Below, piece after piece: positions 1 through 51,811 of a stretch of DNA of 51,811 bases. The stretch is from Eubacteriales bacterium (GTDB lineage: Bacteria; Bacillota; Clostridia; Oscillospirales; CAG-382): positions 1 to 51,811 of the forward strand of contig JAZSGA010000040.1 in the NCBI GenBank assembly GCA_045532495.1, in the 5' to 3' direction. Numbering within the stretch: position 1 is the stretch's first letter; each line of letters begins with the position of its first letter. A model generated the notes under the pieces. It saw only the letters and a program-made list of their open reading frames with translations. It was not told where the DNA came from and did no database searches. Position numbers and translations under genes: made by a program.

Positions 1-156
1 GAGTTCTGTTTCGTTTTCATCCTGCAAAAGATGCCACAGATTCTGCAGCTGCGATGCAGGCATGGTATCCTCTGCCAAAACGCTTACGGGGATGCAGGAA
101 ATAACAAGCATCAGCGAAAGCAGCAGAGAAATGAGTTTTACTGATTTTGCTTTCAT
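1..156 (-). CDS. N-terminal fragment of a secreted protein (gene runs off the left edge)
   Basis: ATG at 156 (minus strand) is preceded by an AAAGGA SD. Translation MKAKSVKLISLLLSLMLVISCIPVSVLAEDT... is a typical signal peptide, and the frame stays open to position 1. Confidence 0.5.
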   Translation of the reverse strand, partial: MKAKSVKLISLLLSLMLVISCIPVSVLAEDTMPASQLQNLWHLLQDENETEL

Positions 157-285
157 ATCAAAACCGTCCTTTCTTTATTCCGCAAGTTATACTTGCGGTT
201 ATATAAATACATAATAATTATATATCAAAAACATTTATAAGTCAATAGTATAAACGAAATATGAATAATTTTTTCCGCATTTTTT

Positions 286-315
286 GAAAAAATCCCCCGT
301 GAGTTACACGGGGGA
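286..315 (-). terminator. Rho-independent terminator after the isomerase/epimerase gene
   Basis: 9-bp stem TCCCCCGTG/CACGGGGGA (293-301 and 307-315). On the minus strand it is followed by a U-run (complement of the A-run at 286-292), about 20 nt past the stop at 335. Confidence 0.6.
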
Positions 316-334
316 ACAAAAACAGGTGGCAAAA

Positions 335-1096
335 TTATGCAAGAAATGTTTTTCTGATGTAATCTGCGCTCATTTTTATGTGTTCAAGGTTGTTTTCGCC
401 GGGGCCTTCTTCCACAACCAGCCAATCGTGGGCACCGGAAGCCTTTACAACTCCGGGGATATCCACAATACCGCTGCCAACTGCTGTATCGTCCGCAGTA
501 TCGGGGCCGGTAAGCTTTTCGATATCACGCATATGGAGCACTGGTACGCGTCCGCTGTACTTCTTTGCAAACTCCACGGGATCAACGCCTGCAATAACGA
601 TATGACGGGGGTCAAGCTCCCAGAAAACGTTTTTGGGATCGCAGTTTTCAAGCAGGATATCGATAACGTATTTTCCGTTGATCTGCTTGAATTCGTGGCG
701 GTGGTTATGATATCCGAGAAGAATACCTGCTTCACGGAACATTTTGCCGAAATTGTCGATCTTTTTGGCAAAAGCAATCCAGTCCTGCTCATCCTTGCCG
801 TTGTAGGATGCAAAAGTAACGCTGTGTGCACCGATTTTTTTAGCGGTGGCAATAACATCTGCGGGGTTGTTTTCAAGGTTTTCCAGATTCATGTTATCCC
901 AACCCAGGTGAACGCCTGCAGTTTCAAGGTTGTTCTTTTTAAGTTCTTCAACAACCTCATCCGCGGAAAGACCGTAAAAGCCTGCAAATTCAACGCCGTC
1001 GTAGCCTGCATCTGCCGCATGCTTCATAACGGTGCGCAAGCCGTCCGGCTTATCCATTATACCTATAAGTGAAAAAAGCTGAAGTCCGAGTTTCAT
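335..1096 (-). CDS. Sugar phosphate isomerase/epimerase (xylose isomerase-like TIM barrel)
   Basis: 253-aa ORF with an AGGTAAT-type SD upstream. Sequence features match this family: ...AGYDGVEF..., GYHNH..EF, and WLVVE near the C-terminus. Confidence 0.8.
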   Translation of the reverse strand: MKLGLQLFSLIGIMDKPDGLRTVMKHAADAGYDGVEFAGFYGLSADEVVEELKKNNLETAGVHLGWDNMNLENLENNPADVIATAKKIGAHSVTFASYNGKDEQDWIAFAKKIDNFGKMFREAGILLGYHNHRHEFKQINGKYVIDILLENCDPKNVFWELDPRHIVIAGVDPVEFAKKYSGRVPVLHMRDIEKLTGPDTADDTAVGSGIVDIPGVVKASGAHDWLVVEEGPGENNLEHIKMSADYIRKTFLA

Positions 1097-1217
1097 ATTG
1101 AATTACCTCCGTAGCAAACTTATTTATTCACAATTTAACATAGAATAGAATTAAATTCTTGTGATATACTTTTACAGTTAATGAATATTTTGAAAATTAT
1201 GACATCGGGAGGCAAAA

Positions 1218-2438
1218 ATGAGCACTGCAACCCCAAAAAAGCACGGCAAACTGGTTCTTTTGTGCGTAGCCATATATTTTGTAAGCTATCTGACACGTAT
1301 AAACTATGCCGCCATAATAGTTGAGTTTGCCCAAAGCACGGGGCTTGGCGAAGAACAGGCATCCTTTGCACTTACGGGACTTGCCATATTTTACGGTTTG
1401 GGTCAGTTGTTAAGCGGTTATCTGGGCGACAGAATAAAGCCGCGAATACTCATATCCACAGGTCTTGCCACCACCGCAGTAATGAACTTCTGCCTGCCGC
1501 TGTGCACGGGCTCCGTTCCCCTGCTCACAACAGTATGGTGCATAAACGGTCTTGCCCAGGCAATGATGTGGCCGCCCATTGTAAGAACACTTACATTCTT
1601 CCTTTCGACAGATGAATACAAAAAGGCAAGCATAAAAGTAAGCTACGGATCCCAGGCGGCAACCATAAGCGTTTACCTGCTGGCACCCGTTTGCATAAAA
1701 TTTTCGGGCTGGCAGACACTATTTTATATTGCGTCCGTCTGCGCAGTTATAATGTCCGTTGTGGTGGCGCTTAAAATGCCCGATGTCGGAGAACCTGTGA
1801 GAAAATCCGTGCAGGCTCATCAAACGGATACCGCAAAGCAGCGTATTCCCCTTATCCTTTTCGGCACTGTGATGTTTGTTACTATGCTTCAGGGCATCAT
1901 GCGTGACGGTACCACAAACTGGCTGCCTTCCTACATAAAAAGCTCCTTTGGAGTATCCTCGGAAATTGCAATTCTGATCGGTGTGGCTCCTCCGTTGTTT
2001 ACTTTGGTGTGCTATGAAATCACCTCGTTTTTAACCCGCAAGGTGTTCAGAAACGAAATGATATGCGCCCTTTCCATTTTCGGTGTGGGTTTTGCGGCAT
2101 CCGCCGTGCTTTCGGTGTTCCACAATTCAAATATCGTACTTTCCGTGGTGCTTGGCACATTGGTTATCGGATGCATGCACGGTGTTAATGTTATAATGAC
2201 ATGCCTTTTGCCCAGGTATTTTGCAGGCACGGGAAAGGTTGCATTTATTTCAGGTCTGCTCAACTCCTGCACCTATGTGGGCAGTGCCATATCCGGCTAC
2301 GGTTTTGCGGCAGTTTCCGCAGGTCACGGTTGGGGCGGAACCATTGTGCTGTGGGCGGTTATATGCTTTATAGCGGCAATTATCTGCCTTTCGGTTGCAG
2401 GCAAATGGGAAAAATTTTCAAAAAAATCTGCGGAATGA
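1218..2438 (+). CDS. MFS transporter
   Basis: 406-aa ORF with about 12 hydrophobic segments. MFS loop motif GYLGDRIKPR lies between TM2 and TM3. A GGGAGG SD sits 7 nt before the ATG. Divergent from the isomerase gene. Confidence 0.85.
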   Translation: MSTATPKKHGKLVLLCVAIYFVSYLTRINYAAIIVEFAQSTGLGEEQASFALTGLAIFYGLGQLLSGYLGDRIKPRILISTGLATTAVMNFCLPLCTGSVPLLTTVWCINGLAQAMMWPPIVRTLTFFLSTDEYKKASIKVSYGSQAATISVYLLAPVCIKFSGWQTLFYIASVCAVIMSVVVALKMPDVGEPVRKSVQAHQTDTAKQRIPLILFGTVMFVTMLQGIMRDGTTNWLPSYIKSSFGVSSEIAILIGVAPPLFTLVCYEITSFLTRKVFRNEMICALSIFGVGFAASAVLSVFHNSNIVLSVVLGTLVIGCMHGVNVIMTCLLPRYFAGTGKVAFISGLLNSCTYVGSAISGYGFAAVSAGHGWGGTIVLWAVICFIAAIICLSVAGKWEKFSKKSAE

Positions 2439-2445
2439 TGTATAC

Positions 2446-2480
2446 AAAAAAAGAGCGATTCGGCTGAATCGCTCTTTTTT
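2446..2480. terminator. Bidirectional terminator between the MFS gene and clpX
   Basis: 10-bp stem AGAGCGATTC/GAATCGCTCT (2452-2461 and 2466-2475), flanked by an A-run on one side and a T-run on the other. Confidence 0.75.
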
Positions 2481-2492
2481 ATTGACTGTTTA

Positions 2493-3722
2493 TTATGCTT
2501 TTTTTATCATGTCAGAAGTAATAACAAGTTTTTTCATATCGGGATCCGACGGAGCATCGAACATGAGCTTTGTCATTATTTCTTCGGTTATGGCACGAAG
2601 GCCACGTGCACCGGTCTTGCGCTGTGCCGCAAGCTCGGCTATTGCCGAAAGAGCATCGTCATCAAACGAAAGCTCTATGCCATCCAGTTCAAACAGCTTT
2701 TTATACTGCTTTGTAAGCGCATTTTTGGGCTCTGTCAAAATGCGTTTTAAGGCGGCTGTATCAAGATTTGTAAGGCCTACGATCACCGGCATACGTCCCA
2801 CAAGCTCGGGGATTATTCCGTATTTAACAAGGTCCCTTGCCTGAATCTTTGATATGATGGATTCCTGCTCCTTTTCCTTTGAGGTGAGCACGGAAGCACC
2901 GTAACCTATGGTCTGTGTGCCCTTTACACGCTCGGAAATTATATCCTCAATACCGTCAAACGCACCGCCGCAAATAAACAGTATGTTTGATGTGTCGATC
3001 TCGATAAATTCCTGATTGGGGTGCTTTCTGCCGCCCTGGGGAGGAACGTTTGATACAGTTCCCTCAAGTATTTTGGGCAGTGCCTGCTGCACACCCTCGC
3101 CCGATACATCACGGGTTATGGAACGGTTTTCGCTGCGGCGTGATATCTTATCGATCTCATCCACATAAATTATGCCGCGTTCCGCCTTTTCAACGTCAAA
3201 ATCCGCCGCCTGGATAAGGCGCAGAAGAATGTTTTCCACATCCTCGCCCACATATCCTGCCTCGGTAAGCGTTGTGGCATCTGCTATGGCGAAGGGGACG
3301 TTGAGCATTTTGGCAAGAGTTTGTGCGAGCAGAGTTTTGCCCACACCCGTGGGGCCCAGCATAAGCACATTGCTTTTTTGAATTTCAACGCCGTCATCGG
3401 TGTCTTTCTGAAGTATTCTTTTGTAGTGATTGTAAACCGCAACGCACAAGGCGATCTTTGCATCGTCCTGACCAATAACGTGGCGGTCAAGTTCTTCCTT
3501 GAGCTGGCGCGGTTTGGGCAGGTTTTCAAGTTCAAGTTCGTCATCGCTGTCATCGCCGCGTTTTTTTGCAAGGTCGGCGGAGTATTCATCAAGAATATTA
3601 TCGCACAGCGCAACGCAGTTTGCACAGATGTTTATTCCGTTGGGACCCAAGATTATCCTTGAGGGATCATCCTCGTTCCTGCCGCAGAACGCACATCTGG
3701 GAATATTTTTATTATCGTCCAT
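2493..3722 (-). CDS. clpX: ATP-dependent Clp protease ATP-binding subunit ClpX
   Basis: 409 aa with an N-terminal C4 zinc finger (CAFCGR...CANCV), Walker A GPTGVGKT and Walker [10 protein letters not shown]. Located directly downstream of clpP. Confidence 0.97.
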
Positions 3723-3765
3723 TAATGTGACCGTGCCTTTCTGTTAAGCATGCTGGAGGGGAAAG

Positions 3766-4347
3766 TTATCTTTTTTCGATGACCTTATCCACAAGACCGT
3801 ATTCCATTGCTTCCTGTGCGGAAAGGAAATTATCACGGTCGGTATCTTTTTCGATTACTTCAAGAGGTTTGCCGGTTTTTTCGGCAAGGATCTTGTTAAG
3901 TGTTTCGCGGATCTTTATAATGCGGTCGGCGTGGATTTTTATATCCGAAGCCTGGCCCTGCATACCGCCAAGGGGCTGATGGATCATAATTTCGCTGTTG
4001 GGCAGTGCCAGACGTTTGCCCTTTGCGCCTGCCGCCAGCAAAAATGCACCCATACTTGCAGCCATGCCTATGCAGATGGTGGAAACATCGCACTTTATAA
4101 AGTTCATGGTGTCGTAAATTGCCATACCTGCGGTTATGGATCCGCCGGGGCTGTTGATGTAAAGGCAGATATCCTTTTCGGGATCCTTTGCTTCAAGATA
4201 AAGCATCTGAGCCACAACAAGCGATGCAGTTACATCGTTAACTTCATCGGCAAGAAATATTATGCGGTCATTTAAAAGTCTGGAATAAATGTCATAGGAG
4301 CGCTCTCCGCGACCTTCCTGTTCAACTACCATTGGTACAAGTGCCAT
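3766..4347 (-). CDS. clpP: ATP-dependent Clp protease proteolytic subunit ClpP
   Basis: 193 aa with [13 protein letters not shown], the catalytic Ser context GMAASMGA, and IMIHQP. Confidence 0.97.
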
Positions 4348-4407
4348 AAATCAAATCTTCCTTTCTGTGTAAAAATGTTTTTGGCGTTTTTATTAACGCT
4401 TTGTGCC

Positions 4408-4429
4408 GTGACGTGAAAAAACACGTCAC
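4408..4429. promoter_or_regulatory. Perfect inverted repeat GTGACGTG-N6-CACGTCAC upstream of clpP (candidate operator)
   Basis: The two 8-bp arms are exact reverse complements separated by AAAAAA. The repeat lies about 60-80 nt upstream of the clpP start and has no adjacent U-tract on either strand. Confidence 0.35.
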
Positions 4430-4533
4430 ATTTTGAGGTATTTTGTCATTCAAACAGCAAATGCGAAACCGTGAAAACAATCAAGGCTTCGCATTTTTGC
4501 TGTGTTTTTTGTTTTGAATTAAAAACTCAGAAA

Positions 4534-6015
4534 TTATTCGGCATCAGCCTTTTTTGTTGTCTTTCTGGTTGTCTTTTTCTTGGGCTTTTCTTCGGTTTCA
4601 GCTTCTGCTGCGGGAGCTTCTTCGGTTTCAGCCTTTTTTGTTGTCTTTCTAGTTGTCTTCTTCTTGGGCTTTTCTTCGGTTTCTTCGGGCTTGCCGTTGA
4701 GGATGGTGTCAAGTTCTTCGCGTGTAACCTTCTTTTCTGTTACCTTTGCGGAGTTCTTAACAACTTCGAATGCCTTAAGTGTTGCAACTTCGCTCTTGAT
4801 ATCTTCAATGTCGATTCTTGCCTTAACGTCTTCAACCTTCATGTTGAATTCTGCAGCGAGTTCTGCGAATCTTGCTTCAACAGCTTCGTCATCGGCTACG
4901 ATGTTTTCTGCCTTAACGATTTCTGCAAGAGCAAGCTGCTTTTTAACGTTGGATACAGCCATCATGGCGTATCTTGCTCGAACATCTTCCATCTTCATGC
5001 CTGTGTACTGCATAAGCATTTCAAGGCTGAGGCCCTGCTGACGGAGATTCATATCGTATTCACGGACAAGGAGATCTGTTTCCTTTTCGTACATAACATC
5101 GGGAATTTCAGCTTCGATAGCTGTGCAGAGCTGTTCTGCGAGCTGTTCGCCAACTCTCATATCAGCTTCATCTGCGTTTCTCTTTTCTATTTTAGCCTTG
5201 ATATCCTTTTTGTATTCAGCTATTGTATCGAAATCGGAAGCATCCTTTGCAAATTCATCGTCAAGCACGGGGAGTTCTTCTTTTTCGATGGCGTTGATCT
5301 TGATCTTGAATACAGTTTCCTTGCCCTTGAGTTCTTCTGCGTGGTAATCTTCGGGGAAGGTTACGTTGATATCAAATTCTTCGCCTGCCTTGTGGCCGAT
5401 AAGCTGTTCTTCAAAGCCGGGGATAAACTGCTTGGAACCGATGGTGAGCTTGTGGCCTTCTGCCTTGCCGCCTTCGAATGCTGTGCCGTCGCAGAAGCCT
5501 TCGTAGTTGATATCTGCGATATCGCCGTCTTCAACAGCTCTGTCTTCAACTGTTACTGTGCGTGCATAGCGCTTCTGAACGTTTGCAAGCTCTGCATCAA
5601 CATCTGCATCGGTAACCTTTACATTGTACTTTGTAACTGCAAATCCCTTGTATTCGCCAAGCTTAACATCGGGACGTCTGATAAATTCAGCGGTAAGAAC
5701 AACGCCTTCTTCGGATTCAAAATCCACATCGGTGATGGAAGGAGTTTCAACGGGGGTGAAGCCTGTTTCTTTTATAGCAGCTTCCATGGTTTCGGGAAGA
5801 AGCTCGTTAAGTGCATCTTCATAGAAAACGCCCTTGCCGTAGAACTTTTCGATAATTCCGCGGGTAGCCTTGCCCTTTCTGAAGCCGGGAACAGTTATCT
5901 TCTTGACATTCTTCTTGAAAACGCCTGCAACAGCGGCTTCAAAAGCAGCCTTGTCGATTACAACTGTGAGCTGAACTTTGTTCTTTTCGGTTTCCTGAAA
6001 GTTCTTGAGATTCAT
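4534..6015 (-). CDS. tig: Trigger factor (with an unusual basic C-terminal tail)
   Basis: The longest ORF starts at 6078. The ATG at 6015 (MNLKNFQETEKNKVQL...) has an AAAGGAA SD and matches typical TF N-termini. The ribosome-binding signature GFRKGKA is present. Gene order is tig-clpP-clpX. Confidence 0.93.
   Translation of the reverse strand: MNLKNFQETEKNKVQLTVVIDKAAFEAAVAGVFKKNVKKITVPGFRKGKATRGIIEKFYGKGVFYEDALNELLPETMEAAIKETGFTPVETPSITDVDFESEEGVVLTAEFIRRPDVKLGEYKGFAVTKYNVKVTDADVDAELANVQKRYARTVTVEDRAVEDGDIADINYEGFCDGTAFEGGKAEGHKLTIGSKQFIPGFEEQLIGHKAGEEFDINVTFPEDYHAEELKGKETVFKIKINAIEKEELPVLDDEFAKDASDFDTIAEYKKDIKAKIEKRNADEADMRVGEQLAEQLCTAIEAEIPDVMYEKETDLLVREYDMNLRQQGLSLEMLMQYTGMKMEDVRARYAMMAVSNVKKQLALAEIVKAENIVADDEAVEARFAELAAEFNMKVEDVKARIDIEDIKSEVATLKAFEVVKNSAKVTEKKVTREELDTILNGKPEETEEKPKKKTTRKTTKKAETEEAPAAEAETEEKPKKKTTRKTTKKADAE
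4546..4683. repeat. In-frame duplication inside the tig 3' end
   Basis: 54-nt units at 4546-4599 and 4630-4683 differ at 2 positions and sit exactly 84 nt apart. Each encodes TEEKPKKKTTRKTTKKA. Confidence 0.85.
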
Positions 6016-6293
6016 TTTATGACCATTCCTTTCTTCGGAGCCGTGCACAAGCGCCCATCTCCGAAAGCCCTGCAACAAGCCGTTTTGCGCGGCGTGCGGA
6101 CAAAAATAAAATAATTACTTGGTTAAAAAATATGTAAAAACAAAGCAAAAGGATAATAATACCCCATACTTTATCCAATATATTTTACTAGATTTACAAA
6201 ATATGTCAAGTGTTTTTAGGTAAATTTTTGTCAATTTCAACTTTTAATATAATATACAGTCGAAAAAGCGCCTTATTTTTGTACAGTTTGCAC

Positions 6294-6944
6294 TTATTCC
6301 ACAAGCTGCGGAACAAAGTTGACATAATCGCAGGCAACAAGATTGAGTTTTATGCCAATGTATTCCTTATCCAACTGTTCGGGGCGAACGTTGTGCAGAT
6401 GACCGAAATAAACCCGTTCTATTCCGTAGCGGTAAAGGATATCCAGTATATCAAGATTCATAAATTCACCAAACAGCGGCGGATAATGCAAAAACACCAC
6501 AATTTCGTGATTTGGGTATTGCTCTTTGAGTTTTTCTCCCTCTTTAAGCGAAAGTTCAAGACGCTGGGCCTCGCGGCGGATAATCCTTTCGTCCTCGGTT
6601 TTTACTCCGAATTCATTTACCCAGCCCCTTGTGCCGCAGATTATTTTACCCTCGGCGGCATAGGCGTTATTGAAAAGGAACTCGATATTGTCAAGCTTTT
6701 TTTCGTTTTTGAAATTGGTGAGCTTGTTCATGGTTGCCCACCAGTAATCATGGTTGCCCTTACCTATTATTTTTTTGCCGGGCAGATCGTTTATAAATTT
6801 AAGATCCTCGTATGCCTCTTCAAAGCTGCTGCCCCAGGATATATCGCCGGGGATAACAACGGTGTCGTTATCTGTTACGGTTTTTTTCCATTCCTCCGCA
6901 AGCTTTTCGGCGTGGTTATCCCAACGGCTGCCAAAAATATCCAT
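6294..6944 (-). CDS. Metallophosphoesterase (calcineurin-like); true start probably upstream at 6995
   Basis: The 216-aa ORF from the first ATG carries GDISW and GNHDYWW motifs. The conserved N-terminal D-x-H motif (YTISDPHL) is in frame upstream of that ATG. Confidence 0.8.
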   Translation of the reverse strand: MDIFGSRWDNHAEKLAEEWKKTVTDNDTVVIPGDISWGSSFEEAYEDLKFINDLPGKKIIGKGNHDYWWATMNKLTNFKNEKKLDNIEFLFNNAYAAEGKIICGTRGWVNEFGVKTEDERIIRREAQRLELSLKEGEKLKEQYPNHEIVVFLHYPPLFGEFMNLDILDILYRYGIERVYFGHLHNVRPEQLDKEYIGIKLNLVACDYVNFVPQLVE

Positions 6945-7076
6945 AGGCTTATCGGTGGAAAAGGAAAGATGGGGATCTGAGATTGTATAAAGAATAAAAA
7001 ATCTTCCTTTCTCGGTATAAAATCCTGCCGCAGGCGGATAATAAACCCGTAATATTCCTTAAAGGAGGTAACCTTA

Positions 7077-7283
7077 ATGAGCAAAAAAGGCGGTTTTTTT
7101 GACAATTCCCTTTTAGGTTCCGATGTACCGGACCACATCAAGGGGATATCCTGCAATGTAAAAAACTGCATTTACCATGACGGTGATTCTTACTGTACCG
7201 CATCACGCATAAGCGTGGGACCAAGCTTTGCAACGGCATGCACGGATACGGTATGCGCCACATTCAAGGCAAAGAGTTTTTAA
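7077..7283 (+). CDS. DUF1540 domain-containing small Cys-rich protein
   Basis: 68 aa with a strong SD (AAAGGAGG). The duplicated Cys pattern C-x-V-x-x-C-x-Y...C and TAC...VCATF is typical of DUF1540. Confidence 0.75.
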   Translation: MSKKGGFFDNSLLGSDVPDHIKGISCNVKNCIYHDGDSYCTASRISVGPSFATACTDTVCATFKAKSF

Positions 7284-7287
7284 AGCT

Positions 7288-8793
7288 TTATTTTGCCGAA
7301 ACAAAATCCTTTGCCGCACAAAGCAGTTCTTCCTTTGTTCTGCCCACAGAGCCCGAAAAACGAACCTTTGCGCTGCGTAAAGCATCAAGGGGTGCGGGAA
7401 CTGCGGTTTTTGTAAGCTCGGAAAGCTCATAAATAACCTCGAAACCGGGGTTCTGAGGCTGTTTGCCAAGTGAACGAAGTACATCGGCGGCAAACTTATA
7501 GGGGGATGCGGTGGAGGCGGTGAGAATCTTTACGTTCCTGCCGCTTGCCGCATTGCTCTTTTCCGCAGACTGAGCCGCATAAACTGCACATGCAGTATGG
7601 GGATCGATAAGGTAGTTATAATTATCAAACACATTTTTAATGGTTTTTGCCGTGTTTTCTTCGGAGCAGTAGTCTGCCGCAAAGTTTGCTTTGATCTCGT
7701 CAAGCACATCTGCCTCTACGGCATATTTTCCGTTTTCGGAAAGAGCTTTCATATAGGCTGTGCAGCGTTCGGGACCTGCAATTACATACAAAAGTCGCTC
7801 AAGATTGGAGGATATGAGAATATCCATGGAAGGCGACATGGTGGTATAAAAGCTGCGGTTGCGATCATATACGCCGGTGGTAAGGAAATCGGTGAGAATG
7901 TTGTTGCTGTTGGAGGCACAGATAAGCTTGCCTACATAAAGTCCCATGCGTTTTGCAATGTATGCGGCAAAAATGTTGCCGAAATTACCCGTGGGAACAA
8001 CGATATCTATTTCTTCGCCAAGCTTTATATCACCGCTGTTTACAAGGTCGCAGTAGGCTGAAAAATAGTACACTATCTGGGGAGCAAGTCTGCCCCAGTT
8101 TATGGAGTTTGCGCTGGAAAGGAAATAGCCTTGATTATCGAGCTCCTGTGCAAAATCCTTATCGGAGAATATCATTTTTACGCCGGTCTGGGCATCGTCA
8201 AAATTGCCTTTGATTGCGCATACGTTTACATTGTTGCCGTCCTGAGAAGTCATCTGAAGCTTCTGCATTGCAGAAACACCGTCTTCGGGATAAAACACGG
8301 TAATTTTAACGCCGTCTACGTTTTTGTAGCCCTCAAGCGCCGCCTTGCCGGTATCGCCGGAGGTGGCAACAAGAATATAAGCTGTGCGGTTTTCGCCCGT
8401 CTTTTTAAGTGCCGCCGAAAGAAGTCGGGGCATTATCTGAAGCGCCATATCCTTGAAGGCGCAGGTGGGACCGTGCCACAGTTCAAGCACGCGGTGGGTT
8501 TCGCCCAGGGAATATACGGGTGCCGCTCCGCCGATAAATTTATCGGATGCATATGCCGCACCGGCAAATGCCAGCAGCTCGTCATAGCTGTAATCATCCA
8601 GGAATTTTGAAAGGATAACCGCCGCACGGCTGTTGTAATCAAGACCGCACAGTGCGGATATGTCGTCAGCCCCCATGGCAGGGAAGCTTTCGGGCATGAA
8701 AAGTCCGCCGTCTGCCGCAATGCCCTGTTTTATAGCCTGGGCTGCGCTTACGGGTGTGGATTTTTTAACATCTCTTGTGCTAAAGTACTTCAT
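7288..8793 (-). CDS. thrC: Threonine synthase
   Basis: 501 aa with the PLP-lysine motif GPTCAFKDMALQ and the long-form ThrC layout. Its start overlaps the stop of the upstream dipeptidase gene (ATGA). Confidence 0.93.
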   Translation of the reverse strand: MKYFSTRDVKKSTPVSAAQAIKQGIAADGGLFMPESFPAMGADDISALCGLDYNSRAAVILSKFLDDYSYDELLAFAGAAYASDKFIGGAAPVYSLGETHRVLELWHGPTCAFKDMALQIMPRLLSAALKKTGENRTAYILVATSGDTGKAALEGYKNVDGVKITVFYPEDGVSAMQKLQMTSQDGNNVNVCAIKGNFDDAQTGVKMIFSDKDFAQELDNQGYFLSSANSINWGRLAPQIVYYFSAYCDLVNSGDIKLGEEIDIVVPTGNFGNIFAAYIAKRMGLYVGKLICASNSNNILTDFLTTGVYDRNRSFYTTMSPSMDILISSNLERLLYVIAGPERCTAYMKALSENGKYAVEADVLDEIKANFAADYCSEENTAKTIKNVFDNYNYLIDPHTACAVYAAQSAEKSNAASGRNVKILTASTASPYKFAADVLRSLGKQPQNPGFEVIYELSELTKTAVPAPLDALRSAKVRFSGSVGRTKEELLCAAKDFVSAK

Positions 8794-9743
8794 TTGATTT
8801 TATTTCCTTTCGTAGGCAATGCCGATGCAAAAAAACGCAAGGCGTTGCCGTAAAATATATCGTTTATTATGTTTTGGTTTATACCCAGTTTTAAAAGCCT
8901 TTCGGCAATGCATACCGCAAATTCCACCGGAGAATAGCCGGGTATGTGCGGAATCCCGTCACGGTCGCCACCCATGCATATGCATTTTTCGCCGCCCAGC
9001 GACAAAAAGTGCAATATATGACTGCACAGACCGTCAAAAAGCAGCTCGGCGGAAGGGGAATCCTGCGGTAAAACAAAAGGCGGATAAAGATTTATGCCCA
9101 CAATGCCATGCCTTTTTGCTATGGCGCAAAACTGTTCGTCGGTAATGTTGCGGGGATGCGCACACACACTGAATGAATTTGAATGGGATGCCATAACAGC
9201 ACCTTCTGCCGCAGAAAGAGTATCGCTGAAGGATTGCACGGACATATGCGAAACATCGGTTATTATTCCAAGACGCCCACATTCACGCACAAGCTCTTTG
9301 CCAAAACACGTAAGACCTTTTTGCGTATCATGGGCACCGCCGATAAAATCCTCGCCACGCCACAGCGGAGTTAAAACACGTACACCGTTTTTGCAAAGGC
9401 TTTGCAAGCGTGAAAGATCGGAACATAAAAGTCCGCCGCCCTCCACGGCAAGGATGATTTTTGTTTTGCCGTCATCATGCGCAATATCTTCGGAATATGT
9501 ACAAATACGGCACACGGTGCTGTTGCGGTCTATGTTGCTTTTTAGGTTTGCTGTTATTTTGAAAAAATCCTCATAATTGCGCTGTCCGCTGTTTTTGTGA
9601 TCTGACCATACGGCATACACCGCCGCCGATTTTTCATATTCCGCAAGCCCCGGAAGGCTGCAGTCAAGCCTTTTGTCGGTTATTTGCAGGTTTTCGCGGT
9701 ACATGCGGAAGGGAGTGTCGCTGTGAAGATCAAACAGGTGCAT
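8790..9743 (-). CDS. Membrane dipeptidase family protein (peptidase M19)
   Basis: 317 aa with DLHSDTP at the N-terminus, plus VSHMS, SHSN and GGDRDG, which are typical M19 metal-ligand blocks. Confidence 0.85.
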   Translation of the reverse strand: MHLFDLHSDTPFRMYRENLQITDKRLDCSLPGLAEYEKSAAVYAVWSDHKNSGQRNYEDFFKITANLKSNIDRNSTVCRICTYSEDIAHDDGKTKIILAVEGGGLLCSDLSRLQSLCKNGVRVLTPLWRGEDFIGGAHDTQKGLTCFGKELVRECGRLGIITDVSHMSVQSFSDTLSAAEGAVMASHSNSFSVCAHPRNITDEQFCAIAKRHGIVGINLYPPFVLPQDSPSAELLFDGLCSHILHFLSLGGEKCICMGGDRDGIPHIPGYSPVEFAVCIAERLLKLGINQNIINDIFYGNALRFFASALPTKGNKIK

Positions 9744-9758
9744 AAAAGCCTCGCAATG

Positions 9759-10127
9759 TCAGTTTATATCTATACCCTTTATATGGTTTACAAGCATTTT
9801 TTGTGACGCTGCATACACTTCGATCACATCAAAGCGCACGGCTTTGTTGTTAAGGTTTTGTTCGTAAATATACCTTTCGGCGGCAACGCACATGCGTGAT
9901 ATTTTTTTTGAATCCACCGCTTCGGCGGCGTTTCCGCATTTTTTACCGCTGCGTGTTTTTACTTCCGAAAAGACCAGCGTGTCGCCGTCAAGGGTAATTA
10001 TGTCTATTTCTCCGCCGCGCACTTTGTAGTTGCGGCACAGCAATTTATGTCCCTGCTTTTCAAGATGCTCGCAGGCAATCTTTTCGCCTTCCCTGCCCAA
10101 AGTGTACTTACTGCTGATATCTTTCAT
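9759..10127 (-). CDS. yraN: YraN family (UPF0102) endonuclease-like protein
   Basis: 122 aa with GEIDII...FSEVKTR...KKISRM. It overlaps the rnhB end by 20 nt, the usual rnhB-yraN pairing. Confidence 0.85.
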   Translation of the reverse strand: MKDISSKYTLGREGEKIACEHLEKQGHKLLCRNYKVRGGEIDIITLDGDTLVFSEVKTRSGKKCGNAAEAVDSKKISRMCVAAERYIYEQNLNNKAVRFDVIEVYAASQKMLVNHIKGIDIN

Positions 10128-10749
10128 AAAATTTCTTTAAAAAGCTCAAGCGGTGCTCGGGGCACGGGCCGTATTTTTCTATCGCTTCGTAATGTGCCTT
10201 TGTGCCGTAGCCCTTGTGTTTTGCAAAGCCGTATTCGGGGTATTTTGCATCCAAGTATTCCATGCACCAGCGGTCACGCTCGGTTTTGGCAAGTATGGAT
10301 GCCGCCGCAATGGACGGACTTATACCGTCGCCGCCGATAATGGCATGGGCTTCGATATCAAAGCCGCGGTTTATGTTGCCGTCAACAAGCGCCACATCCG
10401 CAGGTACGGATAAACCTTTTATGGCACGGCGCATGGCAAGCAAGGATGCCTCCAGAATATTTATGCTTTCTATTTCGGCAACCTCACTGTAAGCAACGCT
10501 CCACGAAACCGCCAAATTTTTTATTTCGGCAGCAAGGATATCTCGCTTTTTTTCGGTAAGCTTTTTGGAATCGTTAAGGGCAAGGACAAAAGGGTTATCA
10601 CGCAGGTCATACGGCAAAATGACTGCGGCGGCATACACTCTGCCCACAAGAGGGCCTCTGCCTGCCTCGTCCACGCCGCAAACGGTTTTGTTGCAATATT
10701 TAAGCTCGTTTTCCCAGGAAAGCGGCTTTTGCTCTTTTTTCTGAGCCAT
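10108..10749 (-). CDS. rnhB: Ribonuclease HII
   Basis: 213 aa with the catalytic block GVDEAGRGPL, plus DSKKL and the C-terminal HRLSF. Confidence 0.93.
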   Translation of the reverse strand: MAQKKEQKPLSWENELKYCNKTVCGVDEAGRGPLVGRVYAAAVILPYDLRDNPFVLALNDSKKLTEKKRDILAAEIKNLAVSWSVAYSEVAEIESINILEASLLAMRRAIKGLSVPADVALVDGNINRGFDIEAHAIIGGDGISPSIAAASILAKTERDRWCMEYLDAKYPEYGFAKHKGYGTKAHYEAIEKYGPCPEHRLSFLKKFYERYQQ

Positions 10750-10808
10750 AGTAAAACTCCGTTTGTTTTATTATAAAGGAATTATGTGTTCAATATAAAA
10801 ACGCAATG

Positions 10809-12500
10809 TTATAAATTCATTATGACGGGAAGTATCATAGGTTTGCGCTTGGTTTTGGCGTAAAGGTAATCGGTAAGTTCATCCTTTACCTTTGCCTTAA
10901 TGGCGTTCCATTCCTTCATGTTTTTATCAAGGCATTTTTCCAGCGAATCGTGGGCTATGGTCCTTACTTCTTCCATAAGTTCTTCTGCCTCACGCACATA
11001 CACAAATCCACGTGATACTATATCTGGGCCCGAAACGATTTCGCCGGCATCTATATCCACCGCCGCCACAACCACGATAAGTCCATCCAAAGCCAGGTGG
11101 CGTCTGTCACGCAGAACGATGTTGCCCACATCGCCCACTCCAAAACCGTCCACCAACACCTTGCCTGAGGGCACGGTTCCCGTTACTTCCATTTTTTCTT
11201 CGGAGATTTCTATAACCTTGCCGGTTTCGGGGATAAGGATATGCGAAGGATCCTCGCCCACCTCCTTGGCAAGTTCGTAATGCGCTTTAAGGTGCTTGTA
11301 TTCACCATGGATGGGAATAAAATAACGGGGTTTTGTAAGCACATGCAAAAGCTTTAAATCATCCTGACACGCATGTCCCGAAACATGCACATCCGCAACG
11401 GCATCGTTAAGCACGGTAACACCCTTTTTAAGCAGTTCGTTTATGATCTTGGTAACCAGCTTTTCGTTGCCGGGGATAGCTGTGGCTGAAATAACCACCA
11501 GATCGCTGTCGGAAAGCGTAACTTTATCATGATCCGAATATGCCATGCGATAAAGCGCACTCATGGGCTCGCCCTGGCTGCCGGTGGTAACGAGAGTAAC
11601 CTCTTCGGGCTTGAATTTATTTATTTCGTTTATATCAATAAGTGTGCCCTTGGGAATATCCATATATCCCAGACGTGTTGCCACGTCAACTATATTGAGC
11701 ATGCTTCTGCCCGTTACGGCAACCTTTCTGCCATAGCGGCGTGAGCAGTCGATTATCTGCTGAACACGGTGAACGTTGGAGGAAAATGTTGCAATTATAA
11801 TACGCTTTGTGCATCCGCAAAAAATGTTTTCAAGCGAAACACCCACTTTTCGTTCAGACATGGTGTATCCGGGACGCTCGGCATTGGTAGAATCGCAAAG
11901 CAGGGCAAGCACGCCCTTGTTTCCAAGCTCGCCAAAACGGGTAAGATTAATGGGGCCGCCCTGAATGGGTGTGAGATCCACCTTGAAGTCACCCGTGAAA
12001 ATAACAGTACCTGCCGGGCACGTAACCGCAATGGCGCAGGCATCGGCGATGGAATGGTTTACATGTATAAATTCCAGCGAGAACGAACCTATTTTTATTG
12101 TATCCCCCGCATCAACACAGCGCAGGTCAGCCTGTTTTTCAAGTCCGTGTTCAACAAGCTTGCCTTCGATTATTCCTATTGTAAGACGTGTGGCGTAGAT
12201 CGGTACATTCAGTACACGCAAAACGTAGGGTATGGCACCTATATGGTCCTCATGGCCGTGGGTTATAAGTATACCCTTTACGCGGGAGGCGTTTTTTTCA
12301 AGGTAGGTGGTATCGGGAATAACAAGGTCAATGCCGGGCATGTCCTCATCGGGGAAACCAAGACCGCAGTCGATAACTATAATATCGTCGCCGTATTCCA
12401 CAACGGTCATATTTTTGCCTATTTCACCTATACCGCCAAGGGGGATTATTCTAACTTTTTCAGAGTTCAGTTTTTTGGTTGTCTTTTTTGCTCGTGCCAA
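10809..12500 (-). CDS. rnj: Ribonuclease J
   Basis: 563 aa with LGGIGEIGKN, the metallo-beta-lactamase motif HGHEDHIG and a beta-CASP region. The only in-frame start is TTG at 12500, with AAGGAG 12 nt upstream. Confidence 0.93.
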   Translation of the reverse strand: MARAKKTTKKLNSEKVRIIPLGGIGEIGKNMTVVEYGDDIIVIDCGLGFPDEDMPGIDLVIPDTTYLEKNASRVKGILITHGHEDHIGAIPYVLRVLNVPIYATRLTIGIIEGKLVEHGLEKQADLRCVDAGDTIKIGSFSLEFIHVNHSIADACAIAVTCPAGTVIFTGDFKVDLTPIQGGPINLTRFGELGNKGVLALLCDSTNAERPGYTMSERKVGVSLENIFCGCTKRIIIATFSSNVHRVQQIIDCSRRYGRKVAVTGRSMLNIVDVATRLGYMDIPKGTLIDINEINKFKPEEVTLVTTGSQGEPMSALYRMAYSDHDKVTLSDSDLVVISATAIPGNEKLVTKIINELLKKGVTVLNDAVADVHVSGHACQDDLKLLHVLTKPRYFIPIHGEYKHLKAHYELAKEVGEDPSHILIPETGKVIEISEEKMEVTGTVPSGKVLVDGFGVGDVGNIVLRDRRHLALDGLIVVVAAVDIDAGEIVSGPDIVSRGFVYVREAEELMEEVRTIAHDSLEKCLDKNMKEWNAIKAKVKDELTDYLYAKTKRKPMILPVIMNL

Positions 12501-12761
12501 ATCTGTACAGCACTCCTTTCATAGATAAAAATGTAAATTATGTAAAAAGCTCATTGTTATTGTTGTCAGAATAAAAAATAAATTTCACCTAAGGAAAATT
12601 TTTTTCAAAAAACAAAGCACAACAAACAATACCGACAAAGATTGCGGCTTGCACAGCTTTGGTTTTGATCCATAAAACGGTATGGAACCGCATGCCTGCA
12701 ATATCCGGAATCCTCTCGGAAAAAACAACAATATAATCACGGACACTATAAAGTTATATAT

Positions 12762-12790
12762 ATTATGCACTATTTTTATGAACTTGTCAA
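12762..12790 (-). promoter_or_regulatory. Candidate sigma-A promoter for rnj (implies a leader of about 255 nt)
   Basis: On the minus strand: TTGACA (12790-12785), 17-nt spacer, CATAAT (12767-12762). Confidence 0.4.
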
Positions 12791-12889
12791 GTGGCATATG
12801 CACCACTGTTTTTGCCATATATCCCCATTTTATATGCTTTTTGAATAAAAAGCGCCGGATTGCGCCAACACAAAATTGGAAAAAAGCGG

Positions 12890-12918
12890 TTGACAATTTT
12901 AATTTTGCGTGCTATACT
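12890..12918 (+). promoter_or_regulatory. Sigma-A promoter of the metNIQ operon
   Basis: TTGACA (12890-12895), 17-nt spacer, TATACT (12913-12918). Confidence 0.6.
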
Positions 12919-12989
12919 GTCTTTATATTATTAAGGAAAGGAATCGGAATGTCATGTTTGCTTCAAATTCCACAGCAACAATAGGCTCT

Positions 12990-13052
12990 ATGTGCATGTG
13001 TGTCATGCGCATGCGTTGTGCTGTCCGGCTTCCGCTTCCAGATATCACATAA
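12990..13052 (+). CDS. Candidate Met/Cys-rich leader peptide MCMCVMRMRCAVRLPLPDIT
   Basis: 20 codons with 4 Met and 3 Cys among the first 10. The ATG lies 5 nt after the stop of mini-ORF1. The stop at 13050-13052 lies just downstream of the antiterminator arm (13030-13037). Confidence 0.35.
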   Translation: MCMCVMRMRCAVRLPLPDIT

Positions 13053-13070
13053 TCCCAGACGTAAAATCAC

Positions 13071-13101
13071 AAAGCGGAATGGTTTGCCCTTCCGTTTTTT
13101 T
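13071..13101 (+). terminator. Intrinsic terminator (attenuator) immediately upstream of metN
   Basis: Stem CGGAATGG/CCCTTCCG (13075-13082 and 13087-13094, one mismatch), loop TTTG, then T7 (13095-13101). The metN SD GGAG follows at 13105. Confidence 0.6.
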
Positions 13102-13115
13102 GTTGGAGTATAAAA

Positions 13116-14108
13116 ATGATACAGCTTAAAAACCTGACAAAAACCTTTCATACTCCCGCAGGCAATATATGCGCTCTTAAAAACATAAATCTTACTGTCA
13201 GCGACGGAGAAATCTTTGGCATCATAGGTCTTTCCGGTGCAGGCAAAAGTACCCTTGTGCGCTGTATAAATCTGCTGGAGCGCCCTACCACAGGGCAGGT
13301 AATTATTGACGGCGAGGATATAACCGCCGTGCCCCAAAAGCGTCTGCTTGAAGTTAGACGCGGAATTGGAATGATATTCCAGGGCTTTAACCTTCTGGCA
13401 CAACGAAATGTTATAAACAACGTTTGCTATCCGCTGGAAATTGCAGGAGTAAAACGCACCGATGCAAAGGCACGTGCCATGGAGCTTTTGGAGCTTGTTG
13501 GCCTTGCCGACCGCGCAAAGGCATATCCTGCCCAGCTTTCGGGCGGGCAAAAGCAGCGTGTTGCCATTGCTCGCGCACTTGCCACAAACCCCAAATACCT
13601 TTTGTGCGATGAGGCAACCAGTGCGCTTGACCCAAACACCACCCAGGCAATACTCGCCCTGCTTAAAAAAATCAACCGTGAAATGGGCGTTACCATTATC
13701 GTAATAACCCACGAAATGAAGGTTATTGACAGCATATGCGATAAGGTTGCCGTTATTGATAAAAGCATGATAGCCGAGTGCGGCAAAGTATCCGACGTTT
13801 TTGTAAATCCGCAATCGGACATTGCCCGCGAGCTTATCCTGCCCAAATCCAGGGTTACAGACAAGGTTCACGGCAAAAGAATGCTCCGAATTATATTTGA
13901 CGGTGAGGAATCCGGCATGCCTGTTATTTCAAACCTTGTTATATCCAGCGGTGTGGCTGTTAACATCATGTTTGCCGACACCAAGGATATTGACGGCAAG
14001 GCCTTTGGTCAGATGCTTTTGCAGATACCCGACGGAGACCGCAGTTTTGAGCGTGTAACCGCTTACCTTGATTCCATTAACCTTAAATATTCCGAGGAGG
14101 TGGTTTAA
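13116..14108 (+). CDS. metN: Methionine ABC transporter ATP-binding protein
   Basis: 330 aa with Walker A GLSGAGKST, signature LSGGQKQR and Walker B LLCDEATSALD, plus a C-terminal NIL-type domain. Confidence 0.95.
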   Translation: MIQLKNLTKTFHTPAGNICALKNINLTVSDGEIFGIIGLSGAGKSTLVRCINLLERPTTGQVIIDGEDITAVPQKRLLEVRRGIGMIFQGFNLLAQRNVINNVCYPLEIAGVKRTDAKARAMELLELVGLADRAKAYPAQLSGGQKQRVAIARALATNPKYLLCDEATSALDPNTTQAILALLKKINREMGVTIIVITHEMKVIDSICDKVAVIDKSMIAECGKVSDVFVNPQSDIARELILPKSRVTDKVHGKRMLRIIFDGEESGMPVISNLVISSGVAVNIMFADTKDIDGKAFGQMLLQIPDGDRSFERVTAYLDSINLKYSEEVV

Positions 14109-14783
14109 ATGTCCGATATGCTTATGAAACTGTGGACCGAAGGCGAGCTTGTGCTTGGTATATGGGAAACCATATATATGGTTCTGCTTTCCACCGTTAT
14201 TGCATACCTTTTGGGACTTCCCATCGGAATAATTTTAAACGTAACATCGGAAGACGGTATATGCCCCATGAAAACCCTTAACAAAGTGCTGGGTTTTGCC
14301 GTTAACGTATTGCGAAGCATCCCATTTGTTATATTAATGGTGGCTCTGCTGCCTGCGGCAAAGCTGGTTGTGGGCACATCCATGGGCAACCGTGCCATGA
14401 TATTCACCCTGGTGGTGGCGGCGGCACCGTATGTTGCACGAATGGTGGAATCATCGCTAAAGGAAGTTGACAAGGGCGTAATCGAAGCCGCTCAGGCAAT
14501 GGGCACATCATCCTTCGGCATAATCCGCAAAGTGCTTATCCCGGAAGCAGGCCCTTCGCTTACCGTGGGTGCTGTTATTTCCACCGTTACCATACTCGGT
14601 TATTCTGCCATGGCAGGCACCATTGCCGGAGGCGGATTGGGAAAAATAGCCATAATTTACGGTTATCAGCGTTCGGAATACGACATCATATGGGTATGCA
14701 TGCTGCTTACCATTATAATTGTTGAAATTATTCAGGAAGTCGGAATGAGAATAGCACTTAAATCCGACAAACGAATAAAATAA
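14109..14783 (+). CDS. metI: Methionine ABC transporter permease
   Basis: 224 aa with 5 hydrophobic segments and the EAA-type loop VIEAAQAMG. Its start abuts the metN stop. Confidence 0.93.
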   Translation: MSDMLMKLWTEGELVLGIWETIYMVLLSTVIAYLLGLPIGIILNVTSEDGICPMKTLNKVLGFAVNVLRSIPFVILMVALLPAAKLVVGTSMGNRAMIFTLVVAAAPYVARMVESSLKEVDKGVIEAAQAMGTSSFGIIRKVLIPEAGPSLTVGAVISTVTILGYSAMAGTIAGGGLGKIAIIYGYQRSEYDIIWVCMLLTIIIVEIIQEVGMRIALKSDKRIK

Positions 14784-14855
14784 AGCGCATTTCATCTATA
14801 TCATGAAATCACCGCCAAAAGCGGAACAAAATTCACTCTACAAAGGAGATCAATC

Positions 14856-15671
14856 ATGAAAAAAATTCTTGCTATTGCTCTTGCACTTTCCGCCATCTGC
14901 CTTGCAGGTTGCGGCGAAAAGGCAGCTGACGACAAAACCATCACCGTGGGCGCAAGCTCCACACCCCACGCCGAAATCCTTGAACAGGTTAAGGCTCCTC
15001 TTGCAGAACAGGGCTACACACTTGAAATAAAAGTGTTTGACGACTATGTTCTTCCCAACACTGCTCTTAACGACGGCGAACTCGACGCAAACTACTTCCA
15101 GCACACACCTTACCTTCTCAGCTTCAACGAAAAGAACGGCACAAAGCTTGTTTCTGCTGAGCTTATCCACTACGAGCCCTTTGGCATTTACGGCAACGGT
15201 GTTACAGCTCTTGCTGACCTTGCAGAAGGCGCAACCATCCTTATCCCCGCTGACGACAGCAACGAAACACGTGCTCTTCTTCTTCTTGAACAGGAAGGCC
15301 TTATTGTTCTTCCCGAAGAGGCAAGCGCAGCTGTTGGCGTAACCACTCTTGATATAATCGACGCATGCGGTTACAACATCCAGGCTCTTCAGGCTGATAT
15401 GGTTCCCGCTCAGCTTGCAAACAGCGATGAAGGCACAATTGCTGTTATCAACGGCAACTACGCTCTTCAGGCAAACCTTAACATTGCAGACGCTCTTGCT
15501 ATAGAAAACGCAGAAGGCGATGCAGCTCAGACATATGCAAACATCATTGCCGTTAAGGAAGGCAACACCGAAAACGAAAAGATTAAGGCTCTCATCGATG
15601 CTCTTAAAACAGACGCTATAAAGACATACATCGAAGAAACCTACAACGGTGCAGTTGTTGCAATATTCTGA
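14856..15671 (+). CDS. metQ: MetQ/NlpA family methionine-binding lipoprotein
   Basis: 271 aa with signal peptide and lipobox LAGC. Family-typical blocks include FDDYVLPN, NYFQH and the C-terminal YNGAVV. Confidence 0.93.
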   Translation: MKKILAIALALSAICLAGCGEKAADDKTITVGASSTPHAEILEQVKAPLAEQGYTLEIKVFDDYVLPNTALNDGELDANYFQHTPYLLSFNEKNGTKLVSAELIHYEPFGIYGNGVTALADLAEGATILIPADDSNETRALLLLEQEGLIVLPEEASAAVGVTTLDIIDACGYNIQALQADMVPAQLANSDEGTIAVINGNYALQANLNIADALAIENAEGDAAQTYANIIAVKEGNTENEKIKALIDALKTDAIKTYIEETYNGAVVAIF

Positions 15672-15701
15672 TAAACGTTTTTTCATGATATAGAAGCTTT
15701 T

Positions 15702-15736
15702 TCCCTCTTTGGTCAATTCCAAAGAGGGATTTTTTT
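15702..15736 (+). terminator. metNIQ operon terminator
   Basis: 11-bp stem TCCCTCTTTGG/CCAAAGAGGGA (15702-15712 and 15719-15729) followed by T7. Confidence 0.8.
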
Positions 15737-15755
15737 GTAATTTTGTTTTTTACTA

Positions 15756-15784
15756 TTGAATTATTTTGGCGGCAGAGTTATAAT
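15756..15784 (+). promoter_or_regulatory. Sigma-A promoter for the EamA transporter gene
   Basis: TTGAAT (15756-15761), 17-nt spacer, TATAAT (15779-15784). Confidence 0.5.
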
Positions 15785-15819
15785 ACTTTTTGTATTAATA
15801 ATCAGGAGAGATCAGCATC

Positions 15820-16743
15820 ATGAATACCAAAAAATTATTCTCGCATCCCGTGTTAAGCATTGTTCTCTGCACCGTGGTGTGCGCTTTGTGGGGCTCACTT
15901 TACCCATGTATAAAGGCTGGCTACGGACTGCTGGGTATTGACACAGGCTTTGTTCCGTCGGTAATACTTTTTGCAGGTATCCGTTTTCTTATCTGCGGCG
16001 CAATTCTTACGGCAGGGGTAAGTGCAAAAAACAAAAAGTTTGTTTTGCCTTTGGGCAAAAGCTTTTTGCCCGTATTTGGCGTTGCCATAACCACCATTGT
16101 TATACACTATTCCCTTTCTTACTCCGCAATTTCCATGTGCGAAGCATCCAAAACCGCCATACTAAAGCAAATAGGTTATCTTTTTATTTCGTGCTTTGCA
16201 TTTATTTTTGTAAAAACCGATAAGTTTACAGTTAAAAAAGTTATAGGCGGTATTTTGGGTTTTTTAGGCATCATAATCGTAAACCTCAACGGGCTGAACT
16301 TTTCCATGGGCATAGGCGAGATTATAGTGATCCTTGCTTCATTTTTCAGCGTTGCGGGTACCGTTATTTCAAAAAAAGCCTTTGCTGTGCTTGAGCCTGC
16401 ATACATCGTAGCCCATTCCCAGCTTATGGGCGGCATAATACTCACCATTGTCGCCCTTGTACTTGGCGGCAGAGCAACACGTTTTACCGCAGGCTCTGTC
16501 GGCATCATAGTTTACATATGCTTTGCTTCCATAGTGTCCTACCTTTTGTGGAACATGCTGCTCAAATACAACGACATTTCAAAAATGTCAATCATAAAGT
16601 ATCTTGAACCCATATTCGGCACCATATTCTCGGGAATTATTGTCAAGGAAAATGTTTTGCGTCCCGAATATTTTGCGGCTTTCGCTGTTATTGCCGCAGC
16701 CATACTTGTATCAAACGTAAAATTAAAAAAACGCATTGAATAA
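15820..16743 (+). CDS. EamA/DMT family transporter
   Basis: 307 aa with about 10 TM segments arranged as two EamA-like halves. A GGAGAG SD lies 9 nt upstream. Confidence 0.85.
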   Translation: MNTKKLFSHPVLSIVLCTVVCALWGSLYPCIKAGYGLLGIDTGFVPSVILFAGIRFLICGAILTAGVSAKNKKFVLPLGKSFLPVFGVAITTIVIHYSLSYSAISMCEASKTAILKQIGYLFISCFAFIFVKTDKFTVKKVIGGILGFLGIIIVNLNGLNFSMGIGEIIVILASFFSVAGTVISKKAFAVLEPAYIVAHSQLMGGIILTIVALVLGGRATRFTAGSVGIIVYICFASIVSYLLWNMLLKYNDISKMSIIKYLEPIFGTIFSGIIVKENVLRPEYFAAFAVIAAAILVSNVKLKKRIE

Positions 16744-16760
16744 TATATACTTGGCGCCAA

Positions 16761-16802
16761 AAAAGTGGTTGTATCAATTGCTGATACAACCACTTGATTT
16801 TT
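16761..16802. terminator. Bidirectional terminator between the EamA gene and the dehydrogenase gene
   Basis: 14-bp stem AAGTGGTTGTATCA/TGATACAACCACTT (16763-16776 and 16782-16795) with an A-run before it and a T-run after it. Confidence 0.8.
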
Positions 16803-16835
16803 ATGTATATTGCGGAAAAATGCAGCTTTATATTT

Positions 16836-17834
16836 TTAAGCCATGGTTTCCAGCATTTTAAGTGTAACACCGTAATTGGTAGGTTTACCTGCGGCATAAA
16901 GCTTATATTCTTCCACCATGTATTCCGCCATGCGGTAAGTTTCATCGCCCATGCTGCCTGCAATGTGAGGCGTAAGCACCACATTTTCAAGCTCATAGAA
17001 TTCGTGCCCGGGCAATGCAGGTTCGGGCCAGGTAACATCCAAAACGGCTGTGCGATCGGGATGCTCACGCAGGGCACGGCAAAGATCAGCCTCCACCACC
17101 TGCGCTCCTCTGCCCGTGTTTATAAACACACCGTTGGAAGGCATTTTAGAAAACAGATCATAATTGAGCATACCCACGGTCTGCGGATTGTTGGCAAGAT
17201 GATTTGAAACCACGGTGCACTGTGAAAAAAGCTCATCCAGCGAAACCTTTTTAACGCCCAGCTCCGCAGCCTTTTCGTCCGAAAGGAATGGATCAAAAAC
17301 CAGAATTTCAAGATTTATGGCAGAAAGCATTTTTATTACAAGCTTGCCTATCATTCCTGCGCCGATTATGCCTACCTTCTGACCGTAGTTACCCCGGAAC
17401 ATATCGGAATGTTGTTTTGAACGCTTGCGGTCACAGTGCTTTTCAATGCGTGAGCTTCCAAAAAAGCCCTTGTTGGCAAGGATTATCTGCGCCATGGTAT
17501 ATTCTGCCACGGGCACGGCGTTTGCTGCCCATGCGCTGAACACGTTTATGCCGTTTTCAATAAATTCCCTTGCAAACCCCTGCACGGTGCCTGCGGCATA
17601 GAAAACGCTGTCCAGCTTTTTCATGGTCTTTATTTCATCAGGGGTAAAAGCAGGCATCCCCCAGGTGGAAAACAGATACGAAACCTCTGCTATACACGGA
17701 AGGCATAAAAGCTCCTGCTTGGTATAAACAGTTTTAAGATCAAAAATATCTTCAAGCTCTGACTTGATTTTATCGGAATATACTCTGTCCAGGTTATACT
17801 TTGATTCGCTGAACAGTACCGCCGTTTTTTTCAT
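16836..17834 (-). CDS. D-isomer-specific 2-hydroxyacid dehydrogenase family oxidoreductase
   Basis: 332 aa with the NAD-binding motif GIIGAGMIG, plus INTGRG and LTPHIAG. Confidence 0.85.
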   Translation of the reverse strand: MKKTAVLFSESKYNLDRVYSDKIKSELEDIFDLKTVYTKQELLCLPCIAEVSYLFSTWGMPAFTPDEIKTMKKLDSVFYAAGTVQGFAREFIENGINVFSAWAANAVPVAEYTMAQIILANKGFFGSSRIEKHCDRKRSKQHSDMFRGNYGQKVGIIGAGMIGKLVIKMLSAINLEILVFDPFLSDEKAAELGVKKVSLDELFSQCTVVSNHLANNPQTVGMLNYDLFSKMPSNGVFINTGRGAQVVEADLCRALREHPDRTAVLDVTWPEPALPGHEFYELENVVLTPHIAGSMGDETYRMAEYMVEEYKLYAAGKPTNYGVTLKMLETMA

Positions 17835-17848
17835 AACTATCCCCTTTT

Positions 17849-19297
17849 TTACAGCTTGCCCTTGCTGAAATAGAACCTGTCATTTTTGGCATATACGGAA
17901 ATAACCATGCCTATGGCAAGGTAAAGCCCCAGCACCGATGAACCGCCATAACTGAGGAAAGGAAGCGTGATACCGATAACCGGCAACATTCCCAGGCACA
18001 TGCCTATGTTTTCAATGGTCTGGTACATTATCATGCCTGCCACACCTGCGCATATAAGGGAGCCCGACATTTTATCCGCCGAAACGGCATTTGTAAATAT
18101 GCGTACCGTAAGCGCAAACAGCAGAAGCAATGCGGTAAGACCGCCTATAAAGCCCCACTCCTCGCAAATGACGGCAAATATCATATCTGTCTGCTTTGCG
18201 GGCAAAAGTTCCGACTGGCTGAGATAGCCCATGCGATAACCAAGTCCCGTTATGCCGCCGGACGCGATGGCTGTTTTGCTTTGTATTGCCTGATATCCTC
18301 GATAAAGCGGATCAAGCTCGGGATTAAAGCCCACAAGTATTCTTTCACGCTGATAATCTTTAAGATTTTCGAAAATAATGGGTGCCGCCGCAAGGCTTGC
18401 CACGCCCACACCTGCAAAATACCACAAGCTCAGCTTTGCGGCAAAAAGCATTGTAACGGTGATGGCAATGTAAACCGTTGCCTGACCAAGATCGCGCTCA
18501 AGCAGCACAAGTCCTATTATAAGTCCGGAATGGAGCATCAGGCCAAACACTGTTTTTATGTGGTTTATGCGGTGCTTTACGGTATCAAGATGCGCCGCAA
18601 AGGTTATTATGTACAAGATCTTGCCAATTTCCGCAGGCTGTATGCCTATGGGGCCTACACGTATCCAGTTGTGGTTGGTATCGCCGCTACCGTCGGGACC
18701 TGTACCGAAAACTGCCGTTATCGCCAGCATTATCACATTCAGCACCAACAAAATGCGGTAATTTTTTGTAAGACCGTCATAATCAAGGTATGAAAGGGCT
18801 GCCATTATGCAAAATCCCACCACCGTCATGGCTATCTGCATCACGTCAAACCTGGATGTGCCTTTGGTAAGGGTGGCACTGTGCACCGCAAGGATTCCGA
18901 TAACCGACAACACCGCCACTATAGCCACGGTTATATAATCGATGTGCGCAAGATGTTCACGCAGTTCGGTAAGTATGCCGCCGAACCTGCCCGTCATTAT
19001 ACCCTTGGGAATAGTGGGATCAACGGGAGCAGGCTTTAAGGTAAGGGATCGCTTTGCTCGGCGTGCATGTCCGTTTTCCGCAGTAAGTATTCCGCCTGCA
19101 CGCTTTAATCTGTCTGCCTCTATAGGTGAATATATGCGGCGGCTGTGGCGCACATGTACTTTTTTTATGGAAGAAGCAGGGCGTGTTCCCGTGCCTTCTT
19201 TTATTGAATATTTAATTTTGTAAACATCGGAAGATGCCTGGTTGCGTGCACGGCGGCTTTCCGTGCTTTTTTTATTTTTCAGTTGCTTTTTATCCAC
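17849..19297 (-). CDS. FtsW/RodA/SpoVE (SEDS) family protein with a basic N-terminal extension
   Basis: 482 aa. The GTG start at 19297 has a GGAGG SD 5 nt upstream. The SEDS core shows the ...PAEIGKI..., TDMIFA and LPFLSYGGSS motifs. Confidence 0.88.
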   Translation of the reverse strand: MDKKQLKNKKSTESRRARNQASSDVYKIKYSIKEGTGTRPASSIKKVHVRHSRRIYSPIEADRLKRAGGILTAENGHARRAKRSLTLKPAPVDPTIPKGIMTGRFGGILTELREHLAHIDYITVAIVAVLSVIGILAVHSATLTKGTSRFDVMQIAMTVVGFCIMAALSYLDYDGLTKNYRILLVLNVIMLAITAVFGTGPDGSGDTNHNWIRVGPIGIQPAEIGKILYIITFAAHLDTVKHRINHIKTVFGLMLHSGLIIGLVLLERDLGQATVYIAITVTMLFAAKLSLWYFAGVGVASLAAAPIIFENLKDYQRERILVGFNPELDPLYRGYQAIQSKTAIASGGITGLGYRMGYLSQSELLPAKQTDMIFAVICEEWGFIGGLTALLLLFALTVRIFTNAVSADKMSGSLICAGVAGMIMYQTIENIGMCLGMLPVIGITLPFLSYGGSSVLGLYLAIGMVISVYAKNDRFYFSKGKL

Positions 19298-19442
19298 TTT
19301 AGCCTCCGTTTTTTATTGCTTCACATTATACAGTATAACACAAAGACTTTACAAAGTAAATATAAAATTCCATTGCTAAACGCGGTATTTTATGATATAA
19401 TTGTAAATATAATAATACCCTTTCCGAAAGGATACGATAAAA

Positions 19443-20108
19443 ATGTACGATGATGAAAAAAAGCCGTCCGTAATATCACGCCTTTTCAAAGCCTGTGCCA
19501 TTTGCATAATGCTTGCCATGCTGTCTGTACTCATGGTGAGGTTTTTTGTAAGCTGTGATTCCGAAATTGTGGACGATATTTTAAAAACTCCGGAAATAGA
19601 GGCGGCATACAGCGCATCTCCCGATACCTTTGAGGTACAGGAGCACGAGATACGCTTCTGGTATGTAAGCAAAAACCCGGCGGACAACGAAGACAGCGAT
19701 ATGGGCGGTAAAATTTTAAGCCTTTCCGACATGTATTACATACCCGCCACAAAAAATCTTCAGATATCCGTAAAATTCAACTGCGAAATATTGCCCGACC
19801 GCACAACTCAGTATTCTGCAGAGCTTTTGCCCTTTGAGCTTTACCTTACCGATGAAGACGGCAATGTTTATTCGGACATTTCCATGGCAATATATGATGA
19901 ACGCTACTCCTACGGCTATATGCGTGTGAATTTTGAAGGCATTGAGCTTTTGAAAAATGACGGATCCGTCGATCAGGACGGCGATCCCGCAAGAAAAAGC
20001 TACAATCTGCATTTAAAACGCCGCAATGCCGACGGAGTTTACGAGGATTATGAAAAATTCATAATCTACGAAGGCAAAAAATACTACAGCCAGGTTACTT
20101 ACAAATAA
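19443..20108 (+). CDS. Hypothetical membrane-anchored protein
   Basis: 221 aa with an AAAGGA SD and one N-terminal TM segment (ACAICIMLAMLSVLMV). I did not recognise a family for the remainder. Confidence 0.6.
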   Translation: MYDDEKKPSVISRLFKACAICIMLAMLSVLMVRFFVSCDSEIVDDILKTPEIEAAYSASPDTFEVQEHEIRFWYVSKNPADNEDSDMGGKILSLSDMYYIPATKNLQISVKFNCEILPDRTTQYSAELLPFELYLTDEDGNVYSDISMAIYDERYSYGYMRVNFEGIELLKNDGSVDQDGDPARKSYNLHLKRRNADGVYEDYEKFIIYEGKKYYSQVTYK

Positions 20109-20112
20109 AACC

Positions 20113-20149
20113 AAAGCCTGAAACGATATCAATCGTTTCAGGCTTTTTT
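20113..20149. terminator. Bidirectional terminator
   Basis: 15-bp stem AAAGCCTGAAACGAT/ATCGTTTCAGGCTTT (20113-20127 and 20132-20146) followed by a T-run. Confidence 0.8.
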
Positions 20150-20164
20150 ATGCTGTAATAGCGG

Positions 20165-21691
20165 TTATGCAATGCAAATAAGCTCAATTGGAACATAAAC
20201 CTTAAGCGGACGGTCATGGGCGGCAACCTCAAGAACCACCGTGGTTCTGGGTTCACGCAGATCACCTACGGTAAGCTCAAGTTCTGTTTCCGCATGACCT
20301 GTGCCGCAGTGATAGGTGTTGAGGAACATGGAGGAGCGGCTGCCGGATGAAACGCTCCATCCCTCGCCATCGGGCATAAGCCATCTGAACTGCAACCAAA
20401 GCTGATTTCCCATGAATGTACTTGTGTTTTCTGCCTTTATTTTAACTTTTACAACATCGCCCGAATGTACTGTTGCTCCGTCGGGCAAGGTAACGCACAC
20501 GTTAAAAAGCGGATGCTCGGCGGTATAGGAGGTAAAGCTTTCGGGATATTCATCACAGAAACAATAGGGCTTTATCATCCATTCTCTGCGAGGTTTATCG
20601 TAAAGTTCCTTACCGTCGCAAACAGAAATTTCACCAGTCATATAATTAAAATACTGCGTTACAAAAGCAGGCATAAGGGCGCATGTTCTGTCGGTAAGCT
20701 CGGTTACGGTTTCGGGCACCTTAAGCATGGAGTTTTTGAGATTAAGCGATACGGTTTTTATCTCATCGCCGATGGGATCAAGCCACTTTTGCGGCAGTTT
20801 CTTTTCGCCGAATATTATACCAAGTATTGAGCCAAGGGTTGCTGTGGTGCAATCGCCGTCCTCGGCACAGCCCGCGGCAATGCATATGCTCTTGCCAAAA
20901 TCACCCTCACCGTAAAGCCAGCCGATAATTACAAGGCCTATGTTTGACGGCGCATCGTAACCCCAGGGGCCAAGAGGCAATTTGTCGGGGTTGGGGGCAT
21001 CAGGCCGCTGTGCTCCAAATGAACCGGGAATCTCTGTAAGCAGCTTTATGCGTGCCTCCTTCCAGGTAAGGCCGGATTTGTATGCTTCAATGGCAATTTT
21101 AACGGCTTTTGCCACACCGCAATCCTGCGGCAGATACGAAAGACCGATATTTACAAGTTCATAAAGACCCGATTCCACAAAAGCCGCACTTTCAAGAGCC
21201 GCTGTAAACACCTCGGCATAAACGCCTTCGTCCGCATGGTCAACACAGGCATCCTCATACGCATATTTTACGGCAAGCTCGGGGTGACCGGGGCAAAGAC
21301 ATGCCCACAGCTCACTGCGGATCCATGCTCCGTTGGAATCCTTAAAAGCGTTGGTATAGCCGCCCGAAAGAGGAGGCAGAAGTCCCATGCGTAGGTTTGC
21401 TTTGCTCACTCCGTATTCTGCCCAGTTGGGGCCTATGCAGGATATCCAGTATTCGGAAAGGATCTTGGAATTTACACTGCTTCCGAACTTTTCTGCGGCA
21501 CAAAGCCATGCCAGCTGAAGATCCAGATCATCGTTGGGCAAAACGCCCGTTTCAAGCTCATGGGTATAAAATTCCACGTCGATGGCTTCACGGTAGGCTT
21601 CGAAGGGCGCACCCAATGTGCCGCCTATGTTTTTTCCAAACCAGCAACCACGTACTTTATCAAAATATTGCTCTTTTGTAAGTGTTTTCAT
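20165..21691 (-). CDS. ADP-ribosylglycohydrolase family protein with an extra C-terminal domain
   Basis: The ATG at 21691 (MKTLTKEQYFDKVRGCWFGKNIGGTLGAPFE) has a GGGAG SD; the longer ORF from 21748 has none. ARH-type Asp-rich blocks occur near residues 60-70 and about 300. About 200 additional C-terminal residues follow. Confidence 0.85.
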   Translation of the reverse strand: MKTLTKEQYFDKVRGCWFGKNIGGTLGAPFEAYREAIDVEFYTHELETGVLPNDDLDLQLAWLCAAEKFGSSVNSKILSEYWISCIGPNWAEYGVSKANLRMGLLPPLSGGYTNAFKDSNGAWIRSELWACLCPGHPELAVKYAYEDACVDHADEGVYAEVFTAALESAAFVESGLYELVNIGLSYLPQDCGVAKAVKIAIEAYKSGLTWKEARIKLLTEIPGSFGAQRPDAPNPDKLPLGPWGYDAPSNIGLVIIGWLYGEGDFGKSICIAAGCAEDGDCTTATLGSILGIIFGEKKLPQKWLDPIGDEIKTVSLNLKNSMLKVPETVTELTDRTCALMPAFVTQYFNYMTGEISVCDGKELYDKPRREWMIKPYCFCDEYPESFTSYTAEHPLFNVCVTLPDGATVHSGDVVKVKIKAENTSTFMGNQLWLQFRWLMPDGEGWSVSSGSRSSMFLNTYHCGTGHAETELELTVGDLREPRTTVVLEVAAHDRPLKVYVPIELICIA

Positions 21692-21807
21692 AAAAACATC
21701 TCCCGGTAACAGATTAATATGTTTTGAGTTTACCACATCAAAACCCATATGTCAATATTCCACTCAAGCCACGTCAAAATAAAATACAAAAAGGTAAAAT
21801 AAAAATA

Positions 21808-21841
21808 CAAAAACAGAACCGCTTGGCAGTTCTGTTTTTTG
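21808..21841. terminator. Terminator downstream of the SLH surface-protein gene
   Basis: Stem CAGAAC/GTTCTG, extended by A/T pairs (21811-21819 and 21829-21837). An A-run precedes it and a T-run follows. Confidence 0.6.
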
Positions 21842-21855
21842 TTATATAACACTTA

Positions 21856-24339
21856 TCAATAGCTTTTTTCAACTGTTTTTGCAATAAGCTTTACCGCTTC
21901 GGCGCGGGTTATACGCTGATCGGGGCGGAATGTGTTTGTATCGGCATAGCCTTCGATAATGCCAAAGCCCCATGCAATGGCAAGGTAGCCAACGTATTTT
22001 TCGGGCACATCGGGGTTATCGGAAAACTCGGTTTTATAGATATTTTCAAGGGAGGCAATCTTGCTGTAGCCAAGGGAATCTATGCACATTCTAACCGCCT
22101 CAAGGCGTGTTATTTTATCGGATATTTCAAGCTCGTCAGAATTCTGATAAAAGTTTGCGCCATTGAGCATTTCGGTAAATTCTTCGAGGGTGATATACTC
22201 ATCGGGAAGGAATTTTTCGGAACGTACAAGAATACCCATATCAGCAAGCAGGGTAATATATTCTTGCGCCCAGTGACCGTCAATATCGGTATATCCTTCG
22301 GTATAAGCTTCTTCGTATTCGCTGCCGGAATGTGTTACACGTTTGCCGGATATTGCGCCGATTATTACACCGTTTACATTTGTTTTGTAAACCAGTCTTG
22401 CCACAGACTTTTTATTGTAAAGCTCGTCAAGGCTGTTGTAGAAATAATAGCTGTCGGGAGCTTCCACTCCGAAATACTGTGCGCATATGCGAATAACGGA
22501 ATCTGTGTCCCCGGCAATTACCGCTTCTTTGATTGCCGCTTTGTCCATTTCAGGGGCATATTTATCGATATACTGCTCATAATTTGCGGTATCCTGCTTT
22601 ATGCTTACCACAAGGGCACGGGTTTTTTCTTCGGGGGTTTTTGCCTCGGAAATATCCAGAACATATTCGTCATAACGCTCGTAATATTTATCAAAATCCG
22701 CCTTATCAAGGTAAATTTCAAGCGCCTTTTTTTCGCCTATAACATCTTTGGGCGATTCAAAAACAAGGTTGTTTGTCCAGGAATAGCCAAAGGAATATAT
22801 TTTTCCCGTTACGGCATCCACGCCGCCGTAAATTGTATCGTAGTCAAACTTTACGCCCTCGTTTACACGGGTGTAGTTGTAACGATATGCTCCGTACTGG
22901 GGAATACTTTCGCTGTTGCCCGCTTCATCCACGGTGGTTTTATAAAAAATGGTGTTGGTTTCGCTTACATCGCTCTGAACTGTGCTTGCAAATTTTTCGG
23001 GGATATTCTGCTTTACAAAGCCTTCGAAAATGTCTTTGGTCTGCTGTTCGGTAAACTTTTTGGAAGGATAATCCTCGCCTGCGTTTTCGTAATATCTGTA
23101 ATTTTTGAGGCTTGAATCAAAGCTCAGAATTTCGCCGGTCTGCGCATCAACACGGGCATTGGCATAAGCGTAGTAATACTGATATTTTCCATCCTCCACA
23201 GGATTCGAAAAGCTTATGTTCCATACATATTTATCGTTTTTCTGCTTGGATGAATATGTGCTGTAATCGTAAAGTCTTGAAAGGTCGGCGCTTATTGCGG
23301 AAAGGGATACGTCCAGATAAAGATTTTTGTTATCCGTGATCTTTTTAATAGCCTGCTCACGGGTTATAAGCTTTTTAAGCACCTCAAGCTGTTCAAGCTC
23401 TTCTTCGGTAAGGCGATAATCGCCGTTTTCGCTTTCTGCGGCATCCTCCTGGATGGAGCCGAAGAATTTATCGTTTGTAACTCCGCCTGCGGTTATTTTT
23501 ATTTCGCTGCGGTTAAAATATATTTCGCCTGTTTTTGCATCAACGGAAATATAGCTTACGGCAGGCTTGTAAACAAGGATAGCCTTGTTGGAAACATTGC
23601 CGTTTTCATCCTCGGTGCGATCAAGAACATAGGAAAGCTCCATTTTTTGTTCGGTGCCGAGTATTTCCGCCGCCTTTTCGGGAGTTATGGTTCCTTCGGC
23701 AGAAACCACGTCTATGCCATAATCGTAGGTTACGGAAGCGGATGTTATTTCACCCGTAACATTGCTTACGGAAACAGATGCTGTGTTATCGGGGTAATCT
23801 ATGCCGTTTTCCATGCGTTTGAAATTATATGTGTAAGTGCCGGAATATCTGCCGGAAGCATCGTTTGCGCTTACATAAAACAGGTTTGCATCGGGTGCTA
23901 TCTTTTTGATAAAAGCCTTTGCGGTATCCATAAGCTCCGCTTTGGTATATTTTGGATATGCGTTGCGGGTTTTGGGATCGTAATTGTTGTAGTTTGTTAT
24001 TTTTCCCGTTTTATCGCAGGTAACGGAAACATCTCTGTATACCTTTTCGCCGGGCTTGGTGGACCATATAAATGTCCAGTAAGGATCACGGTGCTGATTT
24101 CCGCCGTAATAATCCCACATAAACTCGGAAAGCTCAGCCGGCACATCAATAAGAGGTTTTACCTTTTTTATAACAGCTTCCATTTCGGCGGTGGTGGGCT
24201 GCTCGTTATCGGTTTTGCCGTAATCGGGTGCCACGGGCTCCTCGTATGCAATTTCCGCAGTTTCGTAAACTGCGCCCACGGGCACGCTGATGGCAAGTGC
24301 AAGAAGTGCACACAGTATGGATTTTAACTTGTTTTTCAT
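21856..24339 (-). CDS. Cell-surface protein: signal peptide, PepSY/YcdB-like repeats, C-terminal SLH domains
   Basis: The ATG at 24339 has a GGAGGT SD. The signal peptide is MKNKLKSILCALLALAISVPVGA. There are at least four repeats ending in ...TGEI(Y/T/L)S-type motifs. C-terminal SLH-like segments include DIDGHWAQEYITLLADMGIL, ...TRLEAVRM... and ...FRPDQRITRAEAVKLI. Confidence 0.85.
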   Translation of the reverse strand: MKNKLKSILCALLALAISVPVGAVYETAEIAYEEPVAPDYGKTDNEQPTTAEMEAVIKKVKPLIDVPAELSEFMWDYYGGNQHRDPYWTFIWSTKPGEKVYRDVSVTCDKTGKITNYNNYDPKTRNAYPKYTKAELMDTAKAFIKKIAPDANLFYVSANDASGRYSGTYTYNFKRMENGIDYPDNTASVSVSNVTGEITSASVTYDYGIDVVSAEGTITPEKAAEILGTEQKMELSYVLDRTEDENGNVSNKAILVYKPAVSYISVDAKTGEIYFNRSEIKITAGGVTNDKFFGSIQEDAAESENGDYRLTEEELEQLEVLKKLITREQAIKKITDNKNLYLDVSLSAISADLSRLYDYSTYSSKQKNDKYVWNISFSNPVEDGKYQYYYAYANARVDAQTGEILSFDSSLKNYRYYENAGEDYPSKKFTEQQTKDIFEGFVKQNIPEKFASTVQSDVSETNTIFYKTTVDEAGNSESIPQYGAYRYNYTRVNEGVKFDYDTIYGGVDAVTGKIYSFGYSWTNNLVFESPKDVIGEKKALEIYLDKADFDKYYERYDEYVLDISEAKTPEEKTRALVVSIKQDTANYEQYIDKYAPEMDKAAIKEAVIAGDTDSVIRICAQYFGVEAPDSYYFYNSLDELYNKKSVARLVYKTNVNGVIIGAISGKRVTHSGSEYEEAYTEGYTDIDGHWAQEYITLLADMGILVRSEKFLPDEYITLEEFTEMLNGANFYQNSDELEISDKITRLEAVRMCIDSLGYSKIASLENIYKTEFSDNPDVPEKYVGYLAIAWGFGIIEGYADTNTFRPDQRITRAEAVKLIAKTVEKSY

Positions 24340-24436
24340 GGTATTACCTCCATTTAAGTTGGTTTTGCTTGTTTGACGAATAAGCTTTACAAAAGTTCCG
24401 CATATTTGTATATTTTTACAATTTTCAAAAAAACTA

Positions 24437-24465
24437 TTGCAAGAGTGCAAAAAAAGGGGTATAAT
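24437..24465 (+). promoter_or_regulatory. Sigma-A promoter of the FolT-like gene
   Basis: TTGCAA (24437-24442), 17-nt spacer, TATAAT (24460-24465). Confidence 0.55.
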
Positions 24466-24468
24466 ATC

Positions 24469-24570
24469 GGTGACAGAGTAGGATTCCGTGCGTAAAGTGC
24501 CGATTGAACGGGGAGTTGTCTTTCGGACGAAAAGTTTTCTTGCGGTACGGTTTCCGCATCCCGCTGCCGC
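24469..24570 (+). promoter_or_regulatory. THF (folT-motif) riboswitch-like aptamer
   Basis: Contains CAGAGUAG...CGUGCGUAAAGUG...ACGGGGAG...CCGCAUCCCGCUG. These match by eye the conserved AGAGUAG, GCGUNAAGUG, GGGA loop and CAUCCGCU elements of the THF-I riboswitch. P1 pairs CAGAG with CGCUG, with the same A-G mismatch as the E. siraeum reference. The aptamer precedes a folate-type ECF S component. Confidence 0.6.
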
Positions 24571-24603
24571 ATTTTTATAAAGTTCTGTTAGGCTCTTTTG
24601 AAA

Positions 24604-24630
24604 TGCGACATTTTCTGTCGCAATTTATTT
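24604..24630 (+). terminator. Weak terminator-like hairpin (candidate expression platform)
   Basis: 7-bp stem TGCGACA/TGTCGCA (24604-24610 and 24616-24622), followed by ATTTATTT, just before the SD at 24635. Confidence 0.4.
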
Positions 24631-24647
24631 CAAAGGAGTGTTTTTTT

Positions 24648-25646
24648 ATGTCAAAAACAGAGTCGGCAAAGCAAACCCACAGCCTGCTCATGCGCATGGT
24701 GGTTTCTGCCATGTTTTTAGCCCTTGCCGTGGTGGTCAACGGTTTTACGGAAATTTCAATTCCCCTTTTCGGCCCCGACGGCATGCAAATAAAGCTCGGA
24801 AGCATTTTCACATCCTTCCCCGCATTTCTGTTCGGTCCCATATACGGTGGTATAGTTTGCGGAGTATCGGATATAATCGGCTGTTTTATAAAACCCACAG
24901 GTGCATATGTGCCTTGGTTTACCCTTACCGCTTTTCTTGCAGGCTTTATAAAAGGCTATGTGTTTATGCTGCTTAAACGCCGCAGTGCATCGTGGATAAA
25001 AACTGCCCTTGCAGCAGCGGTTATAATTTCGGCGGCGGCAGGTATATACAGCCTTGTGTGCATCGGAAACGACAACGTTTACGAAGGCACATTCCCCTCC
25101 TCCGAAAACATTCTTTCCGCACAGGAGCTTTTTGATAACGCCGATAACTACTCCGCGCCCACAAAGCTTGCACTTAAATATGCCCGCAGCAATTCGGAAA
25201 AAGCAAAACTCCCCGATGATCCTGCAAAGCATGCAAACTATCAGATAATAAATGTGGGCGGCGAAGATATTATAATCAAAACTTCAAACTTCAATTCAGG
25301 CTTTGCATCAACACTCAACCTTATATGCGCCGTGCTTATAGGTTTTGCGGTGCTTGGACTTTTGCTGTTTGTGTTCCTTACAGTTACGGAAAAGAAATAT
25401 CCCACGGGCGGTTTTGCCGCAAAGATATTTGCTTCGCTCCTTTCGGCGGAGCTTATACAAACAAGCATAAATTCTGCCCTGCTCCTTAATCTTTACACCG
25501 GAACATACGGCAAATTTACCTACGCACTTTTCAATACTCCCCGTGTTATTGAGGGCTTCTTTATATGTATGGTGCTGACATACTTTATATATGTTCTTTA
25601 CCAGGTGTACGATTCAAAAATCAAAAGCAAGCTTAATGTTGAATAA
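24648..25646 (+). CDS. Folate-family ECF transporter S component-like protein, enlarged
   Basis: The ATG at 24648 has a GGAG SD. The N-terminal half (MRMVVSAMFLALAVVVN...FGPIYGGIVCGVSDIIGCF) resembles FolT. The protein is 332 aa, against roughly 170-190 aa as I recall for this family. Confidence 0.75.
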   Translation: MSKTESAKQTHSLLMRMVVSAMFLALAVVVNGFTEISIPLFGPDGMQIKLGSIFTSFPAFLFGPIYGGIVCGVSDIIGCFIKPTGAYVPWFTLTAFLAGFIKGYVFMLLKRRSASWIKTALAAAVIISAAAGIYSLVCIGNDNVYEGTFPSSENILSAQELFDNADNYSAPTKLALKYARSNSEKAKLPDDPAKHANYQIINVGGEDIIIKTSNFNSGFASTLNLICAVLIGFAVLGLLLFVFLTVTEKKYPTGGFAAKIFASLLSAELIQTSINSALLLNLYTGTYGKFTYALFNTPRVIEGFFICMVLTYFIYVLYQVYDSKIKSKLNVE

Positions 25647-25651
25647 TTGTC

Positions 25652-25678
25652 GCCCGATGCAAAAGCATCGGGCTTTTT
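25652..25678 (+). terminator. Terminator of the FolT-like gene
   Basis: 9-bp stem GCCCGATGC/GCATCGGGC with loop AAAA, followed by T5. Confidence 0.8.
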
Positions 25679-25692
25679 ATTGTTCAGTTCCG

Positions 25693-25731
25693 CAAAAACA
25701 CGGAGGCTGCGGCAAAACACCGCAGCCTCCG
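25693..25731 (-). terminator. Terminator of the recA-recX-nfeD-SPFH gene string
   Basis: 12-bp stem CGGAGGCTGCGG/CCGCAGCCTCCG (25701-25712 and 25720-25731). On the minus strand it is followed by a U-rich run (complement of 25694-25700). Confidence 0.7.
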
Positions 25732-25743
25732 CCATGTTTTATT

Positions 25744-26655
25744 TTACTTTTCCACTGCTTCACGCACAACTGCGCTGTATGCAGAAAGGTTTTGAAGGTC
25801 GGACGGAACAATTATCTTTGTTGCATTACCGTCGGCAACCTTTTCAAGTGCCTCAAAGCTCTTCATGGCAAGCACTTCCTTTGAGGGGCTTGCTTCGTTT
25901 ATAAGGCGGATACCTTCTGCAGTTGCCTTCTGCACGGTGAGAATAGCTTCTGCCTCACCCTCTGCGGCACGGATTCTTGCTTCCTTTTCTGCCTCGGCTT
26001 TAAGGATAGCTGCCTGCTTGTTTGCTTCGGCTTCAAGGATCTTGGATTCCTTCTGACCTTCGGCTATAAGCACAGCCGCTTTCTTTTCACCCTCTGCCTG
26101 GAGGATCTTTTCACGGCGCTCACGCTCGGCACGCATCTGCTTTTCCATGGCGTCCTGAATATCTCTGGGAGGTGTGATATTTTTAAGCTCCACACGGTTG
26201 ATCTTTATGCCCCAGGGATCTGTGGCTTCATCAAGAATGGAACGCATTTTTGTATTGATAATATCACGGGAGGTAAGTGTGGCGTCAAGTTCAAGATCAC
26301 CGATGATATTACGCAGAGTGGTGGTTGTAAGATTTTCGATAGCCGCCATGGGGTATTCAACGCCGTAGGTATAAAGCTTGGGATCGGCGATCTGATAGTA
26401 TACAACGGTATCTATCTGCATATGCACGTTATCCTTTGTAATAACGGGCTGAGGCGGAAAATCCGCAACCTGCTCCTTAAGCGACATGTTTTTGGACACC
26501 TTGTCGATAAAGGGGACAAGGAAATGAAGACCTGTTTTCCAGGTATCGTGGTATGCGCCAAGGCGTTCAATTACCACGGCACGTGCCTGGGGCACGATTT
26601 TGATGCAAGAAATGAGAATAAAAAGTACAATTACAAAACCTATAAGAACGGGCAT
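25744..26655 (-). CDS. SPFH/band-7 (stomatin-like) family protein
   Basis: 303 aa with an N-terminal TM, an SPFH core (IVPQARAVVIERLG...) and an Ala/Glu-rich coiled-coil tail. Confidence 0.9.
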   Translation of the reverse strand: MPVLIGFVIVLFILISCIKIVPQARAVVIERLGAYHDTWKTGLHFLVPFIDKVSKNMSLKEQVADFPPQPVITKDNVHMQIDTVVYYQIADPKLYTYGVEYPMAAIENLTTTTLRNIIGDLELDATLTSRDIINTKMRSILDEATDPWGIKINRVELKNITPPRDIQDAMEKQMRAERERREKILQAEGEKKAAVLIAEGQKESKILEAEANKQAAILKAEAEKEARIRAAEGEAEAILTVQKATAEGIRLINEASPSKEVLAMKSFEALEKVADGNATKIIVPSDLQNLSAYSAVVREAVEK

Positions 26656-26686
26656 TTATGCGTTCCTCCTTAGAAAATAAAATTTA

Positions 26687-27337
26687 TTAAGCATTTACGG
26701 GTTCGGAAACTCTGCCGCAAACGGCTTTTCCGTCTTCGATCCGCAAAATTGCTACTACTGTGTTTTTTTCGATAATGTCGCTGTCCACACCTTTGGCAGG
26801 GTAAACAAAGCCGTCGCACATAACTGTGCCGTCGGCAGAAAAATTATCGATGGTGCTTTCCACCCTGGCATGCTTACCCACAAGCTCCTCCGTGGGCACA
26901 CTGCTGCTGCGCAATGCGGCACATATAAGCTTTACACCTGAAATATCCACAACCTTTGCCTTTTCACCTGCAAGGATGCGGCGGTTATCGAAGCTTACAG
27001 CCGACCAGCTCATGCCGTTGATCTTTACTCTGCCAACCTCGCCCTCGGGGATATCACTTTCGGCAGTGGCAATTTTGCCGACAAGGGAATCCACGTTGGT
27101 TTTATGGGTTTTGGCAACAAAGCTCTGCTTTATCTTCTCGCGCAAAAGCACCGCTGTAACAACACTTATTATAACAAAAACGGCAAGCTGTATGTAAATG
27201 TTTTTAACACCGCAAACATCAAGTAATATGCACACCGCCGCCGACGGAACAAACCATATGCCCACCAGTGCACTTGTGCAGCCCTCAACGATAAGCGAAA
27301 TTACAAGCACTGCCGCCCATATTGCATAACCCGGCAA
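26687..27337 (-). CDS. NfeD family membrane protein with two OB-like C-terminal domains
   Basis: 216 aa with N-terminal TM segments. Two NfeD-type segments follow (GKIATAE...GRVKINGMSWSA...VVDISGVKLIC and GKHARVES...VAILRIEDGKAVC). Located directly upstream of the SPFH gene. Confidence 0.8.
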   Translation of the reverse strand: MPGYAIWAAVLVISLIVEGCTSALVGIWFVPSAAVCILLDVCGVKNIYIQLAVFVIISVVTAVLLREKIKQSFVAKTHKTNVDSLVGKIATAESDIPEGEVGRVKINGMSWSAVSFDNRRILAGEKAKVVDISGVKLICAALRSSSVPTEELVGKHARVESTIDNFSADGTVMCDGFVYPAKGVDSDIIEKNTVVAILRIEDGKAVCGRVSEPVNA

Positions 27338-27355
27338 TTAAAACACTCCTTTCGG

Positions 27356-28006
27356 TCAATAATCTGCGTAATTGTCAAACAGCCCGGATATTTCATCGTA
27401 GCTGTAACCGTAACGCAACAGTTTGTCGGATAATTTCTTTTTTTGTTCCCTGGTTTCGGGAATCTCACCTTTGGAAAGTTTTTCAAACAAAATATTCAGA
27501 TTTTCGTCAAAATCAATTTCACATTCATCAAGCACCTGCTCGCAAAGCGTGCGGGATATTCCTTTTGCTATAAGCTCGGATATTATTCTGTGCCTGCCAA
27601 AAAGTTTGCCGTTGGCAAGCATTTCGCACTTGCGTGTACAGTAGCGTTTATCGTCAATATAACCGTTTTTCTTTAAAACCTCCACCGCCTGCGCACTTGC
27701 CGCAGGCGAATATCCCTTTAGCTTAAGCTTTGAAACCAGCTGTTTTTCGCTTTTATCGCTGATTCCGAGGATATATGCGGCATATTTTATGGCTTTTAAT
27801 TTTTCGGCAAGCTGTTCAAGCTGTGCCACGGCGCTTTCGGGAACAAACATGGGCAGGTGTGCGGAAAATTCCGAAATATCCGCACCGCCTGTTATATCTG
27901 CCACAAAGCTTTTAAGATCCGCCTTGGTTATATCATAGTATCCGCCATCGGTTTTTATACATGCCTCGTTGCCCGATTGGGTGAATGTTACGGAGATTAT
28001 ATCCAT
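27356..28006 (-). CDS. recX: Recombination regulator RecX
   Basis: 216 aa. The C-terminal two thirds shows RecX three-helix repeats (LKLKGYSP..A..AVEVLKKNGYIDDKRY, ...ELIAKGISR, ...LLRYGYSYDEI). The start is 13 nt after the recA stop. Confidence 0.85.
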   Translation of the reverse strand: MDIISVTFTQSGNEACIKTDGGYYDITKADLKSFVADITGGADISEFSAHLPMFVPESAVAQLEQLAEKLKAIKYAAYILGISDKSEKQLVSKLKLKGYSPAASAQAVEVLKKNGYIDDKRYCTRKCEMLANGKLFGRHRIISELIAKGISRTLCEQVLDECEIDFDENLNILFEKLSKGEIPETREQKKKLSDKLLRYGYSYDEISGLFDNYADY

Positions 28007-28019
28007 TTTTCAGATAAGA

Positions 28020-29123
28020 TTATTCGTCGCCGAATTCTTCTGTTACAACAACGCCGCCCTCAAGCTCGTCGTCATCCTCCACGGCTTCGATGTCGTCAAA
28101 GTCCAGAGAATTTGCCTTTGCCTTGATCTTTTCTTCGATCTCATAGGCAAAATCGGGATTCTGTTCAAGGTATTCACGAACCTTATCACGGCCCTGACCG
28201 ATGCGTTCTTCGTTGTAATAGAACCACGATCCGCTCTTGGAGATTATATCAAGCTGTACACCGATATCGATAATTTCGCTCATTTTGGAAATACCTTTGC
28301 CGTAAAGCACATCAAATTCCGCAGATTTGAAAGGCGGTGCAACCTTGTTTTTAACAACTTTGCAGCGTGTGCGGTTGCCTATTATATCGGCACCCGATTT
28401 TATGGGCTCACCCTTGCGTATATCTATACGAACGGAAGCGTAGAACTTAAGCGCACGTCCACCTGTGGTGGTTTCAGGGTTGCCGTAGATAACACCGATC
28501 TTTTCACGCAGCTGATTGATGAAAATAACGATACAGTTGGATTTTGAAACAGCACCCGAAAGCTTACGCAAAGCCTGGGACATAAGTCTTGCATGGGCGC
28601 CCACATGGCTTTCGCCCATGTCGCCTTCGATTTCGGATTTGGGAACAAGTGCCGCAACCGAGTCCACCACAACAACATCAATGGCACCCGAGCGCACAAG
28701 TGCTTCGGTAATTTCCAATGCCTGCTCGCCGTTATCGGGCTGGGAAACAAGAAGATCATCGATATTAACGCCCAAAGCCTTTGCATAAACAGGATCAAGA
28801 GCATGCTCGGCATCTATAAATGCAGCCTCGCCGCCAAGCTTTTGCACTTCGGATATGATGTGCAGGGTAAGAGTTGTTTTACCCGAGGATTCGGGACCGT
28901 ATATTTCAACAATTCGTCCGCGCGGAACACCGCCGATGCCCAGGGCAAGGTCAAGGGTAAGCGATCCTGTGGGAACTGCGCTTACGCTCATTGCGGCGTT
29001 TTCGCCCAGCTTCATTATGGCGCCTTTGCCGAAATCCTTTTCTATTCTTGCCAGAGTTGTGGCAAGAGCCGCTTTTTTATCCTGGGGTACCGGTTCTTTA
29101 ACTTTTGCTTCTTTTTTTGCCAT
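28020..29123 (-). CDS. recA: Recombinase RecA
   Basis: The ATG at 29123 (MAKKEAKV...) is chosen over the longer ORF from 29153. Motifs include Walker [19 protein letters not shown], and a C-terminal acidic tail. Confidence 0.97.
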
Positions 29124-29189
29124 AATGTAAAACCTACCTTTCGATTTGCGCAATCATGCAAACGCTGCCGCACATTTGGCAGTTTGTGT

Positions 29190-29201
29190 GAACGTTTGTT
29201 T
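29190..29201. promoter_or_regulatory. Candidate LexA (Cheo-type) box GAACGTTTGTTT
   Basis: Matches GAAC-N4-GTT(C/T) and lies immediately downstream of the recA -10 element. Confidence 0.45.
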
Positions 29202-29211
29202 TATTAAAACA

Positions 29212-29240
29212 AGTATATCACATTTTTTGCCGATTGTCAA
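29212..29240 (-). promoter_or_regulatory. recA sigma-A promoter
   Basis: On the minus strand: TTGACA (29240-29235), 17-nt spacer, TATACT (29217-29212). Confidence 0.55.
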
Positions 29241-29304
29241 ATACTATTTTTAATTTTATCTGTAACTATATAATATCAGAGCATGTGTACCATAAATCGT
29301 ACAG

Positions 29305-30351
29305 TTATCTGCCGTAGCTCCAGCCGTCTATATAATCGCTTTCCTCGTAATAGCGGTTGAAAGTTTCGCCTTCAAAATCTTTTACAAGCAAAGTATAATC
29401 ACCCTCAAAGCCACAGGGCACTGCCATTTCGTATAAAAATTCATCGGCAAAGCCGCCGTAATAATTGAAATGTGCAAATATTGTGCCCATGCTCTTTAAA
29501 TATTCCGCATATTTCCTGCACTCATCGGCAAAGGCATCTTTTTCACGCAGCTGACCGTAAAACGCCAGGTCAAAAACCATGCTGCCGTAAAACTTCTGCG
29601 GATCATTTACATCTGCCGCACAAACAGAAATATCAGTTTCATCCATATTTATACGCAGAGCAAACTGGCTTCCGGGAAAACGCTGCGTAAGCAACTGGGA
29701 CATTTCCGTACGGCGCTCGGACAGTATTTTATATTCGTAATAATTGGAATAGCCGTCATAAACCTCTGCGCCATCCAGCGATATATCGGCGTTCATGTAG
29801 GTTTCATCGGTAAAGCCCACATTGGTAAAATACTTGCCCGACAAAGCATCATAATGGGTGTAGCGTATTTCGGGGGCATTTTCGCCGTAGATGTTTTTTA
29901 TATATTCGGCATTTTTGTCAGCATAAATTGCCGCATGCACGGGGTTGCCGAACACAAAAGCATATGCTGCACCGCCTATTATCAGCAAAAGCGCACCGCA
30001 CAAAACCATAAGTTTTTTTAATCTTTCCGCCACACATGCAGTTACAAAAAACCTTTTTGCCAATATTCCGATACCTGCAAAAGCACCTGCCGCCACGGCG
30101 TTAAAAAACGTTTGCGCCACGCTATAGCGTTCCACGGCTCCAAAACACAGCGCTATTGCAAAGCACAGAAAAACCGTGATGAGCTTTTTGTTTATAAAAA
30201 ACGTCGCCAAAGCAGGCAAAACCAGCACAAAGGGTATTGTGCGCAAAATACCTGCGCTTTCCGTTGTAAACACGGTGGAAAGTGCAACAAGTATGGCATA
30301 TGCCGCATAAGGAAATATGTTTTTGAAAATTTTATTCTTTTGCTGTGCCAT
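29305..30351 (-). CDS. Hypothetical polytopic membrane protein with an extracytoplasmic C-terminal domain
   Basis: The ATG at 30351 (MAQQKNKIF) has an AAAGGAA SD. About 5 TM segments are followed by a Tyr/Asp/Glu-rich soluble region of about 200 aa. No family recognised. Confidence 0.6.
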   Translation of the reverse strand: MAQQKNKIFKNIFPYAAYAILVALSTVFTTESAGILRTIPFVLVLPALATFFINKKLITVFLCFAIALCFGAVERYSVAQTFFNAVAAGAFAGIGILAKRFFVTACVAERLKKLMVLCGALLLIIGGAAYAFVFGNPVHAAIYADKNAEYIKNIYGENAPEIRYTHYDALSGKYFTNVGFTDETYMNADISLDGAEVYDGYSNYYEYKILSERRTEMSQLLTQRFPGSQFALRINMDETDISVCAADVNDPQKFYGSMVFDLAFYGQLREKDAFADECRKYAEYLKSMGTIFAHFNYYGGFADEFLYEMAVPCGFEGDYTLLVKDFEGETFNRYYEESDYIDGWSYGR

Positions 30352-30371
30352 GGGTTTTCCTTTCAAAAAAA

Positions 30372-32345
30372 TCAGCGTTTCTTTTTTCTGCCGTCTGTTT
30401 TGCGTGTACCTTTTCCGTACACCCTTGAACTGCCCGACATGTCGGCGGTGATTTTACCTTTACGGGTATTTCTGCGGTTCTTTTGTGAAACTGCGGAAGC
30501 TTTTTTTGTATCATTACTGCGCTTTGCAGGTCTTCCCAACAACAAGGGTGCCGCATCGTTTCTGCCTGAAAGGGCTATTGCCTTTTCTATAAGCGGACGG
30601 TTTTCGGGGCGGTTATACTGCAAAAGTGCACGCTGCATGCGCTTTTCCTCGTAATCCCTGGGTACATACACATTTTTACCGCTGAAAGGATCGATGCCCG
30701 TGTAATACATTGTTGTGGATGCAGTACCCGGTGTGGGATAAAAATCCTGAACCTGTTCGGGACGTATGTTTTCACGCTTCAGATAAAGTGCCAGATCTAT
30801 GGCATCGGAAAGCGTGCTTCCCGGATGTGATGACATGAGATAAGGAACAAGATATTGCTCCAGACCGCATTTTTTGGTGGTTTCAAAATACTTTTTACAA
30901 AAAGCATTGTATATTTCCACATTAGGTTTGCCCATATGCGCAAGTACCCTTGGCGAAATATGTTCGGGGGCAACCTTAAGCTGTCCGCTTACATGCTTGC
31001 TTACAAGCTCACGGATAAAAGCATCGCTTTTATCCGCCATAACGTAATCAAACCGCACGCCGGAACGGACAAAAACTTTTTTCACCTTAGGCAAAGCGGA
31101 AACTCTGCGAAGAATATCTATATATTCGGTGTGATCTGCAATAAGATTTTTGCAGGGCGTGGGCGAAAGGCAACGTCGGTTGTTGCACACAGCCTTTTTA
31201 CCGTCACGCACTGCCTGACATGGCCCGTGGCGGAAATTTGCCGTGGGGCCGCCCACATCATGAATATAGCCCTTGAATCTTGGAAGAGTGGTTAAAAGTT
31301 TTGCTTCCTCCACCACGGATTCCGCACTGCGTGATACCACGTTTCTGCCCTGATTGTAGGCTATGGCACAAAATGCACAGGCGCCAAAGCATCCACGGTT
31401 GTGGGTTACGGAAAATTCCACCTCATCCAATGCCGAAATTCCGCCGACGGCATCGTAGCGCGGATGCCAGGTGCGCGTAAACGGCATGGCATAAACCTCG
31501 TCAAGCTCCTTTTCGGAAAGAGGTGCAGGCGGAGGATTTTGTATAACACGGCAACCGTCATAAAACTCCACTATTGCCTTGCCGCCAACGTAATCCTGAT
31601 TCTGATACTGAATACGGAAAGCTTCGGCATAAGCTTTTTTATTGGTCTTAAGCTCGTCGTAGGTGTAGGTATCAATATATTCGTACTTTGGCACATAATC
31701 GTCCTTTACGCAAAAGGCTGTGCCACGCACATCACGGATCTTGCGCACGGGTACGCCCTTATCCAAAAGACGTGCAATTTCGGGGATGGAACGTTCACCC
31801 ATACCATAGCTTAATATATCGGCACGGGAATCCACCAGAATACTGCGGCGAACTTTGTCATCCCAATAATCGTAATGGGCAAAGCGTCGGAGCGAGGCTT
31901 CGAGTCCGCCTATTATTATGGGAACATCCCCGTACGCTTCGCGGATACGGTTGCAATACACTATAACCGCACGGTCGGGACGCATACCTGCTGCCTTGCC
32001 GGGCGAATAATAATCGTCGGAACGGCGTTTTTTTGCGGCGGTATAATTTGCCACCATGGAATCCACATTGCCGGAACTTACAAGGAATCCCAGCCTTGGA
32101 CGCCCAAAAACACATACTCCGCCGCCCGAACCGTCACGGTAGGTTTTTTTATAATCGGGCTGGGCAATTATGCCCACGGTAAAGCCGCATTTTTCGAGCA
32201 GACGGGATATAAGCGCCGCTCCAAAGCTTGGGTGGTCGATATATGCATCACCCGTTACATAAACAAAATCCGGGCAGGAAATACCTTCGGGCAGCTCCTG
32301 CGGAGTCATGGGCAACGGTTTTTTTGCAAGCTGTGTGTAAATCAT
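30372..32345 (-). CDS. ygiQ: YgiQ family (UPF0313) radical SAM protein
   Basis: 657 aa with the radical-SAM cluster motif CFGACAFC, YgiQ-type N- and C-terminal domains and a basic Arg/Lys-rich tail. Confidence 0.9.
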   Translation of the reverse strand: MIYTQLAKKPLPMTPQELPEGISCPDFVYVTGDAYIDHPSFGAALISRLLEKCGFTVGIIAQPDYKKTYRDGSGGGVCVFGRPRLGFLVSSGNVDSMVANYTAAKKRRSDDYYSPGKAAGMRPDRAVIVYCNRIREAYGDVPIIIGGLEASLRRFAHYDYWDDKVRRSILVDSRADILSYGMGERSIPEIARLLDKGVPVRKIRDVRGTAFCVKDDYVPKYEYIDTYTYDELKTNKKAYAEAFRIQYQNQDYVGGKAIVEFYDGCRVIQNPPPAPLSEKELDEVYAMPFTRTWHPRYDAVGGISALDEVEFSVTHNRGCFGACAFCAIAYNQGRNVVSRSAESVVEEAKLLTTLPRFKGYIHDVGGPTANFRHGPCQAVRDGKKAVCNNRRCLSPTPCKNLIADHTEYIDILRRVSALPKVKKVFVRSGVRFDYVMADKSDAFIRELVSKHVSGQLKVAPEHISPRVLAHMGKPNVEIYNAFCKKYFETTKKCGLEQYLVPYLMSSHPGSTLSDAIDLALYLKRENIRPEQVQDFYPTPGTASTTMYYTGIDPFSGKNVYVPRDYEEKRMQRALLQYNRPENRPLIEKAIALSGRNDAAPLLLGRPAKRSNDTKKASAVSQKNRRNTRKGKITADMSGSSRVYGKGTRKTDGRKKKR

Positions 32346-32974
32346 CTGAGATTTATCCTCGTTCTTGTGCAGGTTATATCGGAATTTTCGGGAATTATGC
32401 CTGCATCCTCAAGGGCGCGTATGGCATATTCGGGATTAAGGTAGCTGTCAGGCGCGGAATCCACTTTTAGCACAAGCTGTGTATTGCCGTCTACTTCGGC
32501 GGTGTGGAAAGCAAATATCTGCGGCTTTATATTAACCTGCTTTTCGCCGCTTTTTGATTTTTTTGTAACGGTTATATCTTCTTTGGAAAGGAAACTGCGA
32601 ATATTTTCGCATATGCCGCAAACGTTGCGAATGGTAAATATATATTCGGCATCCGCCACATTGCGGAATTTAAGCACGGGCTCCTCCACGGATTTTATGC
32701 GCAGGTGGGGCGGCATTACCGACGAAATGCGTTCCTTAAACTCGTCCATATCCATATCCTTTTCAAGTCCCACATCGCACATTTCGTTTTCGCCCGCCAT
32801 GCCTACTGAAAGCGGCAGGGCAAAAACCAGCTTTGGGTGAGGATTAAAGCCCGAAGAATATCTCAACGGAATACCCGCACGGTTAAAGGCACGCACAAAG
32901 GTGTGGGAAAGATCAAGATGGGAAATAAAAACAAGAGGACCTGTTTTTGAAAAGGTTATTCTGAAATCTGTCAT
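32342..32974 (-). CDS. TIGR03936 (DUF2344) radical SAM-associated protein
   Basis: The ATG at 32974 overlaps the stop of the upstream gene (ATGA). The N-terminus MTDFRITFSKTGPLVFISHLDLSHTFVRAFNRAGIPL is typical of the family. Confidence 0.85.
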   Translation of the reverse strand: MTDFRITFSKTGPLVFISHLDLSHTFVRAFNRAGIPLRYSSGFNPHPKLVFALPLSVGMAGENEMCDVGLEKDMDMDEFKERISSVMPPHLRIKSVEEPVLKFRNVADAEYIFTIRNVCGICENIRSFLSKEDITVTKKSKSGEKQVNIKPQIFAFHTAEVDGNTQLVLKVDSAPDSYLNPEYAIRALEDAGIIPENSDITCTRTRINLR

Positions 32975-34866
32975 TGCTGATCCTCTCCTCTCCGCGCCGT
33001 ACAAAACGGTACACCGTATTTTGAAATGCCGCAGCCGGAACATTTTGTTCCGCAATCGGGCGTGGTTTGCGCTTCCATTGCCTTTTCAAACTCATGGCGT
33101 AAAAAGCGCTGTGTAACACCGCAATCAATAACCGACCAGGGCAACACATCGTTTGCATCAAAGGCACGGTTGGCGTAAAATTCTGCAGAAATACCCGTAT
33201 CGGCAAAGGCACGCATCCAGTTATCAAAATCAAAACATTCGTCCCAGCCGTCAAAAACAGCGCCTCCGCGATAAGCGTTTTCGATAACAGCGGATAGTCT
33301 TCTGTCGCCACGGGCAAAAACAGCCTCAAGGAAACTTACTTTTGATTCGTGCCAGTTATAGCGGATCTTGCGGCTGGTTATATTTTGTCCAAGCAGCTTT
33401 TGCTTGCGTATAAGCTCATCACGCATATCCTGGGCACACCACTGGAAAGGCGTGTGGCTTTTGGGTACAAAGCATGCAACGGAAATGGTGACCTCGCAGG
33501 AACGGCCTTTGGGTTTATCGGGGTTTTTGTAATATTCGTCTACTATTTTTTGAGCAAGGCGGGGAATACCTATAATATCCTCGTCGGTTTCGCCGGGCAG
33601 ACCGAGCATAAAATAAAGCTTTACGGAGGTTCTGCCGTTTCTGAATGCATCAGCACAGGTGCGCAGTATTTCCTCTTCGGTGAGGTTTTTGTTGATTATA
33701 TCACGCATGCGCTGTGTGCCTGCTTCGGGCGCAAAGGTGAGTCCGGATTTACGTAGCTCTTCAATCTTTTTCATTATTTCGCTTTCGAAGGAATCTATAC
33801 GCATGGAGGGAAGCGAAAGTCCCACTTTGCAATCATCTGTCCATTCCTTAAGGCAATCCACAAGCTGAAGAAGCTGGGGATAATCGCTTATGCTTAAGGA
33901 TGTAAGCGACATTTCCTCATAACCCGTGGAATCGTAATGACAGCGAGCCTGCTTTGCAAGGGTTTCGTGGTTTTTATAGCGGAAAGGGCGATATATCATA
34001 CCGGCCTGACAAAAACGGCAGCCACGCATGCAGCCGCGTGCCACTTCAAGCATTATGCGGTCATGCACGGTTTCTATATAAGGAAGCGGTGATTTTTCGG
34101 GGAAATAGGATGCATCAAAATCCGTAATGACACGGCGTTCCACGGTTTTTGGCACATCGGGATAAATGGGAGCGATTTCCGATATTGCTCCGTCCCTGCC
34201 GTCGTATTTTACATCATACATGGAGGGCACATAAAAGCCCTTGAGGTTTGCCGCAATGCGGTGCAAAAACTCACGCTTTGAATACTTTTCGCCACGTGCT
34301 TCACATTCTTCGCGGTAGGATATAAGGCATTTTGTAAATTCCACAAGAGCTTCCTCGCCCTCGCCTATGCTAAAGCAATCGAAAAAGTCAGCAATGGGCT
34401 CGGGATTATAGCTGCAGGGGCCTCCGCCTATTATTATGGGTGCATTGTCATCTCGGTCAGCGGCATATATGGGAATACCCGCAAGCTCAAGGGTGTAAAG
34501 GATGTTGGTGTAACACATCTCATACTGCAGGGTAAAGCCGATTATGTCAAAATCACGCAGGGCATCGCCGCTTTCGTGGGCATAAAGCGGAATGTTTTCG
34601 CGGCGGAGAATATCGCCGAAATCCTGCCAGGGAGTATATGTGCGCTCGCACCATATATCTTCCTCGTTATTGAGTGCTCCGTAAAGGATTTTTACACCGA
34701 GATTTGACATGCCTATCTCATAGGCATCGGGGAAGCAAAAGGCAAAGCGTGCCTTTATTTTTGATTTATCTTTTATTATCTGATTAAGCTCGCCGCCGGT
34801 GTATCTGCCCGGCTTCTGCACATTTTTAAGAAACTTTTCGGCAAGCTGTTTGGGGGTTGCGTTCAT
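32971..34866 (-). CDS. TIGR03960 family B12-binding-domain radical SAM protein
   Basis: 631 aa with the cluster motif CMRGCRFC. This is the usual partner of TIGR03936. Confidence 0.9.
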   Translation of the reverse strand: MNATPKQLAEKFLKNVQKPGRYTGGELNQIIKDKSKIKARFAFCFPDAYEIGMSNLGVKILYGALNNEEDIWCERTYTPWQDFGDILRRENIPLYAHESGDALRDFDIIGFTLQYEMCYTNILYTLELAGIPIYAADRDDNAPIIIGGGPCSYNPEPIADFFDCFSIGEGEEALVEFTKCLISYREECEARGEKYSKREFLHRIAANLKGFYVPSMYDVKYDGRDGAISEIAPIYPDVPKTVERRVITDFDASYFPEKSPLPYIETVHDRIMLEVARGCMRGCRFCQAGMIYRPFRYKNHETLAKQARCHYDSTGYEEMSLTSLSISDYPQLLQLVDCLKEWTDDCKVGLSLPSMRIDSFESEIMKKIEELRKSGLTFAPEAGTQRMRDIINKNLTEEEILRTCADAFRNGRTSVKLYFMLGLPGETDEDIIGIPRLAQKIVDEYYKNPDKPKGRSCEVTISVACFVPKSHTPFQWCAQDMRDELIRKQKLLGQNITSRKIRYNWHESKVSFLEAVFARGDRRLSAVIENAYRGGAVFDGWDECFDFDNWMRAFADTGISAEFYANRAFDANDVLPWSVIDCGVTQRFLRHEFEKAMEAQTTPDCGTKCSGCGISKYGVPFCTARRGEDQQ

Positions 34867-34891
34867 TTGATCATCCTGCCCTTTCTGTGGG

Positions 34892-35446
34892 TTATTTATC
34901 GTATTTTTCCACGGCTATGATAAAAGGTGCATCGGGGGAATTTATAAGCCGCAGATTTGTAACACAGTAGTATTTTTTATCAAGCTGTGAAAGTGCCTCG
35001 CACAGCATTTCGCCTTCAAGTTTACCTTCGGCATGACCGGGATAAACCGAAATAACCAGCACACCGCCTTTTTTGAGCAACTTTATGGCGGAATTTACGG
35101 CAGGCATGGTGCTTTCACGCATGGTGTGGATATTTTTATTGCCGCTGCCCGGAAGATATCCCAGATTGAACATACCTGCGGAAATTTCTTCGGTTATGTA
35201 TTTTTCACATTCGGCATGACTGTCATGTATAAGCGTTGCATTGGTGATACCTGCAGCTTCAAGCCTCGCCGCGGTGTTTTCCACGGCGCTTTTTTGAATA
35301 TCAAAGGCATAAACCTTGCCCTGCGGCACCTTTCGGCAAAGATACTCGGTATCGTGACCGTTACCCATGGTAAAATCGCACAGCACGGAGTTTGGCTTTA
35401 TTGCCACTTCTATAAACGCCTTTGCGGCATCCAAAAGTTCAAACAT
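34892..35446 (-). CDS. mnmM: YtqB/MnmM-type SAM-dependent tRNA methyltransferase
   Basis: 184 aa. The blocks DFTMGNGHDT, YAFDIQ, FNLGYLPG, VYPGHAEG and PFIIAVEK align closely with my recollection of B. subtilis YtqB. Confidence 0.75.
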   Translation of the reverse strand: MFELLDAAKAFIEVAIKPNSVLCDFTMGNGHDTEYLCRKVPQGKVYAFDIQKSAVENTAARLEAAGITNATLIHDSHAECEKYITEEISAGMFNLGYLPGSGNKNIHTMRESTMPAVNSAIKLLKKGGVLVISVYPGHAEGKLEGEMLCEALSQLDKKYYCVTNLRLINSPDAPFIIAVEKYDK

Positions 35447-35560
35447 ATATAGTACCTCATTTTAATATACTTTTTATCAATTTATATTATAACAAAAAAT
35501 GCGGCAAAATGGAATAGTTTTTCGACAGTTTATAAAACTTTTTAAGGAAGTTGCAAGGAC

Positions 35561-35592
35561 AAAAAAAGACCGATCATAACGATCGGTCTTTT
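35561..35592 (-). terminator. Terminator of the giant exoprotein gene
   Basis: 9-bp stem AGACCGATC/GATCGGTCT (35567-35575 and 35581-35589). On the minus strand it is followed by U7 (complement of 35561-35567). Confidence 0.75.
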
Positions 35593-35605
35593 GATGTTTA
35601 TTATA

Positions 35606-38600
35606 TCATTCTGCTGTAATAACAACCTTTGTTACGGAACCTGTATTTGTTTCATAAGCAACAGGACGGTTTACATACTGAGGAATTGTTGTTTCAACAG
35701 TATTGCCGTTTTCATCCACATAGGATGCCTTTATATCCACATACGCAGAAAGGTGAGTATGTCCGCAGAACACACCTCTTACAACGTCTGCATTTTTGGT
35801 GATAAGATTGTAAACTGCTTTGGTTGCTTCATCGGCATTTACACCCCAGTGAACTCTGCCTTCGCCAAACCAGAAGTTGTTGGTATCAGCGCTGTCGTAG
35901 GAAATAACCTCGGTTGCTGTGGTATCGCCGGAGTTGATGGGCTCGTGTTCGAAAATAAGAACAATGTAGCCGTTTTCACGAGCTTTTTCTATATCAGCCG
36001 CAAGCTTATCAACCTGTTCGGGCCAGAATCTTGTGCAGCCGTTATCAAGCTGGATGCACATTACGCTGTCGTTTACGATTCTTGATGCGTAGTAGATATT
36101 GTGAGGCCAGTATTCCTGAAGCAGCGCCTGACGCTCGGCAAGAGGAGTTTTATCGCCAAGACCTGTTTCCATGTTTCTGGTTACATCGTGTCCGCCAAGT
36201 GCATAAAGACCTGTGGGATGCTTTTGGAATATGTGTTCATCAAGGGCATCCAGAGCACCGTAGGAAAGGTAGTCGATAATATCACCCGTTACAACAAGCT
36301 GATCGTACTTATCTGCAAGATCTGCGGATCTTGAGAAGGCACCGATGGTAAGACCGTTGCGCAACCATGTACGTGTGTAATAGGTAAGCTGAACTTCGGG
36401 ATAGTATTTATCCTTTTCGTTGAGAAGGTTGATATGGGTATCGGTAAGAATACCAACTGTGGTTTCCTTCTTTGCACCGGGAATATGAATCTCGCGGATG
36501 GTGATACCGTCGGAATTCTTATAGAACACTTCGCCCTTGGCAAACTGTTCTTCTGTTGCCGCTTCATAGCTTTCGGGGGCATTTTTGTATGCCACAATGC
36601 TTACGGGTGCATCGGCAATATCTGCCGCTGTATCCTTAATACCTGTAAGAACTTCCTTTGCGGTATCGTCAAGGGCTGTATCACGGTCAAGAGCAAATGC
36701 CGCCACTGCGTATACGCTGGTAGCGTAGCTATCGCCGTAAACTGTTCTTGTAACACCGTTTTTGTCGGTATAGCTGATATAAGGACGAACAGTGTATCTT
36801 CTTGTAAGATTTGCATCGGAAATGCCTGTCACAACAGCGGTAAAGGTTACGGAGTTATCGTCTTCCCTGTAGGTATTTACAGCCTTTACATCTGCCGCAA
36901 CATAGTTGCCGTATGTTTGTCCGAGAACAAGCTCGCCTTCACCGACAAAGTTTTCGGGGAAGAGCACCGCGCCGTACTTAACATTGTCACCGCCGATCTG
37001 TGTAATTCCAAGCATATCAAGGAATTCCTTGTCCGCCTTGGATACAAATCTCAGGCCCTGTTTTACTGTATCGGAAGCCAAACGGATCTGTGCACCGAGT
37101 ACGGAAAGGTCGCCGCCAACGGATTTATCAAAGTTTTCATATTTTGCATAAAGCTTTTCGCCGGTTGCAAGGCTGTTTTCGTTTGCTGCCCAGCTTGTAC
37201 CTTCGGCATCCTTGGACCAGCCCATAAATACGCCGTCATTTGAAATGTTGCCGTCAAGCTCGGAAACCGTGATCTCGATATCCTCGTTTGCTGTAAGAAC
37301 ATCGTCCTTAATTTCGTAAGGAAGAAGGTTCACATAGGTTACTGTCCATGTACCTGCAGGAACAGTGAGCATACCGTTTGCGGAATATACAACAGAGTCG
37401 CCGCTTACAGCCTTGGCATACTTGCCGCCGTTAACCTTGAAGGTACCTGCTGTGTTTGTAACATCCAGCGAGCAGCCTTCGGTTGCTGCGGAGTTCATAT
37501 ACCAGTTGCCGAGTTTACCTGTTACAGCAGATGTGTTTGTAGCGATGGATGTGCCGTTGTTGCAGATTATCTGCACAGCCTCTGCTGTGGTATATGCGGG
37601 AGTCTTTGCATCCTTGATGGTTGTGATGGAACCGGAATTGAGCACAATGCTGAGTATGTTGTGGTTTGTAACAGCAGCGCTTCCGACGGAGATTGAGGAG
37701 ATCTTTGCACCGTTAACAACTATAGTCTGGGGACCTGATACTGTGTATGTGCCGTCCCACGCACTCATCGCAATGTTTCCGGTGTATTTTTCGCCAACCG
37801 TAAGAACACCTGCATGTTTGATGCTTGTGCGTCCCACGATATCAAGTGTAAAGTTTGTAACAGGAGCACCGAGCGCCTTGTTAGCAACGCCGCCGGAGCC
37901 GTCGGCAAGGGCATTGGGTATTTCATAAACAGTTCCTTCGAAGGAAACAGGATATCCCCTTGTTACAAAGCTCTTACCGGTGTTGTAGCCTTCGATATAG
38001 GAAATGTTTTTGAACACAGAAGGACCATTGAGTTCAAGATGGTTTGCACCGCCGCAAAGTACGGAATCCGCAGCGTCACCCTCATAGGTAATGGTACCTG
38101 TGTGAGCAGGAGCATCGTAGAACAGAACATCCTGGGTGATCTGATCTATGGTAAGCTTATCGGGGCCGTAAACATACTTGCCGTTTACGGATGCGCTGTA
38201 TCTTGTGTAAACAGCGTATTCGGGATTGCCCTCGGAATCACGGCCGTCAAGCACGATAACTTTACCGTCGTTGGAAAGGCCTATGCTGTAAACAGCCGCT
38301 TTTATTGTTTTTAATGCGGTTTTGGCGGTAAGACCGTCGTTATCATCGGAACCGTAGCGGTTGGAAACGTAAACTGTCTTGTATTCGCCGGAGGAAGCGG
38401 ATGTGGATGCGGTAATTGTACCTGCACCGTCATCGATCCAGCTTATGGCATCCTCGGGAAGTGTAAGATGAGTGGAAGGATCAAAACCTGCAATGGGCTT
38501 TGATGCGTTGCCATTGTGGTTATAACCCTTTTCGCAGGCAATATCCACCTGGTAAACGCCACCTTCGCCGATGGTCAAAATATAGCCGGTATTTGCGTTG

Positions 38601-41600
38601 GAGTAATAAGCCGTGTAGCCATCCTCGGTTACGGTATATGCAATATAGGTTGTGTGACCAGCACCAAAATTATATGCTGTGCCGGAGTATGTTTTTACTT
38701 TGCCAAATGCTGTGGGTGTCATTGCAAAGGCTTCGCCTGTGCTCGCCTTCATAATGGGAGTTTTAACTGTGATGTTTTTGCCGGAAACCGCAATGCCTGC
38801 AAGGGCTGCAGGAACATCAATGCTGTGACCTGTAACCACCATGAGGTTTTCTGTGGTTGTGCCGTTGGCTGTTATTGTGCCGTATGCGGAAGCGGTGGGA
38901 ACATCGATAGTGATGCTTTCTGCCGCCGTGGGAAGTGTAAGAGCAGCAACATTGCCGCCTGCTATATCCACAGTTGCGGTTGCACCTTCTGCCACGATTA
39001 CAGAGGAAACATCCGTATCAATGATGGCAAGACCGTTTTTAACGGTAACTGCGCCGCCAAAGCCTTCGCCAAAGGTAATTTCCATGCCGTTATCAACGGT
39101 AACATCTCCGATGATATCGTAGTTTATATCCACCTTGGAAACGGTGGTGAGGTTTGCAATGGCACCTGTGCCGTCAAGGGATACAAATTTTGCGGTAAGT
39201 TCGGGGTAATATGCCGCATATGTTCCTTCGGTTACATTGCCGGAGATGTCAAAGGTGATCTCAGCGTTGTTCTTTGCAATTTCATATGCCTTTGCAAGGG
39301 TTTTAACGGGATAATCTGCGGAAAGACCTGTGTTTGCATCGTCGCCATTTTCGGATACAAATACCATAACGGGCTGTGCAAGTTCTTCGGCAGGATCGTA
39401 GTTTGTGAATATTACATCACTGATGTAAAGTGTATCGCCTGCTTCAAGGTGTTTGCCGTTGAGGAATGCAAACTTGTACTGTGCAAGATAGCCTGCATCG
39501 CCAAAGGCGTTGTTTTTGTAGAGAGCATTGTTCCACATATCAATGGTGATAGTGGACCACTTGTTGGCCACATAAGCATCACGGGAGGATGCGTTTATGG
39601 CGCCGTTCCAGCTGCCGCCTTCAAGCTTGCCCTGAGTCCAAATAACCTTTCCGCCCACAAGGGGAGCTGTTCCGCCGCTTGCGGGAGCATAGTAATAGCG
39701 GAAAGAAATATATCTTGCTGTGGAAACGCTTACTTTGTTTCCGTCTTCGTCAAGAATAGCGGAGTATTTGTAGAACAGAGGATTTGCTTTTGTAGTTGTA
39801 GCCTCGGGTGCACGGGTAACTTTTCTTACTGTCTGACCCTGGAAAGTGATATTTTCACTTACGTATTCGTTGTTGGTGTTGGATTCAAAGTTGGCTCCTG
39901 CATCGGTTATCTTCATAACCTGCTTGATCTTGGGGAAAACCGAAGCATACTGGGTATCGGAAACCTTTGTCCATTGGAGGGCGTTTTTGTATTTTGCAGG
40001 AAGAACAGATCTTACAACTTCAAAATCGTTTGCCGCAGGATCTGTGTTGCTGAAATACAGTCTTCTTACGCCTTCGGGCAGATTAATTGTGTCTTCTGCA
40101 GAAATTTCGCCGCAGATAATACCAAAGGTATCATCAAAGGAGTAATAATACTTCATTTCGGTATCAACGCTGAATGTACCTGCCGTGTTTGTCACATCAA
40201 GCGTGCCGTTGTTGCCCACCACGGTAATGATCCACTGTTTATCAGCGGTAACATTGGACGGGATGGCAGGAGCAATTGTGCCGTTGTTGGCAATAACTGT
40301 AAGTCCGCCGTTCACAGTAACGGTATTCACAAGGCTTGTATGAGAGCCGGCAGTAACTGTACCCTTGTTTACAACGATGGAAAGACCGTTGTTGAAGGTT
40401 GCCGCCTTGCGTCCCCAGTTAAGACCAAGATTAAGGCTTGCGTGGTCAAAATAAAGCTTTGTGTGTTTGGTGAAGGTTGCACCGAAATCACCGGGGATTT
40501 CAAGACCGTAGGTGCCGCCTGTGGCATTTACCGCAGATTTTACGGTAATTGTACCGCCGGGGCCGTCCAGCGTGTTGTCCTTATCGCCAAGGAACACACG
40601 GAAGTGGCCCGAGACAAGTCCCGTAAGCTTTGTACCGCTGGCCTGAGAGTTATCGGAATCCATATAAAGGAATGTTACGTTGTCAAATTCGCAATCGTAA
40701 CCCCTTGTCATAAGCTCGCGGTCATATTTTCTTGCGGTAACGTATGTGATATCGCGGAGCACGGTGGGACCGCCGATATAAGCATAGGCGTTCATACCGA
40801 TGACAACGTGCTGTGCTATGTAAGCAGGGTTTTCCTTGTCATAGCTTGTAACAACAAGGGTTGCATCGTGGAAAGGAATCGAGGTGTGCTGATCGGTATA
40901 GGTGGAGTTTCTGCCCCATGCGGTGAATCTGCTTTCCACATTCTTAAGGTTTTTGTTATTGAAAATAAACTCGCCTGCAGCGGAATATTTCCAGAATTCG
41001 GGGTGTGCTTCGTTATAAGCCTCAAGGGAGGTGTGGGTATCATCGTTCATAACGTAAACGTTGATGATATCGCCCTTTATAAGCTCGCCCGTTGCATTGG
41101 AAGCTGCAACAGCATCCGCAAGAGTAGGCAGAGGAGATTCGGGAGTAAGACCGTCACCGGTGCCGCCCCACTTTATGTAATATGTCTGCTGCTTGGGGGT
41201 TCTGGGCTGATATTTTGCGGTGAGAACGCCTGCTGTTTCTTCAACCCAGCCTGCAAACTCCATGCCTTCTTCGGGGGCAGGAACGTTTTTGGATTCTGCT
41301 GCCTTGAGTGCATCAAGGCTTGCTGCCACATTCACGGTGTATGCGCCGTAAGCTGGAGCTGTAAATGTGCCGCCTGTGTAATAGTTGATGGTTTTGTTAT
41401 CATCGGATACTGTGTAGATAATGTTGCCGCCGGAAACAGCAAATACGCCTGCCTCGTCGGTAACGTCAACTGTTGCACCTGTACCTGCTGTGATAACATA
41501 TTTGTTTTCTTCGGTGGTGGCGTCGGTGGTAATAACGGCACCGTTGTTGAGCACTATCTGAAGCGCACCGCCAATGCTTGCGGCACCGCTGTTTTTAAGT

Positions 41601-43954
41601 GTTGTAAGAGTTGTGCCGTTGAGAACAACGTTTACGTTCTTTTCGAATGTATATGCAACGCCTGAAACGGGATAAGAAATTTCCAGTTCACCCAAAGTTC
41701 CTGCACCGAGAACGGCTGTCATATCGCCCGTTGCGGTGCACGCATTAACGGTAGTCTTAACGTCGGAATTGAGAACGATCTTATTGGAGATCTTTGAGGG
41801 AGTAAATGTTATTGTGCTGCCGGGCAGCTTGTTGTTGGGTACGCTGTAATGATAACCGGCATATATTACACCTGCCCAACCTCTGAATGTGTTGCTTATT
41901 GTATATGTGGTGGTGGTGCTTCCGTCCTCATTTGTAACAGCAGCTTTGGAAACCTTGCTTTGCTTTATAACAGAGTTTCCGGTAAATTCAACATCATTGC
42001 CGCACAAATAAAGTACCCAATAGTGGTTTGCACGGGGGTCAATAATACGGATGTTTTTAAATTCGGAAGGACCTGCGAGATTCATATGTCCGCCCTTATC
42101 GTTAAGCCAGCTCCAGTTGGAAGCAAAAACGATAGAGCTCAGGTTTTCGGCAGATTCGCCCTCGTAAATTATCTTTGCTTTGTGGGACTTTGCTGTGCTA
42201 TAGCTCAAAAAGCCTATGCCTGTGATCTCATCTTTTACGATGGTATCTGTGCCGTCGGCAGTTGTTATAACAGTTTCCCACTTTTCTCTTGTATCCTCGG
42301 AGGTTCTGAGAATATGCACTGTTGCTGTATCAATGGCGGTGAGCTTATCCACGTTGTTGATAAGGTCAATAACCTCGCCGATGGTGCCTGCGGGAGAAGC
42401 TTCGCTCTTACCGTCGCCGGTACCGCCGTACATAACGTAGTAATCCTTAAGGATAGCATCACGCTGTTTGAAGGTGGCAATAAGCTTTTCGCCGTCATCT
42501 GCCCATTTATCAAACACGGTAATACCGTCGGATGAACCTGCGGGAGTACCGAGCTTTGTTATCATTTCGGCCTTATCTGCCGCAGAGTAAACACCGTAAA
42601 CACCTGCGGGTACGGTAAGGATATTGCCCTCATCGTAATATACGGTGCCGTCTTCTGTTACGGCATAAACCATGCCGCCGTTATGAGTTATTGCAAACTC
42701 ACCTGCGGTTTCGGTAACATCGATGGAAACGCCGTCTTCCATGGAGGTGATTTCATAAACGGGTGCGTAAGTGTTGCCACCTGCAACGGATAAAGCCTGG
42801 GCAGTATAGCCTGCAGGGATAGCGGCGCCGTAGTTCTTTATAATCTGAACTGCACCGTTTACAACAGCGTAAACGCTGCCGCTGGCACCCTTGAACTTTG
42901 ATGTTACGGAAACACCCTTGCCAAGAACGATGTTCATATTGCCGGTAACGGTTTCTGTACCGCCGGAGCCGTTAAGATAAAGGTTCTTTAATGTGCCGGA
43001 GCCTATACGGAGTGTAACATCACCATCAAGCGTCTGCTTGGAACCTGCATCGGTGTAACCGGTCATGGAGATAAAATCGCCGATAATACTTGCGTTGTCA
43101 AGATAAACGTCCTGGTCACCGGAAACGGTTGAATTGCCTCTGGTCTGACCGAGGTAGAGATGGGTGGATGAAGGAGCAAACACTTTGCTTGATGTATCCA
43201 GGTCCATAAACTTTACGTTTTTGAAGGATACCGGATGGCCGCCCATGTAATTGTCGGTGCCGCCTGCGCTGGAGTTTCTCATATCAAGGAGATTGATATT
43301 TTCAAACTCGGAGGGGCCTGCAAGCAGGAAGTGTGAGGCGTTGCTGGATGAGCCCTGATAATTAACGTGACCGATAACGGATGTTACGTTTTCATCGTAG
43401 CTTGTGTATTTTATGGTAACTTTGTGCTTTGGCACCTGGTTTATACCGGTGTTATTATAGCCGATAACGCAATCGCTGTCGATAACTGTTTTTGCAGCTT
43501 CGCCGCTATCAATAACGTAAACAGTTACCTTGCCGCCTGCCTTGTGACCGTCGGCATTGATATTTTTAACGATATCAACTATGCTGCCTGCAGGAGCATC
43601 AACAGAGCGTCCGTCGCCGGTGCCGCCTTTTTTAACATAGTATTCGTAAATATCCTTCTGTTCGGGTTCCTTTATGGTGAAGCGAAGTGTTCCCATAAGC
43701 ACTTTGTACTGATCGGCAGCCCAATATTTTGCAATATAATCGCCGGGAGTTGTTGCCCATGCGGTTTTGCTGAAATTTGCAACGGATACCGTGCCGGATT
43801 CGCCCACAGTATAAGCATATGCCAGTTCGCCGTTGGTAGAACCGGTTCCATCGGGAGTGCTGGATGAATATATGGAGATAAAATCCTTTTCGGATGTGCT
43901 TCCTGTGAATGAGAAAGTTATGTCTTCCCCGTATTCAAATTCCGTTTTATCCAA
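35606..43954 (-). CDS. Giant multi-module exoprotein body (five beta-helix-type modules, C-terminal metallophosphoesterase domain)
   Basis: 2782-codon ORF. The listed TTG at 43954 is only the first canonical start codon; the frame stays open upstream to 44239. Five YY(V/I)..GG(T/S)GDG / GSDDNDG cap motifs are present. The C-terminal 285 aa carry the motifs DTH, GD, GGHD, EHEP and CGHTH. Confidence 0.85.
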   Translation of the reverse strand: MDKTEFEYGEDITFSFTGSTSEKDFISIYSSSTPDGTGSTNGELAYAYTVGESGTVSVANFSKTAWATTPGDYIAKYWAADQYKVLMGTLRFTIKEPEQKDIYEYYVKKGGTGDGRSVDAPAGSIVDIVKNINADGHKAGGKVTVYVIDSGEAAKTVIDSDCVIGYNNTGINQVPKHKVTIKYTSYDENVTSVIGHVNYQGSSSNASHFLLAGPSEFENINLLDMRNSSAGGTDNYMGGHPVSFKNVKFMDLDTSSKVFAPSSTHLYLGQTRGNSTVSGDQDVYLDNASIIGDFISMTGYTDAGSKQTLDGDVTLRIGSGTLKNLYLNGSGGTETVTGNMNIVLGKGVSVTSKFKGASGSVYAVVNGAVQIIKNYGAAIPAGYTAQALSVAGGNTYAPVYEITSMEDGVSIDVTETAGEFAITHNGGMVYAVTEDGTVYYDEGNILTVPAGVYGVYSAADKAEMITKLGTPAGSSDGITVFDKWADDGEKLIATFKQRDAILKDYYVMYGGTGDGKSEASPAGTIGEVIDLINNVDKLTAIDTATVHILRTSEDTREKWETVITTADGTDTIVKDEITGIGFLSYSTAKSHKAKIIYEGESAENLSSIVFASNWSWLNDKGGHMNLAGPSEFKNIRIIDPRANHYWVLYLCGNDVEFTGNSVIKQSKVSKAAVTNEDGSTTTTYTISNTFRGWAGVIYAGYHYSVPNNKLPGSTITFTPSKISNKIVLNSDVKTTVNACTATGDMTAVLGAGTLGELEISYPVSGVAYTFEKNVNVVLNGTTLTTLKNSGAASIGGALQIVLNNGAVITTDATTEENKYVITAGTGATVDVTDEAGVFAVSGGNIIYTVSDDNKTINYYTGGTFTAPAYGAYTVNVAASLDALKAAESKNVPAPEEGMEFAGWVEETAGVLTAKYQPRTPKQQTYYIKWGGTGDGLTPESPLPTLADAVAASNATGELIKGDIINVYVMNDDTHTSLEAYNEAHPEFWKYSAAGEFIFNNKNLKNVESRFTAWGRNSTYTDQHTSIPFHDATLVVTSYDKENPAYIAQHVVIGMNAYAYIGGPTVLRDITYVTARKYDRELMTRGYDCEFDNVTFLYMDSDNSQASGTKLTGLVSGHFRVFLGDKDNTLDGPGGTITVKSAVNATGGTYGLEIPGDFGATFTKHTKLYFDHASLNLGLNWGRKAATFNNGLSIVVNKGTVTAGSHTSLVNTVTVNGGLTVIANNGTIAPAIPSNVTADKQWIITVVGNNGTLDVTNTAGTFSVDTEMKYYYSFDDTFGIICGEISAEDTINLPEGVRRLYFSNTDPAANDFEVVRSVLPAKYKNALQWTKVSDTQYASVFPKIKQVMKITDAGANFESNTNNEYVSENITFQGQTVRKVTRAPEATTTKANPLFYKYSAILDEDGNKVSVSTARYISFRYYYAPASGGTAPLVGGKVIWTQGKLEGGSWNGAINASSRDAYVANKWSTITIDMWNNALYKNNAFGDAGYLAQYKFAFLNGKHLEAGDTLYISDVIFTNYDPAEELAQPVMVFVSENGDDANTGLSADYPVKTLAKAYEIAKNNAEITFDISGNVTEGTYAAYYPELTAKFVSLDGTGAIANLTTVSKVDINYDIIGDVTVDNGMEITFGEGFGGAVTVKNGLAIIDTDVSSVIVAEGATATVDIAGGNVAALTLPTAAESITIDVPTASAYGTITANGTTTENLMVVTGHSIDVPAALAGIAVSGKNITVKTPIMKASTGEAFAMTPTAFGKVKTYSGTAYNFGAGHTTYIAYTVTEDGYTAYYSNANTGYILTIGEGGVYQVDIACEKGYNHNGNASKPIAGFDPSTHLTLPEDAISWIDDGAGTITASTSASSGEYKTVYVSNRYGSDDNDGLTAKTALKTIKAAVYSIGLSNDGKVIVLDGRDSEGNPEYAVYTRYSASVNGKYVYGPDKLTIDQITQDVLFYDAPAHTGTITYEGDAADSVLCGGANHLELNGPSVFKNISYIEGYNTGKSFVTRGYPVSFEGTVYEIPNALADGSGGVANKALGAPVTNFTLDIVGRTSIKHAGVLTVGEKYTGNIAMSAWDGTYTVSGPQTIVVNGAKISSISVGSAAVTNHNILSIVLNSGSITTIKDAKTPAYTTAEAVQIICNNGTSIATNTSAVTGKLGNWYMNSAATEGCSLDVTNTAGTFKVNGGKYAKAVSGDSVVYSANGMLTVPAGTWTVTYVNLLPYEIKDDVLTANEDIEITVSELDGNISNDGVFMGWSKDAEGTSWAANENSLATGEKLYAKYENFDKSVGGDLSVLGAQIRLASDTVKQGLRFVSKADKEFLDMLGITQIGGDNVKYGAVLFPENFVGEGELVLGQTYGNYVAADVKAVNTYREDDNSVTFTAVVTGISDANLTRRYTVRPYISYTDKNGVTRTVYGDSYATSVYAVAAFALDRDTALDDTAKEVLTGIKDTAADIADAPVSIVAYKNAPESYEAATEEQFAKGEVFYKNSDGITIREIHIPGAKKETTVGILTDTHINLLNEKDKYYPEVQLTYYTRTWLRNGLTIGAFSRSADLADKYDQLVVTGDIIDYLSYGALDALDEHIFQKHPTGLYALGGHDVTRNMETGLGDKTPLAERQALLQEYWPHNIYYASRIVNDSVMCIQLDNGCTRFWPEQVDKLAADIEKARENGYIVLIFEHEPINSGDTTATEVISYDSADTNNFWFGEGRVHWGVNADEATKAVYNLITKNADVVRGVFCGHTHLSAYVDIKASYVDENGNTVETTIPQYVNRPVAYETNTGSVTKVVITAE

Positions 43955-44244
43955 GGATATTTTGGAAATTGTAAAATACTTGGTATCAAGAAGAACACTG
44001 TAATTATCTGCGCTCCAATACTTTGCGATATAATCGCCGGGAGTTGAAGCCCATGCGGTTGCGCTGAAATCCGTCAGGGATACAGATCCGGATTCGGGCT
44101 TTGTATATGCCCATGCAAGCTCGCCCGAGGCAGAGGTTGTTCCGTCGGGAGTGCTGATGGAATAGATCGATACAAAATCCTTTTCCGAAGCACTGTCGGA
44201 AAAGTTTATCGTAAATTCGCCGGGGAAAAAATGGTTTTGTCAAG
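43670..44244 (-). repeat. Tandem duplicated ~95-aa N-terminal domain of the giant protein
   Basis: Unit A spans roughly 44244-43955 and unit B 43954-43670. Both read LDKT.F..GE....F..S.SEKDF(V/I)SIYS.STPDG.....GELA.AYT...SG.VS...FS.TAW..TPGDYIAKYW.AD.Y.VL. Identical nucleotide runs include AACTCCCGGCGATTATAT. Confidence 0.7.
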
Positions 44245-44346
44245 CGATAATTTTCCGGTTGTGGCGCTTACCTGAAAACTGCATATCGACAGTATCATGG
44301 CAACAGCCAGAATTACGCTTGTAAGCTTTGAAAAGTTTCTTTTCAT
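44206..44346 (-). CDS. Signal-peptide exon of the giant protein, cut off by a frameshift
   Basis: The ATG at 44346 has an AAAGGAAAAA SD. It translates MKRNFSKLTSVILAVAMILSICSFQVSATTGKLSLDKTIFSPANLR*. The LSLDKT motif is the start of repeat unit A, which continues in the -1 frame. Confidence 0.7.
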   Translation of the reverse strand: MKRNFSKLTSVILAVAMILSICSFQVSATTGKLSLDKTIFSPANLR

Positions 44347-44401
44347 AACTTTTTCCTTTCTTTTAATAATAATGGGTATACTACACCATTATGATAAATA
44401 C

Positions 44402-44430
44402 ATTATATATTACACATTCCGCTTTGTCAA
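44402..44430 (-). promoter_or_regulatory. Consensus sigma-A promoter of the giant exoprotein gene
   Basis: On the minus strand: TTGACA (44430-44425), 17-nt spacer, TATAAT (44407-44402). Confidence 0.6.
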
Positions 44431-44456
44431 CTATAAAAAGACGATTATATACACAG

Positions 44457-44485
44457 TTGACAACAAAAAAATATGGTGTTATAAT
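44457..44485 (+). promoter_or_regulatory. Consensus sigma-A promoter of comM/yifB
   Basis: TTGACA (44457-44462), 17-nt spacer, TATAAT (44480-44485). Confidence 0.55.
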
Positions 44486-44540
44486 TGAAATGGCTTTTTG
44501 TTAAATATCTACCTTTTTTATAAAAATCAAGGAGTTTTTT

Positions 44541-46073
44541 ATGTTATCAAAGGTAAACAGCGCCGGAATTCTTGGCATTGACGGCTACATTGTGGACGTG
44601 GAATGTTTTGCATCCCAGTCCATACCCAAATTTGATATCGTAGGCCTGCCCGGAGCATCGGTAAAGGAATCCTACAACCGCATAAAAGCGGCAATAAAAT
44701 CCGCAGGGCTGGAATTCCCCATGATGTCGGTGACCATAAACCTTGCTCCTGCAGATATGCTCAAGCAAGGCACGGCGTACGACCTTGCCATTCTGCTTGC
44801 CATGCTGCGCTGTACAGTACTTTGCGATTGCAACCTTGACGGAAAATGCTTTGCGGGTGAGGTTTCGCTTTCAGGCGCATTGCGCAAAACAAACGGTATT
44901 CTTTCCATGTGCATTGCCGCGCGTGATGCCGGCTTTACCGAAATGTACGTTCCCTTTGACAATATAAACGAAGCCTCCGTGGTGGATGGCATTGATGTTT
45001 TCGGTGTGCATGATATTTCCGAGCTTACACAGCATCTTTTAAAGGGCAATGTTATTAAACCCGCAAATCACAGCACCGACGGCCTTTTTAACCTTTCCTA
45101 TGACGGCATACCCGATTTTGCCGATGTTAAAGGTCAGGAGCAGGTAAAGCTTGCCATAGAAATCGCCGCAGCAGGCATGCACAACGTTTTGCTTGTGGGC
45201 CCTCCCGGTACGGGAAAAAGCATGCTTGCCAAGCGTATACCCGGTATTTTGCCTCCCATGAGCTTTGAAGAAGCTCTTGAAACCACAAAAATATATTCCG
45301 CATCCGGCAACATAGGTGCCGGGCAAACACTTATAACCCGACGCCCGTTCAGATCACCTCACCACACCATGTCCTCGGCAGGACTTGTGGGCGGCGGAAA
45401 GATTCCCCAGCCCGGCGAGATTTCCCTTGCCGATAACGGAGTTCTGTTCCTTGACGAGCTGCCGGAATTTGCAAAGGATGCCACAGATGCGCTGCGTCAG
45501 CCGCTGGAGGATGGCGAGGTTACCATAACCCGTGTGGGCGGCAGGTTCCGATTTCCTTCACGTTTTATGCTGGTTTGTGCCATGAATCCGTGCAAATGCG
45601 GCTATTACGGACATCCCGTAAAGCAATGCACCTGCTCAAGAGGCATTATAGACAAATATCTTTCCCGCGTTTCAGGTCCTCTGCTTGACAGAATGGACAT
45701 TCAGGTGGAGGTGCCGTCGCTCAGCTTTGACGAGCTTTCCGAAAAAATGCTTGCCGAGCCCTCGGAAAAAATACGCGAGCGTGTTATTAACGCCCGTGAG
45801 ATAATGCAAAAACGCTACAAAGGCACGGGTATTTCCGCCAACGGCGACCTTACGCCTGCCATGATCCGCCGCTATTGCGTTCTGGACGATGAAGCAGGCG
45901 AGGTTATGAAAAACGCCTTTGAGCGCATGGGGCTTTCGGCAAGGGGTTACGACCGTATTTTGCGTGTGGCACGCACCGTGGCAGATATGCACGCCAGCGA
46001 AACCATACGCCGTGAGCATGTGGCGCAGGCTGTGCAGCTGCGCAATCTTGATAAAAAATACTGGAACAACTGA
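44541..46073 (+). CDS. comM: YifB/ComM family Mg-chelatase-like AAA ATPase
   Basis: 510 aa with a Lon-protease-like N-terminal domain, Walker A GPPGTGKS, Walker B VLFLDELPEF and the C-terminal ChlI-type ARGYDRILRVARTVADM. Confidence 0.92.
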   Translation: MLSKVNSAGILGIDGYIVDVECFASQSIPKFDIVGLPGASVKESYNRIKAAIKSAGLEFPMMSVTINLAPADMLKQGTAYDLAILLAMLRCTVLCDCNLDGKCFAGEVSLSGALRKTNGILSMCIAARDAGFTEMYVPFDNINEASVVDGIDVFGVHDISELTQHLLKGNVIKPANHSTDGLFNLSYDGIPDFADVKGQEQVKLAIEIAAAGMHNVLLVGPPGTGKSMLAKRIPGILPPMSFEEALETTKIYSASGNIGAGQTLITRRPFRSPHHTMSSAGLVGGGKIPQPGEISLADNGVLFLDELPEFAKDATDALRQPLEDGEVTITRVGGRFRFPSRFMLVCAMNPCKCGYYGHPVKQCTCSRGIIDKYLSRVSGPLLDRMDIQVEVPSLSFDELSEKMLAEPSEKIRERVINAREIMQKRYKGTGISANGDLTPAMIRRYCVLDDEAGEVMKNAFERMGLSARGYDRILRVARTVADMHASETIRREHVAQAVQLRNLDKKYWNN

Positions 46074-46084
46074 CGGAGTAAAAA

Positions 46085-46771
46085 ATGAAACTATCAATAG
46101 AAGCCAACACGGTTTCGGCACAGAATCAGCTTGCAGATACCGATAAAACAAAATATTACAATATTCCAAAAGCCACCGAAAAAATTGCAATTATAGGCAA
46201 TTCCATAACTCTGCACGGCATAAAACCAGATATAGGCTGGCACGGAGAATGGGGTATGGCGGCATCCTGCCCCGAAAAGGATTTTTTTCACCTGGTAATG
46301 GAAGATTACCGCAAGGTGCATCCGCAAACCTCGTTCATGCTGGTGCAGGCGGCAGAGTGGGAGCAGGATTTTGACAAATCCCCTGCCGACTACCCTTTTC
46401 AGCTTAAGGATCTTGCGGCATACGATCCCGACACGGTGGTTATACGCCTTTCGGAAAACTGCAGCCGTGAATACTGTGAAAAACACGATTTTGCCGCAGG
46501 CTTTATGGCTCTGTGCGATTATCTTGCCGACGGTGGCAGGAGAAAGCTTATTATAACCGATTCGTTCTGGTACAGTCCCTGGACATATGACGGCATAGCC
46601 GAGGCGGCAAACAAATACTGCGGCGGTGCCGTTAAAATATCAGATCTCGGCGAGCTTGACGAAATGAAAGCCATAGGTCTTTTTGAGCACGCAGGTGTTG
46701 CGGCACATCCCGGAGATGTGGGCATGCGCGCCATTGCCGACAGAATACTCGAAAAGCTTTTAAATTTGTAA
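46085..46771 (+). CDS. SGNH/GDSL-like hydrolase family protein
   Basis: 228 aa with block I IAIIGNSIT and the C-terminal block HPGDVGM. A GGAG SD is present. Confidence 0.7.
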   Translation: MKLSIEANTVSAQNQLADTDKTKYYNIPKATEKIAIIGNSITLHGIKPDIGWHGEWGMAASCPEKDFFHLVMEDYRKVHPQTSFMLVQAAEWEQDFDKSPADYPFQLKDLAAYDPDTVVIRLSENCSREYCEKHDFAAGFMALCDYLADGGRRKLIITDSFWYSPWTYDGIAEAANKYCGGAVKISDLGELDEMKAIGLFEHAGVAAHPGDVGMRAIADRILEKLLNL

Positions 46772-46794
46772 TTAAAAAAATGGAGGAATAAAAA

Positions 46795-47094
46795 ATGACA
46801 CTTATTCAGGAACTGCTTGAAGCCGCCATGGTTATCAGCTTTGGTATTTCGTGGCCGCTTTCCATTCTCAAAAGCTACCGTGCACGTACCGCAAAAGGTA
46901 AAAGCCTGCTGTTTTTGTGCTTTATATTTTTCGGCTACGTATGCGGAATTGCATGGAAAATGCTGGTGCTGTACGAAACAGGCTCGATAAAATGGCCCAC
47001 ATACTTCTACTTCCTTAATCTTGTAATGGTGGGTACAGACATTGTGCTTTATTTCCGCAACAAAAGGCTGGATGCACTTAACGAAAGAAAATAA
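46795..47094 (+). CDS. Small 3-TM membrane protein, PQ-loop/SemiSWEET-like
   Basis: 99 aa with a GGAGG SD and three hydrophobic helices. ISWPLSILKSYRARTAKGKSL resembles a PQ-loop motif with PL in place of PQ. Confidence 0.5.
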   Translation: MTLIQELLEAAMVISFGISWPLSILKSYRARTAKGKSLLFLCFIFFGYVCGIAWKMLVLYETGSIKWPTYFYFLNLVMVGTDIVLYFRNKRLDALNERK

Positions 47095-47108
47095 AACAAA
47101 ACAAAAAC

Positions 47109-47155
47109 GGAAGCTGTCTTAAATGCAAAAGCAAGACAGCTTCCTGATTTATTTA
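47109..47155 (+). terminator. Terminator after the small membrane protein gene
   Basis: 12-bp stem GGAAGCTGTCTT/AAGACAGCTTCC (47109-47120 and 47133-47144) followed by a T-rich run. Confidence 0.6.
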
Positions 47156-47410
47156 TCAATATTTTGTTTTGCTGTATTTATTGATGCTATCAGCATTTTG
47201 CGGATTGTTCCGCATTCATTGTATATGTCTTTTATTGTATTTTTATCCAGCAAATCTGATTTAACAAACAATTCTAATCAATATTCTGTTTCATAACATT
47301 CTTTGAGCGCAATTTGTAATTTGGAAATAAAATCACTTTTGCTATGAGCATAATTTAATTATTTTAACAGAAAATTCAACCGATAAGTTTCGCAATTTTG
47401 ACTCTGCCAC
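47149..47410 (-). pseudogene. Decayed four-helix-bundle protein gene (TIGR02436 / 23S rRNA IVS protein family)
   Basis: The minus strand reads ...YAHSKSDFISKLQIALKECYETEY*LELFVKSDLLDKNTIKDIYNECGTIRKMLIASINTAKQNIDK*. A TGA (47278-47280) sits where the family has its conserved Trp (ETEYWL). The N-terminal piece VAESKLRNLSVEFSVKIIKLCS* is in another frame, and the central SIGANI.E region is missing. Confidence 0.65.
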
Positions 47411-47465
47411 TATTTATTAGCTCCCCCGCAAACTATTAAAACTTATAATGTATGACTTGTCTATG

Positions 47466-47631
47466 TGTGAAATATCAACTTCGTTGATGTGAAATAACTT
47501 ACTTCGTAAATTGTGAAATTTGATGCTAACATCAAGTGAAATGAAATAAATCCTCACACGCCGCAGGCGTATTTCACATTGCGAAGCAATATTTCACGCC
47601 CGTATGGCATTTCACAAATCCGATAGGATTT
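47466..47631. repeat. Iteron-like array: 4 direct and 3 inverted copies of (T/A)GTGAAAT, alternating with mini-palindromes
   Basis: Direct copies are at 47466, 47488, 47512 and 47535. Inverted copies (ATTTCAC) are at 47571, 47591 and 47609. Spacing is 18-24 bp, and every gap holds a 3-6 bp palindrome. Confidence 0.65.
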
Positions 47632-47640
47632 ATTTCGTTG

Positions 47641-47672
47641 AAAAAAGACTATTCTTACGAATAGTCTTTTTT
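47641..47672 (-). terminator. Terminator of the tRNA-Thr/tRNA-Tyr operon (symmetrical, could act in both directions)
   Basis: 9-bp stem AGACTATTC/GAATAGTCT (47646-47654 and 47659-47667) flanked by A5-6 and T5-6 runs. It starts 2 nt after the tRNA-Tyr CCA end. Confidence 0.8.
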
Positions 47673-47673
47673 C

Positions 47674-47758
47674 TGGTGGGGGAAGGTGGATTCGGACCAC
47701 CGAAGTCAGTGACAACAGATTTACAGTCTGCCCCCTTTGGCCGCTCGGGAATTCCCCC
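47674..47758 (-). tRNA. tRNA-Tyr (anticodon GTA), type II with long variable arm, CCA encoded
   Basis: Reverse complement is GGGGGAATTCCCGAGCGGCCAAAGGGGGCAGACTGTAAATCTGTTGTCACTGACTTCGGTGGTCCGAATCCACCTTCCCCCACCA. It folds with a 7-bp acceptor stem, anticodon loop CTGTAAA and T arm GGTGG/CCACC. Confidence 0.9.
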
Positions 47759-47785
47759 ATACATTCTCGGCTGCTGCCGAGAACC

Positions 47786-47860
47786 TGGAGCTGGTGAAGG
47801 GAGTCGAACCCCCAACCTGCTGATTACAAATCAGCTGCTCTGCCATTGAGCCACACCAGC
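47786..47860 (-). tRNA. tRNA-Thr (anticodon TGT), CCA encoded
   Basis: Reverse complement is GCTGGTGTGGCTCAATGGCAGAGCAGCTGATTTGTAATCAGCAGGTTGGGGGTTCGACTCCCTTCACCAGCTCCA. It folds as a cloverleaf with anticodon loop TTTGTAA and T loop TTCGACT. Confidence 0.9.
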
Positions 47861-47894
47861 ACATTTATAAGCTTGTTCGCTCGGAACATTTGCT

Positions 47895-47923
47895 ATTATA
47901 ACAGAAACGATTACGTTTGTCAA
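47895..47923 (-). promoter_or_regulatory. Consensus sigma-A promoter of the tRNA operon
   Basis: On the minus strand: TTGACA (47923-47918), 17-nt spacer, TATAAT (47900-47895), about 35 nt upstream of tRNA-Thr. Confidence 0.6.
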
Positions 47924-48002
47924 GTGTTTTTTTAACTTTTTTAAAAAAATTTATATTTTTCGGAATTCACGGCTTTTAAGGGCAAAAATAAAACGAAACA
48001 AC

Positions 48003-48031
48003 TTGAAAAATCATGCCGCATATAGTATAAT
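48003..48031 (+). promoter_or_regulatory. Sigma-A promoter of the DUF1015-ACT gene pair
   Basis: TTGAAA (48003-48008), 17-nt spacer, TATAAT (48026-48031). Confidence 0.55.
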
Positions 48032-48068
48032 TGAATATAATATTCCACAACGCAAGGAGATTTATACA

Positions 48069-49367
48069 ATGGCAAAAATAAAAGCTTTTCCGGCACTGCG
48101 TTTTACCGCTGCCTCAGGCGATATTTCCAAAAACGTGTGTCCGCCTTACGACATTATCTCACCGGCTCAGCGTGAGCAGTATATTGCCGATTCCCAAAAC
48201 AACATCATTCGCCTTGAGCTTCCCGTGGGCGAAAACGCATACGCCGACGCAGGTGAGCTTTACAAAAAAATGCGCAGCTCCGGCATACTGGAAAACGATG
48301 CCACCCCGGGCATTTATGTTTATGAGGAAGAATTTACCGCTTACGGAGAAACAAAAAAAATCAAAGGCATTTTTGCCCGTGTAAAGCTTTGCGAGTTTTC
48401 CGAAAACGTGGTTTTGCCCCACGAGGAAACCCTTTCAAAGGCAAAAACCGACCGTTTTAACCTTATGAGTGCAACATTCTGCAATTTCAGCCCCATATAT
48501 TCCATGTACACCGATGCAAAAGGAGAAATTTCGGGCAAGGTAAAGCAGTTAACACACGGCAAGGCAGATATTGAGTTTACCTGTGCCGACGGTGTTACCC
48601 AGCGTTTATGGAAAATAGAAAAGGGTGCAGAAACCGATTTTATCGAAAAGGCTTTTGAAGATAAGCAGCTGTTTATTGCCGACGGTCACCACCGCTACGA
48701 AACAGCTTTGAACTTTAAAAAGAAGCTGATATCCGACGGCATTATAACCGATGAAAACCATCCCGGCAACTACGTTATGATGATGCTTATAGACATGGAA
48801 AACGACGGCCTTGTGGTGTTCCCCACTCACAGAATGATAAAAGGGCTTGAAAACTTTGACGAGGCACAGGCGCTTGAAAAGATATCCGAATATTTTGACA
48901 CATGCGAAATAAGCCGCAATGAAATAGAAGCCTCTCTTAACAAAAATGCCGACAAAAAGGCGTATGTTTTCTGCACAAAGAGTGGAAAATACCATCTGCT
49001 CACACTCAAAAACACCCCCGATGCCGCAAGCAAGCTCTCTCTGCTCAACCCCGGAAAATCCGATGCTTACAAGGGGCTTGACGTTACCGTGCTTCACTCG
49101 CTCATACTTGAAAACCTTTTCGGTATTGACAAGGAAAACATGGCAAATCAAATAAACCTCAAGTACACCCGTGATATTGACGAAGCATGCGACTGCATAA
49201 AAGACGCGGAGTTCAACTGTGCGTTTATACTTAATTCCACAAAGGTTAGCGAAATAAAGGACGTGGCTCTGGCAGGCGAAAAAATGCCGCAAAAATCCAC
49301 GTACTTCTATCCCAAGCTCATAACAGGTCTTGTTATGAATGAGCTTGTACCCTACACCGAAATATAA
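48069..49367 (+). CDS. DUF1015 domain-containing protein
   Basis: The ATG at 48069 has an AAGGAG SD. The N-terminus MAKIKAFPALRFT...VCPPYDIISP is typical of DUF1015, and ADGHHRYETAL is present. 432 aa. Confidence 0.85.
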   Translation: MAKIKAFPALRFTAASGDISKNVCPPYDIISPAQREQYIADSQNNIIRLELPVGENAYADAGELYKKMRSSGILENDATPGIYVYEEEFTAYGETKKIKGIFARVKLCEFSENVVLPHEETLSKAKTDRFNLMSATFCNFSPIYSMYTDAKGEISGKVKQLTHGKADIEFTCADGVTQRLWKIEKGAETDFIEKAFEDKQLFIADGHHRYETALNFKKKLISDGIITDENHPGNYVMMMLIDMENDGLVVFPTHRMIKGLENFDEAQALEKISEYFDTCEISRNEIEASLNKNADKKAYVFCTKSGKYHLLTLKNTPDAASKLSLLNPGKSDAYKGLDVTVLHSLILENLFGIDKENMANQINLKYTRDIDEACDCIKDAEFNCAFILNSTKVSEIKDVALAGEKMPQKSTYFYPKLITGLVMNELVPYTEI

Positions 49368-49732
49368 TGGAAATACGTATTATTCCCCACAGCTTTTCGG
49401 TTTGCAAGATCAAAGATACATCCTGCATTGATCTTTCCGCAAAATTCACCTTTGCCGCCGTTACCGATGAAGAAATTTCGCTGGTATGCCCCACGGAGCT
49501 TGTGCCCGCACGCACCGAGTGCCGCGAGGACGGCTGGCAGGCATTTTGCATATGCGGAACCCTGGATTTTTCGCTGATAGGAATCCTTGCGGATATTTCT
49601 TCCGTGCTTGCAAAGGAAAGGATAGGCATTTTTGCCGTTTCCACCTACAACACCGATTACATTTTTACCAAAAAAGAGAATTTTCAAAACGCACTTGCTG
49701 CTCTTGCAAAAAACGGATATACGGTAAAATAA
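49367..49732 (+). CDS. ACT domain-containing protein (ACT_7-like)
   Basis: 121 aa. Its start overlaps the DUF1015 stop by 1 nt (TAATG). Motifs: ...FSVCKI..., TDEEISLVC, LDFSLIGILADISSVLA and IFAVSTYNTDY. Confidence 0.8.
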   Translation: MEIRIIPHSFSVCKIKDTSCIDLSAKFTFAAVTDEEISLVCPTELVPARTECREDGWQAFCICGTLDFSLIGILADISSVLAKERIGIFAVSTYNTDYIFTKKENFQNALAALAKNGYTVK

Positions 49733-49753
49733 GAACAAAATATACAAATTGAA

Positions 49754-49785
49754 ACAGGGCACCCATTCGGGTGCCCTGTGTTTTA
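49754..49785. terminator. Bidirectional terminator
   Basis: 11-bp stem ACAGGGCACCC/GGGTGCCCTGT (49754-49764 and 49769-49779) followed by GTTTT. Confidence 0.8.
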
Positions 49786-49789
49786 TATT

Positions 49790-51811
49790 TTACGCCTCTT
49801 CGGGTTCAAGCACGATAACAACTGCGTTTTCATCGCCCAGGTGTTTGCCTATCTGATAAGCGGCATCGTAATCGCACACCACATTTGATGTGGCTTTGAG
49901 GTTGCCTATACGGCGTCCTTTTTCCTGAATATAGAAGTTTTTGTCATCGGTTTCGGTGCTGTTATGTGTAAGCAGGATTATCCAGCCCGAACATCCGTTG
50001 ATAACATTATATTCGGTAAGCTGATCGGAGTTTGTTGCAAGGGAGGTTCCGCAATATGCAAAGCCTTCGCGGTTGGAAACTGCGGATCCCCAGCCGTAAC
50101 CGGAATGGTTGAGCACATTGTATGCAATATGCACATCCTTGGTATATTTTCTGGATGCGGGTGTAAGCGGACCGGGGCGGTTGTAGAATTCGATACCCCA
50201 ATAGCAGTATTCAATAAGGTTGCCGTAATATCTTACGTTCTGATGGATACAAACGCCTTCCTCGTTATACTGATGGGTTATGGCGGTATCGTAGATCTGA
50301 TAGATCCAGTTGTTTTCTACAAAGTAGCCATCGCAATCGCCGTAAATTTCAATGGCGTTGCCGTAAAGTGTGGTAAGGCTGAGAACAGAACCGCCGATCC
50401 AGGAGTAAATACAGTTAGTCACTGTGCGGTTTTTGCATCCGCCTGCGCCGCCCATGCCGTGGCCGCCGGTGAACTTGAAGGAGATATTGTCGATGATAAC
50501 ATCGTCACCTCTGCCCGAAACAATTGCCACATCCTCGCCTATTTCGATGGACTTGAAGCGGGAGCCGGGGTTGCCGGATGCGGAGTAAAGATAAAGCTCG
50601 CCTGTTTTAAGCTTGCCGTCCTTGCTGTTATCAAGTACAGAGTAATACTGAAGATCGGTATTCATTTGCGCAACATCGCCGGTAAATCCAAAAGCATCGG
50701 GGATCTGGCTGTCGCCGAACAGTTCATTGTATGCATCGTCTGTGTGATCAAAAAGATCGTGATCAAAGCCGATAACACCTACATCATGCAGGGCTTCGGT
50801 ACACTTCCACACGTTTTCCCACTCGGTTTCAACCCACAGTGCAGGATCGGCATAGTTCTTTCTTGACTGCATGATAACAGGTTTTTCGCCTGTACCGTAG
50901 GAACCGAGAATGGTGCCGTCCACATTTACGCTTATGTTTCCGCGATAAACACCGCCACGTTCAAAAAGGAAGGTGGTGTTCTTTTTATGGAAAGCTACCT
51001 TTGTAATTGCAGCAGGTGTTTTCCACGCAGTTTCGGGAGTTTTACCGTCATTATCGTCATTACCGTTCTTTTCGGAAATGTAGTAAATCTGACCGGTCAT
51101 TTTGTCACCGTAAATATCCGCAGTGTTGGGAGTTTCAAGCACATCCTTTTTCATCTGTTGGGATATGGTGTCTATACCTCTCATAATGGCATCGGAGGAA
51201 AGATCCTTTGACTGATCGTAAAGACCGATAACATATTCTTTGGCTGTTGTGCCGTTTATGGAATATTCGGTGGGTGTCTGCTTGGGTGTCCATGCTGTGC
51301 CTTCGGGGTTACATGCCGCAAGCACCTGACCGTTTGCCCAGTGAGAAGCGGTATCGCCAAAGCTTACTGTACCTGCATTGCCTGTGGGCACACGTCCGAG
51401 GAGCCTGTTTACCATGGTAACAACTTCCGCGCGGGTAATGCTGTTATCGGGACGGAACGTGCCGTCCTCATAGCCCGTAACTATACCCGATGCCACAGCG
51501 TTACTTGCGGCAGGATAAAAGGGGCTTGTGGGTTCCACATCAGGCACATATGCAAGCTTTGTGGATTTTACGGTGCCCAAAGTGTTTATTTCGTAAATAA
51601 GCTGTGCAAATTCCGCACGGGTAATATTTTTGGCAGGTTCAAATCTGCTGCCGCCCCAGGTGCTTACAAGATCAAGCAATCCCATATGCTCAAAAAGACC
51701 GATATAGGATTCATACCAGGAGCCGGGCTCCACATCTGCAAAATCAGATGTGACCTTGCCTTTGAAGCTGTTTTCGTCAGCCACTATTCTGGAAAGCATA
51801 ACAACCGCTTC
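49790..51811 (-). CDS. SLH-domain surface protein with a right-handed beta-helix-type domain (5' end beyond the window)
   Basis: The frame is open to the right edge (…EAVVMLSRI continues an SLH repeat). Further SLH repeats include FADVEPGSWYESYIGL...ITRAEFAQLI and ...GYEDGTFRPDNSITRAEVVTMVNRLLG. A cap motif YYISEKNGNDDNDGKTPETAWKT follows, then Gly/Asn-rich beta-helix-like repeats. Confidence 0.85.
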   Translation of the reverse strand, partial: EAVVMLSRIVADENSFKGKVTSDFADVEPGSWYESYIGLFEHMGLLDLVSTWGGSRFEPAKNITRAEFAQLIYEINTLGTVKSTKLAYVPDVEPTSPFYPAASNAVASGIVTGYEDGTFRPDNSITRAEVVTMVNRLLGRVPTGNAGTVSFGDTASHWANGQVLAACNPEGTAWTPKQTPTEYSINGTTAKEYVIGLYDQSKDLSSDAIMRGIDTISQQMKKDVLETPNTADIYGDKMTGQIYYISEKNGNDDNDGKTPETAWKTPAAITKVAFHKKNTTFLFERGGVYRGNISVNVDGTILGSYGTGEKPVIMQSRKNYADPALWVETEWENVWKCTEALHDVGVIGFDHDLFDHTDDAYNELFGDSQIPDAFGFTGDVAQMNTDLQYYSVLDNSKDGKLKTGELYLYSASGNPGSRFKSIEIGEDVAIVSGRGDDVIIDNISFKFTGGHGMGGAGGCKNRTVTNCIYSWIGGSVLSLTTLYGNAIEIYGDCDGYFVENNWIYQIYDTAITHQYNEEGVCIHQNVRYYGNLIEYCYWGIEFYNRPGPLTPASRKYTKDVHIAYNVLNHSGYGWGSAVSNREGFAYCGTSLATNSDQLTEYNVINGCSGWIILLTHNSTETDDKNFYIQEKGRRIGNLKATSNVVCDYDAAYQIGKHLGDENAVVIVLEPEEA

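Follow-up and report, generated by a model that had tools for sequence, protein, structure and literature searches.

The leader of the metNIQ operon described here is probably a ribosome-mediated attenuator of the trp/his type, sensing charged Met-tRNA through the AUG codons of a 32-codon ORF. It lies in a 51,811 nt stretch of DNA from a Eubacteriales bacterium (contig JAZSGA010000040.1), referred to below as the window, and represents a family of Clostridial Met leaders that is uncatalogued, being absent from Rfam, Pfam and NCBIfam. Judged from the loci compared, a Met-rich leader is the usual arrangement before metNIQ or metQ in Oscillospiraceae and related Clostridia. The parts of the leader, the conservation of its ORF, frame and terminator, and its alternative pairings were established by computation. 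A leader-peptide attenuator rich in Met codons had been proposed in an earlier, sequence-only reading of this DNA; that central claim is supported by comparative and pairing evidence and passed each of the computational checks suggested along with it, and all the elements of that reading were found in the sequence where it had placed them.

Organization of the metNIQ Leader

The promoter, the coding elements and the genes of the operon are as follows.

12890–12918, + strand: sigma-70-type promoter (TTGACA at 12890–12895, 17 nt spacer, TATACT at 12913–12918)
12933–12943, + strand: Shine-Dalgarno (SD) region of the leader ORF, purine-rich AAGGAAAGGAA, read from the sequence
12949–12984, + strand: mini-ORF1 of the sequence-only reading, MSCLLQIPQQQ, 11 sense codons plus stop (TAG, 12982–12984)
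12954–13052, + strand: leader ORF, 32 codons plus stop, MFASNSTATIGSMCMCVMRMRCAVRLPLPDIT, its start aligning with the start codons of relatives
13105–13108, + strand: metN SD (GGAG), directly 3' of the terminator and 7 nt upstream of the metN ATG
13116–14108, + strand: metN, ABC ATPase with NIL domain (ORF call and Pfam domains)
14109–14783, + strand: metI, permease (ORF call)
14856–15671, + strand: metQ, lipoprotein-9 family binding protein (ORF call)

The promoter has an extended -10 element (TG at 12910–12911) and, with a score of 11/12, is the best + strand promoter-like site within 12500–13300. Its predicted transcription start near 12925 implies a leader of about 190 nt, the length inferred previously from the same promoter. 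The promoter position is kept in two relatives (L081 and L083), and the metN SD is kept as TTGGAG in relatives. The identity of the operon rests on the Pfam domains of MetN and of neighboring genes in the loci of relatives.

Two ATG codons closely follow the SD region, at 12949 (3 nt past it) and 12954 (8 nt past it). The sequence-only reading had described two ORFs, mini-ORF1 and a 20-codon ORF from 12990. The Met/Cys-dense frame it saw at 12990–13052 is indeed present, with ATG 12990 opening MCMCVMRMRCAVRLPLPDIT and a TAA stop at 13050–13052, but ATG 12954 and ATG 12990 share a frame and belong to one ORF (12954–13052) whose start is aligned with those of relatives; on this alignment, a single 32-codon frame is most likely the functional one. 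Mini-ORF1 is probably not used. Its frame differs from that of the Met-rich ORF, a mere 3 nt separate its ATG from the aligned end of the SD, and relatives, with one start codon each, have no counterpart to it. A listed 47 aa ORF (12909–13052) encloses the 32-codon ORF. Met codons of the leader ORF are at 12954, 12990, 12996, 13005 and 13011, and Cys codons at 12993, 12999 and 13017, so that four Met occur within 10 codons, ahead of metNIQ. The leader is the sole site in the six frames of the 51.8 kb (103,564 windows of ten codons) with at least six Met plus Cys per 10 stop-free codons.

Search for Known Elements and Conservation in Relatives

No Rfam family matched the leader at gathering thresholds, and none, including SAM riboswitches and the T-box (RF00230), matched the + strand of 12750–13200 at E ≤ 10 with lax filters, in agreement with the expectation that neither an S-box nor a T-box is present. 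Seventeen related leaders also gave no Rfam match on the leader. The same search did detect a T-box in front of metN in L072 and in L079, which are more distant loci, and their occurrence at the same place indicates that the sensing system has been exchanged. Ten peptides of the family, that of the window among them, had no meaningful match in Pfam or NCBIfam at E ≤ 10. No description of a Clostridial Met leader peptide was found in the literature, but coverage was incomplete and a prior description is not excluded.

The exact MetN protein of the window matched no record when looked up, and relatives were reached by homology search; the comparison covered the 80 nearest metN loci and nine distinct closer relatives. 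An SD-preceded ORF of 18–41 codons, with 4–12 Met and 0–7 Cys, occurs in 58 of the 80 loci, and an SD-preceded Met-rich ORF is found in all nine closer relatives (77–85% MetN identity), e.g., MKNSVFVMTDMMMCMSTMCMTSVAL. The SD of these ORFs is of the GAAAGGAG type and lies about 7–13 nt upstream of the start codon. When relatives are aligned, the N-terminal parts of the peptides vary while the frame is kept, and every gap within the ORF measures 3 or 6 nt, whereas those outside it are of arbitrary length. A strong intrinsic terminator was found shortly 3' of the ORF stop in 54 of the 58 loci with a Met-rich ORF, at a distance of roughly 0–35 nt (mostly 15–35 nt). Conservation of the frame and its Met codons in relatives, on which the earlier proposal depended, is thus seen: frame, SD and terminator are conserved and the rest of the peptide varies. 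The same reading had called the leader an unusual regulatory solution for such a transporter. That it is neither an S-box nor a T-box is supported, and the element is not peculiar to this genome, as the loci of Oscillospiraceae and related Clostridia show.

A scan for the exact motif ATGTGCATG-N6-ATGTGCATG yielded 120 loci. A MetN or MetQ homologue lies 131–754 nt downstream in 62 of these, and other motif loci precede PF01053 (MetY-like) genes, in Acidobacteriota and Eubacteriales. An M20 peptidase gene was also seen downstream of the motif. Huintestinicola butyrica (L008) and Herbinix hemicellulosilytica (L154) are among the cultured carriers. Four Streptomyces matches that were examined (L111, L121, L125 and L152) lie inside long ORFs and were set aside as chance matches rather than leaders, as were several proteobacterial matches that lie inside long ORFs or lack a downstream Met gene.

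These surveys bear on the idea that the product of the ORF is a Met/Cys-rich peptide with a function of its own (in metal binding, redox or storage) and that the hairpin is simply its own terminator, metNIQ being expressed from elsewhere or through constitutive read-through. Met/Cys-rich peptides can bind metals, and the ORF has a strong SD. There is, however, no promoter-like site between the terminator and metN, with only 14 nt from the U-tract to the metN ATG; conservation outside the Met codons is poor, no Pfam or NCBIfam family matches the peptide, the ORF is strictly tied to Met genes, and RNA pairings that show compensatory changes account for the conserved parts of the peptide tail. 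A peptide with a function of its own is hardly credible on this evidence.

Terminator, Antiterminator and Competing Pairings

Four RNA elements were distinguished in the leader.

12940–12953, + strand: region A, GGAAUCGGAAUGUC, overlapping the SD at its 3' end and also the spacer that precedes the start codon; pairs with region B
12972–13024, + strand: long imperfect hairpin inside the ORF (minimum free energy (MFE) and ensemble folds)
13027–13039, + strand: region B, GGCUUCCGCUUCC, toward the 3' end of the ORF; its partner is region A or, via 13030–13037, the terminator 5' arm
13072–13101, + strand: intrinsic terminator, -10.4 kcal/mol (RNAfold), plus U7

The terminator consists of a 5' arm, AAGCGGAAUGG (13072–13082, region C), a UUUG loop and a 3' arm, CCCUUCCGUUU (13087–13097, region D), with the U7 tract at 13095–13101. 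Its core, CGGAATGG (13075–13082), loop TTTG and CCCTTCCG (13087–13094), is the hairpin noted in the sequence-only reading, and RNAfold confirms it. It escaped a simple terminator scanner, owing to a single U/C mismatch in its stem. In the subfamily of the window, the aligned terminator is 94.9% paired and four pairs are changed on both sides; the window terminator is among the weakest of the set.

The perfect complementarity noted previously between 13030–13037 and 13072–13079 is present in the sequence, TTCCGCTT being the exact reverse complement of AAGCGGAA over 8 bp. The antiterminator proposed from it was borne out across the family, where the duplex of the ORF tail with the terminator is better than chance. 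For the terminator 5' arm plus loop, the mean z was -1.06 against dinucleotide shuffles (63 leaders; t-test on these related sequences, p = 3e-11), and the partner in the ORF tail typically lies at -27 to -5 relative to the stop. The 5' arm alone was rejected as the partner, with a mean z of -0.17, no better than shuffles; the conserved partner extends through the loop into the start of the 3' arm. When the loop 8-mer was slid as a control, 70% was paired at register +1 and 33–51% at other registers. The B2:L7 pair of the main subfamily shows covariation, being G-C in 11 cases, A-U in 10 and G-U in two, so that all 23 are paired. The z-score tests use related sequences, and their p-values overstate independence.

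A helix between regions A and B appears in the MFE and ensemble folds of the window leader, and a long-range helix of the A:B type also appears in independent folds of nine relatives. Across 62 leaders the duplex of SD region and ORF tail has a mean z of -2.14 against shuffles (p = 4e-18). From these models, A:B may be regarded as an anti-antiterminator that also sequesters the SD. Repeated GGAA and UUCC sequences had been suggested to offer further alternative pairings; these are real and amount to one specific third pairing, of 12940–12953 with 13027–13039, that is conserved family-wide. Alignment-free duplex tests replaced column-based counts of A:B and B:C pairs, which were unusable as MAFFT misaligns the 5' region and offsets region B of the window by several columns. 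In the main subfamily, the Met run pairs with the ORF tail in a classical 1:2 helix, with compensatory variants (GGAUAUGA:UCAUAUCC, GGCUGAGA:UCUCAGCC, GGAGA:GCUCC and GGAAA:UUUCC). In the window and its closest relatives, B pairs with the SD region (SD/start region 12940–12953 in the window) rather than with the control codons, and the 1:2-type pairing of the window, of the first Met/Cys codons with the stop region, is only 6 bp.

The leader as a whole folds better than shuffles (z -2.19). At equilibrium the terminator wins in the full leader under every ribosome mask tried (P ≥ 0.83). Only the transcript cut ahead of the 3' arm, at 13086, reproduces the switch: the probability of B:C is 0.67–0.93 when a ribosome is stalled on Met or Cys codons and 0.36 when it is on the stop codon; when a queued ribosome stands directly behind the stalled one and leaves A uncovered, B:C falls to 0.05–0.24. 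Since equilibrium folding of the complete transcript always gives the terminator, the model works only as a kinetic decision. In the E. coli trp attenuator, the terminator is likewise favored at equilibrium.

Some features of the window copy suggest a decaying or non-regulating remnant that retains no more than a constitutive partial terminator. It has four internal Met codons compared with 5–11 in most relatives, the ATGACCGATATGATG Met run of relatives has been lost and GCAACAATAGGCTCT stands in its place, there are two ATGs in the start region, the terminator is weak (-10.4 kcal/mol) and the 1:2-type pairing is short (6 bp). Decay is nevertheless unlikely, as the promoter, SD, frame, hairpin, region B, exact 8 bp antiterminator and U7 terminator are all intact, and regions A, B and C have co-varied (GGAA/UUCC in the window versus GAAAG/CUUUC in relatives), which argues for continued selection.

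A Hairpin of Met and Cys Codons inside the ORF

The core of the hairpin inside the ORF is formed by AUGUGCAUG (12990–12998), a UGUGU loop and CAUGCGCAU (13004–13012), and is 96.7% paired in an alignment of 10 sequences. The gap between its arms is a multiple of 3 nt in all 35 distinct cases. The encoded motif, M-C-M-x-x-M-C/R-M, is conserved in the family, with Cys, Arg and Tyr interchanging according to pairing, and its central codons are almost exclusively YRC (TGC, CGC or TAC), all of which preserve pairing. TGC outnumbers TGT by 71:5 inside M-x-M compared with 80:39 elsewhere (Fisher p = 9e-6), and because of this strong preference within the conserved hairpin the Cys codons seem to serve, in part at least, a structural purpose. 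The earlier proposal of stalling on Met and Cys codons is amended to that extent. Some members of the family (L016–L018, L028 and L034) lack the two-arm hairpin and keep the Met-rich ORF and terminator. As to what the hairpin does, it is possible, by inference only, that it acts as a pause or synchronizing hairpin, or as a guard against internal initiation.

Selection at the RNA level, seen in the TGC:TGT bias, the YRC codons and the paired core, would also be expected of a translation-independent switch in which the ORF is incidental and a three-helix fold (a closing helix, A:B, together with the long Met/Cys hairpin and a smaller hairpin on its 5' side) forms an aptamer or protein site for SAM, Met or a regulator, the ligand stabilizing A:B. 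The layout is that of a classic OFF-riboswitch, with the 3' strand of the closing helix doubling as the antiterminator strand, and the leader folds better than shuffles. Such a switch remains improbable: no Rfam family matches, loops and junctions vary and no conserved unpaired nucleotides able to form a pocket were seen, loop lengths shift only in 3 nt steps, and the AUG runs outside the helices vary in number and remain in frame. An SD at about 7–13 nt and a start codon are near-universal, the frame ends in every case within B or shortly ahead of it, and the members without the two-arm hairpin retain the Met-rich ORF and terminator.

The amino acid motif could instead be the functional unit, a TnaC-like arrest peptide that acts in the ribosome exit tunnel and responds to free Met, SAM or another small molecule instead of to hungry AUG codons. 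It recurs before Met genes in distant lineages (metNIQ/metQ in Clostridia, MetY-like genes in Acidobacteriota and Eubacteriales), and a similar C-M-C-R-R-M-C occurs in the predicted metL of Streptomyces lividans (PMC8079986). The central Cys/Arg/Tyr, however, follows base pairing and not chemical similarity, avoidance of the synonymous TGT implies a constraint on the RNA, the x-x and all flanking residues vary freely, and members without the motif retain Met runs. The polarity is also awkward, in that arrest by abundant Met would lead to antitermination, inducing uptake when Met is plentiful. Sensing by the nascent peptide consequently seems quite unlikely.

A more specific version of the attenuator can be offered tentatively, and may well be wrong: the self-complementary module AUGUGCAUG-(3n+2 nt loop)-CAUGYGCAU would exist for sensing in its own right rather than as a by-product, would have to be both translated and folded, and would define a new, widespread class of Met attenuators that spans several phyla (Clostridia, Acidobacteriota and possibly Actinobacteria). 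The hairpin would serve as a pause or synchronizing element for RNA polymerase or, alternatively, as a gate on ribosome speed that amplifies small drops in Met-tRNA, and the presence of the module upstream of genes for Met uptake and biosynthesis would go back to recruitment or to convergent origin. The same nucleotides would then be read as codons and as structure.

Proposed Mechanism

In the attenuator proposed for the window, transcription would begin near 12925, and a ribosome loading at the strong SD would translate the ORF behind the advancing RNA polymerase. When Met is plentiful, the ribosome would pass through region B to the stop at 13050, masking or unwinding B; the terminator (13072–13097 plus U7) would form and transcription would end upstream of metN. 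When Met-tRNA is scarce, stalling at 12990–13019, on AUG codons and possibly on UGC/UGU codons too, would open the hairpin and leave B free to pair with the terminator 5' arm (13030–13037 with 13072–13079); this would keep the terminator from forming, and metNIQ would be transcribed. Without translation, region A (12940–12953) would capture B, hiding the SD and leaving the terminator free, a default OFF state.

Translation of the ORF, stalling caused by Met limitation, the response to Met and the kinetic choice are all inferred without experimental data, and the absence of experimental evidence for translation, for termination at 13101 and for a Met response weighs against the model. A ribosome stalled 40–60 nt downstream of A would not alone prevent A:B; possibly, queued ribosomes keep region A occupied, although this too is inference. 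Relatives have up to 11 internal Met codons, the window copy only four and a weak 1:2-type pairing of 6 bp. Initiation on the leader needs fMet-tRNA, and severe Met starvation could reduce it. Finally, RNA-level selection on the hairpin leaves room for a translation-independent role.

Comparison with Known Systems

Methionine uptake and synthesis in Firmicutes are textbook cases of S-box and T-box control, and ribosome-mediated attenuation is regarded as mainly proteobacterial and actinobacterial. None of the classical attenuators covered by the comparative studies consulted senses methionine. The Met leader shares with the E. coli trp (trpL), his, leu, thr and pheA attenuators a short SD-preceded ORF rich in cognate codons, an intrinsic terminator ahead of the first structural gene, anti-antiterminator, antiterminator and terminator pairings that exclude one another, an ORF tail or stop inside the antiterminator strand, and a thermodynamically favored terminator, so that the decision must be kinetic; in its main subfamily, region 1 holds the control codons and pairs with region 2. 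It differs in that its control codon, AUG, is both the single codon for its amino acid and the initiation codon, that the operon encodes a transporter rather than biosynthesis and the lineage is Clostridia, that there is an extra conserved hairpin of Met plus Cys/Arg/Tyr codons, and that its own SD is sequestered by the ORF tail, a pairing that in the window replaces the 1:2 helix.

Met leader peptides have so far only been predicted, in Campylobacter and Streptomyces, and none has been shown to respond to Met. In Campylobacter jejuni, MetL is predicted upstream of metBA, and CJsORF19 (MMYQMR) upstream of the gene for a Met-ABC binding protein (PMC3847290; bioRxiv 10.1101/2022.11.09.515450). 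In S. lividans, metL (…ARCMCRRMCAF) is predicted upstream of metNIQ, according to its authors without a recognizable intrinsic terminator (PMC8079986). Like the Clostridial leaders, these are short Met-codon-rich ORFs before Met genes and are proposed attenuators, and in S. lividans Cys and Met codons also alternate before metNIQ (peptides compared by eye only); they come from other phyla, however, and are single-genome annotations without comparative or structural analysis.

Among Firmicutes, a His leader of hisS/hisZ has been reported in Bacilli (PMC2965389) and a Leu-rich attenuator peptide in the ilv-leu operon of Staphylococcus aureus (PMC5794164). Both resemble the Met leader as ribosome-mediated attenuation with codon runs that replaces the more usual T-box, but concern another amino acid, other genes and another clade, show no sequence relationship and have no codon hairpin. 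The Met T-box and SAM-I elements of Firmicute metNIQ/metQ share its genes, position and terminator-versus-antiterminator output, and the T-box also reads the charging of tRNA-Met; unlike them, the Met leader has no tRNA- or SAM-binding architecture and would sense via the translating ribosome. Mycobacterial polycysteine short ORFs, which are leaderless, attenuate cys genes (bioRxiv 10.1101/834739). There too, runs of sulfur-amino-acid codons control downstream operons by ribosome stalling, but with Cys runs, from leaderless ORFs and reportedly without a classical intrinsic terminator, whereas the Met leader is Met-dominated, SD-dependent and terminator-based.

If the attenuator model is correct, an uncatalogued leader-peptide attenuator governs the Met transporters of a large group of Clostridia from gut and rumen (Oscillospiraceae, Lachnospiraceae, Christensenella and others), and the element, having no Rfam, Pfam or NCBIfam entry, is missed by genome annotation pipelines. 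It would raise the question of how initiation that depends on fMet-tRNA can report a shortage of Met-tRNA, and would be a clear case of simultaneous coding and structural selection on the same nucleotides. It would also provide a compact, portable Met-responsive switch for engineering anaerobes, and a marker for further Met-related genes, such as those for MetY-like enzymes and the M20 peptidase.

Organization of the metNIQ Leader

The metNIQ genes are preceded by a leader of about 190 nt, and its promoter is the top plus-strand promoter-like site of the neighbourhood in a promoter scan (11/12 match). The promoter, Shine-Dalgarno (SD) sequence, two ATG frames, 8-nt complement and terminator hairpin with U7 described in the sequence-only reading are all present in the sequence at the positions assigned to them. 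A simple terminator scanner overlooked the hairpin because of a single stem mismatch.

Features of the metNIQ leader
12890-12895, + strand, promoter -35 box TTGACA (read from the sequence)
12913-12918, + strand, promoter -10 box TATACT (17-nt spacer, TG at 12910-11)
12933-12943, + strand, purine-rich SD AAGGAAAGGAA (read from the sequence)
12940-12953, + strand, region A, the SD/start strand (window folds)
12949-12984, + strand, 'Mini-ORF1', a 12-codon frame of 11 sense codons and stop (read from the sequence)
12954-13052, + strand, leader ORF of 32 codons, MFASNSTATIGSMCMCVMRMRCAVRLPLPDIT (ORF listing, comparison with relatives)
12972-13024, + strand, long hairpin (window folds)
12990-12998 / 13004-13012, + strand, hairpin core (window folds)
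12990-13052, + strand, frame from ATG 12990 to TAA 13052, encoding MCMCVMRMRCAVRLPLPDIT (ORF listing)
13027-13039, + strand, region B, the ORF-tail strand (window folds)
13030-13037, + strand, TTCCGCTT, exact complement of AAGCGGAA at 13072-13079
13072-13097, + strand, terminator (window folds)
13075-13094, + strand, terminator hairpin CGGAATGG/TTTG/CCCTTCCG, then T7 at 13095-13101 (RNAfold, -10.4 kcal/mol)
13116-14108, + strand, metN (ORF listing), with metI and metQ next

The leader alone has six or more Met and Cys codons without a stop among 103,564 ten-codon windows (six frames, 51.8 kb), and this density is no chance feature of the window DNA. A Met/Cys-rich ORF is retained from the earlier proposal, but not its division into Mini-ORF1 (12949-12984) followed by a 20-codon ORF (12990-13052). 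ATG 12954 shares its frame with ATG 12990 without an intervening stop, so that the two belong to a single 32-codon ORF. With the SD aligned to AAAGGAGG, ATG 12954 lies 8 nt downstream, as against only 3 nt for ATG 12949, and it aligns with the single start codon of the relatives' ORFs. Mini-ORF1 has no counterpart in the relatives' leaders, and no SD of its own was found for ATG 12990 in the window sequence.

On the minus strand, a terminator-like hairpin with a T-run (GTGTTGGCGCAATCCGGCGC TTTTT, 12852-12871) lies directly upstream of the metN -35 box, and a strong promoter-like site (TTGACA-17-CATAAT, 12790-12762) faces an RNase J-like gene (10809-12500). This minus-strand hairpin may act as an insulator between two divergent units.

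Comparison with Known RNA and Protein Families

The expected absence of a SAM, T-box or other riboswitch was borne out: the leader gave no matches to Rfam 15 at gathering thresholds, nor did 12750-13200 of the plus strand at E<=10 with permissive filters. Seventeen related leaders likewise matched no Rfam family, and the leader peptides matched no Pfam or NCBIfam model. The positive controls for the Rfam search were a tetrahydrofolate riboswitch elsewhere in the window and T-boxes in front of metN in two relatives that are more distant. In these two (L072:1211-1449 and L079:1166-1418) the T-box stands where others have the Met leader ORF; the predicted sensing system is exchanged at the orthologous metN locus.

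Other RNA elements in the window
24472-24568, + strand, full-length THF (tetrahydrofolate) riboswitch (RF01831, 83 bits, E 9e-18)
47566-47640, 47677-47860, - strand, Gut-1 RNA directly beside two tRNA genes (RF01706, 72.5 bits), in keeping with the window coming from a gut Clostridia member

In Firmicutes, the documented leader-peptide attenuators concern His in Bacilli (PMC2965389) and Leu in S. aureus (PMC5794164). Met-codon leader peptides appear in the searched literature as annotations only: C. jejuni MetL upstream of metBA (PMC3847290), the initiation of which was detected by TIS profiling, CJsORF19 (MMYQMR) upstream of a Met-ABC binding protein (both bioRxiv 10.1101/2022.11.09.515450), and S. 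lividans metL (...ARCMCRRMCAF), upstream of metNIQ without a clear terminator (PMC8079986). In a survey of Actinobacteria, no RNA element was identified for Met genes (PMC1262725). No description of a Clostridial Met leader family was found in the searched literature; most subscription journals were outside its scope, and earlier work is not excluded.

Conservation of the Leader ORF

Loci for comparison were picked by the protein only: the 80 closest metN loci among GTDB contigs (one genome per species, 61-73% MetN identity), most of them from Oscillospiraceae and other Clostridia MAGs. Within 450 nt upstream of metN, 58 of the 80 have a short ORF with a GAAAGGAG-type SD some 7-13 nt before its start, comprising 18-41 codons with 4-12 Met and 0-7 Cys (e.g., MRRSGMMMDMMMCMCSMCMMMRAQNRCSSCFISD). 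A strong hairpin and T-run were called after the stop in 54 of the 58, mostly starting 15-35 nt past it (overall range about 0-60 nt). Closer relatives (77-85% MetN identity), reached by protein search and contig look-ups, all share this layout (e.g., MKNSVFLNTVMTMRMCAMCMCLVV, MKTYFNVSVMTDMMMCMGNFLMCMLCAA); their N-terminal residues vary freely while the frame is retained, and alignment gaps are of 3 or 6 nt within the ORF and of arbitrary lengths past the stop. The Met-rich frame is conserved as predicted, and the element, which had been considered an unusual regulatory solution, is the rule, not the exception, in the window's clade.

The ORF of the window reads through region B, as in the main subfamily (ORF tails ...RAQNSGSPCFIS), whereas in its closest relatives (L081-L094) the stop lies 5-10 nt before B (CUUGUCUUUC). 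At that position the window has CGG, and the ORF extends a further nine sense codons through B (cf. 13024-13052). Inferred from this comparison, the stop position is evolutionarily mobile relative to the antiterminator strand.

In five loci (L058, L063, L067, L010 and L056) the leader ORF and terminator lie 100-320 nt upstream of metN, versus 20-50 nt in others. The extra spacer has no Rfam match; a further control element or a small gene may lie in it.

The Met/Cys-Codon Hairpin

The sequence AUGUGCAUG is nearly self-complementary, and a duplex of two copies contains two G·U pairs. The arm-to-arm distance between ATG-YRY-ATG copies, scored at the nucleotide level with frame ignored, was 0, 3, 6, 9 or 12 nt in 35/35 distinct cases; loop length shifts only by three nucleotides, which suggests that the hairpin is also translated. 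In-frame M-x-M triplets have TGC (71), CGC (14), TAC (7) or TGT (5) as their central codon, and the TGC:TGT ratio is 71:5 inside these triplets versus 80:39 in the remainder of these ORFs (Fisher p 9e-6). UGC, CGC and UAC all preserve the helix, the third-position C pairing with the G of the opposite AUG. Cys, Arg and Tyr have nothing chemically in common. Judged from these counts, codon choice follows hairpin pairing, not amino-acid chemistry. Given the TGC bias and the exchange of Cys, Arg and Tyr by pairing, the Cys codons are at least partly structural, so that the proposed Met/Cys sensing may be mostly Met sensing. Plausible roles for the hairpin, all inferred and none demonstrated, are pausing or synchronisation in the manner of trp 1:2, braking of the ribosome, or shielding internal AUGs so that initiation does not occur there.

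RNA Architecture

When folded independently by MFE, the leaders of the window and of nine relatives share four elements. In one of them a purine strand by the SD (A) forms a long-range helix with a pyrimidine strand located at the end of the ORF or beyond it (B); the other three are a small hairpin close to the start codon, the Met/Cys-codon hairpin, and the terminator. Pairing of B with A or with the terminator 5' arm (C) is mutually exclusive. In the ten-sequence alignment the hairpin core is 96.7% paired and the terminator 94.9%, four of the terminator pairs having changed on both sides; all 500 shuffles gave a lower covariation score, and every slid register scores far lower. Alignment-free tests gave a mean z of -2.14 (nominal p 4e-18, 62 leaders) for the duplex between SD region and ORF tail, and -1.06 (nominal p 3e-11, 63 leaders) for that between the ORF tail, typically -27 to -5 from the stop, and the terminator 5' arm and loop. 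The sequences are related, so that these p-values exaggerate their independence.

In the largest subfamily, the pairing partner of codons NNN-UCG-CC consists of the loop's 3' half and the first 3'-arm bases of the terminator (B2:L7 is G-C in 11, A-U in 10 and G-U in 2 sequences), and the Met run pairs with the last ORF codons (variants GGAUAUGA:UCAUAUCC, GGCUGAGA:UCUCAGCC, GGAGA:GCUCC and GGAAA:UUUCC). As predicted pairings, both show textbook compensation, and they represent the classical 1:2 / 2:3 / 3:4 scheme with putative control codons in region 1.

Predicted Switching in the Window Leader

When the full transcript was folded under ribosome masks, the terminator dominated at equilibrium under every mask (P>=0.83), so the choice must be kinetic. 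The same applies to the trp attenuator, in which the terminator is the most stable pairing. The proposed alternative fold was recovered only in a transcript ending at 13086, where the terminator 3' arm has not yet emerged: the B:C antiterminator had a probability of 0.67-0.93 with the ribosomal A site on a Met or Cys codon, and 0.36 with the ribosome on the stop codon. At the same transcript end, B:C reached 0.92-0.94 with A occupied by an initiating ribosome, and A:B can win when a ribosome queued directly behind the stalled one leaves A free. Naked full-length RNA favours A:B and the terminator, consistent with an untranslated leader adopting these as a default-OFF state. This SD-sequestering pairing is additional to the scheme first proposed, and it is also the weak point: in the window, as in its nearest relatives, the antiterminator has to compete with the SD region, and a ribosome that stalls 40-60 nt downstream leaves this region uncovered.

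Association with Methionine Genes and Taxonomic Spread

A scan of the genome collection with ATGTGCATG-N6-ATGTGCATG as the exact motif gave at least 120 loci, against our own estimate of about 17 chance matches in 596 Gb (both strands). Among the matches listed, 62/120 loci have a MetN/MetQ homologue that begins 131-754 nt downstream in the same orientation, and in these the motif frame closes within 30 codons; several further loci end before a downstream gene could show and are outside the 62. Carriers among these matches include Oscillospiraceae, Lachnospiraceae, Peptostreptococcaceae, Anaerovoracaceae, Acutalibacteraceae and Christensenella. Contigs binned as Alloprevotella, Sodaliphilus or Phocaeicola (L026, L036, L037, L145, L204) carry Clostridia-type metN/metQ loci with the Met leader that hardly differ from the loci in Oscillospiraceae MAGs; contamination during binning is the probable cause.

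Three Acidobacteriota MAGs (L161, 7257-7500; L163; L178) and one Eubacteriales MAG (L189) have an M-C-M-x-x-M-C-M ORF in front of a PLP enzyme of Cys/Met metabolism, and behind each ORF the sequence can be read as a terminator-like hairpin with a T-run; the enzymes of L163 and L189 are MetY-like, with matches to PF01053. The motif thus marks Met biosynthesis genes in another phylum too. In Herbinix hemicellulosilytica (L154:1540-2000), a Met-rich leader ORF (MNKDFILFSNNNSFDMDMRMMCMQGMCMLCCALKEYPDIG) and terminator lie about 250 nt upstream of an M20/M42-type peptidase; this enzyme may release Met and be controlled in the same way.

The analyses support the view that the metNIQ leader works like a ribosome-mediated attenuator, and it meets the testable criteria for one, except that in the window the SD region takes the place of the control codons in the 1:2 pairing; translation, termination and the response to Met are inferred. 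What is new is a Met-specific attenuator, inferred in these same respects, with a hairpin formed from translated codons, which is widespread in Clostridia and recurs in other phyla.
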